A stretch of DNA of 64,000 nt from Epithemia pelagica (taxonomy: Eukaryota > Protista > Bacillariophyta). Shown here piece after piece: positions 1 to 64,000 of the stretch; the stretch's first letter is position 1; the number at the start of each line of letters is the position of its first letter. The notes beneath the pieces were generated by a model. That model did no database searches. It saw only the letters and a list, made by a program, of their open reading frames with translations, and was not told where the DNA came from. The translations under genes were made by a program, and so were the position numbers. The stretch lies in the NCBI GenBank assembly GCA_946965045.2, contig OX337239.1, positions 1,984,001 through 2,048,000 of the forward strand, read 5' to 3'.

Positions 1-2141
1 TCTTTTGTGTGACCTTCGATCGGCAGTTCTCTTCCCTCCGACATCTCCAATTCTTTGTTACCATTCTCTCCCCCTTGTTCTATAGCTTCTGCTTCGAAAC
101 TGTGCTCGGTTATGAACACAATTTCTTCTTCAAGTTTGTTGGCGACGAGGTCCGTCCTATCAAGTTCTTTCCAATGGTCGTGTTCGCTTTCTCCAGAGGC
201 AAACGTTTGTCTTATATCGTCGCCATTGGCGAAATAAATTTGCCCAGCGTAGTCACTGCGCCACAGTTGATCCATCGCTTGTCTATCTTCTTCTCCCAAA
301 ACGCTCCTTTCCACTTTATTTCCTTCTGTGCGGTCACTGTGCCAAAGTCGATCCATCGTGGGTCGTTCAACTCCTTCTGTATCATGCGTTCGTATTGAAG
401 TTCCGCTTGTGTCTGCAAGCGCCGACCTACTCATGTTGTCACTGTGAGGTTTGATCACGATGTCCTCTCCATAATGTTCTTCTTGTTCTTGCACTTCATT
501 CATTTCTGATTTATCGTCGCTTTCGTCTCTCATGACAGACCCTCCCACCTCCGCATGCGGATAGCTGAAAGGATCATATTCTCCAAGTTCTATGTCCGTA
601 TGTTGATCATGATAACTTTGAATCGTTCCACCTCTTTCCTCTTCATCGATGTCTTTCATAAAGAACCCATGTTCCTCTTCACTCTGGTTTTTGATTGGGG
701 TGCTCAGAATGCTTTCCCTAAGATGTCTTTCAATCTCTTCTGATTGATCATTGTCTATGTCTTGCCCAGCGAGTTCTGTATTCTCGAAATTCTGATCGTT
801 GCAAAGGTCACTCCCGCCCAGTTCCATATCTTCTTTTGAGTTTAGACTAGTTCCATTCGCTTGATGATTTTCCTCCTCATCGTTTCTTTCTCTTGCGTTT
901 TCTCTGCTCACCTCACTGTGGTCACTTCTGCTTTCTACATCCTGGATTGGGTCATTTTCCGGTTGGATTTGGTCATAGTGTGAGGGACTGGTGATTGATG
1001 CTGGAATTTGATCTGCGGTTGCCTTTGAAAAAGTCGTGCTAAAACCATCATCTTTCCGGATTACAACTGCCGGGCTTTCTGGGGCTTGCGGGTTATCGTT
1101 TGTCACAGCATCGATGCGTTTTGATGCGTCAATTTCATGGTCGTCTGAAATACCCTGCTGGTGAACTCCTCCGATACAAGGCGATTTCCCCATTTCTTCA
1201 TCATGTGGCTCATTATTTCCAAGGGGATGTTGATTGTAGTTTGATTCAAAATGCTCATCATTCATTGAAGTGACAGAGTCTGTCTCCGTCTCCTCCATAT
1301 CCATATGGTTTATTCGATACTCTTTATCATCCATGTCGTCTTTACAATCCTCCGTAACATCCCCCGAAACCCCGTTGACGTCGTAAGTTCCTCCTCCTTC
1401 CGCTGTTCGATGTTGCGGTGGTCGCGGCCGTGGATTCGGTATACGATCAAACACTCGTCCAGTTCGTGGTCGGTCCTTGTGATGGGTACTGGAAGCGACA
1501 CTGCATCCATCCGTTTCCGTCGTCATGTCGTCGTCAGTATCCGTTCCCGACTTGGCGGAGCTGCGGGACGGAAAAAATGGCACAACAAACCGTCGAACTT
1601 GGTCCAATTGATCGGGGTCGGCGCCATACAACATGGCACAGGACTGCAAATACAAGGCCGGAGTCAAGTTTCCCATGGCGACCATGTCGTGTTGCCGTAA
1701 GTAAGTTGTGCCTTCAATATTGATTCGAATATCACTGATTGGGTCTATCTCCACACCCGGACGCATCTGGCCACTAATTGCGCCAAGCTAGAGGTTCAAG
1801 TGAGCAAAAAGTTATATATTCGTCAGTCCAGCAGCAGGAAAAATCAAAGACACCAATTTCTCAAATCGGTTCTTTCTATATGTTGAAATACCACGTACCA
1901 AGGTAGACTTTCCCGTTCCGGATCGTCCCATCAAGCCATTGACGGTTCCTGGTTTCAGATGCAAATTCACCTGATCCAATAATACCTGCCCAGTAGCGGT
2001 CAAGTGAACCGTCAAGTCTTTCATTTGCACACCCACAACAGGGGGTCCATGTCGTCGTCTCGATCCCACACGTTTGAGTTTCTCCAGAATGCTTTTACTA
2101 CTTGCAAGAGTACTACTACTCTGCAGTGCACTCGTCAGGGA
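1..2141 (-). CDS. ABC-type ATPase (ABCG-like NBD, N-terminal part) followed by a very long acidic low-complexity region; runs off the window start
   Basis: Walker A GRSGTGKSTL continues as LGAISGQ after a phase-0 intron 1898-1788 (GTACGT...CTAG); Q-loop-like TTYLRQHD; manual translation shows the frame open from 1787 to base 1. The frame is open upstream to 2141, where a single TAG separates it from ORF 2142-3410. Confidence 0.75.
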
Positions 2142-4134
2142 CTAGAACGAGTCGGGAGTGGTCCTGTCGGCCATGGTGCGGCGGTTCGGGTGATTGTCAC
2201 CCTCTCCATGGTCGTCCTTTGTATCGTCCTCCTCGGGATTGTCATGGTCTCGAGGATTACCGGTGCTACTTCGTCGATTCTTGCATTGGGAACGCCATTG
2301 CGTGAATTGGTTCCTCTGATACGACACCCCGTTGTGGAGAAAGGCCACAAGGTTGGACAGGACCGGTCCAGCCTGACGGGATCGAATCACGAGACCCAAC
2401 AAGACAACGAGTACCAGGTAGAGGAACCACTGAATCCGCAAGGTACGATTCACTTCGTGGTAAGTGGTTTGGACTTGAACCAATGCTTGACAGGCATTGG
2501 TAGTAATTTCGTCGTCGGTTCCCAACACGACACAATTGGGTCCAGCACAGTCGGCCACCATCATGCCAACCGTTTCATTGGCCGGCAAGAGGGCCGAGAC
2601 ACCGGTCGACACAAACAATCCCAGAGCCGTGCGCAGAGAGGTTCCATGGACCGTGGCATAATTCCACGAATCGACGTCAAACCAAAAGGTAACATCCAAT
2701 TCCTTTCGAGCGGTTGTGGTCAAGCCGTATCGCCCCGGACGGCAGGAGGACCGAAAGGATTGGAACATGTCGTCGTCCTGGGAATTCGAATCCGTAGTAA
2801 TAGGATCACTGTAGTTGCTCTGGTGGAACAAGGGCAGTTCATACGTTTCACAAGCCAAGTGATTGACTTCCATGGAGGGGACCAGAAAGCCACGCGTCAA
2901 ACAGGAGGGCATCATCCATACCACGGAAGGCAATTCATCCATGGTGATGCCGTCAGTTTCTTCTTGTTGTCGTCGTTGTTCTTGTTGTTCATTGGTATTG
3001 TTGGCCGGGCACATGGGTGGTGCTCCTACCAGCGAGGAGGGATTCCCAAACAGTGTTTCTTGTGTGGCTCGGATTCGTGATCCGGTCCATTCACCAATGG
3101 CACTGTTCTGTTCCACGGCATGACTGTGGGTTGTCGTGGCATCGGGAAAGAGGGCATTCATGGAAACGGCCACCGTGTTGAGATCGTACGTGGAATCCAT
3201 GAGCAAAAAGGATTCTGGCACAGACGCACTCGTCGACGAGGATACCGAAAAGACACTGTTTCGTGCCAGACAGTGGGTCGAGGCACAACACACCAGGGAT
3301 GACAATTCCTCATTTTGGGCGGTGACATTGCACAAGGGAAACTGTTGGTAATCTATCACGTCTCCAAACAAGTCTTGTTGTGAACCATCTTGGCTCGGAT
3401 GATCTTTCATGCTGTCTTGGCTAAATCAAGGACGAATCGGCCACAATCTTGAGTTGCTGAGCACCCACTTGGAGTGCCGCCGCGCGTATGGCATCCATAT
3501 GATTCAACACACCCAAGGCTCCAGCCGACACACCCACCACAACGAGTTGATTGACAGGGTGGTGATGGTGGTTGTCACTGGAGGAGGTGGTAAAAAGTTG
3601 TTGTTGTTGTTGTGCGTCATCTTGGGTCACGACAAAGGCATCTCCCCCCGAGGAAAACGACGACGACGATGACGACGACGACAAGCGTTGAATTTGGTGG
3701 ACAAAGTAGTCGAGGACGGCTTGAAACTGCCCATGACCGTGTCGATAAATGCCACTTTGTTTCATGACACCCGAGCCCAAATACAAGTCTTGCGAACAGT
3801 AATAGACGGCAATTTTGGCATAGTCATGCAATACTGGATTAATGGTTGGATCATTGGAAAGCACCGTGTCGCCTTGAATGTGGGTCGGCGCATATTTGGA
3901 CGACAAGCGAAAGGGTTGTCTCGCCATGGTATCCAGACATTCGCGTTCGGTACGACAGACACCGCCACCCATAAAGACAATCAAGTAATTGTTCTTGGTG
4001 GCAGTCGTTGGTTCTGGTGGGGATGCATTGTTCGTCGAATGGGGATGATGCGACCAATCCTGGTACAAGCCGGTGGGAGAACCGTCTCCGCAGTGCGCCT
4101 GGGATTCGTCCAAGGATATCCATTCCAAGGGCAT
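2142..4134 (-). pseudogene. Pectin acetylesterase/Notum-family esterase domain plus a C-terminal TM helix, split by a 1-nt frameshift at about 3421
   Basis: PAE/Notum motifs HCGDGSPTGLY, VFMGGGVC, YYCSQDLYLG, nucleophile elbow GVSAGALG, then LKIVADSS. TCC TTG ATT TAG (3421) reads on as ATT AGC CAA GAC AGC ATG into ORF 2142-3410 if one T is removed. TM-like WFLYLVLVVLLGLVI. Confidence 0.7.
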
Positions 4135-4604
4135 ACTAGCGAATTAACTCATGCAGGAAGAAGGAGAGACGTCGTGGAGGGATGAAAGATCAGGTGGTGA
4201 CGAGAATGACAGAGTTCTCTTGGTTGTATCGAAAGTCGAGAGATGTGGAGGGAATCCTCATCCATTTTGTGAGACGACAAATAGACCCTATACAACGATA
4301 TAGTGTATGTGTACACTCTTTCAAACGTCCTCAACGCCCACTCAACGGTCGAGCGCATAAATCCTTCCATCTCTTGCTATTCTCCTTGGAGTATACCATA
4401 GCTACTGGAATAGGCAAGAGGAATAGTTGGACAAACAAACCCTAGTTCTCTCTCAATACTTCATGGCATGTCTGAAAGAGACGAATATATCAAAGTCAAA
4501 GGGTACCATGAATCTCCAAGGGCATCCATGGTTTGGAGAGCCTTGATCACGTTCCCCCCTTGCTCTCACTCTAATAATGTGATCGTACGCCGCCAATCTA
4601 TCCA

Positions 4605-5742
4605 TCACGACTGGTAAAAGTAACTCTCCATATCGGGTATCCCACACGAATCTTGCAAATACCCCGACACCATGAGTTGCCCCCATGCCTGGGACAAGGT
4701 TTGTCCTCCCCGATTTTGACACAATTTGATCTTTTTTTTCAATTCCACATAGCGACGTTGGCTGCGACCATAGTCGGCGAATTGGTTCGGCCCCGCCGGA
4801 GGAATGGCCTTCATTTCCTGCAAGCCCGTCGCTCGATTCAAGGAGGCCAAGAATCCATTGAGAGCCTGGCGTCCCTCCTCCCAGGCCTCCACGGCCTGGG
4901 GCACGGCGGTGGCATCAATCTCGACCGGCAAGTCGCGACGAATGCCTGATGTGGCCTTTCCAATTCGTGCCTGGCAAGAACGAAACAAGGACCGCGGCAT
5001 GGTTTATTGGGTTCAGAACAAAAGGAATGTCCCACCAAAAAGCAACATTTGGTTTCGAACGTGTTACGTACCATCGCTGGACAAATATATAGAACAAATC
5101 AAGAGTGAAACCCAATTGTCTGTATCAGTGCATCTTCCTCCAGCATACACACAAGACGCTATCCGCATTACACGTACCTTTTTCAAAGGCAAATTGCGCA
5201 TCGCGCATTTCATCGGCGGTATCGGGTGGCATGGACAAGCCGAGAATTCGCATCGTGTTGGTAAATTCCCGTTCCATTCGACTGGGGATTCCCTGTCCAC
5301 GATTGTTATTTACTTGAAAGAGTTCTCCAACTTGGCCCCATTCACTGGAATCCTGCAACAGTTGTTGGAGTTCAAAGACATAAAAGTCGGCCGACGTTTG
5401 CAAGGGCACTCGATATTGAAGATAGGACCGTACCGCGTCCGGTGGCAACTCTGGGTCCAAATCGTCCGGACCGGTAGGTGTCACAACGGCCCAACTTGGT
5501 TGTGGTTGCACCGCCCAAACTGCAGCAGTCGTTAGCAAGGAGGAAGCGAACGTTGTTTGGAACACACCGCGACGACTCATCACGACGTGATTGGGATCCG
5601 GTGCCCAACCATCATCATTTAGTTTCTCAGCCCACAATCGAAGATTCCGCTTCTGGATTGGACAGAGATGGAATCCCAGGCATTCTGTCGAGTATAGACA
5701 TGCAAACACAGCGAATGAAATCACAGTGCGATGCAGCACCAT
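4605..5742 (-). CDS. Plastid thylakoid-lumen protein of unknown function (signal peptide, transit peptide, twin-arginine Tat signal); exons 5742-5178, 5076-5072, 4970-4605; 311 aa
   Basis: Hydrophobic signal MVLHRTVISFAVFACLYSTECLGF; Tat signal SRRGVFQTTFASSLLTTAAVWAVQPQPSWA; two 101-nt GTACGT...CAG introns around a 5-nt exon give a 936-nt open CDS. Confidence 0.8.
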
Positions 5743-6078
5743 GGTGGAGAGATGGGTTCGGTTCCGGATTGCAGTTGCAGGGTATCTTGGAAGCATCACG
5801 TCGTCGTCGGAGAGGTGGATTGCGATCCGCGACCGATCTTCTTTTTCACTGCCCACACACGGGGAAATGGATCTTTTGATTCACGACTCAATACCTCCAA
5901 CCACGATCCACGATACGGAAGTTGACACCCGCCAAAGAACCATGATGGTCTCACATAATATATATCTGACATTCGGATGATGGTGCCAATTCCACCATGG
6001 CACGCAACCATCAACTGTGACACAGAAGAAGACGCCCGATCACAGCAAAACAAGAAGTGAACATCATCTGCTGGTGCA

Positions 6079-7780
6079 ATGGATGGATTGACGATAACGC
6101 GTGAGGATGCCGAAGGATCCACTGCAGGGTCGTTGGCCCCAATCCGTAGTGTGTCGTCACGTCAAGGCAATGATGCTGATCATGGTGTTGATGATGAGCA
6201 TCCCGAAACGGTGACACGAGCAACAACTGGTGATCCAAGCAGGCAAGCCACCAATTCAACGACGACAAGACATGGCATTCCTCCCATTTCGTTGGAGGAT
6301 GAACAAGACCGAACCTGTTGTTCCGGTTGATACTGTCGTCGTTTGTGCTGGTTCTTTTATTCATGGCTATTGTTGTTCTGTGATGGTTTGTGCTTTGTGG
6401 CCTATGTATTGGTCTTGCTGCCAGGCTTTGTCCGTTTTGCATGGTATTATTTTGTGACGGCATCCAATCGAACAAGTGTTGCCTATGGAACTGGACGACG
6501 ACAAACAGTGGATGTATACAAGGTCGTCGAACGACCAACCTTGCTGTTCTCAAAGAGATGGACCTCCTTCGTCGAATGCCAACCAGCAGGGTGATTCCAA
6601 TCCCCGCAATCCTACGAGACAACTGCATCCGGTTGTCTTGTTTGTTCCAGGTGGTGCCTGGATGATTGGCTACAAAATGTGGGCGGCCTTGACGGCACGA
6701 GTGTTGACACACTTTGGCATTGTGACAGTTGTGGCCGATTATCGGAATAATCCATTTTTCATGTTTCAATCGTCTTGCTGTCCTGCAGGCGGTTGTGGGG
6801 GTTGTTGTTGTTGGTATCCACAAATTCCTGACATGGTCCGTGATGTATCCATGGCAATTCAATGGACCGTTGACCATGTGGCAGACTATGGTGGAGATCC
6901 ACAACGCATTGTTCTGGTAGGACAATCGGCCGGTGGGCATTTACTTACCACTGCGCTGCTCCAAAAAGCAATAATGGAACAATCTCTGTCATCTCCAATG
7001 GACGACCAAAATGAACAAGTCACATCACCATCATTGCACACACAACAGCCTGTTACTGAACGCAGTGCGCCTCCAGCACATGAGCAGTTTCAAGAGCAGC
7101 AATTGGTCACAATTGCCAGGAATGATGATGATGATGATGATGATCGAGAAAACCCTCGCATCCATCGTCGTGAGTGGATTCCGACGGATATGTGTGGATT
7201 GGTCTCCGTGTCGGCACCCTATAATTTTGACATGATGACTCGAACGTTTCGTCGTCATGGTCTTGATCCTCATGTCGTTTGGAAGGGAATGTTTCAACGC
7301 AATCAGCAAAATCCAAATGACTATGACCCACTGCACTTGGTTCAACAACGACTCGCCCGGTATCGCCAGGATACGGCCTTGTCACAGCACTCGGACCGAT
7401 ACTCGGGGGATTCTCCAGGACTTCATCTGCCACGAATGGAACTATGGCATGGGTTGCGGGACAAAACCGTTCCGTGGGAATCCGCGCAACTGTTTGGTGA
7501 GGCACTGGCAGAGTTACAATCCCACTCTCAGTCCACACGTCAGAGTGTACAGTATCGATTGTTTGAGACATGGACGCACACGGATGCCATTCTAGAAAGT
7601 CCTCTGAGTGGATGTCATGAATTCCACAAGGAATTGTTTCATTTGGTTCACGAATGGACCATGACACACGAAGAGGACGTTGGAGTATTTCCACATTGGC
7701 AGGATGATCATGGTGTCTTAAAACCCATGTGGTGTCCAACTTGTTTGGCGCAATTGGGAAGATTCTTTATCCCATTCTAG
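6079..7780 (+). pseudogene. Isoprenylcysteine methylesterase (ICME)-like alpha/beta hydrolase; 5' part disrupted
   Basis: VVLFVPGGAWMIGYK, VVADYRN, YGGDPQRIVLVGQSAGGHL and catalytic D/H region (DKTVP, WTHTD) in ORF 6476-7780. The conserved LLPGFVRFAWYYF...VAYGTGRRQTVDVY segment is in another frame (6343-6594), which also has an in-frame TGA at 6328. Confidence 0.7.
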
Positions 7781-7968
7781 AAACTAAAATAATCAGAGTC
7801 AAGCACTAGAAATTACCCGTAGGGTCTTATCCATTCATGTTTCAACATGCTGACACTGCAACAACATAAAAGTATTCCTTCATGCAAGAGAACACAAACT
7901 CTCGACCTGTCTCATCTCATTACGTAATCTGATACAAATAATATATACGACCGACTCTTGAGGAAAAC

Positions 7969-8962
7969 TTAACAGTTGTTCTCGTTATTGTCGTCTCCTT
8001 CAAAAAAGTTGGCATTGATAAAGACGGCAGTTCCCGACAAGAGTGCCTTTTGCTCCGTGGTGGCATTGTCTGGAAATTTGATATCAAACGCCTGGGCATC
8101 GGTAAAAATTTCCACCATGGCCGACTTGGGCTTCTTCATGATCAAGCCCACATAGGGTTGGTCACCACCGGTGTTGCCTTTCTGGTCGGCGGGGTACACG
8201 CGGAAGGAAACTTTACAACATCCCTTGCGCGTACAAGGGTTGCCTTCGGCGCCACAATTGACACAACAACCACCACAACATGTTGGTTGATGGAGGATAT
8301 AAAGTGGCTCTTGGTTGTAGTCGGAAATCGTAAAGGTTGGAATGCAATAGTAGTACTTCTCTTGGATGGATCCCAGCTCTTGTCCACCCGAAGAAATGGT
8401 GGCAATTTGATAACAACAGCACTTGCACGAGCCCATGCAACATTTACAAGGACGATCTACAGTGAGAATCTCTGCATCCGTGTTCAACTCTTTGACTTGC
8501 ATTTTGAACCTGAAAACATGACACGGCACACAAAGAAATGAGACGGAGGTGCACGACTTGCTCTCAGTGTTCGTCGCACGGAGACAAAGCAAACGTACGG
8601 GTGACAAGGAGCACACCAGAATCGGCAGCAGCAGCTGGCGTCTTCCAAGGAATGAGCAAACTGCGTTTCTCCAATGAACCATTTGAATTCGGTCCGAGCT
8701 TCGCATCCGCAGCACTCCTGGAGCCACCCACGACGGGTCTGTTTGAGGGCAACGATCCCATTCAAGAAATTCACACACAAAAATGGGTGAGATCATTCTT
8801 CCGAAACGAAAAGACGTATTTACGGTTTTGGTCCTCCTATCAACACTAGAGTGTCTGTCGAATTTACTATGGTCGCACCTGTCGAATTTCAATCTCCTTT
8901 GGTTCCGCAAAGTGTGCCTTCATGGAATCCGATCCACGGTCCATCTTCTGGGCTGTCGTCAT
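7969..8962 (-). CDS. Phospholipid scramblase family protein, 254 aa; exons 8962-8879, 8738-8599, 8509-7969
   Basis: Cys-rich scramblase-type motifs (QTRRGWLQECCGCEA, EDASCCCRFWC, VDRPCKCC, FTDAQAFDIKFP, EQKALLSG); GT-AG introns 8878-8739 and 8598-8510 restore one frame of 765 nt. Confidence 0.85.
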
Positions 8963-9062
8963 CTTCAACGTTGATGTAGCAAGCGAGGGTTGTATCTCTT
9001 CGTTGTATCTCTGCCTATTGCTTACGAATACGGTTGGTTTGTGAAGCAAAATGCCGCGAGTT

Positions 9063-9276
9063 TGTTGAAACACAACTCCGGTCGTACCGTACAAGTAACC
9101 ACTAGAGATGATCTCGTGTTATTTTAAAAAGAATGAGCCTCCTCTAGGCTCATTTGTTTGTTTCGCCTCGATCTTTTGCCTATGACTCTGACGTGTCACC
9201 AAAGTCCATTGGGCCTTTTCCTCTTCAGTCGCACTTTTCGTTTCCTTTGCCTTACTCGCATCCACTTGTCCTAACA
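9063..9276 (-). repeat. 3' LTR of Copia-1
   Basis: Direct repeat of 14726-14939. Confidence 0.97.
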
Positions 9277-12200
9277 CACTCCTTCGCGAGGAATGGTATT
9301 TACTAGTTCTCGGGATATTCATTAGGGCATCACGAAAAGTATAGAAGATGGATCCTTGCAACGGCTTCGTGTGGAAGTCAGCGATCATTTCTTCAGTCGG
9401 GCAATATTCAATTCGTAAGTCTTTCTTGTCAACACGATCCTTGATATAGAAATATCTGATGTTGATATGTTTTGTTCGTTTGCTGCTTGAAGCACGTCCA
9501 TTTTTCTCGAGCAAGATGGTACTCTCGTTATCTTGATACAAGATCACGTCCTTTATTGGATAGCCTTGGGCCTCCATAAATTGCTTACTCCACATGATCA
9601 ATGGAAGTCCATCGTGGACCCCAATTAGTTCGCTTTCAGTCGAACTTCTGGCAACTAATTTTTGCTTGCTTGACATGCTCAGAGCAGCCCCTTGTCCCAT
9701 TGACATGACTGCTCCAGTATGTCCACGCATGTTTGGATGAATTGCGTATGACGCATCAATCCACCATTTGACAATGCCACTCCCATCACAGTTGAGGCGT
9801 AACAGGAGGTCTTTTGTCGACTGCAGGTATTTCATCAGTCGGGAGAGTTTCCTCCAGTCCTCCTCAGTCGGCTCAGAAACTCGAGTACTCAAGAAAGCCA
9901 GAGTTGCTCTCAAATCAGGTCGTGCCCGTTGGGCCAAATACATGAGCTGCATAGTGAGACTATGGAAATAGTCGGCTTGGTCTTGTTTCAGTTTTGGGAA
10001 CTCTTCTGTCACCATGAAGAGATGATTAGCTGCTGGTGTCAAGGCTTTGCCATGAAATTCCTTTGGCGCTTCCTCAATCAATCCTTGGATGTATAATTGC
10101 ATATCGACCATAAGGGTACCGGGCTCACTAAAGTCCAACCACATTCCCAGATAATCATGACGCTTGCCACGTGAAATGGACAGTTCACCAAGGGTGACAA
10201 AAGTGTTCTTCAAATCCTCGATGATTTGCGTTACCACGGCAGGATCTTTGTGAGAGATCTTAAGATTGTCCACATGCCAGGTAAGAGTACACTGATGGCC
10301 GTTGATTGTTTTGTTTGCCACACAAGAATCGTATGGATTAATCTCGAAGCCCCAGCTTTTCACAACACTTGTGAGCTTCTCCCAAAATAGTCTTGCTCCT
10401 CTGAGTGTACCGTATAGAGCTCGTAGTAATTCCACATATATAACTTTTTCTCCACGTTCATATACCACAAATTGTTCATAGCTTTTGTCAATTTCGATCA
10501 AGAGGTCGACCATCAGTCCCGTTATGCGCATATAGACGTCCTTGTCCATGATTACTTGCATAAATACACCTGGGATGTCAACTACTGCCACCTCTCGCTT
10601 CTCCATCGCGTCAACTATTGCCGTGATAAATACCGCCTCGGTTGATACTGTTGGTGAGACTGTGTCTTCCTTTGCAATATGACCCCGCTGCTTTCTACCG
10701 TCTGCACAACCACGACCTTTGATCTTCCCATTCCTTTTTCTCTTTAGGAACATCAAGTATCCTAAGGCTTGGCGAATTTGTTCTTTCGTAAGTTGGCTTT
10801 TGTGAATTGCCCAAATCACGTCCCGGTCATGAAGTTGTAGAACTTCTTTCTTTACTGCCGAGACTCCCAGATCTCCAAACATCCTCACTCCTTGTTTCAT
10901 ACCCATCTGTGGAGTTTCGTTGGTAGCGCTCGTCACATAGATATCATGGTCATATCTATGCGCGTAGCTACGTTCTCTATTTGTACGTAGATTGTATCGT
11001 CGTTCAGATGGGTCTCTGTCACCACTTGGTGCTGCAGTGGGTTCTGTTCTGGGTTCTGGTTCCGGGGCCGGCTAAGCTTGGTTCTCTGCTAACATGCTGT
11101 CTGCCACGGCTTGATCAACAAAATATTCTATATTTTGTTTGTCCTGTTGGTCAATCTCATTTGCCAATACAGGATTTTCATTGAGTTCTCCTTCATGATA
11201 CTGCTCCACTCCTGGATTTTCAGCTGGAGCATTGATCGGACCATCGAAAGGTTCTCCTTCTACTGATGGTTGGTCGAATACTTGATCATCGTTTTCCACA
11301 TCCTCCACTCCTTGATCCCCCACTCCTTGATTTTCCTCCATCTCCTCCATTGGATCACCTAATCCTTCCTCTTCCTCACCGATGACCTCCATACCCAATC
11401 CATGGTTTTCGTCTTCCTCGTCTACCTCTTCATCCACTTCTTCTAGCTCGCCGTCAATATACTCTTCATCATACCTAAGATCAATATCTTGCTCTTCTTC
11501 GTCAACAATGAATTCCTCATCGTTTGATTCATCATCATCATCATCAAATTCGAGGGCTACAATTCGGTTGTCACGGTTGCCAAATGCCAAATTAGGGTAC
11601 CGATCTTGCGCATTGGTTAAGTCATACACGCGTTTTTCGATGCCTTCAGGCATTGGCACAATTGTTGCATGATTCCTGTTGATGATTCGGCCAGTGACCA
11701 GGCTCATGAAGTAGTATCCTCCCTGGCGGTTCCCTGTAGGGCGAAGGGCAATTGCTCCCACTGTTCTTGGTCCCATGTTGTTTGAATGCTGCTCGTGGGT
11801 TTGGACGTACTGACCAAATTCAAATTTGCAGTGACGATAAAAGTCAATCATTTCCCCAGTTACGAGAGTTCTAGGACTGAGCGTGTTGGAAAGTCCTTGG
11901 GATGCTGGAAAAGCGTTCAGCCAATAACAAGCATACTTTGCCAGTTCAATCACCATAATTCTTGGGACATAGCAAAATGGGAGTGTGTTATAAACACAAC
12001 GCATTCGTTCCTTGAGCGTTCGTATGTATCGCTCCACCTCACCAACATGTTCTTCTCTTGAAGTTGGGTTGAGCTTGATCCCAATGTTGTTGAGTGCTGC
12101 ATTGATCTCTGTCGTATCAAAGGCTCCATCAGCTAAGAGAACACGTGGTCTCAGATCTCCTCGTCGATATATTGACGCTACCTGTTTGATTGCCGTAATG

Positions 12201-14083
12201 ACAGACTGATCTGTAACTGACGGTAGGGTATGGACTGTCCCGAACTTGATATTCCGAGAGATGGTGACAAGGAAACCCACGCCATTAACATGCATGACAT
12301 CCATGCTGAGAACAACATCTTTGTGTTTGTCCGGGATGGGGACGTCAACGAGTTCTTGGAATTCCACTTTGTGTGGGCGTCTTCGCGTTGTTTTTCCTTT
12401 TAGGATCCCTATGTCGGGTCCAAAGATCTTCATTGCTAACTTGACATCATGACTCGTGAATGGGCAATTCGGAAGTAAATTTGAGTCCAGAATCTTACAC
12501 AGTTCACGGTCACTTGGTCGCCCTACTTTTGCTTGAAGCGACCGGACTCCCTTAGCACGATCAACTTCATTCTCCGTATATCCTTGCTTATTCTTAGACA
12601 CTGTGGTGACTAGGCATGATTTATTATCTGAATTACGCTCAGTATAATACAAGCCCTCCACCTGGTCTCCATTTTTGTCATATACTGTGAATGTATCGTT
12701 GTCGTCGTTGTACTTGATCTTGTGGGTTTTGGTAATGATATAGAATGAGAGGATGTTGACCCAGCCCCCTTGGTCAAACCAGACCGTTCCATAAGGGTCA
12801 AATTTGCCTTGAAGTGCTGTTGTCCTGGATCCCCCATGTCCCCGTATTGCTATCTGATGTGGGGCCTTGGATGGTTGATTTCGTAGAAGTTGTGGATTTG
12901 AAAAGACATGGACTGTTGCCTGGTTGTCGAGTAGGATCCAGGTCTTGGGTATCTTAGTCTGGGAAGTTGAAAGAGAAAGAACAGGTGAGGTTGGAATAAC
13001 AGTTGATATATGGTCAGTATGATTCAAACCTTGTTGATTGGCACCACCTTGGGTGTCGCCTTGATTTGTAGTTGTTGTTGAATCGGTGATGAATGCAACA
13101 CCAGTACCTCCATTTGCATTTGTCGTATCATGTTGACTCTGTTGCTCTTGTTTTCTTGACATTCTTGCATCCATGATTGCTCTAGCGTCGGCCAAGGTAG
13201 CTGGATAAATATTCTGTCCATCTAGGAAGTTGCTATGAAGATGAGCTTCATACTCCTTCTGCTGGCATGCTCGAATGAAGCGATTGGCGATCATTCTTTC
13301 TTGAGCTTCTATTGTATCCTTATCGATGGCGTTGCCAGCACGTCCATTTTTCTTAGCAATCTCTTCAACATAGGCAGCATCACAGAGGATAATTCCAAGC
13401 TCCTCTATCACTTTCACCTTCGCCTTAAACACTTCATAGAACTGGTGAACACTCTGACCGGGATGCCGTTTCAAGTGATAAAAGTCAAACCGGATTCGAT
13501 CCATTGCCATTCCAGTGTAAACTCTCCCAGGCTGGTAGGTGAAGGTAGTTGTTTTTATGAGCTGCAATAACTCAATCCCGTCTCTCTTGGTTTGAATTGA
13601 TCCAAAGTCTTTGTGAGCACGAAGTTTATCCTTGAGGAGTTCTGTTGACTGTCCCAATATAATACTATAGAGAGCAGATCGAAAATCTGCCACTGCATCT
13701 CGCTTATCCACCATTCGCTTGTACTCCATCTTCCAAGCTTCGACTTTGATGTTGGTTGCAGTAGGTCCTGGCTCCGTTGGTGCAACTGGGTCTTGTAGGT
13801 TGAGGTTCTCCACAGCGACTTGAAAATCTTGGTTGTATTTCGAGAACTTGGTTCCGATGTAACCGATTAATAGTTCTATGTTTTTTAAGTATCTCTTCGC
13901 TTGGGAGTCTTCAGCGTAATCGAAAATGCACCCTTTGAGCAAGGGCTCTTGTCCTTCAAATTTACTAGTTGTACCTCCTCGGTTGCGTCCGCCACGACCA
14001 CGGCCTTGGTTTCCTCTACCTCGTCCTTGTTGTCCTTGTCCTCGACCACCTGAGTCCACTTGGTCAGGTCTTGCTTTTGACAT
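9119..14083 (-). CDS. Copia-1 gag-pol polyprotein, interrupted by one in-frame TAG at 11072-11074
   Basis: Protease WILLDNQAT; integrase VLSMDVMHV / LLADGAF / EEHVGEVERYIRTLKER; RT (IKGRGCADG, RALYGTL, WHVDNLKISH); RNase H (WWIDASYA, SSTESELIG, ILYQDNES, MIADFHTKPL). ORFs 11072-14083 and 9119-10936 are in the same frame with only the TAG between them. Confidence 0.93.
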
Positions 14084-14085
14084 GC

Positions 14086-14688
14086 TTATGTTTCTCGGAT
14101 AAGTTTCACGTTGTTGAGTTGTCTTCGATGTTCTTCAAACTTGTTCGTGATTTTGTTCCAAATGCGGACCCAAACTTGCTCGCCCGACTTTGTGTATCTC
14201 ACGACAGTCCCTTGAAGATTGGAAATCCCCCTAGCGTGTTGCGCCAACTTGACAGGAGTGAGGACTGAGACTTTCGAGTGAACTTGAATCACGTCTTCTA
14301 CTTCTTGTTCTTCTGTGTCTTCAACTTCAACTGCTGCTGCTTCAGGTAGTAGTTCACCTCGTTCTGCTTGTCCCAAAAGATGTTCTTCTTCTTCAAGTGC
14401 TGTTCTGTATACTGCTCCTGAGTCGGCTTCAAACTGGTTTCTTGCTTCACGAAGCGCTTGTCTATACCGCGTATTCTCAGTAGCACGTTCCTCTTGATAG
14501 CGCTGTTCTAACTGAGCTTTATCAGCCCAGTACCGGCGGTCCACCGCACGAAGACGGTCTTCGTGGGCTTGTTCCAGCTGGCCGGTCTTGCGCTTTTCTG
14601 TTCGTTGGAGGCGTATAAAGGCAGTTATCAATCTTGAGATTGGACCATCCGCGGGACCTTCAGAACACGGGCCTTCACTATTTGACAT
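14086..14688 (-). CDS. Extra ORF (ORF0, 200 aa) upstream of gag in Copia-1: coiled coil plus a small beta-rich C-terminal domain
   Basis: ATG 38 nt after the 5' LTR; TAA only 2 nt before the gag ATG; heptad-like E/Q/R-rich middle. Confidence 0.7.
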   Translation of the reverse strand: MSNSEGPCSEGPADGPISRLITAFIRLQRTEKRKTGQLEQAHEDRLRAVDRRYWADKAQLEQRYQEERATENTRYRQALREARNQFEADSGAVYRTALEEEEHLLGQAERGELLPEAAAVEVEDTEEQEVEDVIQVHSKVSVLTPVKLAQHARGISNLQGTVVRYTKSGEQVWVRIWNKITNKFEEHRRQLNNVKLIRET

Positions 14689-14725
14689 TCAGTGTAAGCT
14701 GAATGATTGTTTTCTTTTTAAAATA

Positions 14726-14939
14726 TGTTGAAACACAACTCCGGTCGTACCGTACAAGTAACCACTAGAGATGATCTCGTGTTATTTTAAAAAGAATGAG
14801 CCTCCTCTTGGCTCATTTGTTTGTTTCGCCTCGATCTTGTGCCTATGACTCTGACGTGTCACCAAAGTCCATTGGGCCTTTTCCTCTTCAGTCGCACTTT
14901 TCGTTTCCTTTGCCTTACTCGCATCCACTTGTCCTAACA
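14726..14939 (-). repeat. 5' LTR of Copia-1
   Basis: Direct repeat of 9063-9276. Confidence 0.97.
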
Positions 14940-16663
14940 GAGTTCTTCGAAATGTACCCTCGGTATCGGTGACCATCTATTAATCGTATGTACGTCGTCC
15001 GCAAACTTTCTCCCCAATGGAGATTTTTTCTTGATTCAAATCCTATTTTCCATAAAAAATCAGAAAGGACACGCCGGCATTTCCGTGTCACGTTTGAGCG
15101 GCCCAGCGTGCATGACGGTTGCTGTTGGTAGTTGTGCACGAATCTCGCACACGCTCCCAAAAAAAAAAAACCTCCATTGCCAATGGCAATTGGCAATGGC
15201 ATGGTTTGTCAGCTACCATGCAACCCAGGTACGTCAAGAAAGACAGAGCTGCAACTAGGCTAAGGATGAGCATCTCAATAGTCCCTCCCTGTTGCTTTTG
15301 TTTGCATTCACCCCATGAGCCCCATTTTCTGGACTCGTTGCGACGTCCCACTTTTCACCAGTCCAATTTTGCTTGTTAGTCTTGATGATTGATACATTTG
15401 TAGCCCTTTTACTTTGATACTAGTCTAGGTAGAATTCCTGTTCTTTATTTTATCATAGGAGTAGGGGTAAATATCAATGTCAATGGTGTCCGGCTCTAGC
15501 AGGGATTCTCTTGCCTTTATTGTCTGCATTCTTCTCCTTCCTCGTCTTCACCATGAAGAAGATATAGCAAACACTACTCCTATGAATTGGTCTCAATGAG
15601 CAATAGCCTAGAAAGAAAGTGGTGACAATCAGCCTCATGCAGTTTGCCATCTTCAACTTGGATTACTACTCCAAGGAGTAAGAAGAAACCAAAGCGTCCC
15701 CTACCTAGTAGACAACGCAAACCATGGATGTGACAAGCCCCACAATGAGAAAATGGGCGAGAACACTACCAATCTATCAATTCTAAGAAGAAACAGTAGG
15801 CACAAACAACAACTGAAGGAACGACGCGCTTTGTCTACAGTCTACAATGATTCGGTCCGCGGTTCATGTGCCATGGCCGATGGTCTTACCGGTACCGTGA
15901 TAGGGCATAGGGCCCTCCAGAGTTTGCTCTCACGGTTTTTATGGGCCGTCTCTCGCGAGCGTCTGGAATTTGAATCGTGTTGATCAGAGGACGCCCGCCA
16001 ACCTTCAACTGTCACTTGCACGCCGGCCATTCTACATGACGATTTGGAGATTTTATGGGGGAGAAGGACAGAGTTCTGTGCGGACGACGTACATACGATT
16101 AATAGGTGGTCACTGGTCACCGATACAGACAGGGTGTGGAAGTTAAAACCGTATTTTTTGGAACTAATTTATATCCAATAAGTCTATTTCAAATAATACC
16201 ATAAATTAAATACCTTCTTTAAGTTGCATTCTCAATAACTGTGATTAGACTTACTCGTCATAATTGTATATCTTAATATCAACAAATAGAATTCAAATTT
16301 AACGCATGTAATAATAGGCTTCCAAATTAACTTCAACTTATCTACCCCTGACATTTATTCCATGCGAATGAACTTATTTTGGTTAATTGGTTCCACTATA
16401 TTTCCAACTTAATTTCTTATGCATTGTAATACTAACAAATTAACTACGAATTAACACTGACTGCCTCATTTCCAACTTGACACGAATTAAGTTGCAACTT
16501 TAAGGCCTAACTACCAGCAAAAAACATGCATTTCACCCATTGCGCGCCTCCTACTGCTGTGCATGTCCCTCGTCCCTTTCCTTACATCCAAGTATTTGAA
16601 AGCAAGAACAACCAACACTGCTGCACCTCCCTCGTATTACCTCCAACCCCAATTGGTTAGAAC

Positions 16664-18481
16664 ATGAATAGTCCCGACGACTGTTCTATATTACTAATGG
16701 AATCTTCCTGTACACCCATTATCACGCTTCACCAATCTCCATCATCTTTCATTGAGTTCATACTGGAAAACGAAAGATACTTTCTGACAGACTCGTTTCA
16801 TTCAACATTGAGAAGTATTAAAGATCACGTTCTTCTGTGGCTGAGTCAAAACAATGGAGAGATATACTACTACAACAATGATTTGGTTACTCACTGCAGC
16901 CATCCATGTTGTCTGCCGTACCAAATGGTTTTTTCGGACGCGATAAATGTCCTTTGCAAGCTGGTACACTGCGGGTTATATCCCAACCAAGATATTCAAT
17001 CCGGATCAGATGCTCCCTCTATTACATACAAGATGGAATCACAGCATAATGACACTCCGATTCTGATTCTACACGGGCAATGCCTTCCTACATTCAAGAT
17101 ACACAACAATGCCGACTTATCATCCATAACTTCATGTTTCAACACCAATCCATCATTGCCTGTCCGTGACTGTTTTCTCCTTTGGATGTCTCGTCATAAT
17201 GGCAGGGTCGCTGTTGCGGATGTTGATGACAAGGTGGTTTCATCACAATTTTACCCTACTTCTTTATCTCCCATCATCGTGGCCTTAAAAACGTTTCTCC
17301 TAAGTTTGATTAGACCACACGACAACGAGGCTGACCAAGTGTTAGAAGACACCATTACTACTTCCCCTGAACAACAGACACGACAGAACAGAACTGAATC
17401 ACCGACAGGAATTAGCCATGACCTTCCTTCGTCTCCTCCACCCAAACCCCATTCACCCAAGCCCCATTCTTTTTGCAGCCCAAGCAATATTCTTACGTGA
17501 CAAGACAAGAGTATATTCTCTCAAGCCCTTCTAGATGCCTCCAAAGCAAGAGTCGCAATCGAATATGACAATCAATCTCGTCACATGCCTGGCACCCCAG
17601 CTATCACCAAAGAATTCTCACTGCCATCATTGCCAGCCAAATTCCGAAAACCAACACCACAGACAATCAAAGCGAGACATTGTTTTGTAAACAATTTGCG
17701 CAAATTGCACTCATACTTCCAATCAAAAGGTCTCCATGCACCGAGAGATACATGGGAGTCTTGGATCGACGACGCCATTGATATGGAATATGAGTATGAG
17801 TTTGATCGAGGTTTCATGTGTTTGGTGGTTATTCTCATGAGTTCTAACACCTCTGATCAAATCTTATCAACGGTGGTACCTAGATTATTCCAGTCAGGGG
17901 TTATATCTGCTCCAGCAACCGTGGAAGTTGCCAAAATGTTTGGAATGAACGCGTTCTCAAGTCTGTTCTCAGAGAGTGGCCGGTTTTATCAATGTGCAGA
18001 GCGCATCGTAAACGCGGCAGACTATTTCATTCAACGACACGATGGTCGCATACCATCTAACATTTCCTTGCAAGAACTTCTTACTCTCCCTGGAGTAGGA
18101 TATAAAACGGCCGCAATCACCCTCGCGTACTCTTTTGGACGGGTTGAAGCAATCCCATCCGATGTGCATGTCATCAGATGCTGCCAATTACTTGGCTGGA
18201 TCCCCAAATCCTGTAACGATGGAATGCTCTGTTCCCTATTCTTGGAATCTTGGTTAGTCAACGAAGTATGGGGCGAGATAAATCCTCTTTTCGGTGCCAT
18301 TGGGCAAATTTTCAATGTGCCTGCATTGAAATTAGAGAGTTGCAGGATTCTGTCAGAGTATTCATCCAACTTTGATGGGAACGACGTTTACTCAACAATA
18401 TACAACACCGATGTTACACAGAAGCAAATGACCTACATGCATAATCAAGTCGTCACTATCATACGAGGCTATGGGAAGTGA
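16664..18481 (+). CDS. hAT cargo: duplicated unknown N-terminal domain fused to an endonuclease III-like HhH-GPD DNA glycosylase/AP lyase; one in-frame TGA at 17498-17500
   Basis: ILMSSNTSD, HhH ELLTLPGVGYKTA (catalytic Lys), IPSDVHVIR (catalytic Asp), LESWL...WGEINPLFGAIGQ; no CX6CX2CX5C Fe-S motif. ORFs 16664-17500 and 17585-18481 are in frame, and the 28 codons between them are open. Confidence 0.88.
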
Positions 18482-18632
18482 CGATAAAAAGTTTCCTACT
18501 AATATTGTTTTTCTTACTTGCGACTACGTCTGTCCTAAATGGTTAGTATTCGATATTCTTCGATTTCTGTTTCTTGTTTTCTGTTTTTTCAGTTGATGCT
18601 TCTCGTGTACTCTGTCATTATACATTCGGTCT

Positions 18633-21600
18633 TCAATCCTTGTTCAATCGACGTGATCGACGTGGTGAGTCGACTACATCACCATTACCGTTTTGATCAG
18701 TACGAGCTGGAGTGGATTGCCCGACTGACTGGACTGACTGGGATATTGCCGATGGAGCTGTCGTTGCGGCTGGAGCTGAAGCTGGAACTGGAGCAGTCGA
18801 TGCCCCAGTGTCAATAGACCGCCTTGCTTCTGTGGTTGAAGTTTGTGGAGGTGTTTCGCCTGTTGCAGTGTGTTCTGCCATTACCTGTTCAGGGGGCGCC
18901 TTCTTTGCTCCAAACCGCAAAGCCAACGATTGCTGTTTCATTTTACGTTTCTTCTGTGAAGAAAGGCCGGTTCTTTTGGTTTTACTTGTACTTCCCTTTC
19001 GCTTTTGGGAACTGGTCTGTACCTTTTTGGAAACTGATGCTGATTGCGAATGGAACGAAGAACTTTCCGTAACCTTACTTGCGTTTGCCAAACTCTGCTC
19101 ACCTGTGACTGATTGCTCTCCAGTGGCACAAAGTCGGAGACTTTGCTGCAGTGCTTGAAGTTTCTGAAGTTCCGTTTTCCGTTCTTCCACAACTTCGACC
19201 ATTCTCTCGTCCGAATCCTCATTATCTTTCTCTCCTTCAATCTTTCTGTTCAATGCTTCCATCTGTTCCCTATCAGTTTTATCCTGTACCAAGTCAATCA
19301 GTTCCACATCATCCCATTCTTCTACCTTTTCCTCGTTGTTATCGCCCAGTTTCTTGAATTTGTACGTTTGCCCGGACACTCCATTCTCTAAAGCACTTCC
19401 TTGAACGACAAATCCTTGTAGGTCCGTTGTTCCGTCTAAAATCTTCTCGAGCCGTCCTAGATCACCTTGTGTTGATGAATCACTCACTTCCACTATTTCA
19501 CGGGCAGTATCCATTACTTCGATAGCACCTTCAGGTGTAGAACCATCCTCCACTCCTGTCACAGCAGCAGCAGCAGCAGCAGCTCTACGACCTTTTGGTT
19601 TGGCTTTGGAAGTGGTTTTGCGTAACTCTGGTTTCACTTTGTTGTTAGACATGTCCTTTTCTCTTTCGCTTATTGTTTTCCGGATTGGACGACTTAGACT
19701 CTCGATGGTTCTCAATTCAAAAACCTTGTTGCCTTGTCGATTCATTAGTGGATTCCTGTCGAACCAAGAGCTGGTAGAAAAAACTCTCTCTTGGTACGCA
19801 TTCGTTGCTGGTTTCGAAATCCATATGATTGCACTAGGAAAAATCTTGGGAAACTGTGTGCGATTGGCCATCCACCACTGCATCACATTGAAGTATTGCG
19901 CCACGTCATGGAACTCTTCCTTGGCACAGGCGGTGAGAAACTCATCTTGCTCCTCATCTGTCCATGTCTGGGAACAAGCATCATACAGGGGTGTTGGAAA
20001 TTGTTGGATAAGGTCTGCCCATGAGTGCGAAACTACAGTCTCACAAAAATTAAGATAGGCACCGAATTCATTGTCACATTGCTTGTAGAATTTTGCTCTT
20101 TCTGTCTGATCTCGTCCATTCCCCGCTGCTTGGCCAGTCATAGAAGTTAGTGTGGCATGTTCTCTTTCTCTAGTCCTTCGGTGTGCTTTGAAAATGTTGA
20201 ATGCATCCATCACGTTAGCAACACTGTTTGTTGGTTGCGCTTGACTTGCGTCTCTTAAATCATCAGTACTGGCGTTGTCCTCCACATGAGGTGTTTCTTG
20301 AGTGCTTCCAGAGACAGAGGATGTTGACGATGTTGGAGATGTAAATTTTTGTACCACATCCATGACAAACTGGCGACGAATCCTTTTGATGTCGTTGTCG
20401 TCATAAACTTCTATGTCCTCCTTCATTATAGATGGTCCAAGATAGCACAGAAACGGGTGACCAAGCATGGCATGTTCTGCATGAACATCATCCCCTTCCA
20501 TCATGTAGGTCTTGTATTCGATCAAAATCCTATCAATCAGTTTCTTTGTTGATTCGAGTGCGTCATTATAGGGCAACATGGTCCGCTTCGATTGCAATGA
20601 GTGGATTGTTTCCGATGCATCCCAGGGTGTCACTCCTGGAGCATCTCTGTCCAGTACCAGAACCGGTATGCCCTTTTCTTTCATGATTTCAACACAAAAC
20701 TTGCTGTTGTAAATTTCCAACAAGGATCCTGCCGAGGCAGAAGGATCATCCACTTGCAGTGACATGGCACATTTCTTCAACGGTAATAGAACACCTTCAA
20801 ACTCTGCAAGGGCTTGCCATTCACTCTCTTTAGGGTACTTTGAGACAAAGTCCTTGTCTTTGTTTGTCTCAAAACTCTGTTGTTTTTGTATGCATCCATG
20901 GTATGCTTGTCCCGAAAGAGGTCATGCGTCATAATGATGCATCCTGTTACTCTGGTTGTATTAGGCATTTGGATCTTGATTATGTGTCGGTGATTCTTTT
21001 GAGCATATTCTTTAAGACGCTGGAATCGCTTGGGGGACCGGGAACTCATAAGCCAGGATGAGAACTTGAAAAAGATTTGATATATCTTCATAAAGGAAGG
21101 ATTGCTGTCGATTACTTCCCCATGCCTCTTGCGTACTGCTAGACCGGTGGCGTGTTTGAGTATCAATTCCGCTCTGTGCATGTTGCACTTTCCACCACTG
21201 TTGTTTCCAATAATGTATTTGCCAGCAAGGACGGCGGAATTAGTGTTGTCGTTCACAGAACTGCACAAGTCAGTCTGTGTGAACGAAACATTCTTCAGGA
21301 TTTTAGCCGTATGTTCCGCAACCTGGACAGCAGTATGCCCTTTGACATTAGCAAGACCAATGGGGATTTTATAGTTTTCACCGTTTCTTGGATCAGTGAA
21401 GACCAGGGTTATCCCCAAAATATCCTTGTTGTTGCCTTGCCATATGTCGTGACATATGGTGGCAAAGGCAATGGGCTTTCCGCATAACAAGGCATATGCG
21501 GCTCTAACCTTATTTCCCAACATGGTCACTGTTGCGACAAACTCATTGTATGATAGCAACCGCATTTTTGTTATTGCCTTGTTGCTGATTTCACAGTCCT

Positions 21601-22591
21601 TGGGAGAAAGTTTTGGGGCATTGGCTATTGCACATTGCAGTAGTTCTCGGAAAGAGTCTTTCTCCACAGTTCGAGCAGGGAATCCGTTGTCGTTCACAAA
21701 CCTGTATATGGCTTGGTGAAGTAAGGACTTGGCATCCGAGCGAGATACCATTGTTCCAGAGTATTGCTTCATCGTTGATTGTGTAGGATCATTATTGGTA
21801 TCATCATCTTTCAAACTTGCGCTGATGTGAGGGTGTTTAGCATCGTGGTGTTGCTTGATGTTGGAGGAAATGCCATCACCCAGGCCAAGAAGACACTCGT
21901 CAAGGGATTTATTGGGGTTCTCAAAACATAGAGGGCAGACAACCATCCTCTTGTTAATGGTCTTATAAGTGTCGTTTTCACGTATGTCATCTTCGGAGGC
22001 CTGTTCTAACATGTCAAAACAGCGAAGGAGACCCTCCATTCTCAAAAGACTGTCCTCGGAAATCTTGCCTTTGTGTGTCGACAGCTTCTTGTAGTCAATG
22101 TATCGAACCGTGCCCCAAAAAGATCTGTAGAAATTACGAAATTGTTTTGATCTTGCAATAGATTGGAACGAAATGAACGACTTTTCAAGTTTTATTTCTT
22201 CTCTTCGTTCGGGAGAAACAGATTCATCATCTTCGTTATCGTTGTCGTTGTTTTCGTTGTTCATATTGAGATTCACGTTGTCTGATGGATTGGTGTTGTT
22301 GTTAGTTGCACGGTTGTTGGGAACTGATGATTCCAAAGATGAAACAGAAGCTTGGCGAGATTGTCCTCTTGTGTTGGTAGGGGGCGGGGACATTGCAATG
22401 GTTGGAGGAGAAAGAGTTGAAACAGCCGGTGAATTATTGATACTCGTTATGACAAGCCCCAAGAGACCCTGAGACATGTGGGTGAGAAGTGAGAAGGTCT
22501 CTGGAGTCTCGAATATGCAAAACAGTTGGCGAGTTGGGAGTGGGAAGCACCTCTTTTCTATACAGACTGGAAACTGGCAACTGATGGTCAC
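18633..22591 (-). CDS. hAT transposase (about 1300 aa) with a 1-nt frameshift near 20880
   Basis: BED-like CPLC...IKQHHDAKH, D1 ICHDIW, D2 VNDNTN, CxxH KCNMH, C-terminal hATC dimerisation domain VMQWW...FPKIF...PATNAYQERVFS. Correcting the shift gives SFETNKDKDFVSKYPKESEWQALAEFEGVLLPLKKC. Confidence 0.92.
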
Positions 22592-23322
22592 TGGTCACTG
22601 GTCACTTCATTCATGTCTTGAATGAGTGATGAGTGGCGAAACATGTCGAGAGGCAAGAGGAATATCAAGCAACATGTGGAACGAAAGAAGTGATCTTAGT
22701 GTGTGTTAGGAAGTAATTGACTGGAGTATATTGTAGGCTGGTAGGAGAGAACAAAGAAAATTGGAAATAGATTTGTACAGAAAAGTTGGAACCGATGACT
22801 ATGAGAATAGACTTTTGATAGTAAGTCAGAGGAGAATTGCGAGGAAATTGAATGCAACTTAGGGTGAATGTAAAGTTGCAATTTATCGACGAAAAGTCAT
22901 AGAAATATTCGTTGCGAATGAATTATAGACGCGAAGTTGGTAAAAAAAGGGGGGAAATGAACTAAAAATGGTGAAAATGCAACTTTTTTGGTAAAAATAT
23001 TTGGAAATTGGAAAATGGCCAAGTTCAACTTCCACACCCTGGATACAGAGCCAACAGCAGGGTCAGCACATGCTCCGCGCGCCCGATAACATACCCCCTT
23101 AGAGAGATAACAACATCTCCCGGAAGCACGCAAAAGATTTTCCCGAACTGTGTTGATTTTGAGGGGAGCGGGACTGACAATAAAAATCTTCTCAACGGAC
23201 ATCTCCGGGATTCGGGTCATGTTTGGTGCGCGATCCCATATGTCAGCTTATCCCTATCGTAATCCCTACTGACTCCAGTAGAGGTAAAACTATTAAGAGA
23301 TGATAGAGAAGTAAACTAGGTA

Positions 23323-23936
23323 AGGGCTGGGGATACCGATCCATGTACATCTAAGTAGGCTCAGTACATTAACCTACGTAGTACTATTTTCGTCTGTGTA
23401 AGAAGTGGGGCGGATGGTCACACCGAGTCGCACGTCGTAAACTTGCCACCGATAGAAAAGGTGCAATCCGGAAGCCACCATTCGACAATGATGGTAGTCA
23501 TCACCCCCATGGCAATAACTTCCTGAACAATTGAGCCTGCCTGAATCACTTTTACAATAAGAATCTTTACTACTAGAGCAACTTTGCTTTCACTTTGATT
23601 CAGGCACCCTTGAAAAATGAATGAGTTAGGGCGGTCGTTCGATTTCATCACTGCAGAAAAATGAGCGTACCTTTTCAGCCAACTTGGCAAATCTTCTGTA
23701 ATTTCAGACAACAATTTCAAAGGTAAAGGCAACGGTCTTACGGTGGTTGGATGTTTATGCGATGCATGGGTGAATGCATACGGCGTCACCGGATCTCGCC
23801 ATCATTGTCGAGCGTTTTTGCATTTTTTTGAAATCCGACCATTTCCGGCGTGACGTGTACTATGTGATTTTATGTACTCTACGTAGCTTTTGTACTGAGC
23901 CTACTTAGATGTACATGGATCGGTATCCCCAGCCCT
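23323..23936. mobile_element. Non-autonomous MITE, 614 bp, perfect 46-bp TIRs, TA target duplication
   Basis: 23323-23368 is the exact reverse complement of 23891-23936; TA at 23321-22 and 23937-38. Confidence 0.9.
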
Positions 23937-25422
23937 TAGGAGCATCGTCGACAATCATATCTTCTGTCCTCTCGACAATCAAAAGTTTTCGTGGACGATT
24001 CTCTTGCTTTCGTGTGCAGTTGTAGCCTGCGCGACCTTGCTAGTGCTCTTGATTTTGATGGCGTGATCAAGCAACGATCTGACAGCGTTGACATCTCCCT
24101 TCCCTGTACTCCATTACGCAATGACCGTAGAGCACACAAATAAATGACAGACAAGCAGGATCTACAGACTTTCAATGGACAACGTCGTACCACACTGCAG
24201 TTGGGATTGTATAGATGTGAGAATTCATGCCATCCTAACGAACGAGTACACAAGTTGACAATGGGATAAGTGATAACGTGCAATTTCCTGAAATTGCAGA
24301 CTTCTCTCTCTCTCTTATGTTGAGTCTGGATTTGAATAGAAACGAGTCGTTTCGTTTCTCACCGGGTCCGATGAAACTTTCCAATGGAATCAGCAATAGA
24401 AAAAGCGGCTGATCAGGTTGGCAAGATACAAGCAGAGACAACCGAGATCACCACAGCAGAATCAAAGTGTCTTCCGTATCCTGTCCTCCGACTCCGACCT
24501 TCGATCGAATCAAGGACCGGCAAGACGCAAGACTTGCATAAGTACTGTCGGTTGGAGATCTTCCGCTCTGCAGTTTCATTTTCCAAATGGAGGAGATACG
24601 TGAGAAGATGTCATGCGCACAGCAATAATTGACGTCGTCCAAGAGCCAAGAGGCGGAGACCAAAAGATTCGCGAGCTTCTTTCCGTGGAACGAAAATATT
24701 TGTGAGCAATAGACTCCGCGAGTGTGCCGTGCGCACCAATCCCCCAATTTTACTTAATATCTCGTCATCACAGTATCTCGCCAGGCGTGGTAATGGATGG
24801 GTTGGCGCGATGGGGGATATTCTTGTCCGAAAGTGTGACGAACTGGAGGCCCCCAGGCGAGCCGACAAATTTTGTCGCCGGACGCGTCCAGTCTTTGGAC
24901 AAGACTCTTTCTCTCTAACGCGGTTCGGCGTGCGACAAGGGTGACCCCGTGAGAAGCCGGGACTGACAGCTCGCTCACGACATAGCCGAATACAAACTGC
25001 GTGAAAGACGCCTGCGCAGCAAACCTGCTGGGGCGACGAAGAGAAACAACGAGAATCGAGCGAGAAGCGATCTCTTCTTCGGTGTGTCAAGCGAGAGGCC
25101 GCAAAGAAGAAAATCAACGTTTGAACTTGATTGCAACAACAACAACATATTCGCTACAATTAAAACCCAACCAAACCCCCCTCTCTTGAATCATCATCAC
25201 CTCTTCGGTTGACCGATTTGGATTGACACCAGCAAACAAGCGTGTTTTCTCTCCAAGACGCCATCTCAGGTTTCACGATTGAACGAATTAAGCCCGTCTT
25301 TCCGAACAACCGTAACTGTTAGGGTCAACGACCGGATAGCACAAAACATACTCACACGTTTGTCAACGAACAAGGTTTGAGAACCATACTACAATTCCAA
25401 CAACGACAAGACACGACTGACA

Positions 25423-27948
25423 ATGGCGTTGCCTTTGAGAGCAACTGTACCCACTCCTCCTTGCGTAGCGGGGCATCCACTCCAACAGGAATTGGACACC
25501 ATGGATAGCAGCAGCAGCAGCGATTCGGAGAATGAACACAACGAACCTCAGGATGCAATGAATGTTCAGACCATGACAGAAGGCTTGCTCTTGTTGAAAG
25601 AGTTTGCTTCCTTAGATTCTCTCACGTACCAATCCAGTTTTTCCTTTCCAAAAGCATCGGCCATGACCCTTGAAGAACAAAAGTGCCGAACGTCTATGCA
25701 ACGCCTCGAGCAACTTCAACAGCAAAACAGCTTTCAAAACACTCCCTTACCCGCCTTATGGTTGGCTCTCCATCGACTCCATTCCAACTTGGCTATTTTG
25801 CAAGAAAACGAAGCCAAGCACGCGGCCGAAGTTATGGACTTGAGAGAAGAATTAAAAACGTCCATGCGTGAGAATCACAAACTTCGAAAAGCTTGCCGTG
25901 CCCTCACGGAACAAAATCGAATTGTCAACCAAAAGTTGGTGGAGAAACGAAGCCTGTTGAAGCAAGCGCGAGATCTGTTCCGAAGTTCGCAAGAAATTCA
26001 AAAGGATTTACAAGAGCAAAATGCAGTGTTCAAGTTGCAAGCTCATGAGCAAGTGCTCACTCTTTCTGGTCGGATTCGTCTCGAATCGTCCGACTCGAAC
26101 TTTTCCGACGCCGATGCACTCTTATTTCCGGACAATTCCGAAAAACTTCATGGGGGCAAGGGTGGATATCCTTCCGAACTTTCTCCTCTCCCAGCCGAGG
26201 GCGAGGAAGACCTGATATCTTTGCATTCATCCAGTAGCAGTATCACTGAAGATGGTGTTCCAGTTTTGAAACTGGTGGCCCATGATGACATGATGTCTTC
26301 GTCAGCCACTGCCAATTCCTCGCACTATAGCGACATGTCGGAGGGATCGGATGATCCTGCGTTTGCTTCGCACAGCTCGTGTCATTTACCGGGGGGTCCA
26401 TTGAAACATCCCGCATCTCCTTGCATGCCCGATGTGTACAAGCTGAAGTATCCCTACGGACAAAAGACTGGTTTACGATTTCAATGTATACCCCTCCATG
26501 AAATCCCTCTTCCACCCAAGGGGTTGCTGACTCAAGACTTTCTCAAAGACGAGGAGGGAAATGGACGAGAAGAATCCAAATGGGAACCCTTCCGCATTGG
26601 CTCGTCAAATCGGAAAACATCACCAAAGGAAGCCGATACCCCAAAAGTAAAGGGGCGCGCATTCATCGTAGCGGGGTATGATGGAGTCCCAGAACATGCG
26701 GAACAACTTCCCCGACCAACTTTGGGAGCTCGTGTCATTGAGATTCACGGGCAAGCCGTTGATCCAGAATGGTCGATGCGCAAGTTTATGGATGTGCTCC
26801 AGGAATCGTCGGGCTTGAATACCGACGAGAACGCAAGTACAGTCGATCATCAGGACACCAGTATGGAGAATAGCCACAAGGTTGATGAGGAAGTAGAAGA
26901 AGGCAAGACCGACGATACGGAAACCGACAAGCCCAAGGAAATAGTCACTGACGATGAGTCGTCTGTTGTTTCATCGATTGGAGATAAGAAACGGTTCTTT
27001 TTTATGTGTTTTCGGAATGACTCTCTCTCCAAACGACAGCGAGAACGTTTGGCGTCTGTAGACAAGGACGCGGAAAAGGCGTCTGCTAACCAGAAGAAGG
27101 AAAACACTCTTGGTGATGTACCAGAGTTACCATCAGATGCAGCATCCAAACGAGAAAGTAAACCGTTTGGACTGGGATTCCTTCGTCTTGGTGGTGACAA
27201 GGCAAGTCACCATGAGAAGAAGGAAGAATCGAAAAGTGATGAACCGAAAGAATCCAGTGCAGGAGAGAAAAAGGCCGGAGAGAAAAAGGAAGACCGGTTG
27301 GGATTCCTTCGTCTTGGAGGTAATCACGACAAGGACGTAAAGCACAAAGATGACCATTCTCCGGGCACCAAGAAGGATGGCCTAAGTTTTCTTCGGCTTG
27401 GTGGTGGTGGTGACAAGACGCATGGAACCGATGGCAAGAAAGAACAAGTGGATGAGGATACAGTGAAGGACGCCCCAACAAACGGAAAGAAGGAGGACAG
27501 CAATGATGAGACAAGGCAAAAAGAAACAAGCAAGAAGGATGGGCTCAGCTTCCTCCGACTTGGCGGTGGCGAAAAAGCCAAAAATGGTCAAGACAAGACA
27601 GAGGGAGAAAGCTTTGAAAGCACGAAGGAAGAAGCGTCGGATAAGAAGAAGGAAGAAAGTAAGGATGACAATAGGAAAAAGGATACCAAATCTAGTATCA
27701 AGAAGGATGGTCTGGGTTTCCTTCGACTCGGTGGAGGTGGCGAAAAGGCTAAGAATGGTCACGACAAGACGGAGGGGCAAACCTCTGAAAGCGCAGAGGA
27801 AGAAGCATCCGATAAGAAGGAAACGCCGACCAGCAAAGGCCGGAACCCCCTCTTCTTCTGGGATCGAAGCGGTGGCGACAAAACCCCCAAACAGAAGGAT
27901 CCACCAAAGGAGAATGACACTTTGGATGAAACCACCAGTACGCAATAA
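25423..27948 (+). CDS. 841-aa protein: N-terminal coiled coil, possible degenerate PDZ-like segment, K/E/D-rich tail with five GLxFLRLGG-type repeats
   Basis: Long intact ORF; heptad-rich aa about 85-215; PTLGARVIEIHGQAV resembles a PDZ strand; repeats at about 27170-27745. Confidence 0.75.
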   Translation: MALPLRATVPTPPCVAGHPLQQELDTMDSSSSSDSENEHNEPQDAMNVQTMTEGLLLLKEFASLDSLTYQSSFSFPKASAMTLEEQKCRTSMQRLEQLQQQNSFQNTPLPALWLALHRLHSNLAILQENEAKHAAEVMDLREELKTSMRENHKLRKACRALTEQNRIVNQKLVEKRSLLKQARDLFRSSQEIQKDLQEQNAVFKLQAHEQVLTLSGRIRLESSDSNFSDADALLFPDNSEKLHGGKGGYPSELSPLPAEGEEDLISLHSSSSSITEDGVPVLKLVAHDDMMSSSATANSSHYSDMSEGSDDPAFASHSSCHLPGGPLKHPASPCMPDVYKLKYPYGQKTGLRFQCIPLHEIPLPPKGLLTQDFLKDEEGNGREESKWEPFRIGSSNRKTSPKEADTPKVKGRAFIVAGYDGVPEHAEQLPRPTLGARVIEIHGQAVDPEWSMRKFMDVLQESSGLNTDENASTVDHQDTSMENSHKVDEEVEEGKTDDTETDKPKEIVTDDESSVVSSIGDKKRFFFMCFRNDSLSKRQRERLASVDKDAEKASANQKKENTLGDVPELPSDAASKRESKPFGLGFLRLGGDKASHHEKKEESKSDEPKESSAGEKKAGEKKEDRLGFLRLGGNHDKDVKHKDDHSPGTKKDGLSFLRLGGGGDKTHGTDGKKEQVDEDTVKDAPTNGKKEDSNDETRQKETSKKDGLSFLRLGGGEKAKNGQDKTEGESFESTKEEASDKKKEESKDDNRKKDTKSSIKKDGLGFLRLGGGGEKAKNGHDKTEGQTSESAEEEASDKKETPTSKGRNPLFFWDRSGGDKTPKQKDPPKENDTLDETTSTQ

Positions 27949-28495
27949 CGACAACGACTATCAATGAATCGGTGTTGACAAGAGAGCATACAAGGTAGCA
28001 TATACCATGTCGAACCGCAAAAAGTTTTGCGGGGTTCATTTCAGCAGCCGCTGGGCAGGACAAGTCTTGTCCTCTCAAGCTGTTTTTGAAATGAAACGGA
28101 TGTAAAGATAATACACTAAATTAGATACAAATGATCTTGTCGACAGATGACTAACGAAAAGCACTAGTAGATTCCCATTAGTCCTACTTGCGCTTTCCTT
28201 AATGGCAAGTTTCGAAACGCATCTTAAGAACCATGATGAATAGGACTGTTGCTCCAGCCCATAGCTATTCTCCTCTGATGTGAACTCCAATCGCTTTTCC
28301 GTATTTACCAGTGACGTTCTTGATATCAACTCAGTCGTATGAACATGGTCGATAGCCACATGTGAAAACGGAAGAACGCATGGATTTGGAGTTTTGTTTT
28401 CAGCGGCATAGGGAGCCGCGGACAGAAAGGACTGGGAAAAGCCCCTCTCGTGTAACTCATCCTGTTCCTTACGGAGACTTGGATGCTTTCGTGGA

Positions 28496-30550
28496 TCAAA
28501 TATAATCGCACTCCACGGGGAGAGTCGACGACGACGACATGGGAGAGGACCCCTCTGAGTTTGTGGGGTAGTGTTTGGCAGATTTGGTTGCGGTGACCTT
28601 GGCAGGCATGAGTACAAGTGTAGGAACTAGATAACGAACCAAATGAAAGATACAATCCAAGCCCGATGAGTGTCTTGCCGCTGCAGTCGTGGCATTGGGA
28701 AACAGCAAGGCCTGAACCAGTGCGTTCGTCGTCGCTTCCATGGTATACAAACTACTGTCCTTGTCCCTGTTTGGATGCTCTTGACATTTGTTTTGAAGGA
28801 AAGCAATCGTTTGGTAGAGATTCCAAACGTCTTGAGCCACTTGCCATTCCGCTGCGGAACCACTCGAACGGAGCAAACCAGTGGCATTCTGTTCCGCTCG
28901 AGAATTGGAGTCCTGTTGGCCCAGCTCGTAGGGCCCAACAAGTGGCAACGCCAAGTGTCGACCAGGAGGGCACCGACCACCACAACTGGATGGGGGAGAG
29001 CTTGGTTGATGCATTATTCCATACTTGCCAGGAGGTTGTTGATACCAACAATCCAACAAACACGTCAAGGAGGGATACATGCCATGTCGTAATTGGGCAT
29101 GGACTTGATTTAAGGGATTGGAATTCCTCTGGTTCATTGCTGCTGATCGAACGGTCGTAGGAGGATCATCCAAGGACATTCTCAGAGCACTGGCAGGCAC
29201 CCTCAAGGATAAGTGCTTGTAGACACTGGGTGTCATGGCGAAATTCATGACACGCAAGCCATGTGGACCAGCACGACATGAAGAAGAAGAGGAAGATTTT
29301 GTCTGCAATGAATGGTCATTGGTATTGTTTGCCACATGAGGCAAGGTGACAAACAAGTGAGACCACAAGGATTGGTATTCTCTGTGCGTCAAAGAGGGAC
29401 AGACCAAGGTCAAGGTTTCGAGGCGACATGTCACGAGTCCTTCTCCATGGACCACGGAACTGGAGCTGTTGTTTTTTGTGGAAGAAAAGAAGAAAAACTG
29501 TTGCCAGGTAGACGGGTGATCAAAGTTGACAAAGGACAAGTGCAATTCTCGCAAACGAGAAAAACAAATTGTTCGTTGCGGTTTGGGAATTCTTGCATGG
29601 GTGATGCAAGTGTCGGTCACAATGTCAATCATGTGCAGGGAAAGTTCCTCCAGTTGAGTTTGATAGCGAGTCGCAAAGGCCGTCCATACGTCCAGATCCA
29701 ATTGTCCAGGATGGTAGGAATTCAAATGAATCTTGAGTATTTGCAAGGGCAGTCCCACACGTGTCTCGGCCAAACATTGAAACAAGTACGAAACGTTCAC
29801 GATCGAATCGACCTGTGGTAGTGGGGCAGCCAGGCCGTACAAGTCTGGATTCTGCTGTTGCTGTGGTTGTGGATTGCTGCGGTCGTTGGGACCATGGCGG
29901 CTGTGGGAAGGAGGACCAAAAGGAGGAGGGTTGTAGACATTGGAGGCATCGCGCAATTCCAATCGTTTCAAACACGGCAACGACTGACTGACGGTCCGAC
30001 AAAAGGTTTGCCACTCTGGATCTGCCTTGACACAGGAACGACTAATGGACAAGGTGTGCAATTGGGGAAACAACTGGGACAGAAGCAACTGGGCCGTGAT
30101 GGAATCTGTTCCACATGCATGGGGCGATCGCAAGGGCCGACAGGTCCACAATTCGGTCGACACAATGTACAATTGTTGCAAGGCATGACCAAACAAGCAC
30201 GAGTCGGGCGGTCGTCCCTCATGACAAGAGGTGCCTGTCGTTGTGGTTGTTGTGTTCTCTGATGCATCGTCTTGTTGTTCTTGTGGTTTCTGCCTTTGCA
30301 GCAAGAGAGGAAGTAGTTTGTCTCGAATATCTTGATGTGTCCATCCAATCAAGAACAATTCCGACATGGTGGCACCGTAGCGGACAAATTTTTGCCATTG
30401 GCCTGGAGCGGCAGTGGGCCGTAACATCCAAGAGGAATGGTCCAATGGCCGTTGCGACGCATGCGATTCATGGGAACCACTACTGCCGCTGCTCAAAGCA
30501 TTGGCTCCTGGATCCGATGGTGCAGTATGATGTATTGCGTTGGCCGCCAT
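28496..30550 (-). CDS. 684-aa leucine-rich-repeat-like protein
   Basis: Spaced LxxLxL segments (LHTLSI, LKRLEL, LQILKI, LEELSL, LRELHL, LETLTL) with low-complexity inserts. Confidence 0.65.
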   Translation of the reverse strand: MAANAIHHTAPSDPGANALSSGSSGSHESHASQRPLDHSSWMLRPTAAPGQWQKFVRYGATMSELFLIGWTHQDIRDKLLPLLLQRQKPQEQQDDASENTTTTTTGTSCHEGRPPDSCLFGHALQQLYIVSTELWTCRPLRSPHACGTDSITAQLLLSQLFPQLHTLSISRSCVKADPEWQTFCRTVSQSLPCLKRLELRDASNVYNPPPFGPPSHSRHGPNDRSNPQPQQQQNPDLYGLAAPLPQVDSIVNVSYLFQCLAETRVGLPLQILKIHLNSYHPGQLDLDVWTAFATRYQTQLEELSLHMIDIVTDTCITHARIPKPQRTICFSRLRELHLSFVNFDHPSTWQQFFFFSSTKNNSSSSVVHGEGLVTCRLETLTLVCPSLTHREYQSLWSHLFVTLPHVANNTNDHSLQTKSSSSSSCRAGPHGLRVMNFAMTPSVYKHLSLRVPASALRMSLDDPPTTVRSAAMNQRNSNPLNQVHAQLRHGMYPSLTCLLDCWYQQPPGKYGIMHQPSSPPSSCGGRCPPGRHLALPLVGPYELGQQDSNSRAEQNATGLLRSSGSAAEWQVAQDVWNLYQTIAFLQNKCQEHPNRDKDSSLYTMEATTNALVQALLFPNATTAAARHSSGLDCIFHLVRYLVPTLVLMPAKVTATKSAKHYPTNSEGSSPMSSSSTLPVECDYI

Positions 30551-31035
30551 GGTCCAAATCTCATGTAATTCGGGATCTTGGGCTCAAAGGTTATCTGTTC
30601 TTCTCTTCGTTGTTGCTTGCCAATTGCCAATCGAAAGGAGGTCCAAGTCAAAGAGCGAACCGAGGTTTGTGTCTTTGTTCGTCTTGGCATTTGGTCTATT
30701 GGTTGTTCCTTGTTTCATGTCGACAGCTGCTCTTCGGCAACTACTGATGTCGTCGCTCTCTCCCCGTCTGTCGTGCGAGCGCTTTTCGATCGCGCTCGGT
30801 CGCTGTAATACAGAGCCACCGGAACCATTCAACATTCAAGTTCTCTCATTTTTGTCGGCAGAACTTTTGCGTAGAACACGCGCGCGCTGTCACTGTCACT
30901 GCCACATTTTCTTTCCGGCGCCGCCACCAACCACGATTTTCCGTCGTGGGGCAGAACCAAACACATAACGAAGGAGAGAGGGATTGTGGGTATCACAGTC
31001 ACAACCAATCTAGTAGGAGTAGTGGATAAAACAGA

Positions 31036-32333
31036 ATGAACTCGTTGGTTCGTTCGTGGCTGCTTTCCGGAGCAAGCTTGATTGCCTTGACGGTGGCGGA
31101 CCATGACGGTGATGACAAGTACAAGATTGACGAGACGGAATTGACCGTCCGTTTGCCCAAGCCATTTTCGGACCATACGGCCACGTTGGTGGGCAGCACG
31201 GTGTATTTGGCGGGTGGTTGCGACGATCCGTCGGGCAATACACTCAATGCTGTATCCGGATACTTTGAATGTGGCAGCGTGAGCAAAAGCTTCTATTCGT
31301 TGGATTTGGCCTCGGTCAATGGCACGTCTTCGGACGACTTTGTCGTCTTGACCGATATGCCCCTCGCCCGCTACCGACATGCGGCCGCGGCCGCCAATGG
31401 ACAAATTTGGATCCATGGTGGCCGCACGTTGTTGGATCAAATTGTGGAAGATATTCATGTAAGAAAACGAGGGTCATGTGTGTGTGATTGTTCTGGGGCG
31501 CTGTATGGTTGCTGATTGGTTGTTTTGGCTCTGCTTGGCAGGTCTATGATATTGCCAACAATACATGGTCCATTGTGACTGGCTTGGACGACAAGTATTT
31601 GCTTTCGGATCATACAGGCTTTTCCTTTCAAGATTTTGTGTACTTTGCCGGAGGGTACGATGTCAACTACACGGCCTTTGGTACCACCTTTCGCATTGAC
31701 GCGAGTGCCGCCACTCTGGATTCCACGACTCCCACCACGGTGGAGGTGGAAGAAATGGCCACCATGGATGTCGAACGCGGTGACGTAGCCGCCGCCTCAA
31801 CCGACAATTACGCCATTGTGGGCGGTGGCTTTACTCATGCCAATGGCTTTTGCGAACCCCATGTCCATGCCGAACAGTATTCCTTTGCCGACGATACCTG
31901 GACGGAAATTGAAGGCTTGACCTACGGTGGAGCCGAACGTGTCTTGGTCTCGGTCGGAGAAAAGGTCTTTGCCATTGGCGGAGAACGTCAAATTGAAGGC
32001 TTGTGTGATTTGTCGGCCGACGAACAGCCCGAACCAGGGGAACAAACCATTGCCTTGGATTTGGTGGAACGATACGATGTCGGGGTCAATCATTGGACCA
32101 TTTTGTCCAGTTTGCCCGATCATCGCTTCCGATTCGCGGCCGTCGGCTACCAAGACATGATGTTCGCCTTTGGTGGACAACTCAAGTACGAAGATGCCTG
32201 CCGATGCTTTAAAACGATTAATGTCGTGACAGTCTACGAAGAAGTTTTTGATCAGTCGGCGGCATTCTCCTTCTGGTCTGGATCCACCATTCTTCTGGGG
32301 ACTGTCTTGGCAAGTCTCTTGGCCTGGATGTAA
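31036..32333 (+). CDS. Secreted/surface Kelch-repeat beta-propeller protein; intron 31459-31541
   Basis: Signal peptide; Kelch blades with GG...Y...W (VYLAGGC, IWIHGGR, VYFAGGY, VFAIGGE, MFAFGGQ); hydrophobic C-terminus (TM or GPI signal); GTAAG...CAG intron keeps the frame. Confidence 0.88.
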
Positions 32334-32651
32334 TTGACGTCTGGGTTGCTTTCATGACCATTGGTCCAGAAACGATGGGCCCCGTTCCGTCGTTCATTTC
32401 GTTTCTCGTGCTGTTTCCTGTCGTTGCGCTTTTACATTTTCACTTGCATATTTTCGAGTTTCTTTTCACACACACGTCTTTGTGTAAATGGGCAACACCA
32501 ACGATTGACCTTGTTCTCATTTCACATCAACGCAACACAAACATTCACATCTTAATCTCTCTCTATAGTTTTATTTCATTCTGTGTCACATTACTTTAAA
32601 TGACAACAGGTCGTGGTGGTTACATGAGGATATGCGATATGATAGTATTGT

Positions 32652-35600
32652 TTACAGGTCCCATACATCAACCACGGCATTGGACCCATTGTCCAATCCA
32701 TTCATCTCGCCCGAGGCCAGGCCTGTCGTTTTTGTGTTATTGGACATCTTGTCCATGTCGTTGTTTTCATCGTCGTTGTTGTGGTTAGTACCTTGACGCT
32801 CTGATTCATCCTCCTCGTCCGAGTCATCCCAATGACCATCCGCATTTTCCATTTGCGCAATATCTTCTTCCAAAGTGAGAGCTTTGTCGTCCCCACTGCC
32901 CTCTTGTCCGTCACCTTCTGATGTTGCCCGAATCTGTCCCAACGCATTCTTTTCCGCCCTTTCTTGTTGCTTTTCGGCACTCTTGAGCTGAGCATGTTGC
33001 CGTTCCAAAACATCCTTCAACATTTCTGCGGCAGTTGTGCCTCCACGCACACGACGCAATTGTTCCGGATCGTATCGCCCTCGAGGCACACCTGGTTTGT
33101 CCACGTTGAGCCCATAAGCATCGGCCCAGGCCAACCAGGGTCCCCAAGTCTCGGGATCGCCACGCCGCAACGTTGCATCATTACCAATGACAATTAAACC
33201 CCGACGGGCACGTGTAAAAGAAACATTGACACGCCGCCAATCCGATGTAAAGCCAATAGCTCCGTAGTCATTGCTACGAACCGCCGAAAATACAACTGCT
33301 TCCTTTTCCCGTCCTTGGAAACCGTCTACAGAAGATACTTCAATATAGGGAGGACCAGTATTTTCTTGTAATCGCCTGGTCATGCGACGAATCAATTTGG
33401 CTTGTGCAGCATACGGCGTCACCACGGCAATATCAGACACTCGACATTGACCTCCCGACATGAGCATCGCAACAGCATTGCAGGCTGCAAGTGCTTCATC
33501 TTCGTTGTATTTGCTAACGCCGTCATCCATTTCAACACCCTTTACTGGAATGAATGCAACGGGAAATTCTTCAACTGGCCAAGGGAACCCTGCCAAGGGA
33601 CGTCGTTCCGGTGCCGAAACACCATTCTTGAGAAGCCCTCCATAAAACAGATCCGACGGAAACATGGCTATACGAGGGTGCATTCGGTATTGCGTATCCA
33701 ACATGAACGGAGGAACACCACAGGCAACCATTCTCGAGAACAGCGGTACACCATGACCTTCTTCTTCTGCTCTAGTACTGAGTACAGTGGGTGGGAGCTG
33801 ACAGTGATCACCTACCAAAACCAATTGACGACAGCCTCTCATCAAAGGCACCAAAACGGCTGGTTCCGTGGCTTGAGTGGCTTCGTCCACCAAGACACGG
33901 TCAAACGTCATGCCATCCAAGATATCACCACCAGATCCAATACATGTGCAGCAAATCACTTGTGCGTTTTTGATATCGGTTCGAATCTGCTTCAATCTCT
34001 CCCGATGCCCAGCAGGTGTTGGACCTGAATTATGACCGTTTGAATGACCATCGTTGCTGTACGACGACGGAGGACGGTCGATACAATATCGCAAAAGTTC
34101 GGGACGAATCGCTGTTTTGATTAAAGCAGAAGACAACAAGTGGAAACGATGATGATGAGAACAAGCATGGTCACGCGTGCATCTGGTGAAACGTATGTTA
34201 GAATTACATACCTTCTGGTCGACCCAATCGAATGACTCGAAGTCCTACGCCGGCACATCCTTCGACCAAGTTATCAACAGCTATATTCGAATCGGATGTG
34301 GCCAAAATCGGTGGCGGTGTTTCTCCCTTGGCTGCCGCAGCGGCCGTGAGACGAGCCCAATGTTGCAAAATGCGTGTGGCAGCCAAGGTTTTGCCCGTTC
34401 CTGGTGGTCCCTGTACCAACGTCAACCTATTGGATGTCGCACCTTCCACAGCCAACATTTGAGATCCATTCAATCGATCGAGGGCCCCATACTTCTCCAA
34501 AGCCAACCGACATTCCGATCGGATGGCATCTTGGTCCATGTTCTCACTTTCATCTTCGGCATTCCAAGGAATGGCTTGAGAACACAAGGCCGCAGTCGAT
34601 GTCAACTCTCCTTTGGGAAGTTTACCTCCTTGCGATGCTCGCATGACCAAATCAATGTTTTCATCCATGGCCGTAATGGCCCGAATCAACTCTGGACTAG
34701 GACGACGTGGATCACGCATGAGAGGATCACCAATAGGGGAGGCAATTGCCACAGCCGCAGCCAATTGACGATTAAAGCCCATGCGATTGGCTAGTTTGTC
34801 AATGCGATATACGTTGCCGTCCAGTGGTTCCGTCAGCATCGCATACAAACTCGCATTGGCCTTGTCTTGCAATCGCAATACCATGGGGTTGGTATTGGTC
34901 ACAGTCGCCTCAATCATATTCCGATCCAGACTTTCCGCAGACATGGGGTACGGGCCCGCGTAGGGAAGAATCGATACGGCATCACCCGCTTGGATACCAC
35001 GATTTTCCATTGTATCGGGTACAAATACACCCAACTGATCACCAGGGTCAACCAAGAGATCAGCAGGTTTTTTGCCCCGCTTCAAATGTGCATTCACAAC
35101 ACAAAGACCTGCCCGGACCAATCGCTCACAGGGAGATGAACAAATCCGATCGCGTGCTGAAGTAGCTTCTTCCAGAAACTCCAAAGAAATACCACGAACA
35201 ATTCGGAGAAAGTACGTTCGACTGGTGGGGGAATCAAAGGCGGTAGCAATGCACAAGGCATTGATCATGTCTGCTGCGGTATACGCACTACTGTTTCGCA
35301 AGTTTTGAGGCAAACAGGATAGAATGTGTTCCGTTTGTGCCGAATCGAGAGTGCCTGGGAGTGTGCAGTGACGCAAGCAGTAGAGAGCATCCTCAAACAT
35401 TGCGGCCATGACATAGGCTTTCATCACCGTTTCCAGCACGGATCCATCCAAGGCAAAATTGTGGTTGCGTGGGTCATGCAGAATATCCCTCATGGCCTGT
35501 CCGCAAAAAAAAGGTAACAATACGTGAGCCAATATCATCAAACTAAAACCCACCCGAACTAATAAAATAAACTCACATCGGGATCACTTTGCATCACACA

Positions 35601-37838
35601 CAATTGCACAGCTCGGTTAAACTGTTGCACAGCACGTCGATTGGCTTCCGCATCATTGGAAAGTCCTTTCTTTTTCTTTTTGGATTTGGTACTTTTCTTG
35701 GTGGGTTTCTCCTGGCTTTTCGACATGGTTTTGTTGGCCAAACCCTTATTATGATTGACCTTGCTCGCGTCCATGGGTTCGGTCCGCATTTTGACTGCCG
35801 TGCTGGCTGTGATACTCACTTCCTGAGCCGGAAGTGCATCCAAAGCAGCACCGGTACTCCTCGGGACGTCCAAAGATGGAGTCGTTGCAGGAACGTCACC
35901 ATCCTCTTCGGATGGACGAGCAGTGTTATCCCCGTCTTTATCGGACACATTCTTTTTCTTTTGCTTTTTGGATCTGGCGGGTTTCTTTTTGGATGGTGCA
36001 TTCCCATTTTTATGGTTTGCATTCCCATTCTCACCGTCCTGATCGTGAGCCGGCAAATTGTTGGTAGTCCCCGTAAGGACAGGTCCCTTGGTTCCACTGC
36101 CACGAGACAAAATCAAAAACTTGCCGTGCTTTCCTGGAGCAGCCGTGGGCAGAGAATTGAAAGGAGTGGATGGAGATGCGTTCGACATGGGTTCAGTTGG
36201 CCCCTGTCCCAAGGTAGTAGTGTTGTGAGAAGCATTCTCAGTTTGGATGGGTTGCTCGTTTGCATCGTGGAATTCGGACTCATGGTTGGTACCACTTTGT
36301 TCGTTCTGTCTGTCGGTCTCTTGCTGGATTGTATGACTCTGGTTTTGTTCGAAATGGTCCGGTTGATCTTCTTCGTGTTCACGTACATGGTTCTCCCCAG
36401 CTGACAAGGGTTGACTCGGTTGTGGCGGACCCGTCTCAGGATTGGTTTCGACACCGACGACCGAGTCACCCATTTCTGTTTCGTTTGGAGCAGGACGCAG
36501 TTCGGAGTGATTGCGCCTCTCATTCTCCTCCGTGTTTTCTTCCAGGACGTCCGGAACAGTCTCAAGTTGTTCTTTTTCTCCTTCCCCACCATTGTCCGGA
36601 TGCTCTTCTTCTTCTTCATGAATTTCGTCAGGATGGGATTCCGGATTGTGCAGTGTGTTTCCATTATAAGATTTTGGTTTCCGGGAGGACGACGAATTGC
36701 GTCCACGGCCTCTGCCCCTTCCTCCTCGACCCGAGGACGTTGTTCCCCGTCCTCCACGCCCCCCTCCTCGAGCAGAGGACCGACCTCGTCCACGCCCTCG
36801 ACCATGATACGACGAGGATGGGGCCCGAGATACTGGAGCATGACTTGCATCTTCCGCAGCCGAGGCGTTATGGGAAGTAAGACTTGTGGATGTTGTAGTA
36901 CTTGTAGTGGCTGATTCTTCTGTCTTGTTGTCCTGAGGTTGAGGATGAGGGTGCGAGTTTCGGGGCTTTTTGTCATGAGTTCGAGGATTGCTAGTATTGT
37001 TGAAGTGCTTCGAATTTCCTCCGCCCCCTCTTGTTGTTCGACCATTAGTAGAAGGATCTGAGTTGGATGTTGTTGGTCTAGGAGGGTTCTTGGAAGTGGC
37101 GTGGGACTGGGCGGTCTCTGGCGTTTCCTTCGGCTGGTTGGTGTGGTGCGGTTCATTGGATCGACTGGAAGCGTTGGCATTTCCCTGGAACTGCTGCTTT
37201 TGTTGTCCATTGGACTCACTTGCGTTCGACGGTTCACCATGACTCGTAGCAGCAACCGTAGAATTGGATTCTTCCTTGGGAGTACTCGACTCTTCCACTG
37301 GGTCTCCTCGCCCACCACCACCACGTCCGCCTCGACCACTTGCTCTGCCCCGTCCACCTCCTCGACCACGTCCTCCACGTCCACCTCGACCACTACTTCC
37401 TCGACCTCCACTGTTCGGATTCGTAGTAGTATTGCCGTTGGTTGGACTTTTCCCACCTCCTCCGCGTGCTGAGAAACTGCTGTGGTGACGACCACCACCA
37501 CGACCTCCGGAGCTGTTGTTTCGACCTGAAGTGCCACCACCACCACCAGAAGATCTACCGTTGTGATTGTTGTTGTTGTTGTTATTGTTGGTAGGATTCT
37601 TGGGATGGGCGCTATCGTTCTGGTTGGAACGACCTCGTCCTGCTCCACCACGAGACGACTCGGCGACCGTGGGTGTCGATGGAGTGGTGGAGCTGCCACC
37701 ACCACCACCTCGTCCACCACCACCGCCTCCTCGACGACGGTGGTGTGGTGGATGATGATGGTGGTGGTGGTCGGAAGACGACGCTGTTGTGGTCTTGGGA
37801 CTTGCCGTCGCTGCTTCTTCTCCTCTCGGTTGGCTCAT
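32652..37838 (-). CDS. Upf1-like SF1B RNA/DNA helicase with a very long RGG/low-complexity N-terminus; exons 37838-35577, 35496-34212, 34111-32652
   Basis: Walker A QGPPGTGKT, DEATQ, LVGDHCQLPP, QYRMHP, VTPYAAQ, VDGFQGREKE, RRVNVSFTRAR; GTGAGT...CAG and GTATGT...CAG introns join three ORFs in frame. Confidence 0.9.
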
Positions 37839-38789
37839 ACACAAACAAGGTTCGGGGGGAGTAAGTGTTGTGTTTCCCAACAAAACAATGGGGCGAACGA
37901 AAGAATCTCCCGAACCAAAATGGCCTTTGCGTGTGTGTGTTGGTCACTCTCCAGCGCTGTCAGGCATATAACAATGACAGCAGGTCGTTCGTACTTCTTC
38001 TTCGACAGCTGGAGTGTGTCATTGTTTCGTGCCAAAATTCTCATCTCTCCAAACACACACGTCTGTCTGTATTTCCTTACCAAAAATATGCTCTTCGTGA
38101 TCGGGAGTTTTATGAGTCAGTCCATGCAACACATGTGCATCGCGCGTGCCCGACCCCCACGGTTTAAAAAAAATTCCAAAGTATACCGATGGCCTGACGT
38201 GCTCGCGGTTGGAACTGATTCTGCACACAAACAATGACACTTGCCGTCACGCAAGTGAGATTCTTCTGGTGGTGATAGCGAGAGAAGAAGAACCAGCTGA
38301 AGGAGCGACATCAACAAAACAAAACCATTGTGCTCGGAACAAACGTGACAACAGAAGAGAAATCAACCGAGTCTCTCTACCTACCGTTCCATTCAAGAAG
38401 GTGGCTGACATCGGAAAAAGACTCGAACTGTCATTTCTACGAGGAGTAGAGAGGATCAACTGTATATTTTCTGGTTCGTTTGACACCAGCACCTCTTTTC
38501 CCAACCATTGGCATTCTGTCATTTTCACCTCTAGTTCCGTCGGTGAAGTGAACACGAGTCTTGTGTTCGATTGACTTGTGTCAACCTGTCAAGCAACAAC
38601 ACATTTTCAACGACCAGGAAGGAACCAAGAAAGGTAGTTGCTGTCCTTATAAAGTGGCCTGACAAAGAAACCAAAACGCAAAATCAGAGGGACAAGCAGA
38701 TCGAAACCTTTTTCTTTCTTGCCAGATAATCCAAACAGACGAATTGTCGGAAGCTATACGTCGAAGTAAAGGAAACACAGAAAAAGAAC

Positions 38790-40634
38790 ATGTTCATGGC
38801 TCCTCCGAGTCGAGTGAGCCTCCTTGGCATTACGATAGCTTTCCTACTTGGGCGACAGTTTGTGCCCTCGCCACTCCAGGTTCATGCCTTTGTTGTGCCC
38901 ACAACTTCAGGATCTATCGCCTTGTCGCTGTCCTCCCTGTCGCGACAACATAAAGCTGCTTCCTCTCTTGACCATGCACAGCGACGACGACAACAACAAC
39001 AACAGCAAGAGGAAAGTGGCCGCAACCGAGCAAGTCGGCTGACCCGTGCCCATCACACATACTGGACGACTCGAACCTGTTTGATTCAATCGACACGAAC
39101 AACGATACCTTCTGATTCTCCCTCATCATCGTCGTCATCATCGTCCTTTTTGCCGTTTTCCTCTCCCGACTCGGCAACTCTTCATGGCCAACAACGTCAA
39201 AAACAACGTGGTGTCTCCTTCCAGAATCTATGGTCCTCGTCAGCTCCTCACAAACACAACAAGCGCAAGACCAACAAGCCAAAAGCCAGGTCGATCGCCA
39301 AGAAACGAAGCAGATCCCATGTCAAGGAACATAGTCCAATGGCCCTCAAGGCCTCAGAAAGTCATTCCAAGAAGATGCAAAAGACAGCCATTAACCACGC
39401 CATGATGCACCGCATGATCATGTCACAAGTGGCTCTGCTTGGCTTGAGCACTGCCTGTGCCTTGGCTGTGACAAGCTTGAGTGGTGGTAGCTTTTCCGAT
39501 TGTCTAGAATGGTCCTCAAGTTTGGATGTGTCGTCTTGGTCTCCTTCCTGGTGGACATTATTCAGTAGTGGTGGTATCGGACAGTCTGTGGGTTCTTCGT
39601 TGGTACTTGGTGCGGCCGCCGCCACACCCATGATTTGGATGTCACAACTCGTTGATCAAGCGTCCTCGCGAAGAGATACCAGTCATGTTCATTTTGCCAC
39701 GACCAATCGAGTCGTCACTCTCTTTGGACGACGCCATCGTCGATTCAAACATACAATGCACGACCAGACTTTGGGATTGTCCACCACCACCACTTCCGTG
39801 CCCGTACAAGCACAAGAGGGACCCACGCAAGAAGGGGGTCATGACACTGCTTTGGCAGCTGCCACATCGACTCGGCAAGTAATTGCGTCGAGTGCCATGT
39901 TATCAGCCCTGACCAGCGCAACCGAAGAAATTGTCTTTCGTGGATATATTCCGGCCTTGTTGTTTGCCTTGACGCACATGCCCGTGGTGGCTTGGCTGGG
40001 ACAGGCCGTCTTGTTTGGATTGGGACACGTTCATCCTGCCGCTCATGTGGGAGAAAATCGTGTTGTTGCCGCCACACAAACCTTGAATGCCCTGTTTGGA
40101 TATGGCCTGGTCTACATTGTATCAGGAGGCAGCTTGTGGCCCTGCATGGTGGCTCATACCTTGTACGATTTGCACGTTCTTGTGTCCAGTTGGCACAAGG
40201 TCAATACGCAAATGGATTGGACCGAAGATTCCATGGCCCTACAGGATCAAACCAATCTTGCAGCATCGTCTCAAGTTTTGTTAACAAATTCTTCCTTACC
40301 GGATCAAGTCGCTCTTGATCAAATCCAACAATGGGCAGGTCCTGCCTTGTCCTCTGATACTCTTGATATATGTCGTCGTTTCTTCTATGCCTTTGATGAA
40401 GATCACAAGCACGCCCTGTCCTTGCCGAACGTCCAACGTGCGATTTCCTATGCCTTTTTGCAAGATTACATACAGCCTTCGGCTGAACAAGTGGAGCGAT
40501 TGTTTCGCAAACTCTTGAGAGAACGGAGAACCACCGTTAGCTCCAGTGATGTACGGAAGGATCGAATAGATTTGTCCGAGTTTGTTCGACTTCTCTTTTC
40601 GATTCGAGCGCAAACATTCAAGGTTGCCACCTGA
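38790..40634 (+). CDS. Plastid-targeted CPBP (Abi/CAAX-type) intramembrane metalloprotease with C-terminal EF-hand-like motifs
   Basis: EEIVFRG, FGLGH, AHTLYD motifs; signal peptide ending VHA-FVV; DEDHKHALSLPNV and DRIDLSEF. Confidence 0.85.
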   Translation: MFMAPPSRVSLLGITIAFLLGRQFVPSPLQVHAFVVPTTSGSIALSLSSLSRQHKAASSLDHAQRRRQQQQQQEESGRNRASRLTRAHHTYWTTRTCLIQSTRTTIPSDSPSSSSSSSSFLPFSSPDSATLHGQQRQKQRGVSFQNLWSSSAPHKHNKRKTNKPKARSIAKKRSRSHVKEHSPMALKASESHSKKMQKTAINHAMMHRMIMSQVALLGLSTACALAVTSLSGGSFSDCLEWSSSLDVSSWSPSWWTLFSSGGIGQSVGSSLVLGAAAATPMIWMSQLVDQASSRRDTSHVHFATTNRVVTLFGRRHRRFKHTMHDQTLGLSTTTTSVPVQAQEGPTQEGGHDTALAAATSTRQVIASSAMLSALTSATEEIVFRGYIPALLFALTHMPVVAWLGQAVLFGLGHVHPAAHVGENRVVAATQTLNALFGYGLVYIVSGGSLWPCMVAHTLYDLHVLVSSWHKVNTQMDWTEDSMALQDQTNLAASSQVLLTNSSLPDQVALDQIQQWAGPALSSDTLDICRRFFYAFDEDHKHALSLPNVQRAISYAFLQDYIQPSAEQVERLFRKLLRERRTTVSSSDVRKDRIDLSEFVRLLFSIRAQTFKVAT

Positions 40635-41109
40635 TGTCCGATAAGACAGAGACAATAGTTGTTTATTGTTATCCTGGTGTTTTATTTGTTTTTTGGCTGC
40701 AATTTATAACCCGGGAGTCACGCCATTTCGAGAGATACGGGGTTTGGGGCGTTTGGCCTTTGGTATCTTTTGTTGTCTTGCCCCAGAGACTATGCGTGTC
40801 CTGGAACACGAGTTAAGGTGCCCCACTCTATGAAGTAAAAGAACGCATCTACACTCCTGTTTTCCTCTTTCCTTATCTCTCTAGAGAGCATTTGATTGCG
40901 CCTCTTCAAATTGTTAGGAGTACACTTGTTAGCTATCCGAAATCCGAATCAGTCGCACACACAAAAAGAGCAACTTGCCCCCCTGATCCCTGATGCCCCT
41001 AATCCATCTCCCCCTTTCGATGAGCGGCCTCCCCCTCTCCAGCAGTGATTGTGATGGCAGAAATGGCAATGGTTTGCGACGGTGACAGTACGGCATCGTC
41101 ATTGATCGT

Positions 41110-43854
41110 ATGGAATCAGGCTCGATGATTCGCTCTCGTCGTCGGATTCCACCAGATCAAGGAGACGATGGAGGCGATTTTTCCACAGAAACAGCGACGA
41201 AATCACCATTAGAAGCTGTGCCGTTCGGTGGTTTGGAGCTCAAGAGTGCTTCCTCAAGAACAACGTCGACGAATCGCCGAAAGACAAATGGTCGAACCAA
41301 AACAACCCTGACAGCAACGTCGGATGGAGCGTGGATATTACAAAAAGTGTACACATGGGAAAGTTACATCTCGATCTACATGGCAGTAGTAGTGGTCATC
41401 TCCATAGCTTGTTGGGTCTGGATGCTTTCTCTTCGGTTCCGTCACCGTGGCTTCATGCTACCATGGAGCATGTTTGGTGGAACAAGAGAGTTTCAGCGGG
41501 ATATTGGTCGCCTTGCTACTCAACAAAGCAAACTGTGGGAAGGAGGGACCAGTTTTACGATATTTTATCAAATTTTTGTGCCCGACACGGACGACAAGGG
41601 ACGCCAAAACGCGCTACGAATCATCAACGAACAAATGCAACAAATACAAACGGCTATTCTAGAGCAGCAACAAAAGTCACAGCAGTTTCTTCCATTCCAA
41701 CTGTATTATTATACAATCGGTGGAGAATTGCCAAATCGCTTAAAAGAGGATCATTTCCGAAGTGATTATTGCATTGACAAGAATTCAAAGTTGTTGAGTT
41801 GCACTCACGGTGGTCATGCAAAAACAGGAAGTGAAGATTTCACACTACAGGCACTCTTTGAGTTTTGTCGAACTGTCCAACGAAACATGGAAACCAGCCA
41901 TCATGAGCACCGTGTCGTCTACCTTCATTCCAAGGGAAGTTATCACCACAGTCGCGTCAATGAAAACTGGAGATACCATTTAACCTCGGCTGCTTTGCAT
42001 CCATCTTGTCTTTTCAGCACTGACGATACTAGTACAACATGCCATGTTTGTGGATTACAGTTCTTTACGGAATGGGCCCCCTTCTTCCCCGGCAACATGT
42101 GGACGGCGCAGTGTTCTTATGTAGCGAAACTCATTCCACCAGGTTCCTTTGAAGGGGCTTTGGAATCGGCCGTGAAAGAACTATTGTACTTGCAATGGAA
42201 AGGCCAGTTGGAGAGTCATTTGTATTCTGATCGTCTGGATCGATATGGTTTGGATCGCTATCATAGCGAACATTGGATTGCCAGTCACCCTATGGTACAA
42301 CCATGTGACATGTCCTCCACAGAAAAATTGAAGCCATGGCTCACGGCTCGTTCTCCTTCCAACGACACAAGATTGTCGTGGTCCATGGCACCGCGCCATC
42401 GTGGAGGACCTGCCGATCAACTGGCCCCGGATACTGTGGACTTGATTTGGAAACGTCACGATTCGCGACGGGAGGTGTTTTACATTGCGGGTCTCTTGAT
42501 CAAACATCTCACTTTGTATCAACAAGTCCCTCCCCCAGATTCGTGGGTGTGGACATGGTTTCGGGACGGTCCGTTTTGGTTGCGTGTTGTTGAGCAACAT
42601 CATGGCACCATGTACCATCCTGATCTTGTAGCAGACACCTTATTGTCCTTGCCAGAGGAAGCGACCCAAAACGAGACAACGCGTCGCCGCCGTATATCCT
42701 TGCCTTGGAGGAATGAGTCGCTTTCGCGCGTGGGCCAAGTGCCAATTGGAGAAGATGCTCCAGGTGCTCTGTATACGAAGAGAGAAGAATCGGCAGTGTT
42801 TGTACACATTAATGCCGATGATCCATCCGGCGTGAGAAGACAAATCGATCAGGTTGAGGCATTTACAAACGAATGGCGAAAACGACCTGACAACCGTAAT
42901 CCTAAGTTCGTGTATTTTCAGTTCTCGGGGCATAGTTCCAGTGAAAAACCTGATTTGGAGAACCATGCTCTTTGTTCGACTCCCAAAAATGAAGGCAGTA
43001 TCCAATGCCAACAGTTGCCGCCTCTCGAACGGGGACAAGTGGGAGAAACAATGCAAGAACTTCACAACTACTGTCTTCTCCATCCTCTTTCCACAGTGAC
43101 TTACCTGGATATGAGTTTTGGAAATTTGAGCGCCAATGACGAAGAAGGGGACACTCGCGAGATCGAACGCGTCTTGTCCGAGCTGGGACGGCACGACTGC
43201 ACTTCTGCGACTTGGCAAGTAGCTCAGAAGCAGCATTCCTGCAATGTCTGTGGCCCAGGGCTAACGTGGACTGCAGCTGGGATTCGCTTTCGTCACAAAC
43301 TGTGGACCTCGCCTTGCTCGTTTGTTCGTACGCTCCTGAACCCAGTCGTCTACGGCCATAGAATGTCCATCGTGACGAAAGACATTTTGACTATGACAAT
43401 GAAACGGCGCCTGGTCATGGAAATCTTCAAGGACAACACCACATACTTGCCGGACGAAGTATCTATGTTGCAATTTCATTGGCCACTGAGTCATCCCTTG
43501 GCTGTTCCATGTACGTCTTCGTCTTTCTCGCAAACGACACTGCCCCGGTCGTTGATGGATCTAGTTTCGAAGACGGCTTCAGCACCGGCTTACAGTATCG
43601 ACATTGTTGATGATCTCAACGAAAATGTCAACAAGAGCCTTCATATTCGCGAATGTTCGTTTTTGGCTTGTCATGTACTGCGATGGGGTCTTTTGTACCA
43701 GGAACAGCCACCTCCGTTATCATGGGTGTGGTTTTGGTTTCCCCATGGCAGTAATTGGCTTGCCGCAACAACATCAATCAAGTCTGATCTATCCTTTGGA
43801 CCAGAGCGCATTGTCGAACAAGTTGCGAGCCCCTTTTCCGACTCCACCGTTTAA
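41110..43854 (+). CDS. 914-aa type II membrane protein with two tandem copies of an uncharacterised, possibly glycosyltransferase-like domain
   Basis: Single TM near aa 88-108; copy 1 has VYLHSKGSYH, CHVCG, GNMWTAQCSYV, EHWIASHP, WVWTWF; copy 2 has TYLDMSFG, CNVCG, KLWTSPCSFV, WPLSHP, WVWFWF. Confidence 0.7.
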   Translation: MESGSMIRSRRRIPPDQGDDGGDFSTETATKSPLEAVPFGGLELKSASSRTTSTNRRKTNGRTKTTLTATSDGAWILQKVYTWESYISIYMAVVVVISIACWVWMLSLRFRHRGFMLPWSMFGGTREFQRDIGRLATQQSKLWEGGTSFTIFYQIFVPDTDDKGRQNALRIINEQMQQIQTAILEQQQKSQQFLPFQLYYYTIGGELPNRLKEDHFRSDYCIDKNSKLLSCTHGGHAKTGSEDFTLQALFEFCRTVQRNMETSHHEHRVVYLHSKGSYHHSRVNENWRYHLTSAALHPSCLFSTDDTSTTCHVCGLQFFTEWAPFFPGNMWTAQCSYVAKLIPPGSFEGALESAVKELLYLQWKGQLESHLYSDRLDRYGLDRYHSEHWIASHPMVQPCDMSSTEKLKPWLTARSPSNDTRLSWSMAPRHRGGPADQLAPDTVDLIWKRHDSRREVFYIAGLLIKHLTLYQQVPPPDSWVWTWFRDGPFWLRVVEQHHGTMYHPDLVADTLLSLPEEATQNETTRRRRISLPWRNESLSRVGQVPIGEDAPGALYTKREESAVFVHINADDPSGVRRQIDQVEAFTNEWRKRPDNRNPKFVYFQFSGHSSSEKPDLENHALCSTPKNEGSIQCQQLPPLERGQVGETMQELHNYCLLHPLSTVTYLDMSFGNLSANDEEGDTREIERVLSELGRHDCTSATWQVAQKQHSCNVCGPGLTWTAAGIRFRHKLWTSPCSFVRTLLNPVVYGHRMSIVTKDILTMTMKRRLVMEIFKDNTTYLPDEVSMLQFHWPLSHPLAVPCTSSSFSQTTLPRSLMDLVSKTASAPAYSIDIVDDLNENVNKSLHIRECSFLACHVLRWGLLYQEQPPPLSWVWFWFPHGSNWLAATTSIKSDLSFGPERIVEQVASPFSDSTV

Positions 43855-44200
43855 CAGGACAGCTCTTCGCTCGGTCTTTGTCGCCATACATTAAGATACA
43901 GACGTTGAGGAAGCTGGTTGTCTGGCTTGCCTTCGCAATGCACGTGGGAAACGTCTTGCTGTCGTGTTGATTGAGTTGACAGAATCTGCTCCACGATACA
44001 ACAGACCTCAGACCTGTCTCACTACGAAGAAGTTGAGCCAGTACTTTGATGTTGAATGGGTTTGGACCATTTCTTGGCAGAGGTTGCTTTTAACATGAAA
44101 CAAGAATGTGGCTACTATTCCTACTTAATTGAACAATTCGACCGATGCTGTTGATCATAACTCATCAAATAAATTTGTCTTTCGTCTTTGGAAGGATGGG

Positions 44201-46687
44201 TTAGTCATCCTCATCACATAGATCAATGATAATAACCCTCTTGGGTTTAGCACTCTTCTTCACTAGCTCACTTTTCCTGGTATTGGATGAATGTTTGAGG
44301 CAACCTTTACGACCGGAATGTGAACATGGCTTAGAAGATGTTTCACGTCCCTTGGCCGCGTTTGACTTGTTGTTACTTTGAAACAACTCATTGGGATGTT
44401 CGCTTTCGTGATGCAAATATGGCTTTGATGATGCTTCAGGCTCCTGGGTCATGTCATTTTCAAACAACGCATTGGGTTGGGCACTCACGGAATGCGAAGT
44501 TGGCTGTATGGCCGCTTTACTGTTTCCGGCCATGCTTTCGAGGCTGATTTTAGAAGAATGAGCACCAGAACTTTGCCGAGTCGCTTCACGGTCAGTTGTA
44601 ATCGTTTTGGATACTGTTTCCTTGTCCGCGGTTGATGGGAACCGTTTGATGACTTGGCTGATCTCGGCATCCAAAGCACTGTAGTCGGTCATGCGACTAC
44701 ATACATCGCTATCATCCACATGTGCAGTAACCACAGATGTTGGAATAGGGGCATCAGGAGTTTCATTCAGGACCGTTTTTCGGGCAATTCTCTTTCGCCG
44801 TAACGGTGTTGATGTTTTGTAACATTTTTTCTTTTGATCCACAACACCCGGTCTCGTCTCGAGATCTTCCTGCTTCTTTTGCTCCTCCATACTCTGCTCA
44901 TGGTTTTGTACAATCACAGAGGTTGGGACCGAGAGATCAATGGCACTATCTTCTACCTGTTGCAAACTGGAATCTTGCCCTCCTCGCTCGGACACCTCGG
45001 AAACTGTCCTTTTCCCCTTCTTCTGTACAATGTGCTCGACAGCCGCATCTTCATGTCCTTCGTTATCTTCGTTATCTTCGTCATACCGTATTCGGCGTTT
45101 GGTGCGGCGTGTGCGATGCATCAGCTCTACTGGTCCCACGATATCATGTTCCGGAATATCTTCAAACTGCTTGCTTGATTCCCATCGTACTCGTACATGT
45201 CGAACGTTGTTTATGATGAAACTTGGATGTGCGTTGAAAACTGTGACGATCCGTTTCCCAAGCCGACCAGTGCGGACCCATACGTCTTGGCGGCATCTCC
45301 ATTCACGCTGAGGTCTGGGGGAACTTGCCGTTGAAACAATTTCACAATTCTCTCCATCTGATACTCTTTTGTTGGAGCTTGCTGCACAATCTTCCATATT
45401 GCGATGTGGAGTTACCATCTTGGGATGTGGAGTTACCCCTGCGCCCGCAGTGCTTGGTTTCGGGTATGGGACTTCCTGACAATCTGAGGGACTGCCAACC
45501 CTGTCTACGTCTGCGCAAATTGTATCTTCGAAGTCCTGCTCTAACGGGGACGATGTGTCCCAGTCAATATTGGAGAACTCATCCAACAGATCATCTTCAG
45601 GCTCATCTTCTGATTTTGATTCATTCTCATGAGCTTCTGACTCCAACATGTTATCCACCCGCTCCTTTTGATTAACTGCGTTGTTATCTTCCACATGTGC
45701 ATCATGAGGGGTATTGTGCAGGACTGATTTCGAGGCAATTCGCTTGCACCGTGGTGGTGTCCTTGGCTCCTCATATTTTTTCTGTTGATCCACAACTCCT
45801 GGCTTGCTCTCGAGTTTTTTGGGCTTCTTTTGTTTCGTCATGCTCCGTTCATAGTCCTGCACAATCACAGAGGCTGGGACCGAGAGATCAATGGCGCTAT
45901 CTTCTGTATGTTGCATTTTGGAATTTTGTTCTCGTTGTTCCATAACCTCAGAAACTGCCCTTTGCTTCTCCTTTTCCAAGTGTTCGACAACTGTATCTTC
46001 ATTGCCTTCCGTATCCTCATTGTACTGTATTTGAGGCTTTAAGCGCTGTTCTCGTGTTCGATGTTCCCAACTCGTGTCGTCAAAGCCTTGCTCGGACGAC
46101 GACGTTGCAGTTGTACCCAAGTCAACATCCAACATATCATCATCCGGCTCATCCTCAGGCTCGTATTCTGATTGCGATTCATTCTGCGATTCTAGTTCGG
46201 ACGCTTCATCTGTCTGTAGTTCTTCATTGACTTCTTGTTCACCGACCTCCTCTTCTCCCTCGAACTCTTCTTCTTCTTCATTGAGACCACTTGAAGCTTC
46301 ACAGTCTCCACACGTACGCGTTCTTTTTTGGCGACGAGCCAAGTCTTTGTCACGAAAATCCACTTCTTCCTCTGCGGATGAATCTCGTTTCGAGTTCATA
46401 TCCGCCCAAACTCTTCGTTCACGGACTACACGACCCTGGAAAGGGGACATCCGACGACGCTTCTGTCGACTTTCATCAATGGACTCAATAAGAGAAGCGT
46501 CTACTTCTGCGAACTCGCCAGTACATTCCCACTTGACCCACACAAATGTTTGGTCGCCACAAACACGGGGTTCCTGTCCACTCTCCACCCTCCAACCATA
46601 ATGATCCATGAAGCGATTCAAGCCGACCACGCGGATTTTCTCACCAAGTTTCACGGAGGTACGTTTGGATCCTCGTCGTTTGTCCAT
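44201..46687 (-). CDS. 828-aa acidic protein with internal duplications and two small beta-barrel-like (Tudor/SH3-fold-like) segments
   Basis: Intact ORF; VWVKW and VRVRW segments each followed by a basic RR tract; duplicated EDSAIDLSVP..VIVQ...PGVVDQ.KK block. Confidence 0.65.
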   Translation of the reverse strand: MDKRRGSKRTSVKLGEKIRVVGLNRFMDHYGWRVESGQEPRVCGDQTFVWVKWECTGEFAEVDASLIESIDESRQKRRRMSPFQGRVVRERRVWADMNSKRDSSAEEEVDFRDKDLARRQKRTRTCGDCEASSGLNEEEEEFEGEEEVGEQEVNEELQTDEASELESQNESQSEYEPEDEPDDDMLDVDLGTTATSSSEQGFDDTSWEHRTREQRLKPQIQYNEDTEGNEDTVVEHLEKEKQRAVSEVMEQREQNSKMQHTEDSAIDLSVPASVIVQDYERSMTKQKKPKKLESKPGVVDQQKKYEEPRTPPRCKRIASKSVLHNTPHDAHVEDNNAVNQKERVDNMLESEAHENESKSEDEPEDDLLDEFSNIDWDTSSPLEQDFEDTICADVDRVGSPSDCQEVPYPKPSTAGAGVTPHPKMVTPHRNMEDCAASSNKRVSDGENCEIVSTASSPRPQREWRCRQDVWVRTGRLGKRIVTVFNAHPSFIINNVRHVRVRWESSKQFEDIPEHDIVGPVELMHRTRRTKRRIRYDEDNEDNEGHEDAAVEHIVQKKGKRTVSEVSERGGQDSSLQQVEDSAIDLSVPTSVIVQNHEQSMEEQKKQEDLETRPGVVDQKKKCYKTSTPLRRKRIARKTVLNETPDAPIPTSVVTAHVDDSDVCSRMTDYSALDAEISQVIKRFPSTADKETVSKTITTDREATRQSSGAHSSKISLESMAGNSKAAIQPTSHSVSAQPNALFENDMTQEPEASSKPYLHHESEHPNELFQSNNKSNAAKGRETSSKPCSHSGRKGCLKHSSNTRKSELVKKSAKPKRVIIIDLCDEDD

Positions 46688-47573
46688 TGTGCTTTTTCAT
46701 TTACTCCTATGATCAAAGATAACAAGATTGATGGATTTTTGAGTGAAGCTCTTGATGGGATATCTGCAACACCTTCAACGCTTGTCTTATTTGGCGACAA
46801 TGGAAAACGCTAAAAACCCAGAGCGACGGTAAAAATATTGATACGTGACTGTATTACATCAAACCAATTGTCCCGCTTAAGATGGTCTTTCCGAGTGACC
46901 ACCCAGCCTACTTGCCTTCTATGTGAGCGGTGAGTACTCCTAGTACCTAGCTAGAGAGCAGACTTTTGTAGCTTCGATGGTCTTTGGAAGCAAGTCACAA
47001 GCTTGCAAAGCAAGTCTTGACGGTGTGTCGAATGTCAATTGTGCTGATCTTGTGAAAAGAAGGACACAACATTAAAAAAATTTCATGGCAACGACACAAT
47101 GAAGCAATCGTGAGAACAATAATTACGTATTGGTCCGTCTCTATTCATCACGTTAGCAAATTCGAAACAATATAACAAGAACAAGTTGCAATGCAGTTCC
47201 TTGTGTTTTTCCCAATCAACAACACCAAACGAACCAAAACTCTAGAGTCCGTTCATGAATCAAGGAACGAGTCTCATCCCCTTGACAGCAAAAGCTTTCT
47301 CTAACACTCGGCGACAATTAGTCCAGCACAGAGTCCAATATAGAGCAAATCATATGAGAGCGGATTCGCTCTTAATCGCTCTTTGTCATTCTTCTTTGGA
47401 CGGAAAGCTTAACAAAGAAAACTCTGTCCGTGAGACTTGTTCTTGGTTCTGCCGACAGAATACTACCACGTGATACAATGATGAAGAGGGACAACAAATG
47501 GATATTGGTAGTGCTATGATGTCCATTGTATGTAGGCGACAACTCCTGTCGTAAGGATCCATCGACTTGGAAA

Positions 47574-48224
47574 TCAAGTTTCAACAGTAAGATCTTTGAT
47601 CATGTAGTAGAAGGTCCAATATTTGCCACAGGAGACAAGACAAAAGAAACAGCTTCCAAGACAAGCCCCCTCTTCTGCATGTTGGATTTCAAATCCCTTA
47701 CGTTCATACAGCCGGACAGCCCCTTTATTGGCTTGAAAGACATGCAATGTCAGTTGCCGACAACCTTCGGTTTGAGCAAACTCTTGTGCCCATTGCAACA
47801 GTTTGCTTCCCACGCCTTGTCCCCGGACACTTGCTTTGGTGGCAATGAATTCAACGTAGGCTTCTTCACTATGGTGCAAGACATGTCTCATACATCCAGG
47901 CAAACCGTAATCGCCCGGATCGTTGTGGAGTTGCAATTGGATCGCACCCACAATACTGCTGGGATTGTTCGCTAGACGAGCCACACGCATATGCTGCAAC
48001 TTTGCCGGGTGTTTCTTGGCATAGTGTCGATATTCACGTCCTCCATCCGCCGACGACATTTTATCCGCAAAGGCTTCCGCCTTCAACTCCGAAATGGCCG
48101 CAAAGTCATTGGAGGTTGGCACAGACAATTCAATCGAAGGACTGGAACTCACTTGATCAGAGGCATGTGCTTCCGTTGTTGCTGGTGGTGGGATTGTATC
48201 CTTCTCAGATGACGGTGTCCTCAT
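47574..48224 (-). CDS. GNAT-family acetyltransferase
   Basis: Motif A YVEFIATKASVRGQGVGSKLL, motif B LHVFQANKGAVRLYERKGF. Confidence 0.9.
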   Translation of the reverse strand: MRTPSSEKDTIPPPATTEAHASDQVSSSPSIELSVPTSNDFAAISELKAEAFADKMSSADGGREYRHYAKKHPAKLQHMRVARLANNPSSIVGAIQLQLHNDPGDYGLPGCMRHVLHHSEEAYVEFIATKASVRGQGVGSKLLQWAQEFAQTEGCRQLTLHVFQANKGAVRLYERKGFEIQHAEEGACLGSCFFCLVSCGKYWTFYYMIKDLTVET

Positions 48225-48588
48225 TACTAGAAGCGTTTAATTCCTGAGTGGGTGGCTGTTTATCATAATATAAGATGAGAATGACAATTGCAGGCCATGG
48301 GACGGACATGAAAGAGAGCTATAACGGGCAAGGGGTATCTTTGCTCTTGCCTCTCGCACGACTGGGATTCGGTCGGTCGCATTTGTGGGGGGACTCCTCC
48401 GGCCGCGCGATATCTCAAGTGGGTCTGGATCTGTGGCGGTAAAGTCTGGACCGGGTCTGGCGTTGAGTCGACCATGACACTGTAATACATGGCTCTTGAG
48501 TGGTTCTGAGACGATGACATAATCGACAGAGCTTATTTCATTGTATCAAGACAGCAAAAGCCAAGTTCGAAGAATAATTCGAAGAAGA

Positions 48589-49710
48589 ATGACAACATTC
48601 AATGAAAAGTCCAACAAAACCAGTCATCCATCCAACGTCGCCCACACACCGCCACCAGCGACATGTTCGCAACAGTCCCATGTACCCGCTCAAAGAACTC
48701 CTGGCAGCACCACAAGTAGCAAAAGTGCCGGTAGCATTCGAAGTCGAAATCAAGGGCATCGACAGCAACAGGAATCAAATCCATCTTCGACGAACCCAAC
48801 GAGAACACTCTATTTGATTCGACACGGGGAGTCGTTGGGTCAACGTGCCTCCCGACAAAGACGAAAAACGGATGAAGGCTTGACGGATTGTGGATTAACT
48901 CGAAATGGTGTAGAGCAGGCGAAATTCGTTCCAGAATTGCTTTCCATGGAAGGCGTCGACCCCAACAAGATTCAATTGGTCGTCACCAGTCCATTGACGC
49001 GTGCCATTCACACAACCTTGTTGGCTTTTCCAACTCGCTCCTCCCGCATCCCCCCAAGCAATGGTCTTGTTCGTCACCGTGATGACCTTAAGCCAGTTTC
49101 GAAGACTCTGAGCTTTGAAAGTGGCCGTCAGAAGGGCAACGATCCTATGGAGATTGATAACGACGATATTGATGAGGACATGACGGATCAATGCTCCATC
49201 GTGACTGAGAATGAAAGAGGTCCATTCACCAATATCCCCATTCTCATGGCCTATGATCTGAGAGAAGTAGGGAGTTTGATCCCTGAAAATAAGCCGCGCA
49301 AACTTAAAGACATTTGGCGTGATTTGCAAGTGGATGATGTGACCCTCAAACGTTTTGATTTGGAATCATTGCTATATCCAAATTCAGACTCGACAGTCTC
49401 ACCAAAGTCGTCATCATCTTCTCCGAGAGCCTCGGAACGATCGCCCACATCCTGGCCTCGTGGACATGATACTCCACCCAAGGTTATAAGAAAAGATCGC
49501 ATTCGTCAAGTGTTTGCGTGGTTGGCCGCGTACTTACCGGTTGATACGACCACTTTGGCCGTTATTTGTCACTATCATGTGATTCGAACCTCACTGTCGG
49601 ATCCTGGCATTGATAACTGTCCTGTCCATCCGCAGAACGCTCAGCCATTGGAATGTGTGTTGCATAGTGATGGTCGTGTAGAACTGATACGAGTTTTGGG
49701 TGAGATTTGA
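48589..49710 (+). CDS. Histidine phosphatase / phosphoglycerate-mutase-like protein
   Basis: LYLIRHGES, DCGLTRNGVEQA, VVTSPLTRAIHT, AVICHYHVI. Confidence 0.88.
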   Translation: MTTFNEKSNKTSHPSNVAHTPPPATCSQQSHVPAQRTPGSTTSSKSAGSIRSRNQGHRQQQESNPSSTNPTRTLYLIRHGESLGQRASRQRRKTDEGLTDCGLTRNGVEQAKFVPELLSMEGVDPNKIQLVVTSPLTRAIHTTLLAFPTRSSRIPPSNGLVRHRDDLKPVSKTLSFESGRQKGNDPMEIDNDDIDEDMTDQCSIVTENERGPFTNIPILMAYDLREVGSLIPENKPRKLKDIWRDLQVDDVTLKRFDLESLLYPNSDSTVSPKSSSSSPRASERSPTSWPRGHDTPPKVIRKDRIRQVFAWLAAYLPVDTTTLAVICHYHVIRTSLSDPGIDNCPVHPQNAQPLECVLHSDGRVELIRVLGEI

Positions 49711-50466
49711 GCTTGATGAACAAGGTGCGCGGAACTGGAATACCGTGTGTCGACAGTCGACTTCTAAACTTGGGTACTACTCAACAACATGACAATCGTG
49801 TCGGATCGTAACACCATTGCGTAGATCTAGCTGTTGCTTCATAGCAGTACGTTGTCTCACGTTTTCGATGCAATCGAAACCAACATAATGGCCACCATAC
49901 AGTCTCATTTGAAATCCAAAAGAGTTCATACGAGCAGTAGCTGCATGTAGTGCGCGCATGGCGAAAATCTAATTTTTGATCTTGTCAAGACTTACTCTCA
50001 CTCGAATAGTACATGCGACATATACGAGCCAAAAATTCTCTCAAAACGACTCACAATTTTGTGCAGGACCCCGACGACCCAAATTTCAATGGATCTGTCA
50101 TCGAACCATACAGTGCAATAGATGAAGAACTGAAGTATTGCACTGAAGTTTCCGATGACAAATTCATTGAAAATTGACTTAGTTACAGTCTGCACAAAAC
50201 CGATCATTGGAATTTCCCCAATTTTGGACCTGTCGGCATCAAATTCTTATTTAACAGGAAATCTTTTCTACATAGGCGCGCGAGTCCATGTCGCACCTGC
50301 ACCGGCATCGCTTCAGGCAAGTCGCCTCCTGTTGGTAAGGGTAGGAGAAGTAAGCCTACTCCTACTAGAGGTAGCTATGTGACCGGAAGAGTAAAAAATC
50401 CAGACAAGAAAAAAACACGAACTTTTTTGTGAGAGCAAATTCATCTAGGTAGAGGTGGAATGAACG

Positions 50467-51718
50467 ATGAATCAAACACGGTTCTGCAACAACAAATGGA
50501 AGGTTGTAGCAATTGCGGCATTAGGTTTCTGCTTTGCGTTTTTTCCTCATATCAATGATTCTGGTTCTGTATCACTTTTCGATCCCTTCAACCGACATTA
50601 CTTCGTATCGGTGAAGAGGCGACAGAGGTTCCGAATCGCTGTAAGTGTCCAACAATGACGGGGAGTGCATGGCCTGTCTTCAACACCGCATACTCAAAAA
50701 GCCCCCATCCATTTCCCAGGCCAGACCCACTCCTTCTCCTGCTGAAAAGACCTCTACGAACAGTCGAGATTTCCCATCCTTTCCTGCAGTAACAACAAGC
50801 AGAACATGGAGTTGGTCAAGACATTTCCTCGGCCACCGAAAGGAAAGCGAAAACGAAGGCGTTGTGATCTTCTTACATGTTCCCAAAACAGGAGGTACCA
50901 CGATAAGAGAGCTAGCTCAATCAAGGGCATTTGACTTAGCTGGTTTTCGGTATGAACGTGTGTCGAAAAAGAAAGAGTTTAAAGCAATGGAACAAACAAT
51001 TGAAAACATCCTACAACGCCGCCACGCGACCACAAAGGAGGTAACCGACCGGCTGGTCTTTTACGAACTCCATGGGGATATTCCTGGGCTTGAAGAGCTT
51101 CACCAGCTTATTCAGGGCTGGAAAAACATATCTAGAACTACGAGTGTTCCGATCTTCACATTTGCAATGGTACGTGAGCCTTATTCATTCCATATTTCAT
51201 ATTTTCGCTTCTTCCATCATCCCAGATGCAAAGATATTTGGTGCGAAAAGCCGCTCCTAGAGGAAACACAAGAAGGTTTGGTACAATCTCTCTTGCCCAA
51301 CCACCAATTGCAATGTTTGCTTCGAGGACAGTTCAATGTTCGAAAGGCCCATCCATCTTTTCGTCAAGAACCCGTGGTCGAAGGACGAGAGTTGAAGCAT
51401 GCCCAGGATTTGTTGAGAACTGATTGGGACTGGGTAGGGAGGCTTGAAGATCTATCAAGGGTGACCTTGCCACTTCTCAGTGAGGTTCTCCTGGGTGATT
51501 GCACCTCCCTTTTTACAATCAACGGACAAAGAAAAGGCTTTTCGACACTTATATGGAATAAAAATCCTCCGTTGGACACTTTTGCCAAACATAACCTCAC
51601 AAGGGAAACAAGATTGGCATTGGCCAATCATTCTATCTTAGACGAAAGGCTCTATGAATGGGTTAGACAGACCTACAAGTGGGACGGGGGCATGCGATGT
51701 TTGACTGTTGTACCCTGA
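50467..51718 (+). CDS. Membrane-anchored (Golgi-type) sulfotransferase; intron 50641-50719
   Basis: N-terminal TM (VVAIAALGFCFAFF) in exon 1; GTAAGT...CCAG phase-0 intron; 5'-PSB IFLHVPKTGGTT; 3'-PB MVREPYSFHISYF. Confidence 0.85.
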
Positions 51719-52979
51719 AGGCTTGAACCAATGCCGTAGCTATCATTTTCTCTTAACAAGGGGGCACTTGCTGTTTGTCTGTTGTGCTCTCGTCCCGCAA
51801 GAAGCTGGAAGCTATGATATTCTCTCTTGACTTGTTGTCTAGGGTACGATTCACCATCACAGAGATAATCCTCTGCTAGCTACCGAGCGAATAGGGCATG
51901 GCGATAGCGATAGATTATTTACGGGGATGGGTGGGTGGACAGACAGGTCCTCTACAATAGGTGGAGTCAGTACAACGTCTTTATCCGTCTGTTTGAAGCT
52001 TTGTCCGTTCCTTTTGGCAGAAATGAATAATTAATAATTATTGGAATTGGTCGTTGACGTTGGGGGTTCGGGTTGGGTTTGGTTGCTGGCGTTGCAGCTC
52101 CATTCTCCATTCTCCACCACTACAAGTACCGAAACTGCAAACTGCTACCTGCTATGGTCGCTACCGACAGTAGTCCAAGAATTCCCGAATTCCCGAAAAC
52201 AACACCCTTCTTCCCTCACTGGCTAGCTCCACGTTGGTCATCCGCAATCCGCATCTACTATTTACGCTTGATATTTTGGATTTTGGATACCACCCCTACC
52301 TCCTACTCCTACTCCTCTAGCCCCTCTAGAGCTAGAGGTAGTTCTATTCGACTGGAAGGATAATACTGCGAGCTAGAGGAGTACTAGCTCTACTAGGTAG
52401 TAGAGCTACGGGAACCTAGCCAAACACCTCAGCGAGGGAGGATCCTAGGCAATGGAATTCTGGATGATAGAAACCAGCACACCCTCAGAACACCTCCGCT
52501 GGGGACTGGTCTATTCGCTCAGTTCGAGAGAAGGTAAAATTTATAGAGGGGCATGGACATGGAGCCGACGGTTCGTACGTACTTTACTGTACTTCGTACC
52601 ATGCAGAAAAGAAGCCATGAAACATGAAACGAAACCATGAATCATGAATCATGAATCTCCTTTATATGATTATGGCTTACGACTTACGAACAAGGTAGAG
52701 GTAGAGAGTGACGGCAACTGTAAACTTTACCATCTTGTATCATCTTATCTCGATGTCTACCAAATACCAAAGTCTCATCAACAAACTACCTACCGTAGTC
52801 AATCTCATTCCTCTCGTTTATGTCATTAGCCATTTTCGTTTCACTTTGAAATCGAGACTCACAATGATATTAAAAGTAGTTTTACTCCTTAGATACATTA
52901 GTCTCACAAAGGTTCAACAGGTAACGGAGATTCTCTCATAAGGTTCAAATGTCCTCGAGAGCTTAGAAAGATTAACGAA

Positions 52980-54092
52980 TTAGCTCTCATGAATCCTCTT
53001 CTTGTCATATTTGTCGTCTCGAATTATGCGCTCGCAAAGTTCGGGATGACCACGCAAAAAGAGGGGGTTGGTGAAGGCGCCCTTTAGCCTTCCCTGTTTC
53101 ACGATCGGGAATCGATACGAGAATAGCTGACGGCGAAAGGAAGCCCAGGTGTTGCCTCGAAAATAGTTCGGCATAATTTTCTCAACAAAGACGGTCGGTT
53201 CATGAACCCATAGCCCCCCTTCATCGAGAAATGACATGATATGACCTTTTCCTTCCGCCTCAAGAGTTGTCACGATTCTATGTAACTTCTGGGCGAAAGA
53301 CTCGTGATCATATTTACGTTTCTTCCGCTTCGGTGGTTCTTCCAGATGAGGAGATGGATCCCTCTTCACAACACGATCGGGTTCAGTCCTCTGGGATTCC
53401 GCTCTTGAAACTGGACGAATCATATGTTTCGGATCTAGCATCTCTCCCAATTGATTAGGTGGGATGAGAGCCGGAGCATATGTGAGTGCCGGCGTTGTTG
53501 CAGGTGCGGTTGTTGCTCCTGATAAAAGAATAAGATTATCCATTGCAGAGGCTCCCTGAAGTCTTGTAACCAGAGGTTGAGAGGCGCCGGTCTGCATTAT
53601 CGTCGATACTGGTCTTGAGAGTTGAGTCAAAAGTGCGGGATGAATTGCAGTATGGGATGCAGCTAAAGGAACTCGATCACCTTGAAGAACCGGTATGATT
53701 GGTTGCGACGCTACTGGCACAGCTGATGGCACTAAGGCAAGTTGAGGCCTCACATGCGAAGCAAGAGGAGGAGCACCTTGAAGACCAAGTGAGACAAGCG
53801 TCGACAGACGTTGGTCGCATGGGGCGCTGTAATCGCCCGCAACTTGTGGTGGCCCATACAAAGCGTTTACTGAGACATCGGGGCCTGGTAGAAGTACATT
53901 TTTATTGCGCCGCTGGTCCTGCAAAAGCTCTAGGATGACATGATCTTGAACAAGACTACCTGGGTGGGCCACCGAGGGAGTTGCTGGAAGCACGGTTTCA
54001 CGAGGCAAACTCAGAACTGGAGGAACGAGTATTAGTTGCTCTGGATTGACCGAGGGAGCGCCCGAGTTGTAATCAATCGTAACACGGCCCAT
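52980..54092 (-). CDS. HSF-type DNA-binding-domain protein (domain at the C-terminus)
   Basis: SFAQKLHRIV...FVEKIMPNYF...WASFRRQLFSYRF...FTNPLFLRGHPELC preceded by an NLS-like PPKRKKRK. Confidence 0.82.
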   Translation of the reverse strand: MGRVTIDYNSGAPSVNPEQLILVPPVLSLPRETVLPATPSVAHPGSLVQDHVILELLQDQRRNKNVLLPGPDVSVNALYGPPQVAGDYSAPCDQRLSTLVSLGLQGAPPLASHVRPQLALVPSAVPVASQPIIPVLQGDRVPLAASHTAIHPALLTQLSRPVSTIMQTGASQPLVTRLQGASAMDNLILLSGATTAPATTPALTYAPALIPPNQLGEMLDPKHMIRPVSRAESQRTEPDRVVKRDPSPHLEEPPKRKKRKYDHESFAQKLHRIVTTLEAEGKGHIMSFLDEGGLWVHEPTVFVEKIMPNYFRGNTWASFRRQLFSYRFPIVKQGRLKGAFTNPLFLRGHPELCERIIRDDKYDKKRIHES

Positions 54093-54718
54093 CTTTGCGG
54101 GAGCGGTACTATTGCTTGAGGTTCCAAATGGATTATGCAGCGAAACGTGGAGGCTATCGAGCTAAAAACGAAGAGGAGCTAAACGTTGTCCTTCTCGACG
54201 AAAGAGTGCCAAAATTGGTTGCAAGCTTTGGACTTTAGGACCTTGTATGTCACGGCGAAATGTTGTAGCGAAGCATGAATGCGAAGCTTGATCATGCAAA
54301 AATTTGGAGAATCGCATTATTTCGCACATTTCGATTTCTGATTTCTGATTATCTTTCCGCCTCGACACCAATGATTATGATAATTGTACACGAGTCCCGA
54401 ATGCGTTAGGTATTGAGTCCCGGGTCCATGAGAAAGAGACAAGAGACAAGATCAAGAGAGAAGAACAAGGAACCAATGGCTGGTGGGACAAGTCGAATAT
54501 CCAATAAATAACAATAATGAGAGGCACGTGCAAACAGTTATGCAGATGCAGTCAGGCTATGTCCTACTCGTATGTCCTGCGTGCATACTGCGTACCAGGT
54601 ATTGTACGAGGTACGAGTATTATTATTTCCAGTTACGAGTTTCGAGTTTCGAGACATGATCGATGTTCGCATTTGGTTTTGGAATTTTAAATTTGCATCC
54701 GAGGTTCGAAGTTTTGTG

Positions 54719-54753
54719 TTTTTGGTTTTTGGTTTTTGGTTTTTGGTTTTTGG
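54719..54753. repeat. (TTTTTGG)5 microsatellite
   Basis: Seen directly. Confidence 0.85.
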
Positions 54754-55125
54754 TTTTGATTGTTGTTTGTAGAGGTCGGTCCTGCGGTAAGCGCTCACGC
54801 AGATTTGTATAAATCCTGCCACTACACGCTACAACACGGCGTATACGGCGTGCAACAAGTGGCTAGATCAAAAAATTATGACTAGAAAACTCAGCATATG
54901 TAGGCGATGCATATTCGCCAATATGCGACCATGTATCCGCCAATATGCGACCTGTTGGCGGGATTTATTCAGTCCCCGCGAGCTAGATCGGAAGCATTTC
55001 GACTAGGTCGCCCACGACTTGTTTCAGCAGAGGCCGGTCCATCAGGACTATTTTTTCTCAATTAAGAGGGGTGTCTATTCGGACAATAAAAGAGGGGTGT
55101 GAGGACAATGAATTCGATCATGTAA

Positions 55126-58100
55126 TCACCACAAAACACGTTGTGCTAGAAAACGCAATCGGGGTCCTGGTAACGATTTTGTCAGCAGGTCCGCAAGATT
55201 GGTTTCACCTTCTTCCCAGGCGATACGCACGATGTGGGCGGCTTGTGCCTCACGTGTGCGATGGTAAGCAATCGCATTGTGTTTTTTCTTCAGAGTGACT
55301 TCAGGCATGGTTGCACTCTTGAACACAGATTCATTATCACAGAACACATTGGTTTCGCCATCAAGTGGGATGCCCATCATTCTCAACTTGTAACGGAAAC
55401 CCTCTATCTGTTCGATGGCAGTCTTCATTGCGACAAATTCGGAGCCAAATGTTGATGTCTCAACAGTACTCTGTCGTTTGGAATACCACAAGATAGGTGC
55501 TCGTTGTAAGAACATAAGAATACCAGTTTGTGAGCGACGCGTAGCAAGACAACCAGCGTGATCGGCATCAACAAAACAAGTTGTGGTAACAGCCCGTCCA
55601 CGAGGTGGTGGCATATTGGGCGGCAAAGGGTCACTAGCATCAGGGTAGTATTCAGACCAGTCTGCCTGGAAGAAACGATCCTCGTCGAAGGTCGGAGTTG
55701 TGTCGTCGAACACTAGGGTGGAACGTCCATGCGCTTTTAGGTATGCAAAAATGTGCAAGGCTTGTTCGAGGTGTCCTTCACGTGGCATGGCTAGATATCG
55801 GGACAGTTGTGATACGGCAACAATGATATCAATACGACCAAGTTCCACAACCCAACGAAGGATACCAATTAGTCCCTGATAGTAATTTGCACGTCGGGGG
55901 TCCAGTTCAGGAGATGAGTCGATCTCAGGACGATACCCAGTGGCAAGCGGAGTTGAGACTTGTGTCTGTAGCTTTTGGCCAACTTTAGACAGTTCGGTCT
56001 CAATTTCAGATATGGCACGTTTAACATATTTGTCGGAGGACATGGCCCATCGGGGTTTGTTCTCAGGATCGTCAGTATCTGGTATGGTATAGTGTCGAAT
56101 CTCAGATCCCAAGTATTCGTCTGGGTCTTTAATACTCTCGGGTTTGATGGTATACCGTTTTTCCAGATCATTCATGATCGATCGCGGATCATGACTGACA
56201 CAGAGTATGTCGTCTATGTAGACAAGTACATACTCATAGTATTGGAACCCATCAGATGGTCGGACTTGAGGTCGAAGCCAGACATCAGGGTCAGCCAAGC
56301 AACTGTTGAACTTCAATTCACGAAGTGTTGCGGCAATGTGATCACGCCAACAAGCAGCAGAACTCTTCAAAACATACAGAGCACGAACAATCAGTGCAGG
56401 TCGGCCAACGTTTTCGGGACCAAATTCTAGTCCCGCCGTAATATAAGTTCGCTCTTTTGTTGGTGCATTGAGGTATGCATTTTGTACGTCCCCGGCCAAC
56501 ACGTCCAGGCCATTAAGGGCAGCGATAGTGAATGCAATTCGTACGCTATCACGGGATACAACACTGGAGTACGTGGATTCCTTCGGTGGATCAGTCTTAT
56601 GCCCACCGGCAACCAGTCGGGCTTTACGGCGAAGATCAGACTTGATATCAAAGACCATATGACATGGGATATGTTTGTATCCAATTGGTACTTTGTCATC
56701 ATCACGGAATTCAAAGGCAATGCGAACATTTTTCATCTCCTTTTCGATGGCTTTCCGCCAGAAATCAGTCCCCGTTCGACGATCAATCTCAAGAGCTTCT
56801 TGAACGGTTTTGGGCAGTTCAATACCATAATTGTGGGTACGTTTCCAATAGCGAGATTTTACTTTCGCAAGAATCACACCACGTTTGCGTAACGTATGTG
56901 GAACCCACCAGGCATAGGCCGGTTCTTTGGCAAGCCCCGCCGCAACAGCATATTCGGCTAGTTGTACAGGCGAATCGTTTTTGAGATCTTTGAGAGGGAT
57001 CCAAACAGTAGAACCATCGGAGAGTTCACACTCATGTTCCCAACCAACGGTTGTATGGCGATTACGGCCATTCAACCAGTCCGGATCCGTTCGGAGGACA
57101 GCGTCCTTGGTTTTGCGATGTCCAATGATATCCTTTACAATGGCATAGGAGTTGCCCTCAGTGTCGACTTGAGAGTAAAGGTTCTCGGCAATGAGATTGG
57201 CAGCAAGAGATTCGGTCGATCCATCGGGATACAGCACGTCATAGAAACGTGTGTCTAAGATTGGATTTGGATCACGTTTGCCAATTGGTCGGCCATGTTC
57301 ATCTTTGGAGCGGCCTATGATCTTGGCTCTGGCCTGGTCCCCGCCATGCGGCAGCATGACTTCGGCTGTGAGATATTCGTCTAACTCCTCCGGAGTGTAG
57401 TCGTCAGCATCAGGGAGAGGTGTATCGGAGTCAAGAGCAGCAGGAAAGAGAGATTCGCTTTCGTCTTCTCCAAAGAAATCATCGGGTGGATCAGGGGAAA
57501 CGTTGGCGGCATCTTCATCGGAGGACGGCGATGTATCCACGAGGAGAGTCTTGATAAGACCATCATAGACTTCCAGTTGTTGACGGATTGTGGGATTTTT
57601 CATATCGTCGTCAGGGATTGCCCACACATCTTTTCGGACAATAACTCGACCTTTCTCTGTCAAGACGTTGAAGGCCATGTCATCAATACAGTCATCGGCA
57701 AGACCAAGCCAGCGCCCAATACATTTACGCTCATGAGGGAAGTCATGCGACGGCGTATAATAGTATACAGGTTGATAGAAATCAAACAAAGCCATGGGAG
57801 AGATGTCGGGTGTCGATCCAAGAACGTGTTCAAATGGCGTTCGTCCATTAAGTTCAGGGATATCAGAGGCAGTTAACTGGCGGACAGAGGCAACCCACTT
57901 CAGCGCATAGGACCATGTGCGTCGTGGTGCACCAGTTTGACGTAACTTCCTAATAACACCTTTCTTCAACTCACGGATGCTCGCTTCCGCGGCATTCTGC
58001 CATTGACTGTATGGGACGGTCACTTCTTGTTTGATACGGTACTCATTACAGATCTCACGAGAACGTCCATGAAATAGCTCTTGCGCACCATCAGAAATTA

Positions 58101-59376
58101 ACGTCTGAGGAATTCCGACATTCTGGATAAGGGACATCAGACCTTCAGGGTGTTGCTTCTTTGATTTCCAGGGATAGACAAAATCATAGCCCTTTCCATC
58201 AGTAAATACGGAAGCACCCGTGTGAAGATCAAGCGATGGGCACTTGGAGAACATCTCGTTGCAAAACCATCGTCCCTTGACATTCGGGAATTTGAGCCAT
58301 GGAGCTTTCTTTCGGACCTTGCGTTCGGATGGGACAAGGACATTTCGGACCCCAGCCTGGGTTGTCACTTGTAAAGTCTTCTTGGCCTTAGTAAGGCCGA
58401 CATTCCATCGAGAAGACAAGGTCTGGGGATCAAGTACAGTCTTAGAAGAAGATGGCAAGACTTTTACGGCTTTCGTTGGTCGTGACGAAGCAGACTTAAC
58501 GGCTTTGAGAAAGTATTCGTCGGGATCAAGGTCCTCAATGTCCACAGTATCCTCGGCACTTGGTGGATGGGACACTCGAACGGCAGCAACTAAGCGGTTG
58601 CATAGTTCATCCTCGTCATTCTCAAGTTCCATGCAATAGCCATAGGTTTCGTCGTATGATCGGACGGCAGCAACCAATCGCGGGACACAGGATGCAGCAA
58701 TCGAATTCGGATCAACTTGGCGGACAGCAGATGCATTGGATGCATTGGCTTTCTCCTCCGCAGCAGCGAAGGTGGACGAATGAGGGTGCCACACCAAATC
58801 AGCAGTCATGACTATCTGTGGGAGCGACTCGAGCTCCTCCGGGGTTGGCTTCGTGGTCGCGAAGCCAGAGATAACACCGGACATTTCTAGAGGAATGGTC
58901 AGGTCAGCATCGGGAATACGAATGCTGTGTGTGCTGTAAGGGTCAAACTGACGCGGCACATCATGGACAATGAGGCCGTTTGAACGCAGTTGATTGGGAC
59001 AAATCAATGATTGGGACAATCGGTCCTCGAAGAATAACGACTTGTGAAACAGCAATAGATAACTATTGTTGTGGGCATCAGTCCAGACAGTGGCGGTCGT
59101 GGTGACGGGGATACGCTCTAGGGGTTTATATTCCTCTGAGAATGGGGAAACAGTGATGTAACGGTCAGGTTCCCTGAATTTCACAAAGTTGCGACCAACA
59201 CAACAAGTGTCAGCATGCGAGTCCATTTCACATGTCAGATCAATCGGATCAGTGGTATGGGACTGTGATACGGCAGCACATAAACGGTGTGCAAAGGCTA
59301 AGCTGAAGGTAGGGGTGCCTACAAGTGAGAAATGTGGACGGATAAGATTTGTTTTATCAATTTCATCACTGGGCAC
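55126..59376 (-). CDS. Copia-2 pol (protease, integrase, chromodomain-like segment, RT, RNase H)
   Basis: EMDSHADTCCVG, LISDGAQE, QNAAEASIRELK, RKARLVAGGH, DVQNAYLNA, YIDDIL, FVDADHAG, STFGSEF, NLADLLTK. Confidence 0.93.
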   Translation of the reverse strand: MPSDEIDKTNLIRPHFSLVGTPTFSLAFAHRLCAAVSQSHTTDPIDLTCEMDSHADTCCVGRNFVKFREPDRYITVSPFSEEYKPLERIPVTTTATVWTDAHNNSYLLLFHKSLFFEDRLSQSLICPNQLRSNGLIVHDVPRQFDPYSTHSIRIPDADLTIPLEMSGVISGFATTKPTPEELESLPQIVMTADLVWHPHSSTFAAAEEKANASNASAVRQVDPNSIAASCVPRLVAAVRSYDETYGYCMELENDEDELCNRLVAAVRVSHPPSAEDTVDIEDLDPDEYFLKAVKSASSRPTKAVKVLPSSSKTVLDPQTLSSRWNVGLTKAKKTLQVTTQAGVRNVLVPSERKVRKKAPWLKFPNVKGRWFCNEMFSKCPSLDLHTGASVFTDGKGYDFVYPWKSKKQHPEGLMSLIQNVGIPQTLISDGAQELFHGRSREICNEYRIKQEVTVPYSQWQNAAEASIRELKKGVIRKLRQTGAPRRTWSYALKWVASVRQLTASDIPELNGRTPFEHVLGSTPDISPMALFDFYQPVYYYTPSHDFPHERKCIGRWLGLADDCIDDMAFNVLTEKGRVIVRKDVWAIPDDDMKNPTIRQQLEVYDGLIKTLLVDTSPSSDEDAANVSPDPPDDFFGEDESESLFPAALDSDTPLPDADDYTPEELDEYLTAEVMLPHGGDQARAKIIGRSKDEHGRPIGKRDPNPILDTRFYDVLYPDGSTESLAANLIAENLYSQVDTEGNSYAIVKDIIGHRKTKDAVLRTDPDWLNGRNRHTTVGWEHECELSDGSTVWIPLKDLKNDSPVQLAEYAVAAGLAKEPAYAWWVPHTLRKRGVILAKVKSRYWKRTHNYGIELPKTVQEALEIDRRTGTDFWRKAIEKEMKNVRIAFEFRDDDKVPIGYKHIPCHMVFDIKSDLRRKARLVAGGHKTDPPKESTYSSVVSRDSVRIAFTIAALNGLDVLAGDVQNAYLNAPTKERTYITAGLEFGPENVGRPALIVRALYVLKSSAACWRDHIAATLRELKFNSCLADPDVWLRPQVRPSDGFQYYEYVLVYIDDILCVSHDPRSIMNDLEKRYTIKPESIKDPDEYLGSEIRHYTIPDTDDPENKPRWAMSSDKYVKRAISEIETELSKVGQKLQTQVSTPLATGYRPEIDSSPELDPRRANYYQGLIGILRWVVELGRIDIIVAVSQLSRYLAMPREGHLEQALHIFAYLKAHGRSTLVFDDTTPTFDEDRFFQADWSEYYPDASDPLPPNMPPPRGRAVTTTCFVDADHAGCLATRRSQTGILMFLQRAPILWYSKRQSTVETSTFGSEFVAMKTAIEQIEGFRYKLRMMGIPLDGETNVFCDNESVFKSATMPEVTLKKKHNAIAYHRTREAQAAHIVRIAWEEGETNLADLLTKSLPGPRLRFLAQRVLW

Positions 59377-59382
59377 ACAGCC

Positions 59383-60936
59383 TCAGGTCTGCTTTGTGGC
59401 CTTATCAGCAAGGGCAGCTTTCGCAACGGCAGTTGTAGGCTCCTTGGTTTCATCAGGGTTGTGCGGCTTTGTAGATCCTTTTTTACTATGGGCAAAGCGT
59501 CCGAAACTGTTTCCGGCTGAGGTTTTGGGAACAGTCGGTTCATCAGCAACAGGAGGATCAGGCTCGGAATAGTTCGGCGCGTCGTCGCCATCCAGGTCAG
59601 TGGTCTCCAATTTCATGTCATCAGACTTTGGAGTTTCAGTTTTACTCAACTTGCGAGAGCCATTTTCATCTTCAGTTCGCACGGCTCCCGCCTTGCGCTT
59701 TCCATTAGCGTCTTTCTGTTCTTTGTCTTTCTGTTCTTTACGGGCACGGAGGATTTCAGCCTTCTCTTCATCAGAGAGCTTGCGCCATTCATCCAAACTG
59801 TAATGACGTGTCTTCTTCTTATTCTGCTTGTAACGACCATTCTTCTTTCCACTAGTCTTAGTCGTACCCACACCAGCAATCTTTCGATTCTCGTCATTGG
59901 TCTTGTCGGTACGGGATGCAGCAATCAACGTGCCAAAATACTGCTGGCATGCTTCAAAATCAGAAAGCTTTGCTGCGTCACCGTTGACGACCGTCTTTCC
60001 CGCCGCCAAAGAGGGATCCGATATACCTTTGAGGAAATCGGTTACCTTTTTGGTTTCGGCAACGGGTTCATCAAGTTCAGCCAACGTATTATGAGCTTTC
60101 TGATGGCGGTGAACATATTGTTGATACGAGAAACGACCGCGGACTGTAAACTTTGCGTCGGCAATAGCAGCGTATGCTTCTTTCTTGCGGATGGTGACAG
60201 CTGCTGTTCCAGTAGCTTGGCGAGTCAACGCAAGATACGCCTCACGGCCGTCCTTCTTCTTTTGGTGTGGCTTGATGAACGTCAGGCCAGGTCCGCCAAC
60301 AAGGAAAGGTTTCATCAGTGTGAAGACGCGTTGATTGTCAAGGGCATACTGATCACCTTGCAGGATAGTAGTAGCAATCAAATCGTCATCGATAGTATCG
60401 TAGGCAGCATTCCTTGCTTCAGAACCGACAGGCTTAGTTTCACGAAGGACGTATGTCAAAGGGACACCCGTTGTGGGATTGCAATGCTGTGCGAGGAACG
60501 TGAGCAAGGCATCGTTAAACACCTCCCACTGAGTAAACGAAGTCAACTCTTTCGGTGGGGTCAGTTCATCGGAGGCAACTTCCTTGTTGAGTGCAAACAG
60601 TTCCTGGGTACGTTTGGTCCATTTCTTGATCAGGGGCGGATCAGAGAAAAGTGAGACTTTAAGAGCCTGACCACGAGACAAACGGTATTCGAGCCACATT
60701 CGGAAGCCGTGGAGCTGCAGGTTAGCACTGAAGGGAAAGGCCCCGTTCTCTGGAGGGGTCTTCGCCATCATCTTCAACATCGACGGCACTTGATGGACCG
60801 CAACAGTCATGAACGATTGAGCATCATCAAAACCCTGCTCAATGATGTAGGTCACGGTGGCATCATTGTATCCACAGCGTTTAACGGCAGCCTTGAAATC
60901 TTCCTTGGGATTTTCAGGGGCAGTGGATGAAGACAT
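59383..60936 (-). CDS. Copia-2 gag, in frame with pol and separated by one TGA
   Basis: ATG at 60936; gag-like PLTYVLRE, EWRKLSDEEKAEILRAR; ...KQT TGA GGC TGT... continues in the pol frame. Confidence 0.85.
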   Translation of the reverse strand: MSSSTAPENPKEDFKAAVKRCGYNDATVTYIIEQGFDDAQSFMTVAVHQVPSMLKMMAKTPPENGAFPFSANLQLHGFRMWLEYRLSRGQALKVSLFSDPPLIKKWTKRTQELFALNKEVASDELTPPKELTSFTQWEVFNDALLTFLAQHCNPTTGVPLTYVLRETKPVGSEARNAAYDTIDDDLIATTILQGDQYALDNQRVFTLMKPFLVGGPGLTFIKPHQKKKDGREAYLALTRQATGTAAVTIRKKEAYAAIADAKFTVRGRFSYQQYVHRHQKAHNTLAELDEPVAETKKVTDFLKGISDPSLAAGKTVVNGDAAKLSDFEACQQYFGTLIAASRTDKTNDENRKIAGVGTTKTSGKKNGRYKQNKKKTRHYSLDEWRKLSDEEKAEILRARKEQKDKEQKDANGKRKAGAVRTEDENGSRKLSKTETPKSDDMKLETTDLDGDDAPNYSEPDPPVADEPTVPKTSAGNSFGRFAHSKKGSTKPHNPDETKEPTTAVAKAALADKATKQT

Positions 60937-61609
60937 GGTGGAAGGCAAAAGGAAAACAAGAGAGCCAGAAGCAGGAGAGGTTCAGAGCAAAAAACAGGCA
61001 AAAACACAGAAGTGTGGAGGCATTGCCAAAAGGTGATGCAGATCGCAGATTTCGCGATTCTACCTGGAATTAAGGTGCACAAGTAGTGTCAACTTGCGTT
61101 TGCGCTGCAGTCGGCAGAGAACAAATACTTAGGACGTGTGCGTCGGCACAGTGCAAAAGGAGGTATCTATATTTTCATGTATGGAGAAAAGATTACCAAA
61201 ACAATCGCTCACTTAAGCGAGTGCTCCCCGTCACGTGGGAGAGTGCCATGGGTCACACATCACGAGTGTGAACTATAAGTAGTGCCGCAAGCATACCGTG
61301 ACGAGTAGCTTAGCGCGAACACTCCCAAGCGGTGATCAGCCGCTGCCAGTACGGGCAAAAGGCAGAGAGCAAGACTCCAAGGAGTTTCACATGATGCATA
61401 GCGTAGCTAGCATAGTTGGTGAGTTAGATAAAAAAAATATTAATTCCCCCGTGCATTGGTATGTACAAGGCGGTGAACCCCTTCTAGCCCGAAGACCGGG
61501 GTCTGGCCACCCTTGAGAAGAACATGCACTTTTAACCAGCGGGGAAACGTCTTGTACCATACACCCCAAATATGGCTGCCCCCAGAAATTGGGAGTCTTA
61601 ACTTAAAGC

Positions 61610-61682
61610 TGAGTCTGAGGGGATTCGAACCCCTGGCACCACGAGCCAACAGAAACATTTACCAGTTAAACCACTGCGGCTC
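61610..61682 (-). ncRNA. Degenerate tRNA-like sequence (Pol III A and B boxes) in the Copia-2 leader
   Basis: A-box-like TGGTTTAACTGG; perfect T-arm AGGGG-TTCGAAT-CCCCT; 73 nt; acceptor stem only partly paired and anticodon arm does not fold. Confidence 0.5.
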
Positions 61683-64000
61683 TGCGATGGTGGGTCTGAT
61701 AAACTGTATAAATCCTGCCACTACACGCTACAACACGCGCAACCCAGAAAATCTCTGCTGGAGATTCTTCAGCGCTGAATCTGAATAAATCCCGCCAACA
61801 GGTTGCATATTGGCGGATACATGGTCGCATATTGGCGAATATGCATCGCCTACATATGCTGCTACGCATCTAGTTTTCTAGTCATAATTTTTTGATCTAG
61901 CAACCCTAACCCTAACTCTTCTAGCTAGTTACTCCTACTACTCCTAGCTAGGCATTTTATCAACTCCAGCAGAGACCTCTCTAGCGCATACCTAGCTCCA
62001 GCAGAGATGAGCTATGAGCTGTTGCGGAACCGACCTCTAATTGTTCGCGTGTGTTGCGTGTTAGGATTGAGGAGGACGGAGAGTTCAAGAACTTTTCTCC
62101 GTAAAGCTTTCATTTTTTCATTTACCACATTTCGTCGCGTCTGTGTCCACTGTCCACTGAATCAGTAGTTGATCTTTATGTCCTATCTCTGAATTCTGAA
62201 TCTGTGTCCACTGTATTGTCCTGTCTTGGTAGATGGCCATTATTTCATGTAATTTTTTCTAGAGCTCTGACTCGCCCTGGCTTATCGACGCGAACCCGAT
62301 CAGCGCTGATCGCTCACCCTGATCGTCATTGCGTTCGCATGGATGAGAAGGATCAGCGCATGCGAAACGAAGCAACATTGCATAGGTAGTCACTAGTCAC
62401 AGCTCTCTAGCTTAAGCGACATACTCCTAGCTAGGTGTGCAAGACAATGGACCCATTGCATACCCATAAAGGAAAGAATATACTCCTAGAAACCTCAATA
62501 AAGCTATGGTTTATTCTCGAAGAACATGTTCAGGAAGTGAATGTCACTCACACCTCCCAGGGTCAATAGAAGATGATTTTGACGTGACAATCAATCCAGT
62601 GATACTGAATGCCCTCTCATAATCACTGACAGATGCGGGGAATCCCAAATACAAATGACAACATGTGTCCTCAGTGCCATCATCTTGTACCGAATCACTG
62701 TCACAAGTTTCAGCTCTTACACGCAGAAAATTGCTGTCTCACCGAATTCGCCGTGGTCAATCGGTGCGGGTCCTCGGATCAGCTGACCCGATGAGCTGAT
62801 CCAAGGCGCTGGTCAGAGTCAAAGCTCTAATTGTGCTAAGATCTCTAATCTTACAAGCTGGCTTCACGAGCGACCTGCCTAGTCTATTACAGTAGAAATA
62901 CTGTACAGACAATTTTGTACATAAACAATCACAGTAACCATCTATGCCCCTTTGCTTATCGACCATGACGACAGCAAATTTTGGGAAACGCACGATGCCG
63001 TTCAAACCAAGAAGACCATGAGTCACCGCGCTTGGCGCTCACGTCGAGTGTCGAGTGCGGACCCGACCGATACACAAGCGGCCCCTGTTCCCCAAACTCC
63101 ACCGGCGCAGCTGATTCCGCCATCGTTGCGGACACCGACGGCACCCAATCGAATGCATCCCACCACGTCAATTGGAGGCATGATCATGATGGGGCTTGCC
63201 CCCACCATCAAGTGACACCCGATATCCCCAAGACCATTGACAACTCGGACCTGGAACCACATCGCGACAGTGATGATAATCACACTCTCATGCAGCCAAT
63301 TCCAAATACAAGACAAACGCCCGTGGTGGACAGTGATCAAGTGGATGTCACCTTTGGATGTGGAAGCAACTTGTTGTCGACTGGATTCATATCACAAAGC
63401 ACGGATCCTGTGGTGCGAGACTTGTTTCTTCCCTTTCCCCGAACCAGCAATGGTACCAATCACCAAACGATCAGCAGCAGTAGTGGTATTCTTCTTCCCA
63501 ACCAGCCGAACAATCGACGAACGCAGTCTCATCCACAATCCACAACTCCGATCCAAACCATCCACTCCTCAAACGACCATTTCAGGACGAGTTAATACGA
63601 CACCAGGAAGTACGACCAGCACACTGGCGCCGGTCCTGCAGCCCATTTCGTCCTTTTATTCCACCATCAACTTTCGTACCGGCCTGTCTGGACACAGTGG
63701 GTTGGCAGTCTCCTCTTTGAACAAGAACAAGCCCCATTATTCTCCTCAAGCATCCAATCACCACCATGCAACCAACAGCAACAACCCACCGAGTGCTACT
63801 CCTAGAGTTTGGGGTTTTGATTGTGGTAGTTCGTGTTCCTGGTTGATAGCGGATAATCATTCGTAAATATAGTACTGTTCATTTTTGATGACTCCTTTCA
63901 AAACTGCCTGCATATCCTAGGCAGACTGTTTCATCTCCAATCTCCAGGCCAAGCATGTGTGCGAATCTCTACTAGGGATGTAAACGTAAGTGCTGATGTT

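What the first reader, a model, noticed from the sequence alone, without database searches (positions are those of the whole stretch)
16130..23041. hAT transposon carrying its own endonuclease III-like (HhH-GPD) DNA glycosylase: candidate anti-silencing or anti-mutation system
Seen: exact TIRs and the 8-bp TSD bound a 6.9-kb element with a transposase on the minus strand and a convergent, intronless cargo ORF on the plus strand. The cargo C-terminal half keeps the HhH motif with catalytic Lys (LPGVGYKTA) and the catalytic Asp (SDVHV) but has lost the 4Fe-4S motif, so it differs from a typical host NTH1. Known: the HhH-GPD family includes the 5mC-excising DEMETER/ROS1 enzymes and the T:G mismatch glycosylases MBD4/MIG; diatom TEs carry CG methylation (DNMT5 in Phaeodactylum); TE-encoded anti-silencing factors exist (VANC of Arabidopsis VANDAL elements), and TET/JBP genes travel on fungal KDZ transposons. 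Inference: the element may excise 5mC or repair its deamination products on its own copies, or process transposition intermediates. I am not aware of a described hAT-glycosylase pairing.
Basis: partly seen in the sequence, partly recalled or inferred. Interest (0 to 1): 0.9.

Follow-up and report, generated by a model that had tools for sequence, protein, structure and literature searches.

The report
hAT transposon family with own glycosylase
This is a mutated, dead copy of a young, multi-copy cut-and-paste (hAT) jumping gene, probably in a diatom, whose whole old family carries a second conserved gene for an endonuclease III-type DNA base-removing enzyme; I found no paper describing this cargo, and its job (perhaps stripping silencing marks) is untested.

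Summary
Window 16130-23041 is a 6,912-bp hAT element with exact 15-bp TIRs and an 8-bp target-site duplication. It carries a minus-strand hAT transposase and a convergent plus-strand gene for an Nth/NTHL1-like HhH-GPD glycosylase. The glycosylase keeps the catalytic Lys and Asp and has no 4Fe-4S motif.

Corrections:
- The accessory gene is 605 codons (16664-18481), not the 298-codon ORF.
- This copy is dead. It has a TGA in place of an invariant Arg codon, a 1-bp frameshift in the transposase, and a D-to-N change in an invariant transposase motif.
- A 99.25 % identical intact copy lies at another locus.

The pairing is not a one-off capture. All eight complete elements I delimited, from at least six subfamilies, have the same layout and their own TSDs. 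About 37 clusters (at 50 % identity) form one clade apart from canonical NTH1. The glycosylase domain is under strong purifying selection.

The N-terminal half is an internally duplicated module with no detectable structural relative.

Function is untested. I favour excision of a modified base, most likely 5mC, as anti-silencing (about 0.35). The closest published analogue is the TET/JBP-carrying DNA transposons of fungi, which include hAT7.

The scan found this family many times before on other DNA of this genome.

The parts
16122..16129 (.). left target-site duplication GATACAGA
   Evidence: Identical 8-mer at 23042-23049.
16130..16144 (+). left terminal inverted repeat CAGGGTGTGGAAGTT
   Evidence: Exact inverted match to 23027-23041. 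0 of 100 shuffles gave two matches.
16145..16663 (.). left subterminal non-coding region, AT-rich, with repeated AAGTTG/CAACTT motifs (likely transposase-binding sites)
   Evidence: Six copies of the motif in 16221-16500, against three in the 6.2-kb interior. GC is 0.34. The binding role is inferred.
16664..18481 (+). accessory gene (ORF2), 605 codons, broken in this copy by an in-frame stop
   Evidence: One frame with a single TGA. The intact 605-aa version P0006 is encoded by sister copy L006. Reads of the same organism show C at 17498.
16685..17329 (+). N-terminal tandem-duplicated module of ORF2 (about residues 8-222), fold without known relative
   Evidence: AF2 pLDDT about 90 over residues 10-215. 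hhalign of repeat 1 against repeat 2 gives probability 97 %, E 5.6e-11. No fold match in PDB, AFDB clusters, VIA-wide or Atlas.
17498..17500 (+). TGA stop replacing the invariant Arg279 codon (CGA in sister copy and reads); a CpG-to-TpG change
   Evidence: T278 and R279 are invariant in alignment A2.
17495..17599 (+). conserved linker motif TR..(about 8)..S[RK]SK..I.Y....RH.PG.P.K between the N-terminal module and the glycosylase domain
   Evidence: Alignment A2 of 18 family members: T278, R279 and Y301 invariant; R306 and G310 nearly so. Function unknown.
17687..18343 (+). Nth/NTHL1-like HhH-GPD glycosylase/AP-lyase domain without iron-sulfur motif; Lys481 at 18104-18106, Asp500 at 18161-18163
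   Evidence: Pfam, PDB profile search, AF2 model plus Foldseek with NTHL1 and EndoIII on top at probability 1.0, motif scan.
18633..22477 (-). hAT transposase gene (ATG at 22477), about 1,282 codons when intact; frameshifted in this copy
   Evidence: Pfam PF05699. Hermes match at 1.7e-5. BED-like CxxC..H....H, HDIWQ, VNDNTN, C[D/N]MHRAEL and QERVFS motifs. The sister copy has one 1,282-aa ORF.
20881..20882 (-). site of a missing base (a G on the + strand in the sister copy and in all four runs) that shifts the transposase frame
21184..21184 (-). substitution turning the invariant CDMHRAEL motif into CNMHRAEL
18633..19700 (-). long acidic / Lys-Ser-rich C-terminal tail of the transposase beyond the dimerisation domain
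   Evidence: Present, with weakly conserved patches, in four of five subfamily transposases. Role unknown.
22478..23026 (.). right subterminal non-coding region with repeated AAGTTG/CAACTT motifs
   Evidence: Six copies of the motif in 22783-23031.
23027..23041 (-). right terminal inverted repeat
23042..23049 (.). right target-site duplication GATACAGA

Best explanation
Shown. The feature is a degenerate copy of a young, multi-copy, two-gene hAT DNA transposon. The family encodes a BED/DDE hAT transposase and, convergently, a 480-715-aa accessory protein. That protein has three parts: an internally duplicated N-terminal module of unknown fold, a conserved basic linker motif, and a C-terminal endonuclease III/NTHL1-type HhH-GPD domain. 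The domain retains the Schiff-base Lys and the catalytic Asp but has lost the 4Fe-4S loop. The accessory gene has travelled with the transposase since before the subfamilies diverged, and it is under purifying selection.

Inferred. The protein is an active bifunctional glycosylase/AP-lyase made by autonomous copies and acting in trans. The N-terminal module or the linker directs it to element DNA or to the transposase.

Most likely role, with a modest lead over the rivals. It excises a modified base, 5-methylcytosine or a derivative, from element DNA. Host base-excision repair then restores unmodified cytosine and methylation-based silencing is relieved. That would be functionally analogous to the TET/JBP genes of fungal DNA transposons and convergent with plant DME/ROS1.
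For: Element anatomy.

Mobility of the whole unit:
- L006 is 99.25 % identical from TIR to TIR, with different flanks and a different TSD.
- L011 and L012 differ at 3 of 6,798 bases at two loci.
- The PacBio-run contigs covering the element are only about 3.5 kb long and end within about 30 nt of the TIRs.

Family-wide pairing:
- 8 of 8 complete elements carry both genes.
- Each subfamily has 5-8 near-identical proteins on different long contigs.

One old clade:
- 37 clusters score below E 1e-30, followed by a gap down to 118 bits.
- The family is monophyletic, with SH-aLRT 99 for 28 rows.

Catalytic residues: G[VI]G[YH]KTA and the Asp are invariant, and no member has the 4-Cys motif.

Fold.

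Selection: glycosylase domain pN is 0.31-0.40 against a saturated pS of 0.72-0.90.

Co-divergence: the closest glycosylase pairs are also the closest transposase pairs.

Signs that the elements are methylation targets:
- CpG o/e is 0.65-0.78, against 0.87-0.98 in flanks and 0.72-0.79 in Copia ORFs.
- 6 of 20 substitutions derived in the window copy are CpG transitions.

Precedent: TET/JBP genes occur in eleven DNA-transposon lineages, hAT7 among them (PMC12730594).
Against: There are no biochemical or methylome data.

By sequence and fold the domain is nearest to NTHL1/EndoIII, enzymes for oxidised pyrimidines. No DME/ROS1 chain appeared in the PDB searches, even at E up to 10. Pfam found no DME-type flanking domains.

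From general knowledge, DME/ROS1 need their iron-sulfur cluster, and this family has lost it.

The repeated subterminal motifs that look like transposase-binding sites contain no CpG in five of six subfamilies. An Ac-like, methylation-gated binding site is therefore not evident.

The elements are no less CpG-depleted than Copia elements, so no lasting protection is visible.

The host's DNA methylation was not examined.
Confidence: 0.4

Rival explanations
1. Classical Nth-type repair for the element's benefit. The enzyme removes oxidised pyrimidines or AP sites, or supplies AP/dRP-lyase end-cleaning, at transposon ends, excision sites or the 8-nt integration gaps. This would raise the yield of successful transposition or limit damage to the host.
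For: The nearest relatives by sequence and fold are NTHL1 and EndoIII. Lys and Asp are kept, which implies lyase chemistry. Conservation shows the element needs the activity.
Against: From general knowledge of Hermes and Ac, hAT chemistry (flank hairpins, 3'-OH transfer) has no known need for a glycosylase. The host should already have NTH1. The long divergent stem and the extra N-terminal module point to a specialised role.
Confidence: 0.25
2. Anti-mutation enzyme. It excises T (or U) opposite G that arises from deamination of 5mC/C in methylated copies, keeping the element's genes intact.
For: The elements look methylated and deaminating: CpG is depleted and the window copy shows CpG transitions, including the stop that killed ORF2. 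Within the same HhH-GPD superfamily, Foldseek also lists the archaeal thymine-DNA glycosylase 1kea at lower rank.
Against: CpG depletion equals that of Copia elements, which lack such a gene. From general knowledge, known T:G glycosylases of this superfamily (MIG, MBD4) are monofunctional and lack the Lys that is invariant here. A trans-acting repair enzyme would benefit the whole genome, not the element specifically.
Confidence: 0.1
3. Targeting or regulatory partner rather than a repair enzyme. Like the Myb-like ORF2 of PIF/Harbinger, the accessory protein recruits or regulates the transposase at element ends or at chosen chromatin. The glycosylase domain would serve mainly as a DNA-binding or nicking module.
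For: A conserved N-terminal double module and a basic linker are attached to the enzyme. VIA-align gives faint resemblance to Myb/GARP tri-helical DNA-binding domains at Z 4.2. Subterminal repeats co-vary with the TIR in each subfamily.
Against: Z 4.2 is within the tool's stated noise. Invariant catalytic Lys and Asp across the family argue that catalysis itself is selected.
Confidence: 0.15
4. A neutral passenger gene captured once from the host, with no role for the element.
For: None beyond the general fact that DNA transposons sometimes capture host fragments.
Against: The gene is present in all complete elements examined, across subfamilies that differ by 40-50 % in both proteins. ORFs of 481-715 codons remain intact. 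Purifying selection is strong and the clade is monophyletic and distinct from canonical NTH1.
Confidence: 0.02

Closest known systems
TET/JBP-dioxygenase-carrying DNA transposons of fungi (KDZ, and the hAT7, Harbinger, IS3EU, EnSpm and Helitron lineages; PMC12730594)
   Same: These are cut-and-paste DNA transposons, a hAT lineage among them, that carry beside the transposase an enzyme acting on DNA bases and proposed to counter cytosine-methylation silencing.
   Different: The enzyme class differs: an Fe/2-oxoglutarate dioxygenase there, an HhH-GPD glycosylase/lyase here. In rusts the TET gene moves between transposon superfamilies. Here I saw the glycosylase only with one hAT lineage, always convergent to the transposase. 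hAT7 makes 7-bp TSDs and this family makes 8-bp TSDs. The hosts are fungi there and a probable diatom here.
Eukaryotic NTH1/NTHL1 and bacterial endonuclease III
   Same: Best sequence hits (9e-24 and 2.5e-18) and best fold hits. Same HhH motif with a Schiff-base Lys and an Asp about 19 residues downstream. Shares the eukaryote-type W-x-x-I-N segment before the cluster position.
   Different: No 4Fe-4S cysteine motif. GVG[YH]KTA replaces the eukaryotic GVGPKMA. A 340-460-residue N-terminal extension has a duplicated orphan module. The clade sits on a long stem, separately monophyletic, and is encoded inside a transposon.
Plant 5mC glycosylases DME/ROS1
   Same: Nth-derived bifunctional glycosylase/lyases with Lys and Asp. 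They are a plausible functional analogue if the anti-silencing reading is right.
   Different: No detectable specific sequence affinity. No iron-sulfur motif. No DME-type flanking domains in Pfam. Any 5mC activity here would be convergent.
Accessory proteins of other DNA transposons (VANC of VANDAL MULEs; Myb-like ORF2 of PIF/Harbinger)
   Same: A second element-encoded protein that is conserved family-wide and is needed for, or helps, the element. VANC causes sequence-specific loss of methylation.
   Different: Those proteins are not DNA-repair enzymes, and the transposon superfamilies differ.

Membership tests
hAT superfamily of DNA transposons | 8-bp target-site duplication | tested here: met
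   Perfect 8-bp TSDs in the window and in seven other elements.
hAT superfamily of DNA transposons | short terminal inverted repeats beginning CAG/YARNG | tested here: met
   The 15-bp TIR is CAGGGTGTGGAAGTT. TIRs of the CAGGGT.. type (CAGAGT.. on one arm of L011/L012) are found in all subfamilies.
hAT superfamily of DNA transposons | transposase with the hAT C-terminal dimerisation domain | tested here: met
   Pfam PF05699 at E 1e-6, 28.8 bits against a cut-off of 21.4. Hermes transposase chains match at 1.7e-5 over the same region.
hAT superfamily of DNA transposons | DDE catalytic triad and the C/DxxH motif in an RNase H-like core | tested here: inconclusive
   HDIWQ, VNDNTN, CDMHRAEL and QERVFS are invariant in a five-subfamily alignment. 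I assigned them to the catalytic residues by inspection and from memory of hAT motifs. No profile or structure confirmed the assignment.
hAT superfamily of DNA transposons | N-terminal BED-type zinc finger | tested here: inconclusive
   Invariant C181, C184, H210 and H215 fit CxxC...H....H. Pfam gave no zf-BED hit at E 0.01 or below.
Endonuclease III / NTH1 (HhH-GPD, bifunctional) | HhH-GPD fold with helix-hairpin-helix and catalytic Asp | tested here: met
   Profile against PDB: NTHL1 9e-24, EndoIII 2.5e-18. The AF2 model has Foldseek top hits NTHL1 and EndoIII at probability 1.0. The Asp is invariant. The single window ORF is borderline in Pfam, 26.0 against 26.2 bits.
Endonuclease III / NTH1 (HhH-GPD, bifunctional) | Schiff-base lysine in the HhH motif | tested here: met
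   G[VI]G[YH]KTA in 29 of the 30 family proteins in which the motif scan found the motif (one has GVKYKTA; the Lys is kept in all 30). The window has Lys481.
Endonuclease III / NTH1 (HhH-GPD, bifunctional) | C-terminal [4Fe-4S] loop Cys-X6-Cys-X2-Cys-X5-Cys | tested here: not met
   No such motif in any of the family members scanned. It is present in several canonical NTH1-like hits from the same search. No invariant Cys follows the GQ motif.
Endonuclease III / NTH1 (HhH-GPD, bifunctional) | glycosylase/lyase activity on oxidised pyrimidines | not testable with these tools
   Needs enzyme assays.
DME/ROS1 5-methylcytosine glycosylases | DME-specific flanking domains and iron-sulfur cluster around a split glycosylase domain | tested here: not met
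   Pfam found only HhH-GPD/HHH in the window ORFs. There is no 4-Cys motif. The glycosylase domain is contiguous. No DME/ROS1 chain appeared among PDB hits up to E 10; I did not verify that the PDB copy holds one.
DME/ROS1 5-methylcytosine glycosylases | excision of 5mC | not testable with these tools
   Needs enzyme assays and methylomes.
MIG/MBD4-type T:G mismatch glycosylases | monofunctional active site lacking the HhH lysine (from general knowledge) | tested here: not met
   The lysine is invariant in this family.
Two-gene hAT-glycosylase family (defined here) | glycosylase gene inside the TIRs, convergent to the transposase | tested here: met
   Window plus L001, L002, L006, L009, L010, L011 and L012. 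L005 has the same layout but is degenerate.

The most novel reading that the evidence does not exclude
The accessory protein is a transposon-borne active DNA demethylase. It would be an FeS-less Nth derivative that evolved excision of 5mC (or 5hmC/5hmU-type bases) independently of plant DME/ROS1. Its orphan N-terminal double module would aim it at its own element's DNA, so a cut-and-paste transposon could erase its own silencing marks by base excision.
Probability: 0.3. Interest if true: 0.85.

Novelty: new variant of a known kind. Interest (0 to 1): 0.7.

Why it matters
DNA transposons that carry their own enzymes for acting on DNA bases are rare. The known case is TET/JBP in fungi. A base-excision enzyme kept for a long time by a hAT family would be a second, chemically different answer to the same problem.

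It would give diatom biology a natural handle on DNA methylation and transposon control. Diatoms have no described 5mC glycosylase that I know of.

The enzyme is also of interest in its own right. It is a compact Nth-type glycosylase that does without the iron-sulfur cluster, fused to a domain with no structural relatives.

The family is young and intact in this genome: L011 and L012 differ at 3 bases. Activity, methylation and transposition can therefore be tested directly.

Tried and rejected
1. Introns as the cause of the split ORFs: rejected. The sister copy and the reads give continuous ORFs through a single base change and a single inserted base.

2. One-off capture or neutral passenger: rejected.

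3. Ac-like methylation-gated transposase binding: not supported. The repeated subterminal motifs (AAGTTG here) lack CpG in five of six subfamilies.

4. Identifying the N-terminal module: Pfam, Atlas features, Foldseek PDB, AFDB clusters, VIA-wide (best Z 4.2) and Atlas shape search all gave nothing usable.

5. JGI metagenome scan for longer contigs from other organisms: no confirmed hit.

6. RNA evidence: no run labelled RNA holds the element. Run X4 may be RNA: it has a 4,087-nt contig exactly spanning the transposase ORF at depth 35, while the glycosylase gene sits at depth about 2. Its kind is not on record.

7. Organism from a flanking plastid-pathway gene: it shows only a plastid-bearing eukaryote.

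8. The sister-lineage protein P0030 sits beside convergent ORFs on a 3.6-kb contig, but no DNA was served, so hAT identity could not be tested.

9. dN/dS as a number: synonymous sites are saturated, so only an upper bound can be given.

Full report
**Observation.** The 15-mer CAGGGTGTGGAAGTT occurs exactly twice in the window, inverted, at 16130-16144 and 23027-23041. No shuffle out of 100 gave two matches. It is flanked by the direct 8-mer GATACAGA at 16122-16129 and 23042-23049. Inside lie two minus-strand ORFs, 22591-20777 and 20780-18633. The second carries the hAT dimerisation domain, PF05699, E 1e-6. Two plus-strand ORFs in one frame, 16664-17500 and 17585-18481, are also present, and the second hits HhH-GPD at 26.0 bits against a cut-off of 26.2.

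**This copy is broken.**
- Translating 16130-18484 shows that a single TGA at 17498-17500 separates the two plus-strand ORFs. Homology to relatives continues upstream of the ATG at 17585.
- I laid Logan contigs of four runs of the same organism on 16600-22599. They show C instead of T at 17498 (CGA, Arg) and one extra G after 20881.
- With those natural variants the plus-strand gene is one 605-codon ORF. The transposase is then one ORF of about 1,319 codons counted from the GTG, or 1,282 from the ATG at 22477.
- The stop replaces Arg279, which is invariant in an 18-member alignment. It is a CpG-to-TpG change.
- A third change, at 21184, turns the invariant transposase motif CDMHRAEL into CNMHRAEL.
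- I could not verify the frameshift against reads unique to this locus, because the contigs are collapsed over copies.

**The whole unit moves.**
- Protein P0006 (605 aa) is encoded on locus L006, from ENA assembly ERZ21939226. That element is 99.25 % identical to the window from TIR to TIR. Similarity ends exactly at the TIRs, and the element has its own TSD, AGTAGAAT.
- L011 and L012, another subfamily, differ at 3 of 6,798 bases and sit at two loci with different TSDs. Transposition is therefore very recent.
- In the two PacBio-like runs the element is covered by two contigs of about 3.5 kb that stop within about 30 nt of the TIRs, while other contigs of those runs reach about 500 kb. This fits a repeat.

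**The pairing defines the family.**
- I delimited eight elements of 6.8-7.6 kb by TIR and perfect 8-bp TSD: the window, L001, L002, L006, L009, L010, L011 and L012. They represent at least six subfamilies, and all carry the accessory gene followed by a convergent hAT transposase. L005 is a degenerate ninth.
- An exhaustive profile search of 1.84 billion representatives found 37 clusters below E 1e-30 (138-460 bits). Scores then fall to 118 bits and below for ordinary Nth-like proteins.
- Most full-length members are 480-715 aa, with the glycosylase domain at the C-terminus.
- Ten clusters looked up at 90 % identity hold up to 8 near-identical members each, on many long contigs. The genome therefore holds dozens of copies.
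- Members also come from other samples: SRR28477675, SRR23447908, ERZ27267782, ERR11523665 and two JGI records named 'endonuclease III'. Those contigs are too short to show a transposase. One of them ends in a convergent Lys-rich ORF that resembles a transposase tail, which is weak evidence.

**The enzyme.**
- A family profile hits human NTHL1 at 9e-24 and endonuclease III at 2.5e-18. OGG1, MutY and AlkA-type chains follow far behind.
- The AF2 model (pLDDT 71; the core is 75-90) has NTHL1 and EndoIII as top Foldseek matches at probability 1.0.
- The HhH lysine (G[VI]G[YH]KTA) and the downstream Asp are invariant. No member has the Cys-X6-Cys-X2-Cys-X5-Cys motif, which several canonical hits from the same search do have.
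- In a maximum-likelihood tree of 84 domains the family is one clade, with SH-aLRT 99 for 28 rows and 93 with P0030 added. It sits on a long stem and is not nested among canonical NTH1-like proteins. This was the quick search mode, taxon labels are unknown and the tree is unrooted.
- Between subfamilies, synonymous sites are saturated (pS 0.72-0.90), while the glycosylase domain has pN 0.31-0.40. dN/dS is therefore well below about 0.25.
- The two closest glycosylase pairs (L001-L009 and L006-L002) are also the two closest transposase pairs. Both proteins span similar identity ranges, and Pearson r is 0.53 on non-independent pairs. This fits co-inheritance since before the subfamilies split.

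**The N-terminal half.**
- Alignment A2 shows two copies of a module of about 100 residues with a W-[LFM]-[IV]-R signature. It is followed by a low-complexity spacer and the conserved motif TR...S[RK]SK..I.Y....RH.PG.P.K.
- hhalign of repeat 1 against repeat 2 gives 97 % probability, E 5.6e-11.
- AF2 models residues 10-215 at pLDDT about 90.
- No relative was found by Pfam, Atlas features, Foldseek against PDB, AFDB clusters, VIA-wide (best Z 4.2, Myb/GARP-like helices, inside the tool's noise) or Atlas shapes.

**The transposase.** Five subfamily transposases are 32-54 % identical to the L006 transposase, the first row of the alignment. They share an invariant CxxC...H....H, HDIWQ, VNDNTN, CDMHRAEL and QERVFS, plus the dimerisation region that matches Hermes. 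Four of the five have a long acidic and Lys/Ser-rich tail beyond that region.

**Clues to function.**
- CpG o/e is 0.65-0.78 in the eight elements, 0.87-0.98 in their flanks and 0.72-0.79 in two Copia ORFs. The elements look like methylated, deaminating DNA, and no less so than retrotransposons that lack the gene.
- I polarised differences with a third sequence. Six of 20 changes derived in the window copy are CpG transitions, against 0 of 10 in L006. The numbers are small.
- Repeated subterminal hexamers (AAGTTG here: 12 in the outer regions, 3 inside) follow the inner half of each subfamily's TIR. They lack CpG in five of six subfamilies.
- None of this decides the substrate.

**Literature.** Four full-text searches found no transposon-encoded HhH-GPD glycosylase. 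The nearest analogue is the set of fungal DNA transposons that carry TET/JBP dioxygenases. These come from eleven lineages, including hAT7 in rusts (PMC12730594).

**Organism.** The scan index lists 23 sequence pieces and 986 windows (about 63 Mb) for this genome. The holders are two equal long-contig runs plus one short-contig run from 2022. This matches the published Epithemia pelagica assembly: 60.3 Mb, 21 scaffolds plus two organelle genomes, two PacBio runs and one Hi-C run (PMC11167328). The match is circumstantial, and I did not test it by sequence.

**Earlier scan notes.** After my own analysis I found that the scan had already reported this family many times on other DNA of the same genome, with concordant conclusions. 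I count these as leads, not as support.

**Verdict.** The anatomy is secure. The function is inferred. I rank modified-base (5mC) excision for anti-silencing first, at roughly 0.35-0.4. Nth-type repair in aid of transposition follows at 0.25, a targeting or regulatory partner at 0.15, T:G anti-mutation at 0.1, and neutral cargo at about 0.02.

Noticed in passing
window 16130-23041 compared with L006 7467-14392: Of 20 substitutions derived in the broken window copy, 6 are CpG-to-TpG/CpA, including the stop in ORF2 and the D-to-N change in the transposase. None of the 10 derived in the intact L006 copy is a CpG transition. This may reflect different methylation histories of the two loci, but the numbers are small.
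   Followed up: partly
window 18511-22593 (run X4): One 4,087-nt contig at depth 35 spans exactly the transposase ORF plus about 120 nt beyond its stop. The glycosylase gene is covered only by 150-205-nt pieces at depth about 2. If X4 is RNA-seq, the transposase is transcribed unspliced and far more strongly than ORF2. The run's kind is not on record.
   Followed up: no
window 18633-19700 (-), and L006, L009, L010, L011: The transposases carry a tail of about 350 residues, acidic then Lys/Ser-rich, beyond the hAT dimerisation domain. It has weakly conserved patches (G..Y.F, D.VE..DL, KKAPP). This is unusual for hAT transposases, and its role is unknown.
   Followed up: no
proteins P0038, P0042, P0040, P0030: More distant FeS-less Nth-like proteins share the RD.W..W motif. 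P0038 and P0042 contain two such domains in tandem. P0030 (sample ERR11523665) is followed by convergent ORFs on a 3.6-kb contig. These may be further mobile-element lineages.
   Followed up: partly
window 19554-19592: A CAG/GCT (poly-Ala) repeat in the transposase tail varies by one unit between copies and breaks the short-read and Logan contigs.
   Followed up: no
window 14712-14796 and 8000-16000: The element sits next to a Copia-type retrotransposon noted earlier by the scan. CpG o/e is 0.77-0.81 across 8001-16000, as low as in the hAT element.
   Followed up: no
TSDs of eight elements: T at position 2 in 4 of 8 and A at position 7 in 5 of 8 target duplications. This is weakly consistent with the hAT target consensus nTnnnnAn, which I recall from general knowledge.
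   Followed up: no
L002 9224-9980: The glycosylase gene of the L002 element is interrupted by about 750 bp that carries a minus-strand 211-aa ORF. It may be a nested insertion or a rearrangement.
   Followed up: no
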